A stretch of DNA of 64,000 nucleotides from an uncultured Chloroflexia bacterium (GTDB lineage Bacteria > Chloroflexota > Anaerolineae > CG2-30-64-16): the NCBI GenBank assembly GCA_963774265.1, contig CAVZDU010000009.1, positions 64,001 to 128,000 of the forward strand. The letters are read 5' to 3'. The notes under the pieces were generated by a model that had not been told where the DNA came from, ran no database searches, and saw only the letters and a list, made by a program, of their open reading frames with translations. Positions 1 through 64,000 of the stretch are shown here, one piece after another. Numbering within the stretch: position 1 is the first letter of the stretch; each line of letters starts with the position of its first letter. The position numbers and the translations under genes were made by a program.

Positions 1-328
1 AGTTCCAGACGCTGATCCGGGAGCTGGCGATGCAGGTCGTCGCGGCCCGCCCCAATTACGTGCGAATCGAAGATATCCCGACCGAGACGCTCGAAGAGCT
101 GAAGAACCAGTTCCGCCTGACCATCGACCCGAGCAAGACTGCTGAGCAGGCTGACCGCATCCTCGACGGGCAAGCTGGGCAAGTTCTACGAGGAAAACGT
201 CCTGCTCGAACAGCCTTACATCAAGGACGAGAGCCTGAAGGTCAAGGACCTGATGACCGCCGTGATCGCCAAGCTGGGCGAGAACATCGTCGGTCCGCCG
301 CTTCGCCCGACTTGAAGTTGGGGGCTGA
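1..328 (+). CDS. tsf: Elongation factor Ts, C-terminal part (5' truncated by window edge, frameshifted)
   Basis: [14 protein letters not shown], then in a shifted frame [26 protein letters not shown]; lies directly upstream of pyrH. Confidence 0.9.
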
Positions 329-336
329 GCGATCCT

Positions 337-1052
337 ATGTCCACCTTGCGCTATCGGCGTATCCTGCTGAAGCTTGGGGGCGAGGCCCTGGCCGGCGAGG
401 GCGGCTTCGGGATTGACCCGCATGAGGCCGACGTCATTGCTGGAAAGGTGCGCCGGCTGCGCGAGCTGGGCGCAGAAGTGGCCATCGTGATCGGCGCTGG
501 CAACCTGTGGCGCGGCAACGATGGCCAGGCGCACGGCATGGAACAAGCCACCGCCGATCACATGGGCATGCTTGCCACGGTCATGAATGCGCTGGCCCTG
601 GCCGATGCCCTCCGGCGCACCGGTCTGGAGCCGCGCGTGATGACGGCAATCGAGATGCGCAGCGTGGCCGAGCCGTATATCCGCGGCCGCGCCATCCGCC
701 ATCTGGAGAAAGGCTACGTGATCCTGCTGGCCGCAGGCACGGGCAACCCGTACTTCACGACCGACACGGCCGCCGCGCTTCGGGCGATGGAAATCAACGC
801 CGAAGTACTGATCAAGGCCACGAAGGTGGACGGCGTCTACGACAAGGACCCGAAGAAGAATCCGGACGCGGTCAGGTTCGACCACCTCACCTACATCGAG
901 GCGTTGAACCTGCGCGTAGGCGTGATGGACAGCACCGCGCTCACGCTGTGCATGGACAACGACCTGCCGATCATCGTGCTGGACCTGTGGCAGCCCAACG
1001 CGTCGAGGAGGCCGTCCTGGGCCAGCCAGTGGGGACGATCGTCGGCGCGTAG
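337..1052 (+). CDS. pyrH: UMP kinase (frameshift near 1000)
   Basis: [51 protein letters not shown]; C-terminus [10 protein letters not shown] in another frame. Confidence 0.97.
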
Positions 1053-1118
1053 CCCGTCCCATGCCCCTCTCTCGGTGATCGGGAGAGGGGTTGTTGCATT
1101 ACGACCTCAGGAGGTCTC

Positions 1119-1678
1119 ATGATCAAGGACATCTTGCACGATGCCCACGAGCGGATGGAGAAGACCATCGATGCGCTGCAGAGCGACCTGCGCGCAATCC
1201 GTACCGGCCGCGCCTCACCCGCGCTGGTCGAGCACGTGACGGTGGAGTACTACGGCACGCCAACTGCCCTGAACCAACTGGCCGGCATGACCGTACCCGA
1301 GCCGCGCATGCTCATGATTCGCCCATGGGATCGTAACACGATCGGCATCATCGAAAAAGCGATCCTCAAGTCGGATCTGGGCCTGACGCCCAACAACGAC
1401 GGCCAGGTGATTCGCCTGATCATCCCGCAACTCACCGAAGAGCGCCGCCGCGAGCTGAACAAGCAAGTGGCGCGAGCGCGTGGAAGAGGCGCGCGTCTCC
1501 GCCCGCAACATCCGCCGTGACGCGATCGACATGCTGCGTGACGCTGGAAAAAGAGAAGCTGATCGACGAGGATGAGCTCCACAAGGGCCAGGAACAGGTT
1601 CAAGAACTGACCGACAAGTATATCAAGCAGATCGACGAGATCGGGAAGGCCAAAGAAGCCGAAATCCTGGAAGGGTGA
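1119..1678 (+). CDS. frr: Ribosome recycling factor (frameshifted)
   Basis: [30 protein letters not shown]; C-terminus [26 protein letters not shown]. Confidence 0.96.
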
Positions 1679-1679
1679 C

Positions 1680-2424
1680 GTGGCCGAGAAACTCTCGCTG
1701 CCCCAACGCTACCCTGAAGTCACCCGTATCCCGTATCATGTCGGCATCATCATGGACGGCAACGGGCGCTGGGCGCAGGCGCGCGGGTTGCCGCGCCTGG
1801 CCGGACACAAGGCCGGCACGGACAACATGCGCCGGGTGTTGACCGCGTGCTCGGACTTCGGCGTCAAGGTGCTGACGGTCTACGCCTTCTCTACGGAGAA
1901 CTGGGCGCGGCCGCCCGACGAGGTCGCGGGGCTGATGAGCATCCTGGGCCAGTACATCCAACGCGAGACGCGGGATTTGCACGCGAACGGTGTGTGCATC
2001 CGGCACAGCGGCCGCCTGGAAGGCATAGCGCCGCAGCTTGCGCAGCAGATCCAGGACGCGGTCGCCCTGACCTGCAACAACAACCGTATCACGCTCAACG
2101 TGGCCTTCAACTACGGCGGCCGCGCCGAAATCGTCGACGCCGTGCGGCACATCCTGCGGGATGGGTATGCAGCCGGATGAGGTGACCGAAGAGCTGATCT
2201 CCGATTACCTCTACACGGGCGGTTTGCCCGATCCCGACCTGATCATCCGCACCGGCGGCGAGTATCGGCTGAGCAATTTCCTGATCTGGCAGGCGGCGTA
2301 TGCCGAGTACTACGCCACACCCACCTTCTGGCCCGATTTTGACGAAGCCGAGCTCGCGGCCGCGCTGAGCGAATACAGCCAGCGCGAGCGCCGCTTCGGC
2401 AAAGTGCCTGCGTCCGACGCCTGA
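1680..2424 (+). CDS. uppS: Polyprenyl (undecaprenyl) diphosphate synthase (frameshift near 2170)
   Basis: [56 protein letters not shown]. Confidence 0.96.
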
Positions 2425-2455
2425 ACCGGCCCATCCTTCGCCGACGGAGACCGCC

Positions 2456-3262
2456 TTGCTGCGTACTCGCGTGCTGAGCGTCCTGGTCCTGTTGCCCTTC
2501 GTCATCCTGCTCACCTACCTTGGCGGGATTCCCTGGGCCCTCGGCGTTGCCTCCGTCGGCGTCATCGCATGGGGCGAGATGACCCGGCTGCTCCAGCGCA
2601 GCGATTTCGCGGTCGATCGCCTTTTGGGCCTCGTCTTCATCGTTGTTGCGATCGTGGAGGCCTATCTGCGCGGCGCGGGCATCATCCAGGTCGATCTTCT
2701 ACGACCGCTCCTCGCGCTCCTGGTGATCTCGTCGCTCGTCTCCGCGCTGTACGACAAGTCCGAGCATCCCACTTCCAACTGGGCGATCAACATCGCCAGC
2801 GCGCTCTACCTGGGCTTCATGCTCAGCCACTTCGTGACCCTGCGAGAACGAGCCAATGGCTTTCACTGGGCTGTCTTCGCGTTCACAATCACCTGGATCG
2901 GCGACACCTTCGCCTATTTCGTCGGGAGCAGCCTGGGCAAGCACAAGCTGTGGCCGCGCATCAGCCCGAGGAAGACCTGGGAAGGGCTGGCGGGCGAGAT
3001 CGTCAGTTGCCTGATCGCCGGCCCGCTCCTGGGCGCCTGGCTCGTGGGCATTACCATCTGGCAAGGGCTGCTGGTCGGGCTGCTGATCGCCGTGCTGGGC
3101 ACATTCGGTGACCTGGCGGTGTCGCTCCTGAAACGCATGGCGCACGCAAAGGATTCAAGCCAGTTGATCCCCGGCCACGGCGGCATGCTGGACCGCCTGG
3201 ACAGCCTGATGTTTACCTTCCCCGTCGTCACCTATTTCGCACTCGTCGTGGCTGGAGGCTAA
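2456..3262 (+). CDS. cdsA: Phosphatidate cytidylyltransferase
   Basis: ISPRKTWEG, GDLAVSLLKR..KDSSQLIPGHGGMLDRLDS; synteny after uppS. Confidence 0.96.
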   Translation: MLRTRVLSVLVLLPFVILLTYLGGIPWALGVASVGVIAWGEMTRLLQRSDFAVDRLLGLVFIVVAIVEAYLRGAGIIQVDLLRPLLALLVISSLVSALYDKSEHPTSNWAINIASALYLGFMLSHFVTLRERANGFHWAVFAFTITWIGDTFAYFVGSSLGKHKLWPRISPRKTWEGLAGEIVSCLIAGPLLGAWLVGITIWQGLLVGLLIAVLGTFGDLAVSLLKRMAHAKDSSQLIPGHGGMLDRLDSLMFTFPVVTYFALVVAGG

Positions 3263-3266
3263 CCTT

Positions 3267-4802
3267 ATGCAAAACGAACCATCTCTTCGCCGACGGGCCG
3301 TAAACGCCTGGGTCATGTATGACTGGGCCAACTCCGCATTTGCGACGACCACCATGGCCGCAGTGCTGCCGGTGTTTTTCAGCACCGTGGCGGCCAAGGG
3401 TGCACTCACCCCCGTCCAGGCCAGCAGCACCTGGGGGCTGACCCAGACCATCGGCATGTTGCTCGTGGCGCTGACCGCGCCGGTGCTCGGTGCGATCGCC
3501 GACTACAGCGGGTCCAAGAAGCGCTTCCTGGCTGCGTTCGCCATCCCAGGCATCTTGGCTGCGGCGCTGATGGTGTTCATCAGCACGGGCGACTGGCTGC
3601 TTGCGGTCATCCTCTATGTCGTCGGCGAGATCGGCTTTTCGGGTTCCATCATTTTCTACGATGCCTTATTGCCCCACGTGGCGCGGCCGGACGAGATCGA
3701 CCAGGTGTCGTCGCGCGGCTATGCGATGGGCTATCTTGGTGGCGGCCTGCTCCTGGCGATCAACATCCTGATGATCCAGATGCCCGACGCGCTCGGCATC
3801 ACCGCCCTGGGCGCGCGTTTCGGCGTCGGCGGCGCCGAAATGGGCACCCGGCTGAGCCTGGCCAGCGTGGGGCTGTGGTGGGCCATCTTCTCGATCCCCC
3901 TCTTCCGCCATGTGCCTGAGCCGCAGCGCCGCCGGCTGGCGACCGACAAAATCGAGAACCCGATCAAAGGCGGGTTTGCGCGGCTGTTGGGCACGTTCAA
4001 AGAGCTGCGACTGTACCGGCAGCTCATGATCTTCATCATCGCCTTCTGGATCTACAACGACGGCATTGGCACCATCATCAAGATGGCGACGATCTACGGC
4101 GCGGAGATCGGCATCGGCCAGATCGACCTGATCGGCGCCCTGTTGCTGACGCAATTCGTGGGCATCCCGTTCTCGTTGATCTTCGGGCGGCTGCCGCGAC
4201 GGGATGATCCGCGCCAGGCCTTCTTCCTGGGCTACATCCTGTACAACGCGCTCACCCTCCCCCTGATCGGCTTCCTCGCGCCCCGGTTTGGGATCACAAG
4301 CGGGCCGATGGCCGTCGTCATCGTGTTGGTCAACCAGATCCTCGCGTACCTGCTGAGCCGATTCGTGCTGGCGCCCCTGCTCACGCCGCTGGCCCGCCGC
4401 CTGAATGCCAAGAATGCGATCCTGCTTGCACTCGGCGTCTACACCCTGGTGTCGATCTGGGGCTTCTTCATGGCGACCGCGGTGGAATTCTGGCTGCTGG
4501 CGACGATGGTCGGTCTTGTCCAGGGCGGCAGCCAGGCGCTCAGCCGCTCGCTCTTCGGCAACATGGTGCCCAAGGCGCAGACGGGCGAGTTCTTCGGGTT
4601 CTACGACATGAGCTCGAAGTTCGCGGGCCTGGTCGGGCCGCTGCTCTTCGCGGTGGTCGGCCAGCTCTTCGGGACCAGCCGGCTGAGCATCGTCTCGTTG
4701 ATCATCTTCTTCATCGTGGGAGGGCTGATCCTGACAAAGGTCAACGAAGAAGAAGGTGTGCGCGTCGCCCGCGAGGCGGACGCGCGGGTCATCGCGTCGT
4801 GA
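3267..4802 (+). CDS. MFS transporter, UMF1/ATG22-like family
   Basis: AWVMYDWANSAF, YDALLP, QGGSQALSRSLF, EFFGFY motifs; many TM segments. Confidence 0.88.
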   Translation: MQNEPSLRRRAVNAWVMYDWANSAFATTTMAAVLPVFFSTVAAKGALTPVQASSTWGLTQTIGMLLVALTAPVLGAIADYSGSKKRFLAAFAIPGILAAALMVFISTGDWLLAVILYVVGEIGFSGSIIFYDALLPHVARPDEIDQVSSRGYAMGYLGGGLLLAINILMIQMPDALGITALGARFGVGGAEMGTRLSLASVGLWWAIFSIPLFRHVPEPQRRRLATDKIENPIKGGFARLLGTFKELRLYRQLMIFIIAFWIYNDGIGTIIKMATIYGAEIGIGQIDLIGALLLTQFVGIPFSLIFGRLPRRDDPRQAFFLGYILYNALTLPLIGFLAPRFGITSGPMAVVIVLVNQILAYLLSRFVLAPLLTPLARRLNAKNAILLALGVYTLVSIWGFFMATAVEFWLLATMVGLVQGGSQALSRSLFGNMVPKAQTGEFFGFYDMSSKFAGLVGPLLFAVVGQLFGTSRLSIVSLIIFFIVGGLILTKVNEEEGVRVAREADARVIAS

Positions 4803-5758
4803 GCGAAACCGGGTCGGGCTCGCCCACCACTGCGACCGCCCAGGCCGCGAACAAGGGCGGGCCTCGAGTCAGCACCGATCTGTTGATGCTCCTGACGGTC
4901 CTCATCTGGGGCGTCAATTTTACATCCGTCAAGCTTGCGTTGGGCTACATGGCGCCGCTGGCTTACAACGCCGTGCGCTTTTCCCTTGCGACCCTCGTGA
5001 CAATGGGCGTCCTGGCCTGGCAGGCGCGCGCCACGAGCGATCGCTCTCTCCTCCGCGTGCCGCGGCGAGACATTGTCCCCATCATCCTGCTGGGTCTCGC
5101 CGGCCACACCGTGTACCAGGCGATGTTTGCGAACGGCGTGGCGCGCTCCACGCCGGCCAACGCATCCCTGCTGCTGGCCACTGCGCCCATCTGGGTGGCG
5201 ATCCTGGGGTATCTCCTGGGCATCGAGCGCATCAGCCGCCTGATGCTGGCCGGCATCCTGCTATCATTCAGCGGCATCATGCTGCTCGTCACGAGCGGCG
5301 GCAAAGTCGACCTGGGAAGCAGCTTGCTGCTGGGCAACGTCCTGTTGTTGGCGTGCTCCATGCTTTGGGCCGTGTACACGACGGGCAGTAAACCGCTCCT
5401 GGCCCGTCACTCGCCCCTCAAGCTCACCGCCTGGTCGATGTTGGCCGGCACCATCCCCCTGGTCCTGATCAGCATTCCCGACCTCCGCCGCCAGGACTGG
5501 GGGGAGATTCCGCCGATTGCCTGGGGCGCCTTGCTTTACTCGGCCGTGCTGGCGGTGACCGTGGGTTACACCATCTGGTACGCCAGCGTGCAGCGCGTCG
5601 GCAACGCGCGGACAGCCATCTACAGCAACCTGACCCCCATCGTGGCGATTCTGTTCGCCTGGCTGACGCTCGGCGACGCGCTCGCGCCGCTGCAGTTGCT
5701 GGGCGCCGCGATCGTGCTGGCCGGACTGATCATCACCCGGCGCGGGCGGACGAGATAG
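4799..5758 (+). CDS. DMT/EamA family transporter
   Basis: IWGVNF start, about 10 TM helices, YSNLTPIVA; GTGA overlap with upstream gene. Confidence 0.9.
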   Translation: MSETGSGSPTTATAQAANKGGPRVSTDLLMLLTVLIWGVNFTSVKLALGYMAPLAYNAVRFSLATLVTMGVLAWQARATSDRSLLRVPRRDIVPIILLGLAGHTVYQAMFANGVARSTPANASLLLATAPIWVAILGYLLGIERISRLMLAGILLSFSGIMLLVTSGGKVDLGSSLLLGNVLLLACSMLWAVYTTGSKPLLARHSPLKLTAWSMLAGTIPLVLISIPDLRRQDWGEIPPIAWGALLYSAVLAVTVGYTIWYASVQRVGNARTAIYSNLTPIVAILFAWLTLGDALAPLQLLGAAIVLAGLIITRRGRTR

Positions 5759-5767
5759 GGACCCATC

Positions 5768-6454
5768 ATGGCGCGACTGTTCAAGCTGGCTTATCAGTTG
5801 CGGATGCACCGGCTGGGCGACGGCCGGCTGGACGTCTTGGGGCGCAATCTTGCATTCCTCGCGGTTGCGGTCATCCTCGTCCAATGGTTATTGCGCGGCC
5901 GGCCCGCGCTGCCGGCGTGGCATTGGCTGACGCTCGGGCTGATGCTCTTCGGTGCGTTGGGGCTAGTCGTCTTGCGCATCTGGGCGGGCCGCGCCGGCTA
6001 CGTTGCGTTTACGCCGCAACCGGACCTGGCCGCGCCCGCGCCCCGCGAAATGACCCCGGATGACAAAGAGGCCCACTTCGCAACGGGCCGCTTCGAGGTT
6101 GCGGAGAAGCGGGGCTACCTGGCGGATTTGGCCGCCTACTGGCGCTCCTTCGGCACGCGCGAGCACGCGGTGATGGCCATCCAGCACGCCTCGCGGTTCC
6201 TGGTCGGGAGCCTCCCCGCAGAGCAGATCGGCATGTGGTACATCTTCTTCCGGCCGGAGGACATCGACGAGGTCACGCCGGGCGTGGTCGCCTTCGGCGC
6301 GGGCCGGCGGCCCGGCTTGCGCGTGGTCTATCGCAGCCTGCCACCCGAGGACGCGAAGAAGCCGAAGAAGCCGGTGCGGGATACCGTGTATCTCGCGTTC
6401 GAGAGTGAGGCCGGCCGGGATCGCGTGTGGGCGGATTTGGCCGCGGACGGATAG
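5768..6454 (+). CDS. Hypothetical membrane protein
   Basis: 228-aa ORF, two N-terminal TM segments, co-directional and 9 nt after the EamA gene. Confidence 0.7.
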   Translation: MARLFKLAYQLRMHRLGDGRLDVLGRNLAFLAVAVILVQWLLRGRPALPAWHWLTLGLMLFGALGLVVLRIWAGRAGYVAFTPQPDLAAPAPREMTPDDKEAHFATGRFEVAEKRGYLADLAAYWRSFGTREHAVMAIQHASRFLVGSLPAEQIGMWYIFFRPEDIDEVTPGVVAFGAGRRPGLRVVYRSLPPEDAKKPKKPVRDTVYLAFESEAGRDRVWADLAADG

Positions 6455-6596
6455 CGCCACGCGACCAGGTGCGAACACCTGCCGGGTTGGCGGGTCCACT
6501 CCCTGAAGTCCATCTAGGCTACTTCCCGACTGCGCCAGGTCGCGGCATCCGGCGTTGTCACTCGACGGGTGCGCTTCAGTTGTCGATCGTTGCAGC

Positions 6597-7178
6597 CTAC
6601 CCCTGCCCAATCTCACCGAGCGCCCGCTCAAGCAGGTCGTTCACTCCGAGACTCGCGGCCCACTGGTGCATATAGACAAGGTCTAGCCGGTCGCCCTGGA
6701 CAGCCAGCACCCCCAGGATATCGCGCCACTGTCGGTCGGATATCTCGTCGCCCAGGCGGTACCACTCCAGCTTGGCCAGGATGGTGTCTTCCGGGGTGGC
6801 AACGAAGATGACGCAGTCAGAATCAGGGTCCGCAGTCCACGGCTGTCGCCGTTCCAATTGTTGCCTATCGAAGGGCCTGTTTTTCGGGATGAAGACGTCC
6901 ACCTTGAACATGGACGCCAGGTGGATCAGGTTGAAGCTGCCGCGTTGCTGGATCGCATGGCGGATGGTGTCGATGTCGAGGTAGAACGTGCCTGCCAGAA
7001 GATCGGCGAACGGCCGCGCTTGTTGCAGGCTCAGATCGGCGACGATGTCGGTATCCAAAGTAGTGCGCACTACACCATGGATTGTGCTGGCGAGCGACCC
7101 GCCGATCACGTATGTCGTGCCCACCTGCTCCAGGGCGTCAATCACCTGCAGCGTCACGGCAATCGGTTCAGGCAGCAT
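6597..7178 (-). CDS. Nucleotidyltransferase-fold protein (putative toxin)
   Basis: YVIGGSLAS..G..RTTLDTD polymerase-beta-like motif, KVDVF, TPEDTILAKL, RQWRDI. Confidence 0.75.
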   Translation of the reverse strand: MLPEPIAVTLQVIDALEQVGTTYVIGGSLASTIHGVVRTTLDTDIVADLSLQQARPFADLLAGTFYLDIDTIRHAIQQRGSFNLIHLASMFKVDVFIPKNRPFDRQQLERRQPWTADPDSDCVIFVATPEDTILAKLEWYRLGDEISDRQWRDILGVLAVQGDRLDLVYMHQWAASLGVNDLLERALGEIGQG

Positions 7179-7434
7179 GGGCTGCCTCCGGCAAGCGCGG
7201 ACCGTAAGCCCGGGCTGCCAACTCCGGACCAAGCAGGAGGTCCGCCAGGTAACGCTGTAACTGCGCCTCGGTCGCCTCAGGGTGGCGCACCTGCAAACCC
7301 TGGAGCGCCAACTGGCGGACAGCCGCGTTCATCTGCCCTAACATCTCGAGTTTACGAGCAACAGACGCATGACGCAACAGGTCGATCAAGACCCGCTCGG
7401 CCTGCGACCCGGTATCGGGGAACAACGCTGTCAT
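7168..7434 (-). CDS. Small helical protein overlapping the nucleotidyltransferase gene (putative antitoxin)
   Basis: 88 aa MTALFPDTGSQAERV..RHPEATEAQL..LLLGPELAARAYG; 11-nt overlap with the downstream gene. Confidence 0.65.
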   Translation of the reverse strand: MTALFPDTGSQAERVLIDLLRHASVARKLEMLGQMNAAVRQLALQGLQVRHPEATEAQLQRYLADLLLGPELAARAYGPRLPEAAHAA

Positions 7435-7496
7435 ATCGCCACTACTCCATTGGGGCCATTCTAGCATGTCGGTAGAAAGCTGTAAACGCGGCTCCA

Positions 7497-9332
7497 CTAT
7501 GAAGCGACGCCCCCCTCCTCGACAGTCTGCTGCGGGCGATCCTCCCAATCGATCCAATCGACGTTCTCTGCGCGCACGTACGCGGTGACCGTCACCCCGA
7601 TGGTGCGGAAGGAGTAGCGCTCGCCAAACCGGTCGAATAAGCCGAAGCGCTTGAGCTTGTCTTTGACCGGGCCTTTCATCTCGGCGAAGCACAACTGGAT
7701 CCCGGCGGCCCGCAGTTCCTTTTCCAGGCTATCCAGCATGTCCGCTGCGGTGATGTCGATGCTGGTCACCGGCTCCGCGGCCACCGCCAGCCAGCGCACG
7801 GGCGTCGGCGACTCATCCACTGCATCCAGCACACTGTTGCGGAACTGCTCGGCGTTGGCAAAGAAGAGCGGCGCGTCCCAGCGAAACAGGACCAGTCCCG
7901 GGATGCGCCTGGCCTCGGGATGACGGGCGATGTCGTGATAGCCCTTGAGGCCATCCACGCGGCCCAACACGGCATGGTGCGGCCGCCAGCCTTCCCACAG
8001 AAACTCGATCACCGCGATGCCGATGGCCGCCAGGATACCGGGCACCGGTCCCAGCAGCGCCACACCGGCGAAGCAGGCGATCGACAGCCAGAATTCCCAG
8101 CGCTGCATGCGGTAGAGCCGGCGCAGGTCCTTCACCTCGAAGAGCCCGATCGCCGCCGCAATCACGATTGCCGCCAACGCTGTGTTGGGCAGGTTTTGCA
8201 GCAGGTTCGGCGCGGCAAACAATAGGAGTACGACCGACAGCGCGCCCACCACCCCGGTCAGCTGCGTGCGCGCGCCCGCCGCTTCGGCCACGGGCGTGCG
8301 TGACGCGCTGCTGTTGATCGGAAAGCCCTGGAAAAGACCGGCGGCCAGGTTGGCCACGCCGAGCCCCACCATTTCGCGATTTGGGTCGACGTATTCGCCA
8401 ATCTTGGCCGCGTAGTTCCGCGATAACACGCTCGTCTGCGCAAAAGAAACCGCCACGATGGCGATGGCGCCAATCAGGAGCGATGTGAGGTCCTGCGAGC
8501 TCACGATGGGCAGGGTCAGTGTGGGTAAGCCCTGGGGCAGTTGGCCGACCACTGAAACGCCCGCCCGGCGGGCCAGGTCCAGCACGGTCACAATCAGGGT
8601 GGCGCCCACCACGGAAACCAGCACCGCCGGCACACGCTTCCGGCGCTTGAGAACGAGGACCACCAAAAGCGTGCCTGCCCCCAGCGCCAGGCTGACCCAA
8701 TTGGTGCGGCCTGCCACCACGGCCCCGCCGACTTCCCACAGCCTCGGCAGCAGCCCGCCGGCGCTGACCGAAAACCCAAACAGCTTAGGCAGCTGGCTGA
8801 CGAGCACGGTCAGCGCGATGCCGTTCATATAGCCGTAGCGAATCGGCTTCGAAAGCAGCTCGGTAATGAAGCCGACGCGTGCCAGTCCTACCAGGATACA
8901 CATCAACCCGGAGATGATGGCGAGCGCTCCCGCCAACACCACCGCGCGACCGGCGTCGCCCCCTGCCAGCGGCAGGATCACTGCCGCGATCATCGGCGCC
9001 AGTGCAGAATCGGGACCCACGATCAGGATGCGGCTGGGCCCAAAGACGGCGTACGCCAGCAGCGGAAAGATCGTGGCATACAGCCCGTAGATCGCCGGCA
9101 AGCCCGACGCCTGGGCGTAGGCCAGGCCTACCGGCACCAACAGTGCCGTGAGCACAATGCCGGCCACCAGGTCATTCTGCAGCCAGGACAGCTGGTAGTG
9201 CCGGATGACGTGCACGCCCGGCAGCCATGCCAGCACGCCCTGTTGGTCTTTGAAAGGCTTCGCGCGCAAGATCCTGCCGGGTTGGCTCGCCAGCGCCTGG
9301 GTGGGATCCGTACCCGATTCAGCGCTCATCAT
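7497..9332 (-). CDS. sulP: SulP family anion permease with STAS domain
   Basis: DLVAGIVL..LVPVGLAYA, GLYA, SSASRT, PLFFANA, STAS segment VTSIDITAA. Confidence 0.93.
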   Translation of the reverse strand: MMSAESGTDPTQALASQPGRILRAKPFKDQQGVLAWLPGVHVIRHYQLSWLQNDLVAGIVLTALLVPVGLAYAQASGLPAIYGLYATIFPLLAYAVFGPSRILIVGPDSALAPMIAAVILPLAGGDAGRAVVLAGALAIISGLMCILVGLARVGFITELLSKPIRYGYMNGIALTVLVSQLPKLFGFSVSAGGLLPRLWEVGGAVVAGRTNWVSLALGAGTLLVVLVLKRRKRVPAVLVSVVGATLIVTVLDLARRAGVSVVGQLPQGLPTLTLPIVSSQDLTSLLIGAIAIVAVSFAQTSVLSRNYAAKIGEYVDPNREMVGLGVANLAAGLFQGFPINSSASRTPVAEAAGARTQLTGVVGALSVVLLLFAAPNLLQNLPNTALAAIVIAAAIGLFEVKDLRRLYRMQRWEFWLSIACFAGVALLGPVPGILAAIGIAVIEFLWEGWRPHHAVLGRVDGLKGYHDIARHPEARRIPGLVLFRWDAPLFFANAEQFRNSVLDAVDESPTPVRWLAVAAEPVTSIDITAADMLDSLEKELRAAGIQLCFAEMKGPVKDKLKRFGLFDRFGERYSFRTIGVTVTAYVRAENVDWIDWEDRPQQTVEEGGVAS

Positions 9333-9606
9333 CTGCCCCCCATCTTCAGAGCAACACTCCGGAAAGCCGCTCTCTTGCGACTCGTCCGGTGAAATACTCT
9401 TCCGCCAAGAACCCTGTGCTGCATTATCGCGCCGGTTGTTGACGATGTGAAGTGATCGTGACGCCGGCCGGGCCCGTCCACCGCTCGACTTATATCGCCC
9501 ACAAACATTGATTGCGTTCCGTAATATGCGCCGTAACCAAGGCATCGATACAATCGTTAGTAAAGATGAAGCACCCGTTCCCGGTTCAGGCGGCGAAGGA
9601 GGCCAT

Positions 9607-9966
9607 ATGGCTACCAAAACTCGGGTAGCAGTGTGCGGCAGTTGCCTCTACATGGCAGGTCTCGCGGCTGGCCTGCAAACGAACCCGGCCCTCGATGTCG
9701 TGCACATCCGCGCGAGCTCGCCCGCCTTACCGCAACGGCTCACCGAGCTCGCGCCGGCGGTGATCGCGTATGCACCCGGAGAAATGCCCGAAGCCGTAAC
9801 CGCCTCGCTGCTCGATGCGCGGCCGGACCTGCTCCTGGTCTGTGTGGATTGGACGACCAACGAAATGCAGGCATCTTCCGGCCAGCGTGCCACGGTGCTA
9901 TCGGCGAACGACTTCCTGGAATTGATCGCCGTATCTGACGACGGATCGACTCGTCAGACCGGCTGA
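9607..9966 (+). CDS. Hypothetical protein, degenerate receiver-like alpha/beta pattern
   Basis: GGAGG RBS; MATKTRVAVCGSCLYMAGLAAGL..LAPAVIAY..RPDLLLVCVD. Confidence 0.55.
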   Translation: MATKTRVAVCGSCLYMAGLAAGLQTNPALDVVHIRASSPALPQRLTELAPAVIAYAPGEMPEAVTASLLDARPDLLLVCVDWTTNEMQASSGQRATVLSANDFLELIAVSDDGSTRQTG

Positions 9967-9967
9967 G

Positions 9968-10306
9968 GAATGCCGCCGGCTGGGTCGTGCGGTTTCCGCT
10001 CCGCACCGGCACCGACTGCCTCAGGCTGCCCACTCGCTCCCAGCCCCATGGCACGCCCTTCTCAAGCACGACCTCCACTCTTTCGTCGTAGCGCCTGTTC
10101 TTGACCTCCACATTGACCTGGCGCGTCTGGCCGGCCCTGGCAGACTGCGGCGCGGCCAGTTTGGTGCTCGTCGCGAATCGTCCATCGGGAGTGGTGCAGG
10201 TCAGCATCACGGCGTACTCCCCATCAGCTAAGTAGCGGTGGCTGGGGTAGGCGCCCACGGTCGTCGTTCCATTCCCCAGGTCCCAGTCCTGCCGCACGAT
10301 TCCCAC
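9968..10306 (-). pseudogene. PKD-domain protein fragment
   Basis: WDLGNGTT..PSHRYLADGEYAVMLTCTTPDG is a PKD signature; no proper start, and the frame runs into the opposite gene. Confidence 0.6.
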
Positions 10307-10321
10307 TCCGGCAGTCTCTTG

Positions 10322-11276
10322 CTAGAGTTCGCCGATGTGCCGTTCCCACATCCAGCGCGCGAGCGCCGCGCCGTCAGCCAGGATGCCATGCCGCCTGAAG
10401 TACTGGCACAGCCGGACCAGATCTCTCTCGAACAACGGGAATGCCGCCGGGTGTGCGAGCGGGTCGACCGACTGCGGAAAGTCGATGATCCGATAGTCCC
10501 CCTGCCAGTAGAGCACGTTGAACGCCGATAGATCCGCGTGCACCCGCCCGTGGCTCAACATCGTCTCCACGTCTGCCATCAGCGCATCGAAGAGCCGTTG
10601 CGCGTCGGCCCGTGCCAGGGTAACCCCTTGCAATGTAGGAGCCGGGTGCTTCAGGTCGCCGAAGTACTCCATCAGCACCGTGTTGTTCGCGAACGCGATG
10701 GGCTCCGGCACCTTCACTCCAGCCGCATATAACACCTGCAGCGACACGTATTCGTGCGCCAACCACGACACGTGTTCTATTTCCTTGCCCTTCCGCGTGC
10801 CCGCCTTGATCGCAACCAGCGCCCGGCGGTCGCGGACTGCCTGCCCGCGTGCGCCGAGCACCTCCCGGCCTTGTCGGTACAACGCATCGTTCCGCAGATT
10901 ACGAAACTGTCGCGGACGATAAACCTTGGCTGCGACCAGATCGCCTTGTGCGGCCCCGCCGCCACGGCAGCAGTACACGTTGGCTTCTTTCCCACCCTTG
11001 ACCTTGCGCAGCACGTCCGCGATCAAGCGGCGGTCGTAGAACGGTCCCAGGTAAGTCAAGATCCAGACGCGCTCGTATCGCGAGGAGCTGAACGTCGGGT
11101 TGAACGCGCTTGCCTGGGCTTCCGGGTCTTCCGCATGCGCGAGGTATCTCGTCTATCACGACGTGATCGGTCAACGATTCTGCCCGCGCCAGGTGGAGCT
11201 TGCCGGCTTTCGGCCTGTGGGTGCGATGCGGATCGAAATCCTCATCCAGCCAGTCGTCAATTCGATAACGAGCCAC
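10322..11276 (-). CDS. RIO1 family kinase/ATPase (frameshift near 11150)
   Basis: KGGKEANVYCC, AAKVYRP, VHADLSAFNVL, IIDFPQSVD; GTG start after GAGG. Confidence 0.9.
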
Positions 11277-11295
11277 AGTAGCAACCTCATCAGAG

Positions 11296-11335
11296 TTAAA
11301 AAGGCGGCCGCAAGCTCTCATGCGCTTGCGGCCGC
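11296..11335 (-). terminator. Intrinsic terminator in the RIO kinase leader
   Basis: Perfect 12-bp stem GCGGCCGCAAGC/GCTTGCGGCCGC followed by CTTTTT on the minus strand, 20 nt before the kinase start. Confidence 0.8.
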
Positions 11336-11369
11336 GCGGTTTACGATGGTCTCGTCAGGACAAACTGAC

Positions 11370-11450
11370 CTACACCGCTGTTCCGGAGCGCGCACGAGGG
11401 CCCGTATTGGACGAAGCACCTGCCACTACATAGCCGGGTATGGTCACCAT
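11370..11450 (-). CDS. Putative 26-aa leader peptide MVTIPGYVVAGASSNTGPRARSGTAV
   Basis: ATG..TAG between promoter and terminator; GGAGAGGAGG ends 12 nt upstream. Confidence 0.5.
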   Translation of the reverse strand: MVTIPGYVVAGASSNTGPRARSGTAV

Positions 11451-11495
11451 AGGCTTCGTGCGCCTCCTCTCCTGGATGAATGACTTTCGGTCGAT

Positions 11496-11524
11496 ACAGT
11501 ATCACACGTGGTGTGACCTGTCAA
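11496..11524 (-). promoter_or_regulatory. Sigma70-type promoter for the leader/RIO kinase
   Basis: TTGACA-17 nt-TACTGT with extended -10 TG. Confidence 0.65.
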
Positions 11525-11573
11525 GGAAAAACTGCCGGCGGTCTGGACGCGGTATTCCCATTGGGTTTCAACG

Positions 11574-11843
11574 CTACACCTCGTCATGGCTGCCGACATC
11601 GAGCAGGATGATCTCTTTCTCCGTGACCTGCAGCGTGAAGGTGATGCGATAGTTGTAGGTTACGCTGACCGCCGGGATGCCCTTGAGGTTGCCGCCAAAC
11701 AGATGATATTTCAGGTGCGGCTGAAAGGGATCCTCCTCCAGGTCGCGCAAGACCGCAACGAAACGCTCCTGGAGCTCCGGATGCTGCTGCACGAACTTCT
11801 TGGCTGCGCGAACGAACGCGGCTGTCCAAACAACTTCATACAT
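11574..11843 (-). CDS. RelE/YafQ-superfamily mRNA interferase toxin
   Basis: 89 aa; DPFQPHLKYH, YRITF, IILLDVGSHDEV. Confidence 0.85.
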   Translation of the reverse strand: MYEVVWTAAFVRAAKKFVQQHPELQERFVAVLRDLEEDPFQPHLKYHLFGGNLKGIPAVSVTYNYRITFTLQVTEKEIILLDVGSHDEV

Positions 11844-11846
11844 GCA

Positions 11847-12117
11847 TCACTCCGCCAGATTCAGTTCGCGCAACAGGTCCTCCACGGTGCCTCGCTTCAC
11901 CCTCCCCGCCTTCAGGTCTTCAAGAGAGGCCAGTACCGCGCGCTTCGTAGGCCTCTTCCTGCACCTCGAGCAACTGCTGATAACGTTCCTGGGACAAGAC
12001 AACGTACTGCGGCCGGTTATCGCGGATGATGTGTACATCGCCCTTGGCGAGCAGCTCGTCCACCGCGCCGATCCCGCGACGCTTGATCTCTTGAGCTGGT
12101 ATGGTGTTGATGGCCAC
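11847..12117 (-). CDS. Phd/YefM family antitoxin (frameshift near 11935)
   Basis: NTIPAQEIKRRG..VHIIRDNRPQYVVLSQERYQQL, then ASLEDLKAGRVKRG; AGGAGG RBS. Confidence 0.85.
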
Positions 12118-12128
12118 ACGTTCCTCCT

Positions 12129-12190
12129 GGTACTGATTTGGGTACTGAAAAGATGCTATTTTTAGTACCACATTTCGTGCTGTCTGTCAA
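12129..12190 (-). promoter_or_regulatory. TA operon promoter and operator
   Basis: TTGACA(12190-12185)-17 nt-TACTAA; GGTACTGA at 12129 and 12141 plus inverted TAGTACC at 12163 overlapping the -10. Confidence 0.7.
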
Positions 12191-12202
12191 GCCAGAAAAC
12201 CA

Positions 12203-12392
12203 TCAGTAGGCTCGGGCGGCGCGTTCCATGTAGGTGTAGTCTTCGTCGACCGCGGTGACCCGAAAGTCGAGCTTCTCATAGAAGCTTCTCGCCGGGTTCA
12301 CCATACGAGCGCATGGTGCGGTCAATCACATCGTAAAAGAGCTGTGCGTCGTCGGCCGTGGACGGACGGAGTGTGATGGGCAGCGACATCAT
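12203..12392 (-). pseudogene. GNAT acetyltransferase relic with internal deletion
   Basis: N-terminus MSLPITLRPSTADDAQLFYDVIDRTMRSY joined out of frame to C-terminus VNPARSFYEKLDFRVT..YMER. Confidence 0.7.
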
Positions 12393-12470
12393 GGATGCAC
12401 TTTCCTCGCCCCCGGCTAGCCGTCGTCGGTCGCTTCGGCCGCGGCTGCAGCCGCGGCCCCGTACGCCCCC

Positions 12471-12683
12471 TCAAGCGGGCAGAGACCGCTCCCGCCGCGC
12501 GGACCGGCTGAGCGGACGCTTGGCCACCAGTGTGACCTTGCCGCTGTTCTCAGGCGGGAAGGCGCTCACCAGCTCCCACCCCTCTTCGCCCCACTCGTTC
12601 AAGATCGCATCGACCACCTCATCCTTGGTGTTGAAGAAGCTGCCGACGGTCTGGACGCGGTACTCCCATTGGGTTTCTGCCAT
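12471..12683 (-). CDS. DUF4177-like small protein
   Basis: QWEYRV..LNEWGEEGWELVS..KRP. Confidence 0.85.
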   Translation of the reverse strand: MAETQWEYRVQTVGSFFNTKDEVVDAILNEWGEEGWELVSAFPPENSGKVTLVAKRPLSRSARRERSLPA

Positions 12684-12715
12684 ACGGCCTCCTCACCCGC
12701 CGATCAGGCGTCGGG

Positions 12716-13652
12716 TTACGATGACCCCTTCCCTGTCTGCTGCGCCAGCGCCACCAGCCCCGGCATCGCGCCCAGGTTCATGCTGTCCACCGCGCTGCTG
12801 GGAACGATCACCATCGCGCCGCGCTCCTTCAAGCCCTCGAAGAGCATGTTCATCGCCCGCAGGTGCAACGCGGTGGGGTTGTTCACATACGCTTCGGCCG
12901 CCTCAGCGAAGCTGGACGCAATCTGCTTCTCAGACTCGCCCAGGATCACGCGCGCCTGGCGCTCGCGCTCGGCTTGCGCCTGCCGGCTCATCGCGTTTTC
13001 CAGATCCGCCGGGATCACCACGTCGCGGATCTCGACCGACTGCACCGTGATGCCCCACGGCGTGGTGCGCTCGTCGATGATCTTCTGAAGCTGGGCATCC
13101 ATCGTCGCGCGGCCCACCAGGATGTCGGCCAGGGACATCTGGCCGATGACCTCGCGCAGCGCGGTCTGGGCGGCCCACGCGATCGCCGTGCGGTAGTCCT
13201 GCACCTCGAGCGCGGCCTTCTGCGCATCCCACACCATCCAGAAAAGCACCGCGTCCACGTCCGTCGGCACGGTGTCCCGGGTCAGCGTCTTCTCTGCGTT
13301 GAACGGCGTCACCATTACCCGATGGTCGATCCACGATGAGGCCGTATCCACGATCGGGATGATCCAGAACAGGCCCGGCCCGCGCAGCCCATGGAACTTG
13401 CCCATCCGCAGGATCGACGGCCTTCTCCCACTGGCGGGCAATTTGCAGAGCGAACAGAAAATACACGCCGATCAGTATCAGCACGGTGACCGCGGCGGCA
13501 GTGATGCCGGCACTGACAGCCTGGCCGTCCAACCACACGGCCAGCCCGACGGCCGCGGCGATCCATAGGATGAAGATCACCAACGCAACGGCGTTCGGCC
13601 CGCGGCCCGCAGCCCGCGGCTCCAGGTTCTGTTTTTGCCATTTGGTAGCCAT
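12716..13652 (-). CDS. SPFH/stomatin (slipin) family protein (frameshift near 13418)
   Basis: QWEKAV, GPGLFWIIP, LTRDTVPTDVDAV, AQTALREVIG, WGITVQSVEIRDV, QAQAERERQA. Confidence 0.92.
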
Positions 13653-13672
13653 ACTTTCCTTCCTTTGTCGGG

Positions 13673-14089
13673 TTATGTCCCTTGCCCCTTTTCGCGGTCG
13701 TCCGTTTGGCGCGTCCAATCGCCAAATGCTGCCGTCCAGGCCGCGGCCACTTCAACCGGATCGTAACCCAGACGCTCGGCCTCGGCCAGCCACCCGGCCA
13801 TCAGCTGCACCAGGCGCGCCTCCCACGGTGCGCCTGGTTCGCCAGGCGGCGACAGCTCCACCACGAAGGTGCCGCGGCCCTGCTGCGTCGAGATGATCCG
13901 ATCTTCGTGCAGCAGGCGATAAGCCCGCGCGACGGTGTTGAAGTTGATCCGCAGCTCGGCCGCGACCTCACGCACGGTAGGGAGCTGCTCGCCCGGCGCC
14001 AACACGCCCGCGGCCACCTGCCCGCGCACCTGCTCCACGATCTGGCTGTAGATGGGAACCTTGCTCTGAAAATCCAGGCTAAGTTGCAT
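13673..14089 (-). CDS. GntR (YtrA subfamily) regulator
   Basis: PIYSQIVEQV..GEQLPTVREVA..INFNTVARAY..GRGTFV. Confidence 0.93.
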   Translation of the reverse strand: MQLSLDFQSKVPIYSQIVEQVRGQVAAGVLAPGEQLPTVREVAAELRINFNTVARAYRLLHEDRIISTQQGRGTFVVELSPPGEPGAPWEARLVQLMAGWLAEAERLGYDPVEVAAAWTAAFGDWTRQTDDREKGQGT

Positions 14090-14102
14090 TGGCCCATCTC
14101 AT

Positions 14103-14155
14103 TGAATGAATTGTATCAATGAATGAATTGTATCATGTGTTTGGGGATTTGTCAA
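14103..14155 (-). promoter_or_regulatory. gntR promoter with tandem 16-bp direct repeat operator
   Basis: TTGACA(14155-14150)-17 nt-TACAAT; TGAATGAATTGTATCA at 14103-14118 and 14120-14135. Confidence 0.8.
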
Positions 14156-14183
14156 GAGGAAAAATGCAGGGGAGGCCAGTCTC

Positions 14184-14381
14184 CTACAACCCTGCAAACT
14201 GGGTCGCGATGCGCTCGAGGGCTTCCTGCAGCACCGCGTCCGCGGTGAACATGGCAATCGTGTCATCATCGATGGTGTCGGCACCGAGCATCCCCGCGAG
14301 CAGCGGGCTAACGGCCCATTTCACGCTGTAGCTGTATTCTGCATGGCGGCGATCGATGATTTCGTCGAAATCGTAGTGCAT
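14184..14381 (-). pseudogene. PatB/MalY PLP-dependent C-S lyase relic with internal deletion
   Basis: MHYDFDEIIDRR..SVKW..IAMFTAD (N-terminus) fused directly to AVLQEALERI (C-terminus) in 65 aa. Confidence 0.72.
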
Positions 14382-14582
14382 CGTGATCCCCTTTCATCTG
14401 TCGTGCTGAGTGTAGCACAGGGAAATGAGTGACTCCAACCCGTTTCGGATCGCAGTTTTGGAGACCCGCCTACAGACCTCGCGTTGACTATTGATGCTTT
14501 AGTATTATATTAGTTTTATTATTGTACCGTTGTCAGATTAGCCAGCGACGACTGCGATACAGGATGGAAGGCATACGCCACA

Positions 14583-15995
14583 ATGACGCAGGGTTTCGAA
14601 ACCAGGCTTGACCCGAAGGCCTTCGATGAGCTTCGGGCACACGTGCGGGGTCCGCTCCTGCTCCCGGGCAATCCCGCCTACGATGAGTCACGCTCCATCT
14701 GGAATGCTATGATAGACCGGCGTCCGGCGCTCATCTTGCGCTGCGCCGGCGTTGCCGACGTCGTGGCGGGCGTGAACTTCACGCGCGAGCGTGGCCTCAG
14801 CCTGTCCATCAAAGGCGGCGGCCACAATATCTCCGGGCTAGCCGTAAGCGACGGAGGACTGATGCTCGACATGTCGCTCATGCGCGGCGTGTGGGTGGAT
14901 CCGGTCAGGCGTGTCGCTCGCGCCCAGGCCGGCTGCCTTCTGGGCGACCTGGATCGCGAGACCCAGGTCCACGGGCTTGCCGCTGTGCTGGGCTTCGTCT
15001 CCAACACGGGCATCGCGGGGCTCACGCTGGGCGGCGGGTTTGGTTACCTCACGCGCGGGTTCGGCTGGACGTGCGATAATCTTGAGTCAGTCGAGCTGGT
15101 CACGGCTGACGGGCGCCTGGTGACCGCGAGCGAGATAGAGAACAGCGACCTGTTTTGGGGCTTGCGCGGAGGCGGCGGCAATTTCGGGGTAGTAACGAGC
15201 TTTGAGTACAAGCTATACCCCGTCGGACCTGAGGTGATGGGCGGCTTAATCGCCTGGCATGCCGAGGATGCCCCTGACGTGCTTGAGATGGTCCGCACCT
15301 TCACCGAGCAGGCGCCGCCCGAACTGACCTGCGCTGCGATCCTGCGGATGGCACCGCCGGCACCCTGGCTGCCAAGAGAGATCCACGGCAAACCTATCGT
15401 CGCGCTGGTCGTTTGCCATTCGGGATCTCTTGAGACGGCAGCGAAGCAGGTGGCGCCGATGAAGGCCTTCGGCTCGCCGCTGGGCGACATCATCCAGCGG
15501 CGGTCCTACGTGTCGCAACAGAGCATCCTTGATGCAACCCAGCCGGCGGGTCGGCGCTACTACTGGAAGTCAGAGTACCTGCCGAGGCTCGAGCCCGAGA
15601 TGTTGAGCCAGGCCATCCAGCATGCCGGGCGCATCGTATCACCCCACTCGGCAATCGTCCTCTTCCCCATCGACGGACCGCTGAACCGGCTCCCTGCAGA
15701 CCACTCTCCGGCGGGCAACCGTGACGCGGTCAGCGTGCTCAACATCACTGCATCCTGGGAGCGGGCCGAGGACGACAGACCAAATATCCAATGGGCGCGT
15801 GCCGCATGGCAAGACATGCGCCGTTTCTCTACGGGTGGCACCTACGTGAATTTCCTGACGGAGGAAGAAGGGGTCGAACGTATTCGCGCCGCCTATGGAG
15901 GGAACTATGACCGGCTTGTCGAGGTCAAGGCAAGGTGGGATCCGGGGAACCTGTTCCGGATGAACAAAAACATTCCTACGACCTCATCAGGGTAG
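14583..15995 (+). CDS. FAD-binding oxidoreductase (berberine bridge enzyme-like)
   Basis: IKGGGHN, GIAGLTLGGG, DLFWGLRGGGGNFGVVT, YVNF..YGGNYDRL..WDPGNLFR. Confidence 0.93.
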   Translation: MTQGFETRLDPKAFDELRAHVRGPLLLPGNPAYDESRSIWNAMIDRRPALILRCAGVADVVAGVNFTRERGLSLSIKGGGHNISGLAVSDGGLMLDMSLMRGVWVDPVRRVARAQAGCLLGDLDRETQVHGLAAVLGFVSNTGIAGLTLGGGFGYLTRGFGWTCDNLESVELVTADGRLVTASEIENSDLFWGLRGGGGNFGVVTSFEYKLYPVGPEVMGGLIAWHAEDAPDVLEMVRTFTEQAPPELTCAAILRMAPPAPWLPREIHGKPIVALVVCHSGSLETAAKQVAPMKAFGSPLGDIIQRRSYVSQQSILDATQPAGRRYYWKSEYLPRLEPEMLSQAIQHAGRIVSPHSAIVLFPIDGPLNRLPADHSPAGNRDAVSVLNITASWERAEDDRPNIQWARAAWQDMRRFSTGGTYVNFLTEEEGVERIRAAYGGNYDRLVEVKARWDPGNLFRMNKNIPTTSSG

Positions 15996-16061
15996 ACCGC
16001 AAAGCCGAACACCACGTCATTCGCCGAACGGGCTGCTGCATCACTTCTGCCGCGGGGCGGA

Positions 16062-16986
16062 TCAGCCAGCCCGTTCGGCCAGGTACACGCACCACTCCGG
16101 CGCATCCTTGAGCGCGAGACCGTCCCACGCAGGATGCACGGTCATCTTCCCGAAACCCGCCTCGGCCAGCATCTCCCCGATCATCTCGACGGTGTACGCC
16201 TGGTCGGACAGTCCGTAGGACCTCATCTCGCCGGTCTCCAGGTTGAACACGTGGAACCGCTCGATGATGGCGCGCAGCTCGGGATCCCACGTGCGCTCGC
16301 CGAGGTGCAAGAACGGGAAATCGCCCCACAGGCCGCCCTGGTCGGTGTACCACCACGTGCTGTTCTGCTTATCGACTCGCGCGTCATCCAGGATCTCCAG
16401 CAGGAGCCTGGCGCCGGGCCGCAGGCCGGCGTGAATGCGCCGCAGCACGTCCAGCGATTCGTCCGGGCCGGAGCACGGTGAACTGGCCGTAGAGGTAGAT
16501 GGCCGCATCGAACCCGCGCCCCGAGAAATCCATCTGCCGCACATCGCCCTGGTGGATCTCGACGGGCAAGCCCGCGCACAACTCGCGCGCGTAGCGGACG
16601 GAGGCCGGACCGAAGTCGATGCCGGTGACCGCGACGCCCCGCCGCGCAAACTCAGCCGCATACAACCCCGGCCCACACGTTATATCGAATAGCCGGCTTC
16701 CCTCGCCCAGGGCCAGCCAGTCCGTCATGATCTGCACCAGGGCGCGCACCTCCGGCAGGCGGCGCGTGGCTGCGCCGTGGCTCTGGTCCAGGTGCTCGGC
16801 CAGCATGCGCTCGCTGAACTCCGGCTCATCCCACGGCAGGTTCCCCCCATCCCGCCAGGGGACGGGGGGTTGGGGTCGATCGTAAAGGGATTGCAGCGCC
16901 GCGGCAAGTCGTTCCGCGGCAGAAGGGGTATAAGACCTTCGAGGACTAGCGGTCCTCGAAGGTCGGTCAGTCGTTGCAGGAGGCAC
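16062..16986 (-). CDS. Class I SAM-dependent methyltransferase (frameshift near 16470)
   Basis: LPWDEPEFSERMLAEHL, LFDITCGPGLYA, GIDFGP, QGDVRQ; GTG overlaps the upstream TAG. Confidence 0.85.
16934..16964. repeat. REP-like perfect hairpin inside the methyltransferase 5' coding region
   Basis: GACCTTCGAGGAC-TAGCG-GTCCTCGAAGGTC, 13-bp stem. Confidence 0.65.
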
Positions 16987-18147
16987 TAGCGCTCCGGCTC
17001 GGCGGCCGGCGCGTCCGGATCCAGTACAGGCGGCGCCGGCTCGGGATCTGGCTCCGGCACGAACGGAGCTAAGTCGGGCTCCGCCTCTGGCACGAAGGGC
17101 GCCAGGTCCGGGATCTGCCTCCGGGACAAGAGGCGCCGGGTCCGGGCTCGGCTCCGGCACGATGGGCTCCGGCTCGGGTGCAGGCGGCAACGTGGGCCGG
17201 GTCACCTGCCGGTAGGCCAGCGTCCATGCGCTGGATGTGAAGACCTTGTACAGCCCACCGATCAGGCTCAGCGGGATGAGCATGATGATCAGGAAGATGG
17301 GCAGTCCCACCGCAACCGCCCACGGCACGGATCGGGTCGCCTCGTGGACTACATATCCCAGACCACCCCCCAGCCCGGCGGACAGCGCGATAACGGCCAG
17401 CACGATGGGGATCATTAGCAGGCCGAACCCGATGCCGATGCCCAGCATCACCAACCACATGCCGCCGATGTCGCGAACGCGGCTGCGCACGAGCGCGTAG
17501 CCCGAGCTCAGCGCATCTCCGATGCCCCTGTCCGCCAGCAGCACCTCCCGGGACCAGAACTCCTGGAGCACAGACAGGATGATCGCCACGACAATGAGCA
17601 CCAGGAGAACCAGCAGGCCGAGCATGACGGTCAGCACAATGCCGACGACGCGGCCGCCGTCGGTGTTGGTGAGCAGAAGCAACAGCGGCGCGGCTGCCAG
17701 CAGGAGCAACACGAGCGCGCCAAGCCCGACGATGATCCCGACGATCAGCTCGAGCAGCCACAAGCGAAAAGTGCGATGGGTCCAGCCCAGCCGCAGGGCT
17801 TCCCGCCACGTGGGCGCGGCCCCCGTCTCCTCGATCTGGTCGACGCTGCGGATCAGGGCCGCGCGCGACACGAACTGGACGATGGCGGACGCGATCACAA
17901 CAAGGAAAAGCAGGCAGCAGCACAAGGCCACAATCCCCACCAGCCTCTCCGGCCGCAGAACGTCCCTAAGCCAGGGCATGTTCTGGAATTGCGGGCGATT
18001 GAAGTCGTTCCCGTTGAATCTGTAGCCGCTCCCGCCGCCTCCCCCGCCCCCTCCGCTGGTGAGCGCGATCAAGATGCCGAAGAGCCACAGCACCTTGTAG
18101 CGCCACACGATCGTCCACGCACGCTTGACAATGGCAATCTGATCCAT
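16986..18147 (-). CDS. Multi-pass membrane protein with Gly-rich loop and Pro/Glu-rich tail (frameshift near 17110)
   Basis: KRAWTIVWRYKVLWLFG, SGGGGGGGGSG, SSAWTLAY, PDLAPFVPE repeats ending at TAG 16988-16986. Confidence 0.8.
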
Positions 18148-18214
18148 GATCCCTCCTAAACGGTGATATCTCTCACAAACTACTACGCAGAACCGGGGTC
18201 GCTGGTTTCGGCCG

Positions 18215-19378
18215 CTAGAGCAGTGCGGTGTACCGCACCATCACCTGGGCAAACAGCGGCGAAGACGATGCGATGCCGGTGACTTCGGACGCGACCTTCT
18301 CGATGCCGTCCGCACTGATGCGCGCCTGGAGCGCTTGCGCGACAGGGTCGTCAGGGTGCGCGAACCGCAATCCGGCCGCGATGCCGGTGACGAGGTGGAC
18401 GGGCGTGACGCCCTGCGCCAGCGCGTTGACGGCCGCGCCGGCCAGCCGGTCGCCCGGACTGAGCTTGCGCAACGGGTCGCGGCCGAGGCGCAGGATCGTA
18501 TCGCCCAGCGCCCGGTTGCCGAACCGGTGCAACAGGTCGTCGATGTTGGCGAGCAGCGCGCCCTGGGGCGGTCGGAATTTGCGCGTCAGGGCCAGCGCAG
18601 ATTCTTCCATCGCGCCCCGCGCCTGGAAGTAGATCTCGTCATCCGCGAGCGCCTCATAACCGTACTCGAGACCCCTCAGATAACCGAGATAGCCGAGGGT
18701 GGCATGGCCCGCGTTGTGGATGTACAGCTTGCGCTCGGTGAAGAAGGCGAAGGGAGCATACGGAATCATGCCGGCGATGGTCGGAATAGGCCCGACGAAT
18801 GCATCCCGGTCGACCGGCAGCTCCTTGTATGGCTCGACGAGGATCAGGCTGGGGTCTTCGGCGCGCAGCTCAGGCGTGAGCGGCGGCACCATGCGCGCAA
18901 TGACCGTGTCGACGAATCCGATGTGCCCGGCCACGAACGCGTGTAGCGCCTGGGGCAGGTGCGACAGCACCATGCCGCGAAAGATTTGGGCCGCGCCGTG
19001 GAGATTCTCACACAGGATCAGGTTGAAAGGTTCGTGGTTGCCGATCTCCGCGCGGCGGCTGATGCCCCGCGCCACCACGGGCGCGATATGCTTCAAGACG
19101 CCTGCGCCAACGGCCGTCGCGCCGACTTCGGCGCGGGCCAGTACGTCGGCCACCGCGTCGACCTCGCCGCTGTGCAGCGCGGTCACCGGCCCGACCTGCA
19201 CCTCTTCCGTCCGCTCGTTGGTGACCAGGCGGATGGTGTAGCTTCGCCGTGCGTTGAGCGCGTCGAGCAACGTCCGGTCCACGTCAGCAAAGGTGACCGC
19301 GTAACCCGACTCGCTGAAGAGCTGGCCCATAAACCCGCGGCCGATATTGCCCGCGCCGAAAATGATTGCCTGTTTCAT
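18215..19378 (-). CDS. mtlD: Mannitol-1-phosphate 5-dehydrogenase family protein
   Basis: FGAGNIGRGF, LILCEN, ERKLYIHNAGHA, HRFGN..LGDTILRLGRDPLRKL. Confidence 0.88.
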   Translation of the reverse strand: MKQAIIFGAGNIGRGFMGQLFSESGYAVTFADVDRTLLDALNARRSYTIRLVTNERTEEVQVGPVTALHSGEVDAVADVLARAEVGATAVGAGVLKHIAPVVARGISRRAEIGNHEPFNLILCENLHGAAQIFRGMVLSHLPQALHAFVAGHIGFVDTVIARMVPPLTPELRAEDPSLILVEPYKELPVDRDAFVGPIPTIAGMIPYAPFAFFTERKLYIHNAGHATLGYLGYLRGLEYGYEALADDEIYFQARGAMEESALALTRKFRPPQGALLANIDDLLHRFGNRALGDTILRLGRDPLRKLSPGDRLAGAAVNALAQGVTPVHLVTGIAAGLRFAHPDDPVAQALQARISADGIEKVASEVTGIASSSPLFAQVMVRYTALL

Positions 19379-21163
19379 TCGTACACATGCCCCGCATAGC
19401 GCCGCAAGAACTCCGCTTCCGCCTCCCGCGTCCAGGCGCCGCGCGGGCCGAGCAGGTCATGGACCGATGGCGCCGCGGACTTGAGATCTGCCAGCGCGGT
19501 CAACGGGAACGACTCCACCTGTGGGTAGATGACCATCTTGCCCGGGAAACGGCCGTCCATCAGGCCTTGCATCCCGTCGCGCGCCGCGTCGATGCCGCCG
19601 ATGGCCGCAACCGCGGCTGCGGTGGAGAGCTGGGCGGTGAAGACCTTGTCGAGCACCAGGCCCTGGTCGCGGATCGTCGAGCCGGCGGACCCGGTGATCT
19701 GGCTGCCGCCGAGATACACGTTTGAAAGGTCCAGTTGCGCGATCGTGCCGCGCGCCAGCCCACCGAAGATCTGCAGCATCCCGTCAGGGGCCAGGTGCGG
19801 CATGGCGCTCTCGATCGCGGGCACACTGGCGACGATGACAATGATGTCGTCAAAACCTCCTGAGCGGAGCCCGGAGGCGGAGTCGAAGGAACCGCGCGCT
19901 CCGCGCACCGCGGCTTCATATTCATCGGCGGGCATCTGCTTTGGATTCAACACGGTCAGCTCGACGCCGCGCTCCGCAGCAAGCGGCCCAAAATCGGCCG
20001 TGATCTCGGGGTTGCGCACGAGGTTCGACTCACTCACCAGGATGCGCCGCGGGCCATCCCGCATCTCCAGCATGCGCTGCAGGTGCATCCGTCCCATGGG
20101 ACCGCCGCCGCCGATGATCCACGCGGCGCCCGCGCGGGCGAATCTCCGCACGGTTGGCCGCGTCTCCGTAGGCCGCACCGATATCGGGGCCGCGCGTGCC
20201 GATGTAAACCACATAGTCATAGTGCACGCGACCCGCGTCGACCCGCACAGGCCGCCCCAGCGGCCGCTCACCCACCAGGTTGACCACCGCGCCCGGCGCG
20301 AGGATGGCGGGCAGTGCATCGAGAATGTCGGGAGTGGGGTCGAGCACAATGACGTCGTCGAACCCGCCCGGGGCCTCCGTTGCGGCGAAGTCCGCAAAGC
20401 GGTCAGCCGCGATGCCATCGTGCATCTCCACGGGCGGCCAGGTGAATTGGTCGATGAGCGATTGGGGGACGTTGGTCGCCAGAATCTTGCGCGGCAGGCC
20501 GCAGCACAGGGTGTCGCCGAGTTGATAGTCGACCGCGCGCGGTTGAGCGTCCTTCGACTCCGCCGCTGCGCGGCTCCGCTCAGGATGCTTCGCCCCCACG
20601 ATCCACAACACGCCGTCCTTCTTCACATGGAGCCGGCGCCGCGGGGTGTAGGCCGCCTCGACGCACGCCCACGGCTCGGTCAGCGCCACCTCCGCATACC
20701 CCATTCCCTCGGGCACCGGGATGGCATAGCAGCCCTCATCGCCGTCCAAAGCCGCGGGACCGAGCAGGCTGTACTGCGCCAGGCCGCCCACAAAAACATA
20801 GCCATAGGCCAGGTTCATGCCGCGGTAATAGATATCTGCCTGAAGCACAAGCCGCTGTCCGGGCTGGAAGCGGTCGCGCCACGCCTCGCCCACCTCGACC
20901 ACCGTCATGGTGACCTCATGCCCCTGCACCACCGGGTGGCACGCCAGGTCGCGGTTGTAGAGCCGCGGATGCCCCGAACCCTGGCGGATGACCTTCACGT
21001 CGGAATAGCACAGCCCGACCGCGTCGGAGCGGACAAGAATCTGATCGGGCGCGGGGCGGGGCGTGGTCCAGCGGGCCGGCTTACCGTCCAGGCCAAAATT
21101 CTCGATGCCCGCGCCGTAAAGCGGCCAGGCGAGCATGGTGTCAGGGATATCGCAGATGGGCAT
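19375..21163 (-). CDS. Zn-dependent dehydrogenase, L-sorbose-1-phosphate reductase-like, elongated (frameshift near 20150)
   Basis: GLCYSDVK, QGHE, ALTEPWACV, IGGGGPMG, FPGKMVIYP. Confidence 0.8.
19858..19890 (+). repeat. Palindromic coding-sequence repeat, copy 1
   Basis: TCCTGAGCGGAGC-CCGGAG-GCGGAGTCGAAGGA. Confidence 0.8.
20547..20588 (-). repeat. Palindromic coding-sequence repeat, copy 2
   Basis: Reverse complement GCATCCTGAGCGGAGC-CGCGCAGCG-GCGGAGTCGAAGGACGC. Confidence 0.85.
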
Positions 21164-21346
21164 CTTTCTATTCCAAATTGAAGATTGAAGATCGATGAAC
21201 GGCCCGAACTTCCTTCTTTCGTATTTCTTCTTCCTTGCGTAGTCACGTCCGCGCGATGATAACCTCAATCCCGGTTTTACTCAACTCCAGACGCGCGGCG
21301 TCGGGGAGCGCGTTGCCAGAGGTCAGCAACTTCCCTGCAAAAACAC

Positions 21347-21409
21347 TTTACAACCCACGGGTTTTGTGATAGACTGGGTCATCTAATCGATTGGACAATC
21401 GATTAGATG
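21347..21409 (+). promoter_or_regulatory. lacI-family promoter and double operator
   Basis: TTTACA-17 nt-TAGACT, then perfect inverted repeat CATCTAATCGATTG-GA-CAATCGATTAGATG (21380-21409), each arm containing AATCGATT. Confidence 0.8.
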
Positions 21410-21445
21410 GGGTCGAACCCCTTTTTCAAGAAAGCGACGAGCGCC

Positions 21446-22465
21446 GTGCCCACCATCAAAGATGTTGCGAAACAAGCTGGCGTATCCCCGACGACGGTCT
21501 CCTACGTGCTGACCGGCAGCCGCTTTGTCAGCCCCGGCACCAAGGCGCGCATCCTCGGCGTCATCGCTGAACTCAATTACCAGCCCGACCAGATCGCGCG
21601 CAGCCTGCGCGCGAAGCGCACGATGACCGTCGGCATGATCGTCTCCGATATCACGAACTCGTTCTATGCCGACATAGTGCGCGGCGTAGAGGATATGCTG
21701 CGCGACCGCCATTACAGCCTGATTCTGTGCAACAGCGACGAAGCGCCGGAGCGCGAGCTAGCCACGCTGCAACTGCTCAGCCGCAAGAAGATCGACGGGC
21801 TGATCCTTGTCGCCACCGGCTCGAATGTCGACGCGTTGCGCGCGGCCAGCTTGTCCGGGCTGCCGATTGTCCTGGTCGACCGCCGGTTGCCCGGTGACTG
21901 GCTCGACACCGTCCTGGTCGACGACCGTCAGGGCGCCGAGATCGCCGTGCGGCACCTGCTGCAGCGAGGGCACCGCCGCATAGGCGCGATCATCGGCCGG
22001 CCGGGCATCAGCACGACCGATTCGCGCCGGCTCGGCTACGAAGCGGCCTTGCACGAGTTCGGCGTAGCCTATGACCCGGCCCTGGTTCAGAGCGGCCAAT
22101 CCACGGCACGGGGTGGTGCAGCGGCGGCAAAAGCGCTGCTCGCCCTCCTCCCGCGGCCCAGTGCCATCTTCGCCTCTAACAACCTGATGACGGTCGGGCT
22201 GTTCCTGACGATCAAGGAACACGGCCTGCGCTGCCCGCAAGATCTCGCCGTCATCGGTTTCGACGACGCGGACTGGCTGTCGGCTTTCACGCCCAGCGTA
22301 ACCACCCTTGCCCAGCCGAGCTACGAGCTGGGCGAGAGGGCTGCCGGATTGCTGCTGGACCGGATGACCGGCCAGCCGCCCGCAAGCCCACGCGTGATCG
22401 TATTGCCCGCCACTCTGATCGAACGCGAGTCGTGCGGCTGCCAGATCATGCGCCACACCGAATAA
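21446..22465 (+). CDS. LacI family transcriptional regulator
   Basis: TIKDVAKQAGVSPTTVSYVL, YQPDQIARSL, PQDLAVIGFDD. Confidence 0.95.
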   Translation: MPTIKDVAKQAGVSPTTVSYVLTGSRFVSPGTKARILGVIAELNYQPDQIARSLRAKRTMTVGMIVSDITNSFYADIVRGVEDMLRDRHYSLILCNSDEAPERELATLQLLSRKKIDGLILVATGSNVDALRAASLSGLPIVLVDRRLPGDWLDTVLVDDRQGAEIAVRHLLQRGHRRIGAIIGRPGISTTDSRRLGYEAALHEFGVAYDPALVQSGQSTARGGAAAAKALLALLPRPSAIFASNNLMTVGLFLTIKEHGLRCPQDLAVIGFDDADWLSAFTPSVTTLAQPSYELGERAAGLLLDRMTGQPPASPRVIVLPATLIERESCGCQIMRHTE

Positions 22466-22591
22466 GTGGGAACAACGCCGGCCATTGCCGCAGGGCGCAG
22501 CGCCCGGAAGGAGGTATTGCGACTGAAATTGAAAATCGACCACTCTCACGCGATGCCGTTTCCAATCCAAGCTTTAAAGAAGAGGAGAACC

Positions 22592-24657
22592 ATGAAAGCC
22601 AAACGTGTCCTTCAACTGTGCAGTATCGTGCTCGTGCTGGCGATGGCGTTGACCGCGTGCGCGCCCGTCACGGCGCCGTCCGCGCCCGTCCCAGCTGCCA
22701 CCCAGGCGCCGGCCGCCGTGCAAGCGCCCGCAGCCACCGCAGCGCCCGCCGCCGTGCAAGCGCCCGCAGCCACCGCAGCCCCGGCAGCCGCCGCGCCAGC
22801 CGCGACTGAAGCCCCGGCAGCCGCCGCCCCGGTCGCCCAAAAGAGCTACAAGATCGGTTTCCTGGCGGGTGTCCAAGACCCGTTCTACTTTACGATGCAG
22901 CGCGGCGCGCAACAGGCCGCGGCTGATCTGGGCGTGGAGCTGGTGGTGCAGATCCCCAAGAACTGGAATGTCACCGACCAGACGCCCATGCTCGATGCCA
23001 TGGTCGCACGGGGCGACCTGGATTTCCTGTTCCTGGCCCCGGTTGACAAGGACGCCATGATCGCGCCGCTCAAGAAGGCCAACGACGCGGGCATGCCGAT
23101 CCTCACCGTGGACACCTTCATCGGCGATGGCGACTATGTGAACGGACCGGTCACCTTCCCGCTCTCCTTCATCGCATCTGATAACAAAGAAGGCGGCGTG
23201 ATCGCCTGCACCGCGCTGGCGGAGTCGCTGGGTAAGAAGGGCTCGATCTACATCCAGAACGTCAAGCGCGGCATCAGCTCCACCGACGCCCGCGAAGACG
23301 GCTGCAAGGAAGCGCTCAAGAACTACCCGGATGTCAAGCTGGTGGCCGTCGACTACAACGACGATGACCCCTCCAAGGCGCAGGCGCAGGTCGAGGCCAT
23401 GCTGCAGAAGACCCCCGACCTGGGCGGCATCTTCGGAACGAACGTGTTCAGCGCCCAGGGTGCGGGCACGGTCGTCAAGAACAAGGGCCTCAGCGGCAAG
23501 GTGAAGGTCGTCGCCTTTGACGCGACCGCGGATGCGATCAGCATGCTCAAGGGCAACACGGTTGACCTCGTCATCGCCCAAAAGCCTTCCGACATGGGTT
23601 ATCTCGCGGTCGAGATGGCCGTCGCGTATCTTGACGGCGTGACCAGCGTCCCGAAGCACATCCCGACGGGCTATGCGATCATCACGCGCGACAACATGAA
23701 CGACCCCAACGTCTCCCAGTTCTTCTACACGGCCGACGTGCCTGCCGCGCAAGTCCAAGACCAAGGACTTCAAGCTCGGCTTCCTGGCGGGCGTCCAAGA
23801 CCCGTTCTACTTCACGATGCAACGCGGCGCGGAACCGGCCTCAAGCCGTTTCGGCAATGAACTGGTGGTGCAAATCCCCAAGAACTGGAATGTCACCGAC
23901 CAGACGCCCATGCTCGATGCCATGGTCGCACGCGGCGATCTGAAGCTCCTGTTCCTGGCCCCGGTTGACAAGGACGCCATGATCGCGCCGCTCAAGAAAG
24001 CCAACGATGCCGGCATGCCCATCATCACGGTGGACACCTTCATCGGCGATGGCGACTATGTGAACGGACCGGTCACCTTCCCGCTCTCCTTCATCGCATC
24101 CGATAACAAAGAGGGCGGCGTGATCGCCTGCAGCGCGCTGGCGGAATCGCTGGGCAAGAAGGGCTCGATCTACATCCAGAACGTCAAGCGCGGCATCAGC
24201 ACCACCGACGCCCGCGAAGACGGCTGCAAGGAAGCGCTCAAGAACTACCCGGATGTCACAGCTGGTGGCCGTCGACTACAACGACGATGACCCCTCCAAG
24301 GCGCAGGCGCAGGTCGAGGCCATGCTCCAGAAGACCCCCGACCTGGGCGGCATCTTCGGAACGAACGTGTTCAGCGCCCAGGGCGCGGGCACGGTCGTCA
24401 AGAACAAGGGCCTCAGCGGCAAGGTGAAGGTCGTCGCCTTTGACGCGACCGCGGACGCCATCGACATGCTCAAGGGCGGCACCGTCGACCTCGTCATCGC
24501 CCAAAAGCCGGGCGATATGGGCTACATGGCTGTCGAGATGGCCATGGCATATCTGAACGGCGTGACGAGCTACCCGCGGCACATCCCGACGGGCTATGCG
24601 ATCATCACGCGCGACAACATGAACGACCCCAACATCTCCAAGTTCTTCTACCAGTAA
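22592..24657 (+). CDS. Sugar ABC substrate-binding lipoprotein with two tandem near-identical RbsB-like domains (2 frameshifts)
   Basis: Lipobox LTAC, Ala/Pro linker; domain KIGFLAGVQDPFYF..FFY at about 22841-23729, repeated at about 23763-24654. Confidence 0.85.
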
Positions 24658-24664
24658 CGGAACG

Positions 24665-24697
24665 GTTGGGCCAGGGAGGCGATCTCCCTGGCCCAAC
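24665..24697 (+). terminator. Stem-loop after the SBP gene (mRNA stabiliser or partial terminator)
   Basis: GTTGGGCCAGGGAG/CTCCCTGGCCCAAC perfect 14-bp stem, no U tract. Confidence 0.6.
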
Positions 24698-24827
24698 GGA
24701 TGGCACGTGGGTCACGCACCACCTGCATGATTTGCGATTCTCGCACGCTCAACCTAAAATTTATTATCTGGCCGTTCGCAGCATTTCTGAAGTCTAGTCA
24801 TCCATCACGTGACAGGGAGGTCCACCC

Positions 24828-25943
24828 ATGGCGGTAGCATCGAACAAAGACGCTCAGCAGACCGCCCGCAAGTCCAGCCGAACCCGGGCCGAGAACCTGG
24901 AGCGAATCCGTATGGCCTGGCCCTGGGTATTCCTCATTCTGCTGGTGTTGGCGTTCACCATTACATCCAAACAGCTCAACAATGTAAACTTCCTCAGCCC
25001 CCGGGCCATCCAGGGCATCCTGGTCTACACAACACAAATCCTGCTCATCGGCCTGGCCGAAACATTCATCATCATCACCGCCGGGATTGACCTGTCGGTC
25101 GGGTGGACGCTGGGCTTTGCCTCGGTGGTTGCCGCCATGGTGATGAAGGCGCTCAATCAAACCGCAGCGCCGCCCGTTGTGGTGATCGGCGCCGGCGCTC
25201 TGGCCGGCATTCTCATCACCGTCATACCCGGTCTGGTCAGCGGCGTCCTGATCGCCCGCCTCAAGGTGCCGTCCTTCATTACCACGCTGGGCGTGGGCAT
25301 CCTGGTGGAAGGCGCGGCGCTCTTGCTGAGCAAAGGCTATCCCATCGCAAATCAGCCGGACTACCTGGGCCAATTGGGGAATGGCTCGATCATCAACTGG
25401 AACCCGGGAAAGTGGTTCACCTTCTTCAACGTCCCGTCCACGGCCGTCCAGGCCGATTTGCAGAAAAACATCCCGCTGATCCCCAATATCGTCTTCGTCA
25501 CCATTATCGTCACGGCGGTGTGTTGGTTCATCCTTGCCAAGACGCAGTTTGGCCAGCATCTGTACGCCATCGGCGGCAACTTCGAGGCGGCCATGCGCGC
25601 CGGCATCCCGGTTCGGCGTACGCTGATCAAGGTCTACATTCTTGCGTCGGTGTTGGCCGGCATCGCCGGCGTGGTGTGGGCCGCCCGCTTCACCAGCGGC
25701 GCGTACAACGGTGGCGAGACGACGCCGATGACCGCCATCGCTGCAACCGTGATCGGTGGGGCCAGCCTGTTCGGCGGCGAGGGCCGGGTGATCGGCACGA
25801 TTGTCGGCGCGCTCATTATCGCCACGATTCAATACGGGCTGGTGGTGCTGGGTGTCCTGCCCTTCTGGCAGTATATCGCGGTAGGCATTGTCTTGATCAT
25901 CGCCGTCGTGGTGGAGCAGTTCGGCCGCGGCTTGGGCAAATGA
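24828..25943 (+). CDS. Monosaccharide ABC permease (RbsC family)
   Basis: IITAGIDLSVG, FGQHLYAIGGNFEAAMRAGI, IAATVIGGASLFGG. Confidence 0.93.
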   Translation: MAVASNKDAQQTARKSSRTRAENLERIRMAWPWVFLILLVLAFTITSKQLNNVNFLSPRAIQGILVYTTQILLIGLAETFIIITAGIDLSVGWTLGFASVVAAMVMKALNQTAAPPVVVIGAGALAGILITVIPGLVSGVLIARLKVPSFITTLGVGILVEGAALLLSKGYPIANQPDYLGQLGNGSIINWNPGKWFTFFNVPSTAVQADLQKNIPLIPNIVFVTIIVTAVCWFILAKTQFGQHLYAIGGNFEAAMRAGIPVRRTLIKVYILASVLAGIAGVVWAARFTSGAYNGGETTPMTAIAATVIGGASLFGGEGRVIGTIVGALIIATIQYGLVVLGVLPFWQYIAVGIVLIIAVVVEQFGRGLGK

Positions 25944-25956
25944 GGGAGGGATCAGC

Positions 25957-26757
25957 GTGACGACACTTTTGCAGGCAGTCAACCTCACCAAGCGCTTTGG
26001 CGGCCTGACCGCCGTGGATCAGGTGAGCCTCGATGTCAACACCGGCGAAGTGATCGGGCTGGTGGGCGACAACGGCGCGGGCAAATCCACACTGATCAAG
26101 ATGATCGCCGGCGTCTATCAACCCGACGACGGCGAGATCTTCTTCGACGGCAAGAAGGTGGAATTTGGCAGCCCGCGTGCGGCGCGCGACCTGGGCATCG
26201 AGACGATTTACCAGGACCTGGCGCTGGCCGAAAATCTGGACGTCGGCTCGAACATTTTCCTGGGTCGCGAGATCAAACGGCCCTACCTGGGCGGTCTGGT
26301 CCACACGCTCGACAGACCCAAGATGCGCACCGAGTCGGCGGGCATCCTGGACCGGCTGGACATTCGCATCCCCTCCCTCACCCAGCAGATTCGCAACCTG
26401 TCCGGCGGCCAGCGGCAGGCCGTCGCCATTGCGCGCACGATCTACTGGAACGCCAAGCTCGTCATCATGGACGAACCGACCGCGGCGCTGGGCGTGGCCG
26501 AGCAGCGCAAAGTGCTGACGTTGGTGCGGACACTTTGCGAGCAGGGTGTGCCGGTGGTCATCATCAGCCACAACATGCAAGACGTCTTCGCCGTTTCGGA
26601 TCGCATCATCGTCATGCGGCGCGGCAAAAAGGTGGGCGAGTTAATCGCCAAGAAGACCACGCCGGACGAAGTGGTGAGCCTCATGGTCGGCGCCGAGGCC
26701 GTCCACGAGATGGGCGTCATCCCGCAAGGATTGGAGAACGAAGCGCTTTCGGCCTGA
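25957..26757 (+). CDS. Monosaccharide ABC ATP-binding protein (single domain)
   Basis: GDNGAGKS, LSGGQRQ, IMDEPT, ISHN. Confidence 0.95.
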   Translation: MTTLLQAVNLTKRFGGLTAVDQVSLDVNTGEVIGLVGDNGAGKSTLIKMIAGVYQPDDGEIFFDGKKVEFGSPRAARDLGIETIYQDLALAENLDVGSNIFLGREIKRPYLGGLVHTLDRPKMRTESAGILDRLDIRIPSLTQQIRNLSGGQRQAVAIARTIYWNAKLVIMDEPTAALGVAEQRKVLTLVRTLCEQGVPVVIISHNMQDVFAVSDRIIVMRRGKKVGELIAKKTTPDEVVSLMVGAEAVHEMGVIPQGLENEALSA

Positions 26758-26795
26758 CAACCAGAATTAACTTGGTCCTATGGATTAAAACGTTC

Positions 26796-26837
26796 TTGAC
26801 AACTGCCACGGGGCATCCTACAATAGCACTCGTGGCA
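26796..26837 (+). promoter_or_regulatory. Promoter of the second ABC operon with flanking inverted repeat
   Basis: TTGACA-17 nt-TACAAT; TGCCACG(26804)..CGTGGCA(26837) brackets the -10. Confidence 0.7.
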
Positions 26838-27149
26838 ATTTCGCCGCACGGTCGTCGGCGTCTGACGGCTAGAACACTTGTGGCGGCTCCGGCAGTCGCC
26901 CTCACGTCGCCGTCACCTCCGATCCCCGTGCACAGCCTCCTATCTCGATATTGCGTCGATGCTATCATCACCGCGGCCACTGCCCGCCGACTGGTCCGCG
27001 CAAACCGATCGACGCAGACACCGATGTTGATGGAAAGGGGGTGGTCACGCCGGAACGCGCTCTGGTCTCCTGGGTTCACGCAGGGTACATGAGGTCTCCA
27101 TCAAGGCGAAGCGGAGGCCGACAGCGTCTATGTCAAGGAGGACTCTCTA

Positions 27150-28934
27150 ATGAAGCGCATCGCCGCATCCATCAGTCTCATCGTCATCCTCAGCATGCTC
27201 CTCACTTCCTGCGCCACACCTACCCCGCAGGTCGTCGAGAAGGTCGTCGAGAAGGTCGTCACCCAGGTGGTGGAGAAGGAAGTCAAGGTCGTCGAGACCC
27301 AGGTGGTGACCCAGGAGAAGATCGTCGAGAAGCAGGTGGAGGTAACGCCTACGCCTGCACCGACCGCAGCTCCGCAGGTATTCAATGGCTGGCCCGCGAT
27401 TGATGAGGCCGAGGCCAAGACCGCCCAAGCCGCCTGGGATGCCGTCGATAAGGGCAAGCCCGACCCGGCCTGGAAGGGCAAAAAGTTCACCATCGGTGTT
27501 TACTCGGCCGGCCAACGCGGCGCTATCTCCGGACCCACCTACTTCTTCCGCCAGAAGTTCGAAGAACTAACCGGCGCGACCTACGACATCGTAGAGATTC
27601 CCTTCGCCGAAATGCGCGAGAAGATCTTCACCGACTTCCAGACCGGCGCGCACAAGTACGACATGATCATCAACTGCTCGAACTACTACGGCGACTACAT
27701 CGCCAACGATTTCGTCCAGTCCATCGACCCATTCTTGACCGACCCCCGTATGCCCAAGCAAGATTTGGAGTCCATCGGTCCTGCCGTGCGAAACCTGTAT
27801 CAATGGAATGGCAAGTACTACGGCACCAGTTACGATCACGACGCCATGATCCTGTACTGGCGCAAGGACATCTTGGACGATCCCAAGTGGCAGGCCGAGT
27901 ACAAGAAGGAAACGGGCAAGGATATGCCCGTAGCTATGGACACCTGGGAGGACCTGATCTCCATCGCCCAGTTCTTCAACGGCAAGGACTGGAACGGCGA
28001 TGGCGACCCGGATGATGGCATCACGCTGCACCTGAAGGTCGGCGGTCAGGGCTACTTCCACTATATGGCGTTCGCCGCACCCTACGTAGTACTTCCCGCG
28101 CCCGGCGACGATCCCACGAAAGTCACCAAGTACAACAACATCTTCTACTTCGATCCCGATACCATGGAAGTGCTGATCAACTCGCCCGGTCACGTCAAGG
28201 CACTGGAACAATTGATTGCACTGTCCAAGAACGGCCCCAGCGCCATGTGGGGCTGGAGCCTCGGCGAAGCCTGGGCGGACTTCCTCTCCGGCAACGCGAT
28301 CATGACCTTCTCCTGGGGCGATGTCGGCGCACTCGCGCAGGACCTGACCCAGTCAAAGGTCCAAGGTCTGATCGGAGCACGCGGTCTCCCCGGCACCAAG
28401 CAACCCTACGACAGAGAAACGAAGCAGTTCCTGAATCTGGACAAGGCCAACATGGTCGGCAACCAGGTGGGCTGCTCGTGGCATCCGGTCCTCAGCAAGT
28501 TCGCCAAGGACCCAGATTTGACCTACTACTGGATGGCACTCATGGGTGCGCAGCCGATCAACCACTGGATGGTCGAATACGGCTGGACGGGCGTGAACCC
28601 GGGCACCAGCTATGACTGGCTCCAGCCCACCGGCAAAGCGACCATCGAAGATTACACCCAGGCAGGCTGGAACGCGGTGGACGCCAAGTCCTACGTCGAC
28701 GCGTACACCGACGATTTCTTCAACTATCCGATCTTCCAGACCTACATCCGCATCCCCGGCACCACCGAGATGATGACCTCCTGGGATATCCACCTCTCCG
28801 AGGCGATCACCGGTCAGATCACGCCGCAGGAAGCGTTGGATCGCACCAAGGCAGACTGGGAGGCGATCATCGACGAGCAGGGCAAAGATAATCTACTGAA
28901 GCTGTACCAGGATTCGATCGGCTACAAGCCGTAA
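27150..28934 (+). CDS. Carbohydrate (CUT1) ABC substrate-binding lipoprotein
   Basis: Lipobox LTSC, V/E/K-rich linker, LYWRKDI..TWEDL, family-1 SBP pattern. Confidence 0.9.
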   Translation: MKRIAASISLIVILSMLLTSCATPTPQVVEKVVEKVVTQVVEKEVKVVETQVVTQEKIVEKQVEVTPTPAPTAAPQVFNGWPAIDEAEAKTAQAAWDAVDKGKPDPAWKGKKFTIGVYSAGQRGAISGPTYFFRQKFEELTGATYDIVEIPFAEMREKIFTDFQTGAHKYDMIINCSNYYGDYIANDFVQSIDPFLTDPRMPKQDLESIGPAVRNLYQWNGKYYGTSYDHDAMILYWRKDILDDPKWQAEYKKETGKDMPVAMDTWEDLISIAQFFNGKDWNGDGDPDDGITLHLKVGGQGYFHYMAFAAPYVVLPAPGDDPTKVTKYNNIFYFDPDTMEVLINSPGHVKALEQLIALSKNGPSAMWGWSLGEAWADFLSGNAIMTFSWGDVGALAQDLTQSKVQGLIGARGLPGTKQPYDRETKQFLNLDKANMVGNQVGCSWHPVLSKFAKDPDLTYYWMALMGAQPINHWMVEYGWTGVNPGTSYDWLQPTGKATIEDYTQAGWNAVDAKSYVDAYTDDFFNYPIFQTYIRIPGTTEMMTSWDIHLSEAITGQITPQEALDRTKADWEAIIDEQGKDNLLKLYQDSIGYKP

Positions 28935-28953
28935 CTCTCGCTCGTCTGTCCCT

Positions 28954-28995
28954 GCGGTAACGACTTCAGCCATGAAGGACTGAAGTCGTTACCGC
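28954..28995. repeat. Perfect 16-bp stem-loop after the SBP gene (REP-like)
   Basis: GCGGTAACGACTTCAG..CTGAAGTCGTTACCGC. Confidence 0.7.
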
Positions 28996-29025
28996 GCACC
29001 AGGTGCGATGTCCGCGAGGTGAGTC

Positions 29026-29892
29026 ATGCTCCAGCGAAACCGTATCAGATATCTCTTCGTGCTGCCGGGCATCATCTGGGTCCTGATGCTTTACCGTGTT
29101 TCCGCTGCTCTATTCGCTGCGACTCAGCTTCATGCAGGCGAAGATGGGCACACCCTCGCGCTTCATCGGCCTGAACAACTACATTCGCGCGTTCAAGGAT
29201 TATCGCGTGCTGGATTCAGCCCAGGTGACCCTGTTCTTTGTGGTCTGCCAGTGTCCTCCTGACCGTGCTGACCGGATTGGGGCTCGCGCTCCTCTTCCAT
29301 CGGTCGATCCGAGGGCAGAAGGCCTTTCGTGCTCTCTTCACCATGCCCATGTTCACTGCGCCGATCGCGCTCGGGTTACCTGGGGCTGACGATTTTCCAT
29401 GAGCAAGTAGGCGCCATCAACACGATCTTGCGCGCGCTGGGCGTCGAGCACCTTCCCGCATGGTTCTCCGCAGTGTGGCCGGCTCGCATCGCGATCGTGC
29501 TGGTCGACATGTGGCAGTGGACACCATTCTGCTTCCTCGTGCTGCTCGCTGGACTTCAGGCGCTGCCCGACGAGATCTACGAAGCGGCAGTCCTCGACAC
29601 ATCTTCGTCTTGGGATACATTCCGCTGGGTGACGCTTCCGCTGCTCAGCCCGGTGCTTTTCACTGTGACAATCCTGCGCCTTGTCGAAGCGTTCAAGGTG
29701 CTTGATATACCTTTCAGCATGACCAGCGGCGGTCCAGGCGCCGCGACGCAAACCTACTCGTTTTATGTCTATCTAACGGGCTTGCGTAATTTCAACCAGG
29801 GTTACGCCTCCGCGCTGGCTTATTTGTTGCTGATCGTCATGATGATCATCGCGACGTTCTTCTTCAGCCGCATGCGGGCCAACTACGAATAA
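29026..29892 (+). CDS. CUT1 ABC permease (frameshifted)
   Basis: FIGLNNY, DMWQWTPF..LAGLQALPDEIYEAA, TSGGPG. Confidence 0.9.
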
Positions 29893-29902
29893 GGAGGGTC
29901 CT

Positions 29903-30760
29903 GTGTATCAGCGCAAAAACTCACCTATCGTCAACGCCTTGCTGTGGCTGGTGATCCTGGTCGCAACAGTTTGGTGCGTATTCCCCTTCTATTGGGCCTT
30001 GGTGACGTCGTTCAAGCCGCGCGAGGTCATCCTGACCCGCCCAGCGATCATCCCTTGGCTTGACTTCAAGCCGACCTTGTTCAACTGGGCCAACGAATTC
30101 GGCACTCGCTGGCCGGAGATCAGCACGGCGCGTTGGCCAACAGCCTGATCATCGCAATCGGCGCGTCAATCATTGCGGTCGGCCTCGGCACCATGGCCGG
30201 GTATGGGCTGGCCCGCTTCAAGTACCGGCGCTGGAACAACCGCAACCTGACCGTCTGGTTCCTTTCTCAGCGGTTCCTGCCGCCCGTGGTCACCGTGATT
30301 CCATTCTTCCTGTTGATCCAGGTTCTCGATCTGACCGATACACACCTGGCCTTGATCCTGGCAAACGCGACGTTCACCATGCCCTTCGCGGTGCTGAACG
30401 CTGCGGGACGTGTTCAAGGATCTGCCCATCGAGTTGGAGGAGTCGGCCTGGGTCGATGGCGCTTCGCCGTGGCAGGCGTTCTGGATGATCGCTCTGCCGT
30501 TGGCCGCGCCTGCGGTTGCTGCGGCCGCCGTCATCTGCTTTGCGTTCGCCTGGAACGAGTTCCTGTTCGGTCTGATCTTGAGCTATCAGAACGCACAACC
30601 GATTACCGTCATTATCGCCGGGATGGAGCACACCCAAGGCATCCAGTTCCACCAGGTAGCCACCCGCCTGTTGCTGGCCATCCTCCCGCCTGCGCTGCTG
30701 GCCCTGACCGCACAACGCTACATCGTGCGCGGCCTGACCTTCGGCGCAGTCAAAGGCTAA
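29903..30760 (+). CDS. CUT1 ABC permease (frameshifted)
   Basis: FPFYWALVTSFK, LPIELEESAWVDGAS, AWNEFLF, RGLTFGAVKG. Confidence 0.9.
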
Positions 30761-30784
30761 ATGTAGGCGGTCAGAGGTTACGCT

Positions 30785-31906
30785 GTGACAAGAGACCTGA
30801 CGGCAGTGGTCGCAGGACACATCTGCCTGGACATCATTCCGCAGATCACCGGGATCACCCCGGAGCAGTTTCGCCAGAATTTCCAGCCGGGCCGGCTGAT
30901 GGTCGTTGGTCCGGCGGTCTTCGCAACCGGCGGCGCCGTGTCGAACACCGGGCTGGCCCTGGCTCGGCTGGGCATCGACGTCCGCCTGATGGGTAAGGTC
31001 GGCGACGATTTCATCGGCGAGATGATCCGCCAGATCGTCGACAACCGCAGCCCCGGGTCCGCGGCCGGCATGATCGTCGACCCCGCGGTCCACTCCTCCT
31101 ACACGGTCGTGATCAGCCCGCCCGGCATCGACCGCCTTTTTCTCCATGACCCGGGCGCAAACGACACGTTCACCGCTGACGACGTGCGCTACGGCGTGGT
31201 CGAGGCCGCCAGCCTGTTCCACTTCGGCTACCCGCCCCTCATGGCGCGCATGTTTTTGGACGATGGGATCGAGCTATCTGAGCTGGTTCGGCGTGCCAGG
31301 GCCACGGGCGTCACGACTTCACTCGACACCGCCGCGCCCGACCCGGCGGCCCCCGCGGGCCGTGCGAACTGGCCGCTGATCCTGCGCCGCGCCCTGCCGT
31401 ATGTCGATGCCTTCCTGCCCAGCGTCGAAGAATTGGTCTACATGCTGCACCGGCCTGAATACGACCGGCTGCAGGCCGAGACGGGCGGCGAACTGCTCGA
31501 TGCGGTGACGCCGGAGATGCTCCATGACCTGAGCGACGAGCTGCTGGCCCTGGGGCCAAAGGTGGTGGGCATCAAGCTCGGGCATCGCGGGTTCTACCTG
31601 CGCACCGCAGGCCGGGCCGCGCTGGCGGACATGGGCCGCGCCCGGCCGACAGCCCTCGACGCCTGGGCGGATCACGAATCGTGGGCGCCGTGCTTCCGGG
31701 TGGACGTCGTGGGCACCGCCGGCTCAGGCGATAGCGCGATCGCCGGGTTCCTGGCCGCGCTGCTGCGCGATCTCCCGCCGGACGAGGCGGTCACCATGGC
31801 CGTGGCGGTCGGCGCGTGCAATGTGGAGGCCGCGGACACCCTGAGCGGCGTGCGCACGTGGGATGAGACCCGCGCCCGCATCGCCGCCGGCTGGCCGCGG
31901 CGGTAG
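30785..31906 (+). CDS. PfkB family carbohydrate kinase
   Basis: GGAVSNTGLALARLG..GKVGDD, GTAGSGDSAIAGFL. Confidence 0.92.
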   Translation: MTRDLTAVVAGHICLDIIPQITGITPEQFRQNFQPGRLMVVGPAVFATGGAVSNTGLALARLGIDVRLMGKVGDDFIGEMIRQIVDNRSPGSAAGMIVDPAVHSSYTVVISPPGIDRLFLHDPGANDTFTADDVRYGVVEAASLFHFGYPPLMARMFLDDGIELSELVRRARATGVTTSLDTAAPDPAAPAGRANWPLILRRALPYVDAFLPSVEELVYMLHRPEYDRLQAETGGELLDAVTPEMLHDLSDELLALGPKVVGIKLGHRGFYLRTAGRAALADMGRARPTALDAWADHESWAPCFRVDVVGTAGSGDSAIAGFLAALLRDLPPDEAVTMAVAVGACNVEAADTLSGVRTWDETRARIAAGWPRR

Positions 31907-31971
31907 GCCCAAGATCGACCGCAAAGCGCCTGGGATTTCAATCCCGGGCCTCCCACCGTTATAATCCACGC

Positions 31972-34900
31972 GTGTCCCGTTTCTTTGACGCCCGGCTGCT
32001 CCGCGCCGCCGGGCCCGAGCGCACCTTCCTCCTCCTGGCCGTCGCGGGTGGCGCAGCCTCCGGCATCCTGACCGTCCTCCAGGCATACAGCCTGGCCCAG
32101 CGCGGTGGATGGCGCGTTCCTCCGTGGGCTGGACCTGGCCGGCGTGCAGCCCCTCCTCCTCATGTTGCTCCTCTTCACCGCGGGCCGCGCAACGGCCACA
32201 TGGATCGGCGAATTGGCGGCAGCCCGCGTGGCGCAGCGCGTCAAGGATGACCTGCGCAGCCGGTTGACCGCACATATCCTGGCGCTGGGACCCGCCTTCG
32301 CCCGCGGGGAGCGCACCGGCGAGCTGGCGAACACCGCGTTGGAAGGAGTGGACAGCCTCGACGCATACTTCGGCCAGTACCTGCCTCAGCTTGCGCTCGC
32401 GGCCATCGTCCCCCTCACCTTCCTGATCTTCGTCATCCCAATTGACCCGCTCTCGGGTCTCGTCCTGCTCCTGACCGCACCGCTCATCCCCCTGTTCATG
32501 GTCCTGATCGGCGCGCTGGCCGATTCCCTGACCCGCCGGCAGTGGGGCACGCTGAGCCGGATGAGCGCGCACTTTCTCGATGTGTTGCAAGGCCTGGCCA
32601 CGCTCAAGCTGTTCAATCGCAGCCGCGACCAGATCGTCCTGATCCGGCGCATCAGCGACGAGCATTGCGACGCCACCCTGCAGGTGCTGCGAGTGGCGTT
32701 CCTGTCGGCCCTGGTGCTCGAGATGGTCGGGACCCTCTCCACCGCGATCGTCGCGGTGGAAGTCGGGCTGCGGCTGCTGGCGGGAAGGCTCACGTTCGAG
32801 CCGGCTTTCTTCGTGCTGATCCTCGCGCCCGAGTTCTACCTGCCCCTGCGCCAGTTGGGCGTGCGCTTCCACGCCGGCATCTCGGGCGTGAGCGCGGCAG
32901 GGCGTATCTTCGAAGTGCTGGACCAGCCTTTGCCCCCCGAGGCCGTGCACGCCGGCCCCACACTCGCGTCGCGCAGCGAACGCCCGCCGCACATCAGCCT
33001 GAGCCACGTGACGGTCGCGTATGAGGACCGCAGCCTGCCCGCGCTCTCCGATGTCACCTTCGAGATCGGTCCGGCCGAGCACGTCGCGCTCGTCGGGCCC
33101 ACCGGGGCCGGGAAGAGCACCGTCGCCGCGCTGCTCCTGCGCTTCATCGATCCGCAAGGCGGCCAAATCACCGTCGATGGCGCAGCCCTGACCGGCCTGC
33201 CGCTGGATGCGTGGCGCGGCCAGGTGGCCTACGTGCCCCAGGCGCCCACCCTTTTCGATCTGCCGGCCGCCGACAACATCCGGCTTGGGCGGCCCGATGC
33301 GACCCTCGACCAGGTCATCGCCACAGCCCAGGCCGCCGGCGCGCACGCGTTCATCAGCGAGCTGCCCGACGGCTACGACACGGTCATCGGCGAGCGCGGC
33401 GCGCGACTGTCCGGCGGGCAGGCGCAGCGCATCGCGCTCGCCCGCGGCCTCCTGGTCGATGCGCCCCTGGTCATCCTCGATGAAGCCACCGCCAACCTGG
33501 ACCCCCAAACCGACGCCGAAATCCAGGCTTCGCTGGGCCGCCTTCTCCACGGTCGCAGTGCGCTCATCATCGCGCACCGCCTGAGCACCCTACGCGCCGC
33601 GGACAAGATCGTCGTGCTCGACGCCGGCCGCGTGGCGGAGCAAGGCAGCCACGATTCGCTCCTGGCCCAGGGCGGGAAATACGCGCAAATGGTCGCCAGC
33701 CAAGGGCCATCGGCGCTGGGGCCACGAAAAAAGCATCCTGAGCGGAGCAGCGCATCGGTTTGCGCTGCGCAGTCGAAGGATGCCGACCGGACGCCGCGTC
33801 AAGCCGCATCCTCACCTGCGGCTGCGCCCACAGGTGCAGGCACAGGTGTCGACTACACTCCGCTCAAGATGCCTGGGCCTTGGCTCTCTCCTTCAGGCGC
33901 GAGACCGGCCTCTCCGTTGCATGCCCTCCTCGCCTTCCTCGCGCCCTTCTCCAAATGGGTCGCGCTCTCCGTGCTCCTCGGGTTCCTCACCGTGGGCAGC
34001 AGCATCGGCCTCCTGGCCACGTCCGCATGGGTCATCGCGACGGCCGCGCTCCAACCGTCGATCGCGGTGCTCCAGGTGGCGATTGTCGGTGTGCGCTTTT
34101 TCGGCATCGCCCGCGGGCTGTTCCGATATCTCGAACGCCTGGCCTCACATCAGGTCACGTTTCGCGTGCTGGGCGCACTGCGCGTGTGGTTCTACTCAGC
34201 CATCGAGCCGCTGGCTCCTGGCCGGCTCAGCCGGTTCCGCAGCGGTGACCTGCTCGGCCGCGTGATGTCCGATGTGGCCGGCCTGGACAACTTCTACGTG
34301 CGAGCGGTCGCGCCGCCCCTGGTCGCGGTGCTGGTGGGCCTGCTCACCACCGTCCTGCTCGCCGCACGTAGTCCCGCGCTGGTGTGGCCGGTGCTCACCC
34401 TGCAGATCACGGCCGGCGTTGGCTTGCCCCTGCTGACCCTCCGGGCTGGACGCGGGCCGGGAACGCGTCTCACCGAGAGCCGCGGCCGGCTGAGCCGCGG
34501 CACTGGTCGACGGCATCCAGGGTGCGGCGGACCTCCTGGCGTTCGGCGCGGGGGGACGCCACCTGGACCGCGTCCGCGCATGTGGGGCCGAGGTCAGTCG
34601 GGCGCAGCGCAGCATGGCCGGCCTGGCGGCCGCGGGCAATGCTGCGGGCACGGTGCTGGCCTGGTTGGCCGTCATCCTCGTGCTGGCAATCGCCGTTCCC
34701 CTGGTGCGGGCCGGCCAGCTTGACGGCGTCAGCCTCGCGGTGCTTGCCCTGCTCACCGTGGCCAGTTTCGAGGCGGTCGCGCCCCTGTCCGCGGCCGCGC
34801 AGCACCTGGAGGCGTCATCGGCCACGGCGCGGCGCCTGTTCGAGGTGGCTGGCCGCGCACCGACGACGCAGGAGGTGGCTCTAGCGCTGCACGCCAGCGA

Positions 34901-35696
34901 TACGGATATTCCCCCACCGCCCGCGCCGCGTCCCCTATGGCCACCCGGCGCGACGCCGCCCGCCATCACGTTTTCCGGCGTCACGCTCCGCTACGCGCCC
35001 CATGAGCCGCCCGCCCTCGACGCCGCAGACCTGGTCATTCCCGGAGGCACGCTCCTGACCGTCGTCGGTCCCAGCGGCGCGGGAAAATCGACGCTGGCGA
35101 ACGCGCTGCTGCGCTTCTGGGACTATGAATCGGGCCAGATCCGCCTGGGCGACCATGACTTGCGCGACCTGGAGGGCGAAGCTGTCCGCAGCCTGGTTGG
35201 GGTCGTCAGCCAGCAGACCCACCTGTTCAACGCGTCGATTCGAACGAACCTGCTGCTGGCCCGGCCGGCCGCGACCCAGGGGGAGATCGAAGCGGCCGCG
35301 CGGCGCGCTCAGATTCATGATTTCATCGCCGGCCAGCCCCAGGGATACGATACGCCTATCGGTGAAGGCGGCTTGAAGCTCAGCGGCGGCGAGCGCCAAC
35401 GGTTGGCCATCGCGCGGGCGCTGCTGAAGGACGCCCCGGTCCTGATCCTCGACGAGCCGGCCGCCAACCTGGACAGCACAACCGAGGCAGCCTTGTGGGG
35501 GGCATTGGAACCCCTCATCGACCGCCGCACCGTCCTGCTCATCACCCACCGCCTTGGCGGCCCGGCCGCGCAGGGGCAGATCGCCGTGATGGACCGCGGG
35601 AAAATTGTCGAAAGCGGCGACCACGCGTCGCTGCTCGGTCAATGGGGCTTGTATCGACGGCTGTGGGACCAGCAGCACAACACCACAGCCCCGTAG
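31972..35696 (+). CDS. cydDC: Fused CydD-CydC thiol reductant/heme ABC exporter (frameshifts near 32100 and 34500)
   Basis: YLPQL, TAPLIPLFM, LAPEFYLPLR..FHA and NBD1, then in the same frame GVRFFGIARGLFRYLERLASH (CydC) and NBD2. Confidence 0.88.
33733..33783 (+). repeat. Palindromic coding-sequence repeat, copy 3
   Basis: GCATCCTGAGCGGAGC-AGCGCATCGGTTTGCGCT-GCGCAGTCGAAGGATGC in the CydD-CydC linker. Confidence 0.85.
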
Positions 35697-35861
35697 AGGC
35701 CGCGAACCACCCTCTCCACAGCAGCCGGGTCGAATTCTTGCCGCCTCCGGCGCCTGATGATATAATTCATAACTTGTCGGACTCCTGCGGACGGGTTCCG
35801 CTGGGGTTATACGCGATTTCATTACGCTCTCATTACGCTATCATTACGGAGGAAGCTTCCC

Positions 35862-36085
35862 GTGCAGATTTACCTGTATATCGCGCAGATCATCCTGGCG
35901 CTCACAATCATCGTGCTTGTGCTCCTGCAGGCCAAGGATGCCGGCCTGAGCAACATGTTCGGCGGCAGCGACATGGGGGTGTACAAGACCCGACGTGGCG
36001 TCGAGAAGACGCTGTTCAATGCCACCATCGTCCTCGGCATCGTTTTCTGGTGCTGTGCCTGGTGACCGTCATCGTCGCAGGCTAA
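35862..36085 (+). CDS. secG: Preprotein translocase subunit SecG (frameshift near 3' end)
   Basis: LVLLQAKDAGLSNMFGG..TRRGVEKTLFNATI. Confidence 0.9.
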
Positions 36086-36086
36086 C

Positions 36087-37778
36087 TTGGGCAGATATCT
36101 TCGCTGGCAGGCCGTCATTGCCCTCCTGGGCATCGTGCTGCTGGCTGCCCTGCTGCGCTATGCCGCCTACAACTTCACGACGCGTGACCGTTCCCGAACC
36201 GGGGCGGGACCTGTGTCGAAGGGGTGGCCGGCAATCCCCAATACCTGAACCCGCTCCTCAGCCAGTACAACCAGGTGGATGGGGTCCTGTGCAGCCCTGC
36301 TCTTCAACGGCCTGACCCGGCTGGATGAGCAGGGCAATGTCGTTCCCGACCTGGCTGAGAGTGGACCGTCAGCCCGGACGGCCTGACGTACGACTTCCGC
36401 TTGCGCTCGGGCCTCTACTGGCATGACGGCGCGCCGGTGACCGCGGCCGACGTGCTGTACACGGTCGGCGCGATGCAGGCCGAGGATTTCCCCGGCATGC
36501 CCTGGCTCAGCACGCTCTGGCGCGACGGTCGAAGTCGAGCGCACCGGACGGCCCCGAGGGTCTGACCGTGCGCTTCAAGCTCAAGCAGCCGCTTGCGCCG
36601 TTCCTCGACTACACCACCATCGGCCTGCTGCCGGCCCACCTGTGGGAGCAGGTGCCGGTCGCCGAGATGATGAGCTCGCAGCTCAACACCCGGCCGATCG
36701 GCACCGGCCCGTTCCAGCTCGCCCAGATCAGCGCCACGCGCGCCGATCTGTCGCCGTCAATCCGCGCTATCACGGCGCATCGCGCCTTACCTCGACCGGG
36801 CTGACCTTCCGCTTCTATCCCGACCACCAGAGCCTGCTGCCCGCCTACGACCGCGAGGAGATCGACGGCATCAGTTGGATCTGGCCCGAGGAGATGCCGG
36901 ACGCGACGGCCGCACGAGGACCTGCAGCTGTTCTCCGCGCCCGCTGTCGGGCTACACGCTGATCTACCTGAACCAGCACAATCCCAACGTGCCGTTCTTC
37001 AAGGAGACGTGCCGTGCGCCAGGCGCTGCTGTACGCGCTCGATCGCCAGGCGCTGATCGACACCGTCCTGCACGGCCAGGGTCTCGTCGCGCATTCCCCG
37101 ATCCTGCCCGGCACCTGGGCCTACGATCGCCGATGTCACGCAGTACGCCTACGATCCCGAGCGCGGCGCGCCAGCTGCTGGATGAGGCCGGCTGGAAGGA
37201 TAGCGACGGCGACGGCGTGCGCGATCAGGACGGCATGAAGCTGGCCTTCGTCCTGCTGGGCAACGACAAGGCCATGATCGAGGCGATCTCCGCGGCCTGG
37301 GCGAGCATCGGCGTCCAGGCGGCGCCGCAGCCGGTCACGCCTGCCCGGCCTGACCAGCCGACTTCCTGGTCCCGCGCACCTTCGACGCCGCGTTGGTCGA
37401 CTGGGAGCTGACCGGCGATCCCGATCCGTATCCGCTCTGGCATTCGACGCAGATCAAGGACGGGCAGAACTACGCCGGCTGGGAGAACCGCGCACGCCGA
37501 CGAGGCCATCGAGCAGGCGCGCTGCGCTCACCGATCGCGAAGCCGTCGCCGCAGCTTACTACCTGGAGTTCCAGCGCATCTTCGCAGAGGAGGTGCCGGC
37601 GCTGCTGCTCTACTACCCGGTCTACACCTACGGCGTGCGCGAACAAGATCCACGACGTGCAGATCGGGCCCGCTCAACACGCCCGGCGACCGCTTCCGCA
37701 GCATCGCGAACTGGTACATCGTCACCAAGCGGATTACGGTCAGCACCGGCAAGTGCACCGACCGCGCGCACGACTTGA
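36087..37778 (+). CDS. Peptide ABC substrate-binding protein, family 5 (many frameshifts)
   Basis: Fragments YLNPLL, LFNGLTR..VVPDLAE, WHDGAPVTAADV, PIGTGPF, VRQALLYALDRQ, LDEAGWKDSDGDG, DPDPYPLWHS. Confidence 0.85.
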
Positions 37779-37826
37779 CAGCCGACCGGGAATAGTGGTA
37801 TAAATCGGTCACAATCGAACAGCCGA

Positions 37827-37911
37827 GCCGAAGTGGCGGAATGGCAGACGCGCTAGGTTCAGGACCTAGTGAGGATTATCCCTCGTGAGGGTTCAAATCC
37901 CTCCTTCGGCA
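37827..37911 (+). tRNA. tRNA-Leu(CAG)
   Basis: GCCGAAG/CTTCGGC acceptor stem, CTAGG-TTCAGGA-CCTAG anticodon arm, long variable arm, GGTTCAAATCC; TTGACA promoter at 37775. Confidence 0.97.
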
Positions 37912-37922
37912 CTGGAACGTCG

Positions 37923-37952
37923 AGAATCCCACGGCACTTCGTCGTGGGATTC
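37923..37952 (+). terminator. Hairpin after tRNA-Leu
   Basis: GAATCCCACGGC..GTCGTGGGATTC followed by TGT. Confidence 0.6.
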
Positions 37953-37987
37953 TGTGCCTCAGGGCCTGAACGAGGAGTGTCCCTGTC

Positions 37988-38396
37988 ATGGTCACCAGGA
38001 GGCAAGCGGTGTCCTGCCTGGTCCGTTCAGCCAACTGCATGCTGCTGGCCGATCGTAGCTGATCGCGCTGGTTGCGCTTGTGGCTGCGGTCTTCTTCACA
38101 GCTGGCTTCATCGAGCTAACGGTAGCACGGCGTCAGTTGGAAGCGCATTACCAGCAAGCCCAGCAGCCAGGTCGGAGCGCACACGCCGGCAGAACGACGC
38201 TGCTGCAGGTCGATCTGGAGCGTGCGCAGCGGGGTCGAGATCACTGCCCTGGCAGGCGTGGGACATGCTTCGGCAAGCTGCCCAAGGGACACGGGCGTCA
38301 TCGCAGGCCGCGCCGGGCACGGACGACACACCGACTGTCGAGCAGCGCCAAAACGCCCATCTGGGACGGACTGGTGGCTGAAGTCCTTGGGCATAA
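37988..38396 (+). CDS. Possible septum formation initiator (FtsB/DivIC-like), heavily frameshifted
   Basis: GAGGAG RBS; TM segment then coiled coil ARRQLEAHYQQAQQ; Trp-rich end; frame broken several times. Confidence 0.4.
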
Positions 38397-38398
38397 CC

Positions 38399-38426
38399 TT
38401 GACAAAGGGCCACAAACAGGTATAAT
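38399..38426 (+). promoter_or_regulatory. Consensus sigma70 promoter for tRNA-fMet
   Basis: TTGACA-16 nt-TATAAT, 11 nt upstream of the tRNA. Confidence 0.85.
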
Positions 38427-38437
38427 AACTTATACGT

Positions 38438-38786
38438 CGCGGGGTGGAGCAGTGGCAGCTCGTTGGGCTCAATCCCCGAAACTGACAGCAGGTCGGGCAA
38501 GCAATGCCGCACAATGTTTGCCGGAGAGTCAGATTCGGAGAGGGCTGCACGCAGAGTAATCTGCGTGTGATCACCTGTCAAAGTCGGGGAAGCCGTTAGC
38601 GGGGTAACCCCGAGCCAAGCTCCGGTGTAAGCTGGAGAAGGTGTAGAGACTTGATGGCAGGCGCCCTACCGGGTCAAGCCGGGGGCGAAGGGAAAGTCCA
38701 GACCACAAAGCCGGGTGACCGGTGCAGCAAAAGCTGTAGTGGTAAGCATAACCCAAAGGTCGCAGGTTCGAATCCTGCCCCCGCAA
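38438..38786 (+). tRNA. Initiator tRNA-fMet(CAT), intron-containing (exons 38438-38469 and 38747-38786)
   Basis: Joined exons give CGCGGGG..TTGGG-CTCATAA-CCCAA..GGTTCGAATCC..CCCCGCA; C1:A72 mismatch and three G-C pairs in the anticodon stem. Confidence 0.95.
38470..38746 (+). ncRNA. Group I self-splicing intron, 277 nt, no ORF
   Basis: Follows U33 and ends in G; P2 CACGCAGA-GTAA-TCTGCGTG, P3 CCTGTCA/TGGCAGG, P4 TCGGGG/CCCCGA, P7 GAGACT/AGTC, P8 and P9 hairpins. Confidence 0.92.
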
Positions 38787-38794
38787 CCTTGAGA

Positions 38795-38829
38795 GACCTG
38801 GCAGCGATCAGCTGCCAGGTTTTTCTTTT
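38795..38829 (+). terminator. Intrinsic terminator after tRNA-fMet
   Basis: ACCTGGCAGC-GATCA-GCTGCCAGGT followed by TTTTCTTTT. Confidence 0.9.
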
Positions 38830-38896
38830 GTCCTCATCTGCGTGTCGCGAGGCGATCATGGATACCGGCACCACCGGAGGTCGAATCGAGCACAAT

Positions 38897-38925
38897 TTGA
38901 CCGGGCAGCGTCACCCGCATATAAT
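38897..38925 (+). promoter_or_regulatory. Sigma70 promoter for tRNA-Met
   Basis: TTGACC-17 nt-TATAAT. Confidence 0.8.
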
Positions 38926-38940
38926 AGCCGGGTTGTGAAC

Positions 38941-39012
38941 GGCGACGTAGCTCAGTGGCAGAGCAAGCGGCTCATAATCGCTGGGTCCTCAGTTCGAGTC
39001 TGAGCGTCGCCA
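38941..39012 (+). tRNA. tRNA-Met(CAT), probably elongator
   Basis: GGCGACG/CGTCGCC acceptor, AGCGG-CTCATAA-TCGCT anticodon arm, AGTTCGAGTCT T arm; Ile2 not fully excluded. Confidence 0.93.
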
Positions 39013-39122
39013 CCTAAGCCGGTGGCCCGAGGCTGCGATAGTAGCACGGTCACCTCTTAACCCGATAACGCCTTCCGGTGAGCGTGCTCCTTGGGAGCCT
39101 TGCGCTGCCGTAAGGCGTTTTT
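38946..39122 (+). repeat. Left copy of 177-bp direct repeat (attL-like)
   Basis: Identical to 50245-50421 except 39035 G vs 50334 A. Confidence 0.95.
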
Positions 39123-39374
39123 TTGTGGCAAGCACACAGGCGATTCCCATTCGAGGTCATTCGCAGAAGGAAATCCCCACCCTGCGCAGCCTGGCGGAGG
39201 TGTTGCCCGTTTTCGCTGGCTTTGGCGAACTTAACCATTGTCCCCAGACTGTGAGGTGGAAGCGCTGCCGGAGGAGCGCGACTACCTTGCGCACTCGGCG
39301 GCATTCATGCTATATTCCCTGCGACGTCAACAACCGCAATTTTCTCTCTTCGTGCAACAACGGGGTTGTCTGGC

Positions 39375-41747
39375 ATGACCACTGAAGCCGATACCTGCCG
39401 CAAATACGTCCTGCCCAAGCTCGTCAGCGCGGGCTGGGACGAAGAGCCCCACTCCTTCACCGAGCAGCGGACCTTCACCGATGGCCGGATTGTCGTCATC
39501 GGCGAGAAGGTAAGGCGCCGCCCACAGAAGCGGGCCGACTACCTGCTCCGCTACACCCGGGACTTCACCATCGCCGTGGTCGAGGCCAAGCCCGAGTACA
39601 AGACCGCCGGCGAAGGGCTCCAGCAGGCCAAGGACTACGCCGAGATCCTCGGCCTCAAGTTCGCCTACTCCACGAACGGTCACGGCATCGTCGAGTTCGA
39701 CTACTTCACCGGACAGGAGCGCCTGCTCATCGCCTTCCCAACGCCCGACGAGCTGTGGCAGCGCTGGCAGGCCGGCCAGCAGGTGACGCGATGACGTCGG
39801 CAAGTCCCTGCTGACCCCCGCGCACCACCTCAGCGGCAAGACTCCTCGCTACTACCAGGAGATCGCCATCAACCGCACGGTGCAGGCCATTCTGCAGGGC
39901 AAGCGGCGCATCCTGCTGACGATGGCGACCGGCACCGGCAAGACGGTGGTGGCCTTCCAGATCTGCTGGAAGCTGTGGAACGCCCGCTGGAACCGCACCG
40001 GCGAGTACCGGCGCCCCCGCATCCTCTACCTGGCCGACCGCAACATCCTGGTCGATGACCCGAAGGACAAGATATTCGCTGCCTTCGGCGACGCCCGCTG
40101 GAAGATCGAGAACGGCGAAGCCAACAAGAGCCGGGAGATGTACTTCGCCATCTACCAGGCCATCGCTCAGGACGAGCGCCGTCCTGGCCTGTACCGGGAG
40201 TATCCGCCCGACTTCTTTGACCTGATCATCGTGGACGAGTGCCACCGCGGCAGCGCTCGGGATGAGAGCAACTGGCGGGAAATCCTGGAATACTTCCAAC
40301 CGGCGTTCCAACTGGGCATGACCGCCACGCCGCTGCGCGAGGACAACCGGGACACCTACGCCTACTTCGGCAACCCGCTCTACACCTACAGCCTGCGCCA
40401 GGGCATCGAGGACGGCTTCCTGGCTCCCTACCGGGTCCATCGCGTGTTGACGACCTACGACGCCGTGGGCTGGCGGCCAAGCAAGGGCGAGCTGGACCGG
40501 TTCCTGCGGGAAGTGCCGGACCGGGAGTACTCGACCCCGGACTTCGAGCGCATCGTTGCCCTGCGGGCGCGCACCGAGGCCATCGCCCGCCACCTGGCCG
40601 AGTTCATGCGCAAGACCGACCGCTTTGCCAAGACCATCGTCTTCTGCGTGGACCAGGAGCACGCCGACGAGATGCGCCGCGCAGCTCAACAACCTGAACG
40701 CCGACCTGGTGCAGAAGTATCCCGACTACGTGTGCCGGGTGACCGCCGACGAAGGCGAGATTGGCCGGGGCCACCTGTCGCGCTTCCAGGAACTGGAGAC
40801 CAGGACGCCGGTCATCCTGACCACGTCGCAGCTGCTGACGACCGGCGTGGACGTGCCGACCTGCAAGAACATCGTCATCGCCCGCGTGGTCGGCGGCATG
40901 ACCGAGTTCAAGCAAATCATCGGCCGCGGCACCCGTGTCCGCGACGACTACGGCAAGCTCTTCTTCAACATCCTGGACTACACCGGCAGCGCCACGCGGC
41001 TGTTCGCCGACCCCGAGTTCGACGGCTGGCCGGCCATGGCCGACGAAGTGACGATTGATGAGCAGGGCCAGGTGGTCGCAGGGCACCGAGAAGGTGGTGC
41101 AGCCGGAAGAGACCGAGCACGGACGATAGCGAGGGCGGGACGGAGATCGGAGGCGACGACACGGCACAACTGCCGCGCAAGTACTACGTCGATGAGCGGC
41201 CAGGTCGAGGTCGTCGCCCACCTCGTCTACGAGCTGGACCCCGATGGCAAGCAACTGCGCGTCGTCAAGTTCACGGACTACACGGCCGAGAAGGTCCGCA
41301 CCATGTACACATCGGCGGCCGAGCTGCGGCGCCAATGGGCCGACCCGGCGCTGCGAGCGGATATCATCGCCAGGCTGGAAGAGCGAGGCATCAGCTTCGA
41401 TGAGCTGCGCACGGTGACCAACCAGCCCGACGCCGACCCGTTCGACCTGCTGTGCCACGTGGCGTTCAACGCGCCGCTGCGCACCCGCCGGGAACGGGCC
41501 GACCGTCTCCGCAAAGAGGAGCGCGCCTTCTTCGAGCAGTATGGGGCTCGAGGCCCGAGAAGTGCTGGACGAGCTGCTGGAGAAGTACGCCGAGCACGGC
41601 ACTGCTCAGTTCGCCATCCCTGACGTGCTGAAGGTGCCGCCCATCTCCAAGCATGGCAATGTGATTGAGATTGCGAGCCTGTTCGGCGGGGCGGCGCAGC
41701 TGCGCGAGGCGGTCAACCAGCTGCAGTCACTGCTCTATGCCGCCTAA
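39375..41747 (+). CDS. hsdR: Type I restriction enzyme R subunit (EcoAI/EcoEI-like, frameshifted)
   Basis: RADYLL..VVEAK, MATGTGKT, IVDECHRGS, GMTATP, QIIGRGTR, DPFDLLCHVAFNAP. Confidence 0.95.
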
Positions 41748-41759
41748 GGAGACGCAGTG

Positions 41760-43305
41760 ATGGCAATCACGCTGAAGACGGCAGCTGAACGACGACGAGA
41801 AGGCAGCGCATTCTCGAAATCCATGGGCGCAGTGTGCTTCGCCACAGGCCATGCGATTCCCGATGGGCGAACCGGTTCAGTTCGACCACATTCGACGCGT
41901 TTACGCTGATGGCGGCGCTAGCGAACTGGACAATATCGCTCCGATGTGCGAGGACCCATAACAAGGCGAAAGGCACGCTGCCGCTTGGCGGACTTCAGGG
42001 TGAAGCTGCGTCTTGCAGGAGCTTCTTCTACCAGGGCGACAGCGCTGACCCTGAAGGACCTACTGGCATACTTGACAGTCGCAGGGTGACATCGAGTCCT
42101 ACGGGCAGCCTGTGGCGGTCACTGAAGCTACGACGAGCAAGGCTGGATCGATTCGAGACGCTGGCACGGTAACTTCGACTATCCGCTCTACACGTGCCCG
42201 ACGACCGGGTGGAAGTACTTCTACGCGACCCTACCTATCGAGCTCTGGATAGCGACGATGATGCCGACCACGAAGCTGGCCTGCAGCCTCGCTATCTGAT
42301 CTTCGACAAGGTGTTTGAGCTTGTACCGGCACTTTCAGCGACATCCCGTGCTGCAGCCTTCGATTGGCAGAATTCGACAACAATCGGATTCTGCTGTTCG
42401 ACGGCCAGCATAAGATGGCTGCTCTGCTGTGGACTGGACGACGAGTATTCGAATGCAAGATCTATCTCTCGCCGACCTGCGCCTGCTTAATCAGACGAAC
42501 ATCGCGGCCCATGACAAGTTCGCTCAGACGCGATTCTACACTTCGGTCATGGTCATGAAACTGGGAGCCGAGTTCGGCGCGGACTTCGAGAAGTACAAGA
42601 ACCTGGAGGACGGCGCAGCCAAGAGCGAGGCCGGTTTCATGCGTTTCCTGGAGCAGAGACCGCGCAACCAGACGATGAGCGAGCGACATCAAGAGCGCTT
42701 CCGCAGCTACCTGTACAACTCGTGTACTGGAGAGCCGCCGACAACCGATGCCGCTCAGCTATCGTCTCGAACGCGAACCGCAGTACGGACGAGAAGCCGC
42801 TGACCATGGACATGCTTGAGCAAGTCGCTGTTTGCCTGCTTCCTGTACACCGAGCCCGTCGAAGACGACATGGCGACCGACGCGTACAAGCGTGACAAGG
42901 AGATCGCGAACAACATCGCTCTGATGAACATGCTATACGACCTCGCGTCTCGGCGCCTGGAATCCGAAGGCGGGCCCGAATGACGGCACGCAGAGGAAGC
43001 TCAACCGGATGTTCCGGTCGAAGTCGATCATGGCTTGGTCCGAGCTGCTGCAGGGACGCGATCTGCGGCAAGCTGGAACTGCAGGATAGCGAGGACCGGG
43101 CACGACCTTTCTACCGCGACCTTACTGGCGAGGACCTTGGACCGAGTGAAGAAGTCTGTCGAACGGCTAGTGAACTGGAAGCTGTGGGCAGTCTCCACGC
43201 AGACGGCGAGATCGACCGGATCCTGTCGGACAATAAGAGTGCGGTAAGGATTGGTTCAAGGACCACGGCCTGACCACCGGGTATCTTATGGGGGCACCCG
43301 AATGA
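41760..43305 (+). CDS. HNH endonuclease + ParB/DGQHR-like domain protein (about 510 aa, many frameshifts)
   Basis: Manually stitched: AGGAG-ATG, CFATGH..QFDHI..GGASELDNIAPMC..HNKAKG; GLQPRYLIFDKV; RILLFDGQHKMAALL; ends GYLMGAPE* with ATGA overlap into hsdM. Confidence 0.75.
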
Positions 43306-44881
43306 GCAGGCACAAGCGGCAAGACCGCAGCACCCTCACCACCGCCCAGCAGCTCGGCAGCATCATCAAGTCGGCGCGCGACATCATGCGCAAGGACAAG
43401 GGGCTGAACGGCGACCTCGACCGCCTGCCGATGCTCACCTGGATCATGTTCCTCAAGTTCCTGGACGACATGGAGCGGATCGCGCGAGGCAGGAGGCGAT
43501 CCTGGCGGGCGAGCGCTTCCGCCCGGCCATCGAGCCGCCCTACCGCTGGCGCGACTGGGCGGCCAACGAGACGACGGCATCACCGGCGACGACCTGATCG
43601 CCTTCATCAACAACGACGAGGCCATGCGGCCCGACGGCACGCGCGGCCCGGGCCTGTTCGCCTACCTGCGCGGCCTGCAGGGCGCCAACGGCGGCGACCG
43701 GCGCGACGTGATCGCCACCGTCTTCCGGGCGTCGTCAACCGCATGATCAACGGCTACCTGCTGCGCGACGTCATCAACAAGGTCAACGGCATCCACTTCA
43801 CCGTCATCGGACGAGATCCACACCCTGGGCGCGCTGTACGAGTCGATGCTCAAGGAGATGCGCGACGCGGCCGGCGACTCCGGCGAGTTCTACACGCCCG
43901 CGCGCCGGTGGTCCGCTTCATGGTCGAGGTGATCGACCCGCGGCTGGGCGAGACCGTGCTCGACCCGGCCTGCGGCACCGGCGGCTTCCTGGTCGAGGCG
44001 TACAAGCACCTGGAGACGCAGTGCCAGACGGTCGAGGACCGCGAGACGCTGCAGGCAGCAGAGCATCTTCGGCGGCGAGGCCAAGCCGCTGCCCTACCTG
44101 CTGGCGCAGATGAACCTGCTGCTGCACGGGCTGGAGTACCCGCAGGATCGACCCGGACAACAGCCTGCGCTTCCCGCTGCGCGAGATCGGCGACCGGGAC
44201 CGGGTGGACGTCATCCTGACCAACCCACCCTTCGGCGGCGAGGAGGAGCGCGGCATCCTCGGCAACTTCCCCGACGACAAGCAGACCGCCGAGACGGCGC
44301 TGCTGTTCCTGCAGCTCATCATGCGCAAGCTGCGCCGCCAGCCCGAAGCCGGGCCGGGCCGCCGTGGTCGTGCCCAACGGCACGCTCTTCGGCGACGGCG
44401 TGTGCGGCGCGCATCAAGGAGGAGCTGCTGAAGGAGTTCAACCTGCACACCATCGTGCGGCTGCCCAACGGCGTCTTCGCGCCCTACACCAGCATCCCGA
44501 CCAACCTGCTGTTCTTCGACCGCTCCGGCCCGACGCAGGACGATCTGGTACTACGAGCAGCCGCTGCCCGAGGGCCGCAAGAAGTACACCAAGACGCAGC
44601 CGCTGCAGTACGAGGAGTTCGCCGACTGCCTGGCGTGGTGGAAGGACCGGCAGGAGAACGAGCGGGCGTGGAAGGTGAAGGCCGCCGACGTGCTGCAAGC
44701 TACGACGCGGCCGGCAACCTGGTCTCGGTCAACCTGGACATCAAGAACCCCAACGCCGCAGCAGGACCTGGAGCACCTGCCGCCGGAGCAGTTGGTCGAG
44801 GACATCCTGCGAGAAGGAGCAGCGGATTGCGGAGATAATGATGGAAATCAAGCAAGCGCTGACGGAGACGGCTCACGGTGA
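43302..44881 (+). CDS. hsdM: Type I restriction-modification methyltransferase (frameshifted)
   Basis: IKSARDIMRKDKGLNGD, GEFYTP, VLDPACGTGGFL, ILTNPPFGG, VVPNGTLF. Confidence 0.95.
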
Positions 44882-46070
44882 ACAGACGCGTTTGGCCCGC
44901 GTCACGCTGGGCTCGTTGCTAGCGCCAGTCGAGCGACCAGGAGTACATCGATTCCAGGTCAGAGCTCTATCGGCAGCTGGGCGTTAGGTTGTGGGGTGAA
45001 GGCGCGTACGAACGCGGAATCACTGGACAGGATAGTCAGAGCTGCGACTACACTTCAGTTGTCGCGGTGCAGAGGATGACCTTGTCGTAAACAAGATCTG
45101 GGCTCGCAACGGCAGCGTTGCCATTGTTCCGGCCGAAGTCTAGACGGTGCGTTACGTCTCAGGTGAGTTCCCCACATTCGACATCGACCAATCCGAGCTT
45201 CTGCCTCGCTGGTTCCACTTGGCTGACCAAGACACAGTGGCTTTTGGCAGCAGTGTGACCAGGACTATCACGAGGTACCAGCGGCAAGAATCGCATCCGA
45301 CCCGAGCCATTTCCTCGCAGTCACCATACCCTTGCCACCACTCGACGAGCAGCGCCGCATCGTGGCACGCATCGAGGAACTGGCGGCCAAGATTGAGGAG
45401 GCGCGGGGGCTGCGGCGCGAGGCTACGTTGGAGACCGCCTCGCTCATTCCAAGCCTGCTACATATATTCTTCGAATGTGACACTAGCCTTTGGACCACCA
45501 TATCGATGGCAGATGCAGTCAGCATCAACGACCGTCAAGTTGACCCGACCGTCATGCCCTATTCAGCCCTTCCCCATATAAGCGGCGAAAACATGGAGAG
45601 CCAAACGTGTAGGTTGCTGTCCTACAGGACGGCGGAGGAGGACGGCATCAAGAGCGGGAACTATCTCTTCTCATCTGGCACTATCCTCTATTCGAAGATT
45701 CGTCCTTATCTCCGAAAAGCCGTATACGTGGACTTTGACGGCGTCTGCAGCGCCGACGTGTACCCCATAAAGATAGTCAACGACAGTCTCGACCCTAGGT
45801 TTGTGATGTGGGCTTTAGTGGCAGGTCCGTTCACAGAATATGCCAACCGACTATCGGGACGCACCAGAATGCCCAAGCTGAATCGAAGGCAGTTGTTCGA
45901 CTTCCGTTGAGGTATCCGCCGCTTGAAGAACAGCATCGAATAGTCACGCTTTGGAGAAGCTGCGGAGCAGTGTGCAGTCAGTCAAACAGACGCAGGCCGA
46001 AATCTCTGCCGAACTCGACGCCCTGCTGCCGTCCATCCTGGACAGGGCATTCAAGGAAGAGTTGGTCTGA
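44878..46070 (+). CDS. hsdS: Type I restriction-modification specificity subunit (frameshifted)
   Basis: PPLDEQRRIVARIEELAAKIEEA, ILYSKIRPYL, YPPLEEQHRIV, LLPSILDRAFKEELV*. Confidence 0.92.
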
Positions 46071-46128
46071 TGTCGGCTGTTCCGGCAACAGGTGTGCATT
46101 CTAAGAACTCCTTTTCGTGAGGTGTCCA

Positions 46129-46809
46129 ATGGCCTCTGATTGGCCGCTAGTAATTGTCACCCTCTTGGTGGCAGTCACCGCCCTCCTAGTTCCTCTCGTC
46201 GCGGAATGGCTGAAACGAAGGGTCTATGCTCCAAGGCTGCAGGTGACGTACCGGCACGCTCCTCCTTGTAGCATACGTACCGGATGGCGCTCCCCCGTCA
46301 ATCCTGCGCTCCGCGAACCCGTCCACTACTTCAGGTAGTAGGTTGTCAACACAAGTGAATCGCGAGCAGAGCATTGCGAGGCCGTCCTCGAGGAGTTGTT
46401 CGTATATGATGCATCCGGGACGGCACGTAAGTTACCGGATTTCTCGTCACAGAACTTGCGCTGGGCAGGAACCGGGGAGACACTTGTGCAAATCAACCCC
46501 CGTCGGACAATGTATTGCGACATCGGCCATATCTCGTCTCCCACATATCAAGCCAGGGAGGAGCATGCCGTTTTCCTAGACGTTCCTGGTCGCGGCGATA
46601 ATGCGCTGCGTATGCTGTTGGACGAGGTGTCGTACCCGTATTCTCAACCCAATTGTCTCGCGCCGGGCAAGTATCGTCTAAAGATTGTAGTCTACTCCCA
46701 AAATGCACCCACCGTTGTCGCATGGTTGGAAGTTGATTGGACGGGAAGATGGCAGGACGCGCAGTCCGATATGCTGCGAGAACTGGTCATCACGGCCAAG
46801 AAGGGGTAA
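46129..46809 (+). pseudogene. Membrane-anchored hypothetical protein interrupted by two consecutive in-frame TAG codons
   Basis: N-terminal TM; VHYFR-TAG-TAG(46336-46341)-VVNTSESRAEHCEAVLEEL continues in the same frame to 46809. Confidence 0.7.
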
Positions 46810-46825
46810 GGGTTTCACGAAATCC

Positions 46826-48324
46826 ATGGACGAAGTGGAGTTGATGGTGCTTATCGCCGAAGGCGAGAGCGAACGGCTCGATTTCAAGCGAGAGCTTCGG
46901 CTCGACACGGGGCGAATGAAGGCTGAGTTCATCAAAGACGTCATATCTCTTGCCAATTCGGCCTCGGGCGTCGGCTACCTTTTAATCGGTGTCGATGATG
47001 AAAAACTAATTGTAGGAGCCGCGGAGGTCTCGGAGGAGCAAATTCAGAGTGTCTGCGACAGTTACATTACTCCACCGATTGCAGTCAAATACTATGCAGT
47101 GCCTTTTTCCACTCCCATCGTGCCCCCAGTTGGGGTCTTGGAGGTTAGGGCTCGTCGGCGTCCTCACCGGGTCGCTCGACCAATAGAGAACCTGAGCAAA
47201 GAAAACGTCTATGTGAGACACGGGTCCGTGGTAGCACGGGCTGGACCTGACGAAATAATCAAGTTGGATGAAGGCTGGCTGCGAGAGGCAGCAAAGAACC
47301 AACGACGGCTGACTGTGGCTGGAGGGAAGCTAACGCGGGGTAACTGGACGGAAGCCATAAAGGGATTCTCCAGAGTCATCGACGCGGAACCAAGTGGAGA
47401 GGTTTATCTGGAGCGCTGTGAAGGCGTTTACTGAGGCTTACAAAATCACGCAGCCGCAGGAAAACGCCACTGACGCTGGAAGACTTCTCCGTAGTGCCTA
47501 TGAGGACTACTGCCATGCAGTGGACCTGGCCGATTCCGTGGAGTTGGAGAGGAAAGCGCGGAAGGGGCGCCTACGCTTTGACTTTGGCCGCGGTCCCGAA
47601 GGGGAATGGGACACCGATTTGGCGTGGCTCAAATCGCGCTCGGAGGGACGCGAATACGGGGAAGTCCTCGTCTGCGAGCAGCAAGTCTATTACAATCGTT
47701 CAGGCGAGGTCGGTCACGACGCGGTCCCTCTGCTTACACAGGCAATTGAGCTGGGATGTGACAGCGCTCAGGCATATTTCCTCCGTGCAATAGGACATCG
47801 AGCTGGCTTCAACTACGGTCTTGCTCTGAATGATTTGGATGAAGCAGTTCGTCGCTTGAAGCAGGGCGACGCGAAGACTTTCGCTGAGTATCTCACATAT
47901 CAAGCTGAGGTGCTGGCTTCGATGGAGAGATTTGGAGAGGCGTACAGGGCATTGGAGCAAGCGAGCAAAGCTGACTCAAGAACCATGCGAGTGACAACTT
48001 GGCTCACGTGGAACCAATCCATGGTGCTTTGTCTTGAAGTATGCCCTGCAAGCCGGTTTCCCTGGCTGCGAGCCATATGAGACTGCTCAAATCGCTGCAG
48101 CGAAGGTACTGGCGCTGAGTTTGGACCCCTCGGCGGTCCGCGAAACATACGCCGATTGCCCGGAGCTGAGAGCACTTGTGGAGAGACTGCTGGGCGAAGA
48201 CTTTGCTGAACTCGTGCGGAATGATCTCAACCAGTACACTGTCGAGATACAGGCGGAGAGTATTATTGACCGTGCCGACATCTATCGAATCTGGCCTCGA
48301 ACATCCCGAGCGCCAGGTGATTGA
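46826..48324 (+). CDS. Schlafen/AlbA_2 domain + TPR-like repeat protein (frameshifted)
   Basis: GESERLDFKREL, KDVISLANS..GYLLIGVDD, YVRHGS; then AYFLRA..ALNDLDEAV and FGEAYRALEQA helical repeats. Confidence 0.8.
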
Positions 48325-48358
48325 GTGATGGGCGAGAGCTTTCGAGGTGTGCTTCCAC

Positions 48359-48476
48359 TGGGTCCGGACCATCAACCAGCACGGCGGAGTTCGGTCGCTG
48401 GCGTTCGGATGTGTCCAAGCAGCCGGGGGACATACTGGACATTCTTGCGCAGCACGTCACATATGGACAGGAGTGA
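48359..48476 (+). pseudogene. C-terminal relic of a type III restriction Res-like protein
   Basis: WVRTINQHGG[+1]FGRWRSDVSKQPGDILDILAQH..* resembles the WVxAVNxHGGFGRW terminus of this family (from memory). Confidence 0.55.
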
Positions 48477-48573
48477 TGGAGATGCAGCACCTCGGCATCG
48501 CATACGCGGGCAGCGTTTCTATCGATGCGAACCGTTTTGCCACAACAAGTGACCGCCGTATAGCGAGCAAACT

Positions 48574-50249
48574 ATGGATGCCATAATTGCCGGTCTACAT
48601 CATTGGCTTCGCTCTCTTCACAGTGGTCTTCACTGTGTTGATAGTTCGTAGGGCGAGGGAGCAAGAGGCGCGGGGCGGCGGACGAGCAGGTGAGGGTATT
48701 ACGCGAGGCGGAGGGGCAGCGGAAAGAACAGGAGAGGAGATCGCGAGGCGGAGGGGCGGCGGAAAGAACAGTACGAGAGGATGAGGGAAGGGCTGGAAAG
48801 GCACAGGAAGCAGGAGAGGGAGCAGAAGGAGATGCGGGAGAAGCAGGAGAGGGAGCAGAAGGAGATGTGGGAGAGGCAACTGCGGGAGGCGGAGGAGAAA
48901 CGCAAAGAGTACCAAACTCGCTGGAACGCAGTGCAGGCAAACGTGCGAAGCGCCACCCAGCTGAGGGAGTTCGTGCCCCGGATTCTTACTGACGCCGCTC
49001 TATTTCCTCGCTCAACCTCTGGTTCCCTGGACCCAGAGAGCACGCTTTTTCGACCCGAGTAGGCATCGTTGACCTGCAAGGCCACTTCAAGCAGGTCCTT
49101 CTCAGCGGTCGCTACCCCTCCGCGTTTCCCATCTCCCATGACCTATTCCTCGATTCCGGCACTGGAATCCTGGTCGTCGACTACACCCTGCCTGCGCCGA
49201 GTGACCTTCCGACGCTCAAGGAGGTTCTTGAGAAGCGCAGCACTGGTGAAACAGTGGAGAAGCACATAAGCACCACCGAACACAGTCGGCTCTACGATAC
49301 TCTCGTTTACAGTATAGCGTTGCGCACCATCCATGAGCTGTTTGCAGCGGATGTCCAAAAGGTAGTGACCGCGGTGGTATTCAACGGGTATGTACAGACG
49401 GTGAACCCCGCCACGGGCCAACCCGCGCGTCCGTGCATCATTTCCGTGCACGCCGGCAAGGACCAGTTCCAAGCCATCAATCTCGCCAACGTCGAGCCGA
49501 AAGCTTGCTTCCGACTTCTCAAGGGGGTTGGAAGCTCAAAGCTGCACACGATAACCCCCATAGTGCCCATCTTCAGCGTTTCGATGGAGGATAAGCGATT
49601 CGTCACGTCTCGGCCCATCGTCGAGGCAGTGCAAGGGGACCAGAATCTTGCCAGCATGGATTGGGAGGACTTCGAGCACCTTGTCCGCGAGGTTCTTGAA
49701 ACGGAGTTTGCTGGAAACGGGGGCGAGGTGAAGGTGACCCGTGCCAGTCGCGACGGTGGGATTGACGCCATAGCATTTGACCCGGACCCGATTCGCGGCG
49801 GCAAGATTGCCATCCAAGCCAAGCGGTATACAAATACGGTTGGTGTGGCAGCGGTGCGCGACCTGTATGGCACCGTCATCAATGAGGGGGCCATGAAAGG
49901 AATCCTGGTCACCACTGCAGACTATGGCCCCGACGCCTATGAATTTGCGAAAGGCAAGCCCATTACGTTACTCAACGGGGGCCACTTGCTGTATTTGCTG
50001 GAGAAGCACGGTCACCGGGCCCGCATCGACCTGGAGGAGGCCAAACGTACCCTTGCTGAGTCCCAAACTGCGACAGGGTCGTCAACTGCTCGACCGCGCA
50101 GTCGTGAGACTCGACAATGCTGTGACGGTAATCATGCGACAGCAGCGGCAGAGCTCGAGTGCGGAGTCTTTTCGTCAGCGAGAGGACCTTCGAAGCCGGG
50201 GAAGCTCACATCCGCAGCTAGCCCGAACATGAACGGGCAAGTATCGTAG
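48574..50249 (+). CDS. Mrr-family restriction endonuclease with N-terminal TM helix and coiled coil (frameshifted)
   Basis: IIGFALFTVVFTVLIV; EREQKEM repeats; MDWEDFEHLV, DGGIDAIA, IAIQAKRY, VRDLYGTV, GILVTT. Confidence 0.87.
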
Positions 50250-50421
50250 CTCAGTGGCAGAGCAAGCGGCTCATAATCGCTGGGTCCTCAGTTCGAGTCT
50301 GAGCGTCGCCACCTAAGCCGGTGGCCCGAGGCTACGATAGTAGCACGGTCACCTCTTAACCCGATAACGCCTTCCGGTGAGCGTGCTCCTTGGGAGCCTT
50401 GCGCTGCCGTAAGGCGTTTTT
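50245..50421 (+). repeat. Right copy of 177-bp direct repeat (attR-like; tRNA-Met lacking its first 5 nt)
   Basis: Matches 38946-39122; acceptor stem cannot form. Confidence 0.95.
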
Positions 50422-50446
50422 GCTTCTCACAGCAGGGGACCTTTGT

Positions 50447-51619
50447 ATGGCTCAAACCTTCCGCCGCGACCGTTTCACCTGGCTCGCGTACTGCTTACTG
50501 GCCTTCTATAGTTACTTCATCAACGGTCTCGGCCCCATCACGCCCTTCCTCAAAGACGAATTAGGACTCTCCTATACCGTCAGCAGCCTGCACTTCACTG
50601 CCTTCGCGGCCGGCATCCTGGGGGCCGGCCTGGGCAGCCCCTGGCTGGTCCGCCGCGTCGGGCGCATGTCAGCAGTGTGGATCGGCACAGCCGGGCTGAG
50701 CCTCGGCGCGCTGTTTCTCCTGCTTGGGCGGACCCCTCTCCTGACGATCGGCGCATCCTTCGTCATGGGATTGATCGGCTCGCTGATCCTCGCCATCGTG
50801 CCGGGCGCATTGTCGGACCGGCATGGCGACATGCGCGCGGTGGCCCTGTCAGAGGCGAACGTGCTCTCGTCGCTCCTGGGCGCCGTCGTGCCCTTGCTGG
50901 TGGGGTGGTTCGCGCGTTCGCTCGGCCAATGGCGTTGGGCGCTGGGCATTGCGCTGCTGACCCCGATTCTGCTCTGGCTGTGGCTGGGTCGTGATGGCGC
51001 ATCTGGGGAGAAGACCGTCCCCGAAACACGGAGCGGAGACGATCGCAACCTTCCGCTTCGCTACTGGGTTCACTGGGCCGCGCTCGTGCTCGCGATTGCG
51101 GTGGAGTTCTGCATGATCCTGTGGAGCGCAGACTACCTGGAGCATGTTCTGGGGCTCCAAAGGGCAAACGCAGCGCAGGCCGTGAGCCTGTTCCTGGGCG
51201 CGATGATCATCGGGCGATGGGCGGGCAGCCGGCTGGTCCGGCGGCTCTCCGCGCGCCTGCTCGTCACCGTCACGATCCTGGTGGCGGGGGTCGGATTCCT
51301 GGCCTTCTGGCGAGCAGAGAGTCCCCTCGTCGGGTTGAGCGGCCTGTTCCTCACCGGACTGGGGGTGGCCAGCCTGTACCCCTTGCTGCTCTCCCTGGCG
51401 ATCGCATCCGCAAGGGACAAGACCGTCGAGGCGAGCAGTCGCGCAACGCTGGCGTCAGGCGTCGCCATCATGACGCTGCCCCTCGTCTTGGGACGCATCG
51501 CCGATGCCGTCGGCATCCAACTCGCCTACGGGGTCGTCCTCGTGCTGATCGTGGGCCTCTTCTTCGTCAGTTGGGTGGCGGGGAGCGACCGAATCTGGAA
51601 CGCAAAGCCAGGTCTATGA
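50447..51619 (+). CDS. MFS transporter
   Basis: About 12 TM segments, GPITPFLKDELGLSY, GRIADAVG. Confidence 0.88.
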   Translation: MAQTFRRDRFTWLAYCLLAFYSYFINGLGPITPFLKDELGLSYTVSSLHFTAFAAGILGAGLGSPWLVRRVGRMSAVWIGTAGLSLGALFLLLGRTPLLTIGASFVMGLIGSLILAIVPGALSDRHGDMRAVALSEANVLSSLLGAVVPLLVGWFARSLGQWRWALGIALLTPILLWLWLGRDGASGEKTVPETRSGDDRNLPLRYWVHWAALVLAIAVEFCMILWSADYLEHVLGLQRANAAQAVSLFLGAMIIGRWAGSRLVRRLSARLLVTVTILVAGVGFLAFWRAESPLVGLSGLFLTGLGVASLYPLLLSLAIASARDKTVEASSRATLASGVAIMTLPLVLGRIADAVGIQLAYGVVLVLIVGLFFVSWVAGSDRIWNAKPGL

Positions 51620-51652
51620 TTGACTTGACGGCGGCCGCTCCCCCCCGCCGGC

Positions 51653-53214
51653 CTACACCCTTTCGCTGATCACCTTCGCCTGCAGGAACAGCTGCAGGTA
51701 GTCAGTCCCGCCCGCCTTCGAATCGGTGCCGCTCATGTTGAAGCCGCCGAACGGATGCACCCCCACCAGCGCATGCGTGCACTTGCGGTTCAGGTACAGG
51801 TTGCCGGCGTGAAACTCCTGGCGCGCGCACTCCAGCCGATCGCGACGCATGGAATAGAGGCTGCCCGTCAGCCCATAGTCGGTGTTGTTGGCAATCTCCA
51901 GGCCCTCGACGAAGTCCTCGGCCTTCAGGACCGCCAACACCGGTCCGAACACTTCTTCCTGCGCCAGCCGCGCATCGGGCGCCACATCGGCGATCACGGT
52001 CGGCTGCAGGTAGTAGCCTCCGGCCCGGTTGGGGATCACCTCGCCGCCCGCAACCAGCCTGCCTTCAGCCTTGCCGATCTCAATGTACTCCAGATGCTTC
52101 TTGAGCGCCTTCTCGTCGATCACCGGCCCCATCTCGACGCGCCGGGACCCAACGCCGGATCGCCGACGTTCAGCCTGCCGGTCCGCTCGACAATCTTCGC
52201 CAGCAGCTCATCGTAGACCGCCTCCACAATGATGGCACGCGAACAGGCGGAACACTTCTGGCCGGCGTAGCCAAACGCAGCCGAGACGATGCCCGCGGCG
52301 GCCTCGTCCAGATCCGCGGTTTCGTCCACCAGGATCGCATCCTTGCCGCCCATCTCCAGGATCGTGCGCTTGAGCCACTTCTGGCCCCCCTGCACCACCG
52401 CGGCGCGCTGGTGGATGCGGAGGCCCACTTCCTTGCTGCCGGTGAACGCGATGAAGCGCGTCAACGGGTGATCCACTAGCACGTCGCCTACTGTGCCGCC
52501 GGGGCCGGGCAGGAAGTTGAGCACGCCCGCGGGGAGATGCAGCTCGTCCACAAAGAGCGCGGCGAGCCACGCCGCAATGACGGGCGTCGCGCTGGCCGGC
52601 TTCAGCACCGCGGTGTTGCCTGTGACGATGGTTGCGGTCGTCATGCCGGTCATGATCGCGTTCGGGAAGTTCCACGGCGGGATCACGACGCCCACGCCCA
52701 GCGGGATGTAGTGGAGCTCGGTCTCATGGTTCGGCTCGGGATGTGTCGGGTGCGGCTCGCCCAGCCGCAACATCTCACGGCCGTAGAATTCCATGAAGTC
52801 GATGGCCTCGGCGGTGTCCGCATCCGCCTCGCCCCACGGCTTGCCGGCCTCAAAGACCATCAACGCGCTGAACTCATGCTTGCGCTCGCGCATGATCTTT
52901 GCCGCGCTGAACAGGTAACGCGCCCGCTCGGTGTAGGGAATGCGACGCCAATGCTCGAACGCCCTGGCAGCTTCCCGCACCGCGCGGTCCGCCAGCTCGG
53001 GCGTGGCCTGGCTCACGCGACCGATGACCTGCGCCGGCTCCGCCGGATTCCGGCTCTCCAGAACCTCGTCCGTAAAAACCTTCTCCCCGCCGATAATCAG
53101 GGGATAGGTGCGGCCCATTTGCCCGCGGACCCTGTCCAGGGCGGCGTGAAAGGCCTGCACATTCTGGGTGAGGCTGAAATCGGTTAACGGCTCATTGACA
53201 AAGGGCTTCTTCAT
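51653..53214 (-). CDS. pruA: L-glutamate gamma-semialdehyde (P5C) dehydrogenase (frameshift near 52135)
   Basis: [54 protein letters not shown]. Confidence 0.93.
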
Positions 53215-53301
53215 CGCGCGACTCCACTTCGGATGACTCGTATGACTTGCGCATCACTATCGCACAAGGCGGGGCAGGCGTCTGTAACTGGTTCCCCAGT
53301 G

Positions 53302-53334
53302 GAGAAAAAGAGGCCGGCCCCTTGCGGGGCCGGC
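53302..53334 (-). terminator. Intrinsic terminator
   Basis: GCCGGCCCC/GGGGCCGGC stem followed by CTCTTTTT on the minus strand. Confidence 0.75.
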
Positions 53335-53364
53335 GCTGAGGAGATCAGGGGGAGATAGTATGAA

Positions 53365-53850
53365 TCAGTCGCAGCCGTCCAGGCAGCGCTCCTGATAATT
53401 CTTCAAATCGGTCGCATGCTCCTGGTAGTGTTTTGACATAGAGTAGTAGAAATCCACCAGGGACATCTCAACGCCCCTGGGCTCCTTGCCCTTCTCGGTC
53501 AGCGCCTCATCCTCGGTCCGGTCCAGCTCGCGCATCAGGCGCCGATGCGCGGCCTTCAGGCCATCCACCACGCTGAGGAGGGGCAGCGTGGACCGCGCCT
53601 CCACTTGCTTCTCGTTCCACGCGTCATCGTACGTGACGCCTTCCTGCCATGGTCGTTTGCCATTCCAGGCGCCGGCCGTCACCACCGCTTCATCCACCCA
53701 CACCCACACGTGGGCGACCACATCCTTCGCTGACCACTTTCCCACCACTTCCGTGGCGGTCAATTCTTCTACGGTGAGGTGTCCCAGAGAGTCCATGAAC
53801 AACTTGAAGCTGCGGTCAAGGGCCATCCAGGCATCATCACGGGTGTGCAT
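53365..53850 (-). CDS. DinB-superfamily protein
   Basis: GKWSAKDVVAHV..W, DAWN, HYQEH. Confidence 0.8.
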   Translation of the reverse strand: MHTRDDAWMALDRSFKLFMDSLGHLTVEELTATEVVGKWSAKDVVAHVWVWVDEAVVTAGAWNGKRPWQEGVTYDDAWNEKQVEARSTLPLLSVVDGLKAAHRRLMRELDRTEDEALTEKGKEPRGVEMSLVDFYYSMSKHYQEHATDLKNYQERCLDGCD

Positions 53851-54659
53851 TGATCCCCACCTCCTCACTCTCGTCAAGTACACGGTCCAGCCCGGCGTAC
53901 ACGTTCAGGCTGTCTCGTCGTACATAACCCACAAGCGTCACGTTCCAGGCTGCGGCCAACGCGATGGACAGGGTCGTCGGCGAACTACGGCTGACGACTA
54001 CCGGTGTCCGCATCTGGGCCGCCTTGTTAAGCATCTCCGAGCTGACGCGCCCTGTCGTAATCAGGATGCGCCCCTCGGTCGGAATCCCGTCGATCAGGCA
54101 TCGCCCATACAGCTTGTCCAACGTATTATGCCGGCCCACATCCTCGCTGATTGCGAGCAATGATCCCCCCTCGGCCAGGGCGGACGTGTGACAGCCTCGA
54201 ATACGCTGGCGTTGCTGCAATTGGAACAGCAATCCTCCCAGCTGCCGAACGGTGACCCGCAGATCGCTGATCAGCGGCTCACGCTCGGCCAACAAATCCG
54301 AAAAGGTGACGCCGCCGCCGCATCCGCTGGTGATGGTCATTTGCGGCGGCCGTTGCACCCCTGCATCCTTCAACCAGACCTCGACGCACGCGCCGCTGGG
54401 ACAGACCACGATACGGCGCACGTCCGCCGGTCCGGCGATGATGCCCTCGCTCGCCAGAAAACCTAGTGCCAGGGCATCCAGGTCCTGGGGCGTGGCCATC
54501 ATGCTGGCCCACTCGGCGCCATTGACGTGCAGGCGCACCAACCCCTCGTGCACGACGCCCCCGCTGGTCCCCATCAGGCGGCCATTCTCGTACCGCCGGA
54601 AAGAAACTTCGCGGCTTATCCCCATGCGCAGCAACTCGCGAACACGAACATGGGGCCAT
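53837..54659 (-). CDS. fdhD: Formate dehydrogenase accessory sulfurtransferase (start uncertain)
   Basis: LALGFLASEG, TSGCGGG, EDVGRHNTLDKL, TGRVSSEM, SSPTTL. Confidence 0.92.
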
Positions 54660-54808
54660 TATAGTCGCAAGCCCGGGGTTTCGCAAGAGATCACCCGATA
54701 ATTTGACACAAGCGGTCAGGTTCGGGTATTAAAAAAGTGCAATCCTGCGATACTGCCGGTTCTGCAATTGCGGCATGGATTGCCATTGACAGGAAAGGTG
54801 TAATAATC

Positions 54809-55099
54809 GTGAAGAAAGAGAAAGTCGCGAAGAGCAACAAATCATCGGTGACGTTCGAGTTGCCCGCGGTGGAAGCGGGGACCGTATCCGTGGTCGGTGA
54901 TTTCAACAAGTGGGATGCGGAGAGCGGGCTGATGAAGCAGCGCAAGGATGGCGCCTGGACAAAAGCCATCCGTCTGGACCCGGGCACGTACCGGTACCGC
55001 TTCGTGGCCGATGGGAACACATGGCACAACGACCCGGCCGCGGATGGCTACGAGCCATCGGAGTTCGGCCAGGACAACTGCGTCGTAATCGTAGACTGA
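54809..55099 (+). CDS. Isoamylase early-set/CBM48 glycogen-binding protein
   Basis: VTFEL, VSVVGDFNKW, LDPGTYRYRFVADG..W..DPAA. Confidence 0.88.
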   Translation: MKKEKVAKSNKSSVTFELPAVEAGTVSVVGDFNKWDAESGLMKQRKDGAWTKAIRLDPGTYRYRFVADGNTWHNDPAADGYEPSEFGQDNCVVIVD

Positions 55100-55106
55100 T
55101 TCAGAC

Positions 55107-55139
55107 GATGACGGGCGGGCTTGTGTCCCGCCCGTCATC
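55107..55139. terminator. Hairpin between convergent genes
   Basis: GATGACGGGCGGG/CCCGCCCGTCATC perfect stem. Confidence 0.7.
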
Positions 55140-55148
55140 CTAGATCCA

Positions 55149-55902
55149 CTACTTCTTCACCGCGCCCTGGGCCGCCACGGCCGCCGCGGCTTTCGCCACC
55201 GCCTCGGGATCGCCCAGGTAGTAGTGGCGGATCGGCTTCAGGTCATCGTCCAGCTCGTACACCAGCGGGATGCCGGTCGGGATGTTCAGCTCGACGATCT
55301 CATCGTCCGAGATGTTGTCCAGGTACTTGACCAGCGCGCGCAGGCTGTTGCCGTGCGCAGCGATGATCACACGCTTGCCCGACTTGAGCGCCGGCACGAC
55401 GGTCTCGGCTGCCAGTAGGGCAGGAAGCGCGCCACCGTGTCCTTCAGACACTCGGTCAGGGGCAGCTCGTCCGGGGCCACATCAGCATAGCGCGGGTCAT
55501 GGCCGGGCCAGCGTGGTCATCCTCGCGCGTCAGCGGCGGCGGCGGCACGTCGTACGAACGGCGCCACAGCTTCACCTGCTTCTCGCCGTACTGCTCGGCG
55601 GTCTGCGCCTTGTTCAGCCCCTGCAGCGCGCCATAGTGGCGCTCGTTGAGGCGCCAGGTCTTGATGACCGGGATCCACATCTGGTCCATCTCGTCGAGCG
55701 CGATCCACAGCGTGCGGATGGCGCGCTTGAGGACGGAGGTGTAGGCCACGTCGAACACGTAGCCGCCCTCGCGGAGCAGCTGGCCGGCCTCGTGCGCCTC
55801 GTGCACGCCCTTCTCCGAAAGATCGACGTCGGTCCAACCGGTGTACAGGTTCTCCTTGTTCCAGGTGCTCTCGCCGTGGCGGAGCAGCACAAGCTTGATC
55901 AT
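55149..55902 (-). CDS. gpmA: 2,3-bisphosphoglycerate-dependent phosphoglycerate mutase (frameshifted)
   Basis: [40 protein letters not shown]. Confidence 0.96.
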
Positions 55903-55987
55903 GGTGATTCCATCCTGATCGTATGCAATGAAAATGCGGAAGGCTCAATGATCCGATTTCTGCCTTCCGCATTCTGACTTCTCCGAG

Positions 55988-56061
55988 TACCCCCGACTGG
56001 ACTCGAACCAGTGGCCTAGGCGTTAGGAGTGCCTCGCTCTATCCACCTGAGCTACGGGGGC
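55988..56061 (-). tRNA. tRNA-Arg(CCT)
   Basis: Reverse complement GCCCCCGTAGCTCAGGTGGATAGAGCG-AGGCA-CTCCTAA-CGCCT..GGTTCGAGTCC..CGGGGGTA. Confidence 0.93.
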
Positions 56062-56108
56062 GTGACCAGATCATAGCATACCGCGGCAACTGAGGCAATT
56101 TCGCGGCA

Positions 56109-56702
56109 CTACAGGACCTTGGACCCGGTCTTCGGCTGCGGCACGGGCGATCGCAGATACCTCCGCACGCGCACAAATACAAACCCTCCGATGGCGCCCA
56201 GGACGAGGCCGTACCCGATGATGGAAGCCAGGGCGAAACCGTTCACCCACGAAAAGCTGCGCTGCCATTTCCAGATCGAGCCGTCGTCCAGGATGACAAG
56301 CTTGGCGTAGGTCTTCGACTCCTGGCACTGACCGACCGCCAGTGAGTGGGCAATGCCTCCGGGCAGGGGCGGCAATTGGGGCAGCTCCGGCGCGCACGTC
56401 AGCCAGCGCGGGGGCACCTTGTTCACCGGAATCTCGGCCGCGGTTACCTGCTCACACTTGTCGCGCCACGTCCCCCCGCTGCAGAAGAAAAGGTTGCCCG
56501 ACTCCGTTCGCACGTACGGCTGCAGAAGGCGCGTGACGGCCACGATCTCCACGGCTTTCTCGTCCGTAGGCGAAATGATCCTGAACCAGCGGTTGTCCCG
56601 GTTGAGGTACGCGTTCATAGCCGCCCCACAAAGGGCGGTGAACGCCAATGTAACAAGGACAATAGTGAGGATCTCACCGCGGGTGAACGGGGTCTTCTTC
56701 AT
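56109..56702 (-). CDS. Hypothetical membrane protein
   Basis: TM segments at both ends around a Cys-containing loop. Confidence 0.65.
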   Translation of the reverse strand: MKKTPFTRGEILTIVLVTLAFTALCGAAMNAYLNRDNRWFRIISPTDEKAVEIVAVTRLLQPYVRTESGNLFFCSGGTWRDKCEQVTAAEIPVNKVPPRWLTCAPELPQLPPLPGGIAHSLAVGQCQESKTYAKLVILDDGSIWKWQRSFSWVNGFALASIIGYGLVLGAIGGFVFVRVRRYLRSPVPQPKTGSKVL

Positions 56703-56790
56703 CGGCGGTCCTTTCATGTCAGAGCGTGCCAATCATACCATATGGCACGAAGTTGGCAACTCGAACATGACCGCCGTCACGTTCCCCCCA

Positions 56791-57771
56791 TCACGAGTGT
56801 TTTTTCCTCATGTAGAACAGGCTCTGAATTCCGATGAAGATCAGCGTGAGAACGCCCACGCCGATGCGGGTCCACCACGAACTCAGGGTGCCATTGAATT
56901 GGAGGATAGACACGATGGTGCCGTTGATCAAGACCCCGAACAGCGTGCCAATGACGTTCCCTACGCCGCCTGTCAACAGCGTGCCGCCGATCACCACCGA
57001 GGCAATCGCGTCCAGTTCCATTCCGGGGGCATAGCCTCCATAGCCTGAGAGCAGCGAAATACTCCATACAATCCCGGCTAAGGCCGAACAAAAACCGCTG
57101 AAGGCATAAACGATGATCTTTGTGCGCCCGACCGCCAAACCCATCAACCTGGCGGATTGTTCGTTGTTGCCGATCGCATAGACCGTTCGACCGAAGCGTG
57201 TGAAAAATGACAGGTAGATCACCACTAACAGCAGCAGCGGGCCAACGAGGGAAGGAAGATACACATACGCTTTGGCAAACAAGGGAATCGGCACTTTCGT
57301 CAATGCCAGCATGCGATAAAACGGATTATTGATGGGCAAGCCTTCAAGGGTGATCACATAGGCCATGCCGCGAGCGAAAAAGAGGCCCATCAGGGTCACA
57401 ATGAAGGGTTCCACTTTCAAGAAGTGGATGATGCACCCCAGGGTGAACCCAAAAGCGATGCCCATCAACAGCATCAAGGGCATCACGACCGCAGGACTTG
57501 TTCCCTTCGCCAGCAACGCGGCGGAGGCGGCGGAGGTCAGGGCGATCATGCCTGCCACGGAAAGGTCGATCCCTTTCGTCAGGATCACGAAAGTCATCCC
57601 GATGGAGACAATCATCAGGCTGGCCGTGTTGATGAACAGGTTGAAAAACACCTGCGGCTTCTGCATGGCCGGATACAAGCGGGTCCCCACAAAGTAGACC
57701 AGAATAAAGATGACGATCGTGGTCAGCATGGGGCCATTTTTCAGCAGGAAAGGCTTAATTCGCTGCGCCAT
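56791..57771 (-). CDS. yjfF: Sugar (galactofuranose-type) ABC permease YjfF-like
   Basis: GIDLSV, FGRTVYAIGNNEQSARLMGL, ELDAIASVVIGGTLLTGG, LSSWWTRI. Confidence 0.82.
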   Translation of the reverse strand: MAQRIKPFLLKNGPMLTTIVIFILVYFVGTRLYPAMQKPQVFFNLFINTASLMIVSIGMTFVILTKGIDLSVAGMIALTSAASAALLAKGTSPAVVMPLMLLMGIAFGFTLGCIIHFLKVEPFIVTLMGLFFARGMAYVITLEGLPINNPFYRMLALTKVPIPLFAKAYVYLPSLVGPLLLLVVIYLSFFTRFGRTVYAIGNNEQSARLMGLAVGRTKIIVYAFSGFCSALAGIVWSISLLSGYGGYAPGMELDAIASVVIGGTLLTGGVGNVIGTLFGVLINGTIVSILQFNGTLSSWWTRIGVGVLTLIFIGIQSLFYMRKKHS

Positions 57772-58835
57772 GTTGGGGCCCTTTCCGTTCAAGCAATCGA
57801 TTCACAAGGCGACGGGCGTAATCGGAATAGAGCAGGATCACCACCAGAACCAGCACGGCTCTGCCGGCCAATAGGGCATTCGCAGGCACCCCGAAGGTGT
57901 ACATGGTGATGGTGAAGGTCCAAATGATCAGCGCGCCGATGATGCTCGCGAAGAGTGAAAATCGCCCGCCCGTCATCAGCGTCCCGCCGATGACAACTGC
58001 TAGGATGGCATCCAGCTCATAGTTGAGGCCGTTGTTGTTGCCGTCTGCACTGTGGACGTAGGAGCTGAGTATCAAGCCCGGCGATGGCAGCGCAAAAGCC
58101 GCAGAAGGCATAAGCGAGCAATTTGACGTTCTTCTCGCTGATGCCGCTGTAATAGGTCGATTTGGCGTTGATTCCGACTGCTTCGATAAACAGGCCGATC
58201 GAGGTTTTTCGAACCAGCACCCAGGCCAGGACGAACACAAGGGCCACGATGTAGATAGATACTGGCAGCCCCAATATGAAACCATTTCCGAACCAGAAGT
58301 AGGGCGTGTAATAGATGGTCATGATTTGCCCATTCGTGATGAGTTGGGCGATGCCGCGGCCGGCCACCATCAGGATCAGCGTGGCCACCATCGGTTGGAT
58401 CTTTCCCCTCGAAACCAGCAGCCCATTCCACAAACCACACAAAGTGCCGGCCGCCAGATCAGCCAGGATGATTAACGGCAATGGGGTATTGGTCATGTCT
58501 TTCGTGAGAATCTCATTGGAGATCAGTTTGTTGCCCAGGGCCGGATTGATCAGCACCGCACCCATGGCGGCTGAAATCGCGATCACCGCGCCAACCGAGA
58601 GGTCGATGCCTCCCGTAGCAATCACCAGGGTCATTCCGATCGCCACCAGCATCAGGGGCGCGGCATTGTTAACAACGTCAATCAGATTTCCGTATAGATG
58701 ACCATCCAGGATTCCGACTTTGAAGAAGCCGGGGGCGAAAATGGCATCGGCAACGAAAATCAAAGCCAGCGCAACGAGGGGCCAGAACAGACGGTTCTCC
58801 CGAATACGTTTCAGCAAAGTGGTGTTAGCTTTCAT
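57755..58835 (-). CDS. ytfT: Sugar ABC permease YtfT-like (frameshift near 58075)
   Basis: GHLYGNLID, IQPMVATLILMVAGRGIAQL, SADGNNNG..ELDAILAVVIGGT. Confidence 0.82.
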
Positions 58836-60349
58836 AGATTGCCCGCCATTGTCTGAATGATGGTCTGGTCATCAACGTCGCCGGGGTACTCGGCAGCCTT
58901 CTTCTGGTCTCGCAGGACAATGATCCGATGGCTGGTGCGCAACACCTCTTCCAACTCCGAGGAGATGAATAAGCACGACTTGCCTTCGTCCGCCAGGTCC
59001 AGCACCAGCTTCTGGATTTCTGCTTTTGCTCCCACATCAATGCCTTTGGTGGGTTCATCCAGGATCAGGAATTGCGGGTTCGTGGCCAGCCAGCGCGCCA
59101 GAATGACCTTCTGCTGGTTTCCACCGCTCAGGTTCTTCACCAGTTGATCCGGTGAGGGGGTGCTGATCGCCAGCAGTTGAATGTATTTCTCGGCGATTTC
59201 GTATTGTTTTTGGATATTCAGATATTTGAACCATCCATAGCGCGCCTGCAGGGCCAGGATGATATTCTCGCGAATCGTCAGATCGCCAACGACCCCTTCC
59301 GCCTTGCGGTCTTCGGGGCACAAGGCAATCCCATTGCGGAGGGATTCCAGGGGCGAGAAACGTTCGATCTTTTTGCCGCTCATCGTGAGCGAACCGGTGT
59401 CGGGAGTGTCCACGCCAAACAGCAGATTGGCCAATTCGGTGCGGCCGGAGCCCAACAGGCCAGCCACCCCCACTACCTCGCCGACGTTCAGCGCCACATC
59501 CACCGGTTCGAGGGAGCCCGCGCGGCCCAACCCCTTCGCCTCAAGCAGCGGCTCTTCTTCTTCGCCCTGCCCGCGCATAACCTTCGCCTTTGACACGGCG
59601 GCCAAATCGGTCAGGCTGCGTCCAAGCATTTTGGCAACCAGCTCGACGCGTGGCAGAGAGGCCGTATCATACGTGCCCACCAGTTTGCCGTTGCGGAGAA
59701 CCGTGATTCGGTCGGCGATGCGGTAGACTTGATCCAAAAAGTGAGTGATGAATATGATGCCGATTCCTTCGGCCTTTAGTTTCCGCATCACATCAAAGAG
59801 CAGGTTGGTTTCTTTGGCGTCGAGACTGGACGTTGGCTCATCGAGGATCAGGATCTTGGCTGAGGAGATTTCCAGCGACCGGGCAATGGCCGTCATTTGC
59901 TGGATAGCGATTGAATAATTCCCGAGCGGCTGGGTCACATCGATATCGACGGACAGTCTTTGCAGCGCCTGCCTGGCCTGGGCGTTGAGCTGTTTCCAAT
60001 GGATGCTGCCAAAACGGCGAGGCTCATGCCCGAGCATGATGTTCTCGGCGACGGAGATATTGGTGCAGAGGTTGACTTCCTGGTAGACCGTTGAAATCCC
60101 AATCTCCTGGGCATGCTGAGGAGATTTCACCTCCACTATTTTTCCGTCATACTCAATGGAGCCTGTATCCGGGTGCTCCACCCCGGTCAGAGCCTTGATA
60201 AGCGTCGATTTTCCGGCCCCGTTCTCGCCGATCAGGGCATGGATCTCACCCCGTTTCAAGGAGAAATCCACATTTTCCAGGGCCTGGACACCCGGGAAGC
60301 TTTTTGAAATGGCCTTCATGGTCAAGACAAAATCGTCTGCATTTGTCAT
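58832..60349 (-). CDS. ytfR: Sugar ABC ATP-binding protein, two NBDs, YtfR-like
   Basis: GENGAGKS, LDEPTSSL, GLLGSGRTE, CPEDRK, LSGGNQQK. Confidence 0.88.
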   Translation of the reverse strand: MTNADDFVLTMKAISKSFPGVQALENVDFSLKRGEIHALIGENGAGKSTLIKALTGVEHPDTGSIEYDGKIVEVKSPQHAQEIGISTVYQEVNLCTNISVAENIMLGHEPRRFGSIHWKQLNAQARQALQRLSVDIDVTQPLGNYSIAIQQMTAIARSLEISSAKILILDEPTSSLDAKETNLLFDVMRKLKAEGIGIIFITHFLDQVYRIADRITVLRNGKLVGTYDTASLPRVELVAKMLGRSLTDLAAVSKAKVMRGQGEEEEPLLEAKGLGRAGSLEPVDVALNVGEVVGVAGLLGSGRTELANLLFGVDTPDTGSLTMSGKKIERFSPLESLRNGIALCPEDRKAEGVVGDLTIRENIILALQARYGWFKYLNIQKQYEIAEKYIQLLAISTPSPDQLVKNLSGGNQQKVILARWLATNPQFLILDEPTKGIDVGAKAEIQKLVLDLADEGKSCLFISSELEEVLRTSHRIIVLRDQKKAAEYPGDVDDQTIIQTMAGNL

Positions 60350-60391
60350 GGGATCTACCCCTTGTGAAGGGTTTTACGCGGGTCTCTTAGC

Positions 60392-60423
60392 TGAGAAGCG
60401 GCGTCCTGGAACGCCGCTTCTCA
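60392..60423. terminator. Stem-loop after the SBP gene
   Basis: TGAGAAGCGGCGT/ACGCCGCTTCTCA perfect stem. Confidence 0.65.
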
Positions 60424-60476
60424 TTATAGTCCTCTTACATGCTGAGTGTCACGCGAAGCGCCGGAGCGCCGGGGCC

Positions 60477-61514
60477 CTAGTACTTGCGGGACGGCAGCAG
60501 TTCCGCGGCCTTGTCAGGGTAGTAGACGCTCTCGTCGGTGAGCGCTTCCTTGACAATTGTTTCACCGTTCATCAGCTTGAGGGCCAGATCCATGACCTGC
60601 GGGCCAAGCAGCGGGTTGCATTCGACGTCAGCCTGCAGCCAGCCGTCGATCATGAGCTGGAAGCCGCCACGGGTACCGTCAACCGAAACCATCTTGAGCT
60701 CGCCGGGTTTGATGCCGGCAGCCTTGATGGCTTCGACAGCGCCGATGGCCATGTCATCATTGTGGAAGAACACACCCTGGATCTGGCCGGCGTATTTCTT
60801 CAGGAAGGCTTCCATAACAGGCTTGCCTTCAGCACGGGTGAAGTTGCCGGTCTGGGAGTCCAGGATCTTGATGTTGGGGTTGAGGGCTTCGCGGAAACCC
60901 TTGGCGCGGCCGACTGCGGCGCCGGAACCGGTGGTGCCGGAGAGTTCAAGGATGTTGCCGCCGTTGGGGAGCATCTTGTTGAATTCTGCGGCAGCGCGTT
61001 TGCCTTCGATGACCATGTCAGAGCCAATGTGCGAGGCATACATCGAGGGATCTGCCGTGACGGAGCGGTCGACAACGATGACCGGGATACCGGCATCCTT
61101 GGCTTCCTGAAGAACAGCATCCCAGCCGGTTTCAACCACGGGGGGCAGAGCGATGACATTCACACCCTGCTGGATGCAGGAACGAATGGCGGAGATCTGG
61201 TTTTCCTGCTTCTGCTGAGCATCGGAGAAGATCAGCTTGACGCCCAACTTTGCGGCGGTTTCTTTGAATGAAGCCGAGTTGGCAGTTCGCCAGTCGCTCT
61301 CCGCTCCCAATTGCGGGTAGCACAGAGTCATGTCTTTATAGGTCTTGGCGGCGGAGGCCACAGGGGCGGCGGAGGCCACAGGGGCTGCGGCTGCGGGCGC
61401 CTTGGTCGGCGCAGCGGCAGGCGCGGGCGCGGGCGCCACGGCTGGCGCGCATCCTGCCAATGTGCCGAAGATCAGTAGCGCTGCGATGAAAAACGTGACG
61501 GCTGAGGGTTTCAC
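60477..61514 (-). CDS. ytfQ: Sugar ABC substrate-binding lipoprotein YtfQ-like
   Basis: Lipobox LAGC, QLGAESDWRTAN, SDAQQKQENQI, HNDDMAIGA, VECNPLLGP, RKY end. Confidence 0.85.
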   Translation of the reverse strand: MKPSAVTFFIAALLIFGTLAGCAPAVAPAPAPAAAPTKAPAAAAPVASAAPVASAAKTYKDMTLCYPQLGAESDWRTANSASFKETAAKLGVKLIFSDAQQKQENQISAIRSCIQQGVNVIALPPVVETGWDAVLQEAKDAGIPVIVVDRSVTADPSMYASHIGSDMVIEGKRAAAEFNKMLPNGGNILELSGTTGSGAAVGRAKGFREALNPNIKILDSQTGNFTRAEGKPVMEAFLKKYAGQIQGVFFHNDDMAIGAVEAIKAAGIKPGELKMVSVDGTRGGFQLMIDGWLQADVECNPLLGPQVMDLALKLMNGETIVKEALTDESVYYPDKAAELLPSRKY

Positions 61515-61758
61515 TTCATTGTCTCCTTCTGTCTGCTTTTCTTGCTTGGGCTGTTTGCAGGGCGCATTTCTCCCGGTATGAAATGCAGTTCCCTTACATA
61601 CATCGTACGCCTCCATCATAAGGAGAGTCAATGCTTTTTCTTTGGGAGGAAGGTGAGATTTATGCTGCGCCACACGATGAAGACCCAGGTCCTCAATTGA
61701 ACCGGGTGAATATTCTTCAGGAGAAGTTAAATTTCTTTCGACCGGAACGCCGGGAAAC

Positions 61759-62766
61759 TCAATACTTACGAGTGGGCAGGATCTCTTTGGCGTTCTCCGG
61801 GAAAAACACGCCCTCCTCTGAGGGCACCCACTTGGGAACGGGTTCATCGTTGGCCACCTTTAGGGCCAGCTCCAGGAACTTGGGGCCCAGCAGCGGATTA
61901 CACTCAACCGTGGCGTTCAACTTGCCGGCGATCATCGCCTCAAATGCGCCGCGCGCTGCGTCGACCGAAACAATCTTGATGTCCACACCCGGCCTGAGGC
62001 CGTACGCTTCGATCGCCTTGATCGCCCCCAGCGCCATGTCGTCGTTATGCGCGTAAAGCGCGGTGATTGAGCTTGCCGTGCTTCTTCAAGAAGGACACCA
62101 TCACCTCCTTGCCCTGGGCAACCGTAAAATCACCGGAACGCGAATCGATGATCTCCATACCCGGATGGTCCTGCAGGATCTCCCTGAAACCCTTGTAGCG
62201 ATCGTTGGCGGGCGCGGAATCGATCGTGCCCACCAGTTCGACGATGCGGGCCTGGCCGTTTGTCAGTTCGGCCATGATCCGCGCCGCCTTGCGGCCCTCT
62301 TCGAGGAAGTCCGAGCCCATCAGAGTCGCGTAGAGGTCCGGGGGGACGTCCGCGCGGCGGTCGACCAGGATAATCGGGATGCCCGCGTCCTTGGCTTCCC
62401 TGAACACCTCATCCCACCCGGTCTCCGTCAACGGCGCAACCCCGATCACGTCCACTCTTTGGGCGATCAACGAGCGAATGGCCCTGATCTGGTTTTCCTG
62501 CTTCTGTTGCGCGTCCGAGAATTTGAGCTCGACCCCCAACGCTTCCGCGGCTTCCTTGACAGAGACGGTGTTGGCAGAGCGCCATTCGCTCTCGGCACCA
62601 AGCTGGACATACCCAACGATCAGGTCCTGATAGGTCATTTGGGGCTTGGTTTGCGCTGGGGTCGTGGCCTGTCCGGCGGTGGGCGGCGGAGCGCCGCGCT
62701 CACAGCCCGCGACCGCAAGAAGCATGGCGAGTATCGCTGCCCAGACAAGCCCTTCGCGCCCTTCAT
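61759..62766 (-). CDS. Second YtfQ-like substrate-binding lipoprotein (frameshifted)
   Basis: VAGC lipobox, QLGAESEWRSAN, SDAQQKQENQI, VECNPLLGP, RKY end. Confidence 0.85.
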
Positions 62767-62782
62767 CGCCCCCACCTCGCCC

Positions 62783-64000
62783 TTACTCCCCTTCTCGTCG
62801 CGCCGGAATGACGATGGAGACACACGTTCCGGCCTGGTAGTCGCTCTCGATGGAAACTCCGTACTGTTTGCCGTAGTACAACCGGATTCGCTTGTTGACG
62901 TTGTCGATCCCAAACCCGCTTTCCAACCTGATATCGCCGGAATCGTCATTCAGCTCCTCCTGGAGCTGCGCCAGCTTTTCGGGGGTGAAGCCGATCCCGT
63001 TGTCCTCGACTTGGAGCAGGACCTCGTCCCGGCTCCTCTGCTTGGCGCGCACCACGATGGTGCCACCCTGCCGCTTGTTCTTGATGCCGTGATACAACGC
63101 GTTCTCGACGAGCGGCTGCAGGATCAGCTTCAGGATCGAATTGCTCGCCACACCTTCATCCATCTCGATTCGGAAGTCCAGGATGTCGCGATAGCGCATC
63201 TTCTGGATTGTCAGATAGCTCCTGGTCCGCTCGACTTCCTCCCCGACGGTAATCCAATCTCGACCCTTGCTGAGGCTGAGCCTGAAGAAACTCGACAGCG
63301 CCCTGACGATCTCAATCACCTGATCGGTCTTCTTGGACTCCGCCATCCAGATGATCGTGTCCAGGGTGTTGTAGAGAAAATGCGGGTTGATCTGCGCTTG
63401 CAGCGCTCGCAGCTCGGCCTTCTTCAGGTTCTCTTGCTCCTTAACCTTGGCATCGAGCAGCTCCCGGATTCTGCCGACCATGATGTTGAAGCTCAAGCCC
63501 AGCTCAGTGATCTCATCCACGTTGTCATGCGTCACCAGCGCCTGCAAGTCGTTCCTGGTGATGGTCGTGGTCATGTCGTGGAGCTTCTTGATGGGGATGT
63601 AAATACCTCTGGAGATGACCCAGGCGGCCACAACAGAAAAAACAATCGCCGCGGACATCAAGACAAAGTAGAGGATCTCCCATTGCCTGAAACCTTCGCG
63701 CACCTGTTGGTATTGGGTGCTGGTTCGCTGCACCTCGAACAGGGCATAGTCCTGGACTACCTCCTCCACCACGCCTGAGACAAACCGGATATTTTCCAGG
63801 ACCGCCTCGTTTTCTGCTGTTGTGCTGCCCCTTACGATCTGCTGCCCCATTCGGTTGACTTCGTAGGTCAGCGTCAGCATGGTCCTCAGGATTCCCTCCA
63901 GCTTGACCCTGGCGCGTGGCGAGTCGGTGTTCTCCATCATCTGCCGCAGCGTGGCGTTCACATCATTGATGACATCGTACTGCTTGCCTGCCGTGAACTC
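62783..64000 (-). CDS. YesM/LytS-type sensor histidine kinase (5' part outside the window)
   Basis: HAMP region, LQAQINPHFLYNTL, LQPLVENALYHG, VEDNGIG, GFGIDNV. Confidence 0.93.
   Translation of the reverse strand, partial: EFTAGKQYDVINDVNATLRQMMENTDSPRARVKLEGILRTMLTLTYEVNRMGQQIVRGSTTAENEAVLENIRFVSGVVEEVVQDYALFEVQRTSTQYQQVREGFRQWEILYFVLMSAAIVFSVVAAWVISRGIYIPIKKLHDMTTTITRNDLQALVTHDNVDEITELGLSFNIMVGRIRELLDAKVKEQENLKKAELRALQAQINPHFLYNTLDTIIWMAESKKTDQVIEIVRALSSFFRLSLSKGRDWITVGEEVERTRSYLTIQKMRYRDILDFRIEMDEGVASNSILKLILQPLVENALYHGIKNKRQGGTIVVRAKQRSRDEVLLQVEDNGIGFTPEKLAQLQEELNDDSGDIRLESGFGIDNVNKRIRLYYGKQYGVSIESDYQAGTCVSIVIPARREGE

Follow-up and report, generated by a model that had tools for sequence, protein, structure and literature searches.

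The stretch of DNA analysed here, 64,000 nt long and called the window below, carries a type I R-M operon in which an additional gene lies between hsdR and hsdM, all on the + strand. The first gene, hsdR (39375..41747, +), codes for an EcoEI_R_C-type type I restriction subunit and was delimited by tblastn with the HsdR proteins of L024, L028, L041 and L044, four loci of the survey presented below, together with an HSDR_N match on a fragment. Its frameshift-aware alignment to L044 HsdR gives 561 identical residues out of 780 with no in-frame stop and five frame breaks, at 39789, 40684, 41078, 41194 and 41549. Inspection of the sequence places an AGGAG RBS (41748..41752, +) immediately 3' of the hsdR stop TAA (41745-41747), ahead of a HNH–ParB-like gene of ~505 aa that we call gene X (41760..43305, +). 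Its ATG at 41760 is found 12 nt past the hsdR stop, with an in-frame GTG at 41757 as alternative start, and its TGA (43303-43305) overlaps the hsdM ATG (43302-43304) to form ATGA, both junctions being as an earlier note on this DNA had described them. The hsdM gene (43302..44873, +), encoding the N6-adenine methyltransferase subunit, was traced by frameshift-aware alignment to L041 HsdM (391/512 identical, 13 frame breaks, no stops), and the HsdM amino terminus agrees with the HsdM consensus. It is followed by hsdS for the specificity subunit (approximately 45078..46064, +), located by tblastn with L024 and L041 HsdS and by a Methylase_S match on the fragment 45227-45907. A gene with an AlbA_2/Schlafen domain (46691-48077, +; Pfam SLFN_AlbA_2, E 2e-15) and a Mrr_cat restriction endonuclease gene (48993-50246, +; Pfam Mrr_cat, E 5.6e-31) lie in the same small defence island, whose GC content (0.54-0.59 over 46691..50246) compares with 0.65-0.69 in the flanks. 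Gene X is present as a single copy in the source genome, and a search at the DNA level in the genomes of 40 relatives found no copy.

Gene X cannot be read directly from the assembled letters. The longest + strand ORF within 41750-43305 has 124 aa and pieces of coding sequence are spread over all three frames, which agrees with the earlier note, where no long ORF was seen and one protein of about 510 aa was obtained by stitching. Comparison of 41757-43305 in a frameshift-aware manner with family member P0004 (505 aa) recovers one continuous protein covered over its full length, with 397 of 505 residues identical and no in-frame stop, across 20 frame changes (15 single extra bases and five two-base skips). 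The single protein stands and its length is ~505 aa. The motifs CFATGH, FDHI, GGASELDNIAPMC, HNKAKG, LQPRY and LLFDGQHK, also listed in the note, are all there and occupy positions that the family alignment shows to be invariant or almost so. A 91-aa fragment of gene X matches by itself 302 proteins at E<=0.01 (best E 5e-32), a signal far beyond chance.

The number of frame breaks raises the question of whether gene X is genuinely dead, a pseudogene left to decay between hsdR and hsdM genes that still work. Break density is highest in gene X (12.9/kb, 20 in 1546 nt, versus 2.1 in hsdR, 5 in 2367 nt, and 8.2 in hsdM), shortened or interrupted copies are known at other loci (L044, L066, L072, L073 and L077), and L016 holds a decayed hsdR'-X-'hsdM remnant. 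However, decay yielding 20 indels should also yield many substitutions and stops, and there is no stop over 505 codons while the 79% identity to P0004 is above that typical within the family. The adjoining hsdM has 13 breaks of its own, nearly all ORFs over the window segment 36-50 kb are fragmented, and the source genome, 84% complete in 10 contigs, is as expected for an unpolished long-read assembly. Among candidate sequencing runs, chosen for sharing sampled words with this DNA, four wetland runs hold 5-6% of the words. Their contigs, which stem from related organisms, reach the conserved portions of hsdR and hsdM and leave gene X essentially uncovered, and at six hsdR/hsdM break sites the relatives' contigs miss exactly one base. 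Since gene X has no stops and shows breaks of the same type as hsdR (5) and hsdM (13), we infer that it is intact in the organism and that its breaks are probably indel noise of the assembly. Genuine decay is improbable, and it keeps a small share of our belief because the break density of gene X exceeds that of both neighbours.

The gene X product is a member of a family of ~504-aa proteins that is tightly conserved and has no name. Taking one genome for each of 185,579 species, 333 confirmed stretches of the family are found, and 1.84 billion cluster representatives give 828 matches at E<=1e-3, fragments included. Intact homologues occur in cultured bacteria such as Winogradskyella jejuensis DSM 25330 (L053), Rubrivivax gelatinosus IM 151 (L023) and Bradyrhizobium sp. 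CSS354 (L052). Members from different phyla are 58-70% identical, more than 100 columns are invariant, all three domains of the protein contributing to them, and the motifs are retained in a 49-member superfamily at 19-34% identity. None of the PADLOC models gave a credible match to the family, which agrees with the novelty suggested in the earlier note but counts against a defence role. Literature searches on DGQHK, HNH/ParB-like and DndB-like/HNH proteins, type I-embedded genes and cassette anti-phage genes, which covered texts outside the supplementary lists of the Payne et al. preprint and of PMC12704722, returned no paper giving a function for the family. Fusions of the ParB-CTPase fold to HNH are noted in the latter, a 2025 survey, and the gene X family may be among them; the main-text passages of PMC12704722 give no function, genomic context or NTP-binding result for an HNH fusion.

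The amino-terminal domain (residues ~1-88; 41760..42030, +) is predicted to be a HNH nuclease, in line with the earlier note. Pfam HNH (PF01844) gives 19.4 bits (E 1.2e-3) on the window fragment, near the gathering cut-off of 21.4 bits, and among six core members two are above this cut-off (22.4 bits for P0004, and 22.3) and four below. Matches to HNH at E<=0.01 are found in 42 of the 49 superfamily members (best 1.3e-11), the Pfam models hit by core and superfamily members being PF01844, PF14279 and PF13395. Residues 1-81 of the predicted P0004 structure adopt the beta-beta-alpha-metal fold expected of His-Me finger nucleases and align in VIA-align with EcoKMcrA (Z 6.7, rmsd 4.1, 77 residues aligned), Cap5 (Z 6.0), the GeoCas9 HNH domain (Z 5.9) and Gme HNH (Z 5.2), values that for this predicted model are middling yet consistent across more than 20 HNH entries. 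Profile searches of the PDB with the gene X protein yield weak HNH matches only, and a protein atlas search returns solely clusters named "HNH endonuclease family protein". Conservation is strict at the positions that matter for activity: C26, H43, N57, N66 and K69 are invariant and D42, H31, C62 and H65 are at least 90% conserved in 46 family sequences, while C25 and N56 are invariant and H42 is at least 90% conserved in the 49-member superfamily. The window copy retains the catalytic D-H (41884-41889), the two Asn and the Cys/His metal ligands. By sequence and model, the amino terminus of gene X is a His-Me finger DNA nuclease of the HNH type with conserved catalytic and zinc-binding positions.

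A beta-rich segment and a domain with a predicted ParB/Srx fold occupy residues ~89-240 (42030..42480, +), with LQPRY followed by FDGQHK (42397-42414) in this region. All structural comparisons rely on the predicted P0004 model (pLDDT 84). Its residues 147-240 align in VIA-align with sulfiredoxin (Srx, 6ky4; Z 9.1, 87/89 residues, rmsd 3.5), with PadC (6ryk, Z 8.8), with KorB (8qa8, Z 8.0) and with pNOB8 ParB (5k5d, Z 7.2), in support of the fold that had been proposed. Foldseek also points to Noc, ParB and Srx proteins with a probability of 0.9-1.0 and E values of only 2e-3 to 1e-2. Q170, P171, R172 and F207-K212 (FDGQHK) are invariant in 46 family sequences. The R-to-K change seen in the motif of the window copy is a signature of the family, as K212 is invariant in 46/46 sequences and nearly so in the superfamily, where the phosphate-motif position is likewise conserved.

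The kinship of this domain to DGQHR-type proteins, as presented in the earlier note, is supported in part for one of the proposed relatives. Alignment with hhalign of a diverse gene X family alignment against nine DndB sequences gives 88% probability (E 3.1e-6, 120 columns), with QPR/QR and DGQHK/DGQHR in register. A narrow family alignment gives 10.8%, so that the link to DndB is moderate because the high value arises only with the diverse alignment. Pfam DndB (PF14072) has no match in the six core or 49 superfamily members, and TIGR03187 matches one of the six core members at E 0.085, under its cut-off. The proposed relation to GmrS failed the profile test: DUF262/GmrSD_N (PF03235) has no match in the same six core and 49 superfamily members, and 16 DUF262 domains drawn from same-class genomes, compared by hhalign, reach 2.9% and 8.7% over 17-22 columns around the motif only. 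The hallmarks of the DGQHR domain are an invariant DGQHR pentapeptide, a QR pair and a FxxxN motif (PMC4619093). Gene X proteins have DGQHK with an invariant K, Q-P-R in place of QR, and LLNQTN in the stretch corresponding to FxxxN, a motif that was not recognised in the family, so they resemble the DGQHR domain in part only. From these profiles and models, the middle domain is assigned to the ParB/sulfiredoxin fold and, within it, probably to the DndB/DGQHR branch, with invariant QPR and FDGQHK.

The remainder of the protein (residues ~241-505; 42480..43302, +) is helical in the predicted model, as the helical tail of the earlier note had suggested. Its pLDDT is mostly 80-97, with residues 243-254 below 50, and many of its residues are invariant in the 46 sequences. 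Searches with the whole model in Foldseek and VIA-align gave no clear match for this domain, repeat-like matches having Z<=4.5.

The resemblance to DndB could mean that gene X codes for a regulator or DNA-modification cofactor, a nucleotide-sensing, DNA-binding protein controlling or assisting neighbouring modification genes. DndB, to which the profile of the middle domain comes closest, is described in passages of PMC12704722 and PMC3632139 as a regulator and not as a nuclease partner, acting as ATP-dependent repressor of dnd, and methyltransferases are frequent neighbours of the family copies. Gene X and DndB-type proteins (PF14072, TIGR03187) share the ParB/Srx fold and a QR-type motif followed by DGQH(R/K). 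Unlike DndB, gene X has K for R and is fused to an amino-terminal HNH domain whose catalytic residues are conserved across the 46 members, with C25 and N56 invariant even across the superfamily. No dnd or ssp genes are seen among the neighbours of the listed loci, and these neighbours (334 genes at 79 loci, forming 292 clusters) are too varied for one regulatory target. We regard this role as very unlikely.

The combination of domains has a parallel elsewhere. GmrSD, BrxU, SspE, HEC-06 and TgvAB associate a DUF262 ParB-like NTPase with a DUF1524 His-Me nuclease in type IV or PT-sensing restriction, in one polypeptide or a pair, and BREX, Hma or type I loci often harbour them. Gene X similarly joins, in a single chain, a ParB/Srx-fold domain bearing DGQ(Q/H)(R/K) to a His-Me nuclease, has a helical region, and is encountered in defence islands and, in the orientation of the surrounding genes, within R-M-type operons. 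It differs in its domain order, which is reversed, the nuclease coming first, as had been claimed, instead of the NTPase-linker-nuclease order of GmrSD. Its nuclease matches PF01844, with no DUF1524 among the Pfam matches, its middle domain has no GmrSD_N match and an insignificant DUF262 profile comparison, and its motif is DGQHK versus DGQQR. Passages of the literature document the embedding of such genes: GmrSD-like genes are reported as frequent inserts of Hma and type I systems (bioRxiv 10.1101/2024.01.29.577857), Campylobacter jejuni hsd loci are said to contain a COG1479/DUF262 gene (PMC3632139, PMC11411939), and TgvAB, embedded in a type I operon of V. cholerae, protects without HsdR (PMC11411939). 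The nesting of gene X co-oriented between hsd genes is also reminiscent of PrrC/RloC and of the C. jejuni rlo genes. Unlike PrrC/RloC, gene X has no ABC-ATPase or anticodon nuclease domain and is mostly found outside type I loci, whereas PrrC, according to Payne et al., occurs almost exclusively inside them.

Family contexts were surveyed at 80 listed loci out of the 333, from many phyla, neighbour counts being made on 79. A R-M component lies within three genes of gene X in 22 of these 79 loci, a frequency whose baseline for random genes is general knowledge, and 57 of the 79 have none at that distance. About a dozen further loci have TA, Abi or other defence-type domains (ThsB_TIR, HepT, RES, PIN, Zeta, AbiJ, Fic). 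The order hsdR-X-hsdM is seen in just six of the 80 listed loci and in the window. Contexts extend from hsd operons to nuo, cox/xdh, rpsP-trmD and rpoBC neighbourhoods, with insertions before nuoL (L018/L031), between coxL and coxM-like genes (L002/L004), in the rpsP-trmD region (L019) and after rpoC (L039). Some of these housekeeping-operon copies overlap their neighbours by 4 nt, many have no defence gene in view, and close relatives within one phylum occupy different contexts. Of 72 loci, 58 have a gene X whose GC content is more than 3 points lower than that of its flanks, and none has a higher one. We conclude from these observations that the family moves horizontally as a single gene and often settles next to R-M and other defence genes.

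One clade of the family carries cassette-like ends. Sites of GTT(A/G) type ~40-50 nt upstream and downstream hairpins bounded by AAC...GTT are found in L057, L062, L065 and L050, four of the six relatives whose ends were folded (z of -2.6, -1.1, -3.2 and -2.3 for these attC-like hairpins), and tyrosine recombinases with a SAM_4 domain, IntI-like, are encoded 2-3 genes upstream in L043 and L062. The window copy has no room for an attC because its stop overlaps hsdM. Two other signs of a mobile element were sought. Comparison of 250 nt on each side of the gene for conserved ends of IS type showed flank DNA common only to loci with shared neighbours or to close kin, and the idea that the 3' end GAATGA supplies the downstream gene with a start codon that travels along was dropped because stop contexts vary (TAA, TAG, TGA).

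This mobility leads to the question of who benefits. Gene X could be a selfish, homing-type or cassette-borne nuclease gene, a promoterless ORF that persists by entering operons and integron arrays while doing the host little good or none. The copies in housekeeping operons without defence genes are as compatible with selfishness as with defence, and the 4-nt overlaps, the restriction of shared flank DNA to loci with common neighbours or close kin, the attC-like ends of one clade, a GC at or below that of the host throughout, the different contexts of close relatives within a phylum and the repeated arrival at the hsdR|hsdM junction all go in the same direction. Homing genes decay, however, and the strong conservation of the entire 505 aa, with its >100 invariant columns, is unusual for them. 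No common insertion target exists and 2.9 million viral contigs contain 3 relatives only. Integron cassettes often carry defence genes, as bioRxiv 10.1101/2024.07.02.601686 reports, so cassette status is no argument against defence. A purely selfish gene is, in our opinion, a minor contender, somewhat ahead of the other alternatives considered here.

The position inside the hsd operon was interpreted in the earlier note as the possible sign of a protein that guards or assists the type I complex, a nuclease restrained by, or acting via, HsdR, HsdM or HsdS that fires upon their inhibition like PrrC in EcoprrI, a precedent described in passages of PMC12707154. The embedding is compact, with the RBS directly 3' of the hsdR stop and the ATGA overlap with hsdM, and the six other loci with this arrangement come from five phyla with a nearly identical upstream junction, gene X starting 0-16 nt past the hsdR stop. 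A single clade for the hsd-embedded copies is rejected (AU p 4e-158), and the embedding arose or was renewed several times. The window pairs with L044 by HsdR but with L024 by gene X. In L091 a 36%-identical relative of gene X is encoded just upstream of a related hsdR. Both the repeated arrival at the junction and the L091 relative might point to a stronger functional bond with this type I family than the one we assume. However, 73 of the 80 listed loci have no hsdR-X-hsdM arrangement, most copies being alone in unrelated contexts, the protein is equally conserved outside hsd loci, and the histories of gene X and HsdR disagree. Among relatives of the same hsdR, hsdM is directly adjacent in five loci and other genes fill the slot in three, so the slot accepts unrelated genes or none. 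Added to the absence from gene X of the PrrC-type domains, these data argue against the guard, which we hold to be doubtful at best and do not retain as the explanation of the locus.

What these data do establish is that members of the gene X family have settled repeatedly between hsdR and hsdM in this type I family, and that other genes can enter the junction too. A more daring proposal is that this EcoEI_R_C-type junction is a dedicated docking slot for HNH-ParB-like nucleases, filled by gene conversion through the very conserved hsdR 3' and hsdM 5' ends, possibly initiated by the HNH cut itself, and that the nuclease is functionally tied to the type I enzyme. It might then cleave DNA marked, for instance, by a stalled or inhibited translocating type I complex. 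Such an element would spread itself as a cassette and at the same time represent an effector of a new type, coupled to R-M and equipped with a nucleotide switch, but we give this proposal little weight, about as much as the guard.

We favour, as the probable explanation, that the mobile gene of ~505 aa encodes an autonomous, nucleotide-gated, restriction-like nuclease. A role of the family in defence is suggested by its neighbourhood and by analogy. Because its relatives travel alone across phyla, often beside restriction systems, gene X is most likely a self-contained anti-phage nuclease and not a helper of its neighbours. It would work alone, the ParB-like domain binding a nucleotide triphosphate and/or DNA to gate cutting by the HNH domain. 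Passages of PMC12704722 report that ParB-fold proteins, one of them DndB-like, bind ATP, GTP or CTP, the DndB-like protein binding ATP and GTP. A point against such binding in gene X is the K, in place of R, that closes its motif. The trigger of the nuclease may be modified bases, a structure or a nucleotide signal. The gating would be analogous to that of GmrSD, BrxU, SspE and TgvAB, with domains in reverse order and drawn from different branches of each superfamily. The promoterless position in the hsd operon would ensure co-expression with the type I system, the embedded gene X acting as a second, complementary layer of defence and not as a physical part of the Hsd complex. This is close to the alternative of the earlier note, an independent nuclease backing up R-M, which fits the data as well as the precedents of TgvAB, BrxU and HEC-06.

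If the function proposed here is correct, the family would provide a widespread and compact candidate single-protein restriction-like enzyme of ~505 aa, whose build differs from GmrSD, BrxU and SspE in having a canonical HNH domain first and then a ParB fold of the DndB branch with a lysine in its phosphate motif. It would be another case of defence genes embedded in defence operons and a tractable system for studying how a ParB-type nucleotide switch gates a nuclease. For annotation, indel noise in long-read metagenome bins hides real genes of this kind, which frameshift-aware comparison recovers. In this family a single gene appears to travel in three ways, within integron-type cassettes, by insertion into operons and as cargo of R-M systems.

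Between 36 and 50 kb of the window, which lies on contig 9 of a 5.5 Mb genome bin (10 contigs, 84% completeness), the ORF survey shows short, overlapping ORFs on both strands. From the hsdR stop codon TAA (41745-41747) to position 43305, coding pieces are found in all three forward frames. One 91-residue piece (42453-42725) has 302 protein matches at E<=0.01; those listed are mostly 501-505 residues long with 61-78% identity. The best match, the 505-long protein P0004, was aligned to the DNA by a dynamic programme that tolerates frame changes. The alignment spans the full protein (41757-43305), with 397 of 505 residues identical, 20 frame changes (15 single extra bases and 5 two-base skips) and no in-frame stop, confirming the single hidden gene that an earlier note had seen between hsdR and hsdM. 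This gene, called X here, has an AGGAG at 41748-41752, starts with the ATG at 41760 and stops with a TGA (43303-43305) overlapping the hsdM ATG (43302-43304), all on the forward strand and all as that note had described them.

Breaks were counted with one frame-tolerant alignment method in hsdR (39375-41747), X (41760-43305) and hsdM (43302-44873). It places 5 breaks in 2367 nt of hsdR (2.1 per kb, with the HsdR of the related locus L044 as reference), 20 in 1546 nt of X (12.9 per kb, against P0004) and 13 in 1578 nt of hsdM (8.2 per kb, against the HsdM of locus L041), with no in-frame stop in any of them. In four public wetland runs, contigs from related organisms have exactly one base fewer at 40683, 43567, 43809, 43899/43903, 44403-44406 and 44542, and these six sites lie at, or within about 10 bases of, breaks placed in hsdR and hsdM. 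So many breaks could signify that X is a pseudogene in the window's organism. We hold this to be quite improbable, as 20 indels that leave no stop, in a gene 79% identical to its homologue, are unlike neutral decay, and the breaks are for this reason read as assembly errors. For X this reading is extended from the wetland contigs, which span the hsdR and hsdM sites, and the error density would vary along the contig. Indel density is uneven over 39375-44873, where single extra bases predominate; the cause may lie in local coverage, in strain mixture or in uneven polishing.

Alignment of 46 family members (58-70% identity to the first sequence) reveals more than 100 invariant columns. Pfam assigns to the family HNH alone, close to cut-off, and NCBIfam the HNH part of IscB and Cas9d, with a DGQHR-domain match below threshold (E 0.085) in one of six members; PADLOC models give no credible match to the family. 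In the AlphaFold2 model of P0004 (mean pLDDT 84.4), residues 1-81 match HNH domains (EcoKMcrA, Z 6.7; Cap5, 6.0; Cas9 HNH, 5.9) and residues ~145-240 match sulfiredoxin (Z 9.1), PadC (8.8), KorB (8.0) and pNOB8 ParB (7.2). Foldseek likewise returns a ParB/Srx fold for the middle domain, with weak E-values, and the helical carboxyl-terminal half has no clear match in whole-model structure searches of P0004. A HMMER search with the narrow family alignment A1 retrieves 828 representatives at E<=1e-3, of which 331 pass 1e-10 and 100 pass 1e-30; full-length proteins of ~500 residues are common among them. The diverse superfamily alignment A6, built from 49 of these representatives (19-34% identity), keeps C25, N56, D159, H210, E283, R369, E372 and W466 invariant and H42, P170, R171, R197, F206, D207, G208, Q209 and K211 nearly so.

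Both alignments were compared, profile against profile, with 16 DUF262/GmrSD_N and 9 DndB domains from genomes of the window's class or phylum. A1 scores 2.9% against DUF262 and 10.8% against DndB; A6 scores 8.7% and 88% (E 3.1e-6, 120 columns), respectively. In the 88% match the QPR of the family lies over the QR of DndB, and its FDGQHK over DGQHR. The HNH hits, the ParB/Srx structure matches and the DndB profile match show that the call of an HNH plus ParB/DGQHR-like protein was right. From these profiles the middle domain of X appears closer to DndB than to GmrS, and the lysine of FDGQHK is a signature of the X family. A canonical GmrSD_N (DUF262) protein is encoded on contig 2 of the same genome, outside the window (locus L118, 882594-883310; open frame of 617 residues, E 2.4e-29). 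With this protein besides X, the organism has both classical and reversed ParB-fold nuclease candidates.

A one-genome-per-species scan yielded 333 confirmed stretches of the X family, 80 of which were surveyed for context, from Acidobacteriota, Chloroflexota, Planctomycetota, Verrucomicrobiota, Bacteroidota, Spirochaetota, Pseudomonadota, one Thermoplasmata archaeon and others. Gene calling was crude (longest non-overlapping ORFs), neighbours were up to three genes per side of at least 100 residues each, and locus L037, whose centre gene was unrecognised, was left out, giving 79 loci. The 334 neighbours, all Pfam-annotated, fall into 292 clusters; the context of X is therefore highly variable. 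An R-M component of type I, II, IIG, III-like or Mrr lies within three genes of X in 22 of the 79 loci (L005, L007, L008, L012, L013, L014, L016, L020, L022, L024, L028, L033, L041, L044, L052, L057, L064, L066, L075, L076, L079 and L080), and about 12 further loci have TA, Abi or other defence-type domains (ThsB_TIR, HepT, RES, PIN, Zeta, AbiJ, Fic, large helicases). R-M genes make up a small fraction of a genome, and we judge X to be enriched near them by weighing 22 of 79 against this general knowledge. The order hsdR-X-hsdM is found in L012, L024, L028 (with a kinase gene ahead of hsdM), L041, L044 (X truncated, its downstream part lost) and L016, a decayed remnant assigned by flank DNA similarity.

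Elsewhere X lies between the large and FAD subunits of a molybdopterin dehydrogenase (L002, L004) or directly after this pair (L060, L061), immediately ahead of nuoL, overlapping it by 4 nt (L018, L031), between ffh and trmD/rplS (L019), following rpoB-rpoC (L039), upstream of ilvBN (L048), upstream of prfA-prmC (L063) and following thrS (L067, L071). Positions within a housekeeping operon or at one of its ends, as in L018/L031, L002/L004, L019 and L039, are unusual for a defence gene.

The earlier note took X for a candidate defence accessory that may guard the type I complex or back it up. X does sit inside the operon; against a partnership stand the scatter of the embedded copies over more than one clade, a variable slot and discordant histories. 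For a tree of 73 X proteins, every break in the window copy was read through as the letter X, and the hsd-embedded group was fixed by context ahead of tree building. The six copies of this group require 5 changes on the tree, and forcing them into one clade is rejected by an AU test (lnL difference 239, p 4e-158). Pairwise identity among hsdR-X-hsdM loci is of similar size for the three genes, 55-71% for HsdR (short L016 remnant excluded), 59-67% for X and 68-75% for HsdM. The window's nearest partner is L044 by HsdR (71%) and L024 by X, and the X of L044 is nearest to those of L012, L016 and L028; on these sequences the X and HsdR histories appear to disagree.

The L044 HsdR, used as query on 401 genomes of the window's phylum, matches at E<=1e-100 in 19, and hsdM follows within 1.5 kb downstream of hsdR in nine loci, the window included. 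The junction is empty, with hsdM directly adjacent, in L091, L092, L097, L098 and L109; it holds a 352-long DUF932 protein in L090 (3880-4935), unannotated ORFs of 229 residues in L093 (695-1381) and 139 residues in L089 (3999-4415), and X in the window. Immediately upstream of hsdR, L091 has a 484-long HNH protein (3928-5379, reverse strand) 36% identical to the X family. This protein forms another, divergent branch next to the same type I family. We read the junction as a variable cargo slot that X entered, or in which it was exchanged, several times. Across phyla, the very conserved hsdR and hsdM ends are 72-80% identical in DNA over ~100-160 nt, and they could act as recombination arms for this entry. 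The earlier observation of a hidden gene with these domains stands and its interpretation stands in part, a partnership with the type I system being the part left unsupported.

Downstream of hsdS the window carries an AlbA_2/Schlafen-domain gene (46691-48077) followed by an Mrr_cat restriction endonuclease gene (48993-50246). The GC content of 46691-50246 is 0.54-0.59 versus 0.65-0.69 outside, so that 39.4-50.3 kb looks like an acquired defence island. Within the operon, GC is 0.66 in hsdR, 0.58 in X and 0.68 in hsdM. Over 72 loci the GC of X averages 8 points less than that of its surroundings, being more than 3 points under the flanks in 58 loci and above them in none, yet it follows host GC (r 0.91). 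Flank DNA is common only to loci with the same neighbouring genes or to close kin. In a well-supported, Bacteroidota-centred clade of the tree, the X ORF is preceded at ~40-50 nt by a GTT(A/G)-type site and followed by a long, imperfect hairpin with AAC...GTT at its ends, present in four of six folded loci (L057, L062, L065, L050). In L043 and L062, a tyrosine recombinase whose N-domain is SAM_4 is encoded two to three genes upstream of X. Together these features resemble integron gene cassettes. Only 3 relatives come from 2.9 million viral contigs.

R-M-linked fusions of COG1479/DUF262/DGQHR ParB-like domains to HNH and other nucleases, one of them located in a type I locus of C. jejuni, have been described (Makarova et al. 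2013, PMC3632139), and the DGQQR and DGQHR, QR and FxxxN motifs have been defined (Machnicka et al. 2015, PMC4619093). The GmrSD-like pair TgvAB, embedded in the type I operon of V. cholerae VPI-2, restricts modified-cytosine phages independently of HsdR (Vizzarro et al. 2024, PMC11411939); X is similarly nested, but seems nearer to DndB than to GmrS. "Guilt by embedding" is generalised by Payne et al. 2024 (bioRxiv 10.1101/2024.01.29.577857), who report that Hma and type I systems often harbour embedded GmrSD-like genes and that 96.7% of embedded genes are co-oriented. [quoted passage not shown] The literature searched, whose supplementary lists may include the family, gave no paper on X-family function, and a protein atlas labels its clusters only "HNH endonuclease family protein".

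X is a member of an uncharacterised, strongly conserved family of HNH plus DndB-like ParB-fold proteins, which seems to behave as an autonomous, mobile, defence-island gene. We lean towards the reading that X is a single-protein ParB-fold and His-Me nuclease, a candidate restriction-like enzyme of a kind often embedded in R-M operons. Insertion into this type I operon is one of several placements that recur for X, and it would give co-expression.
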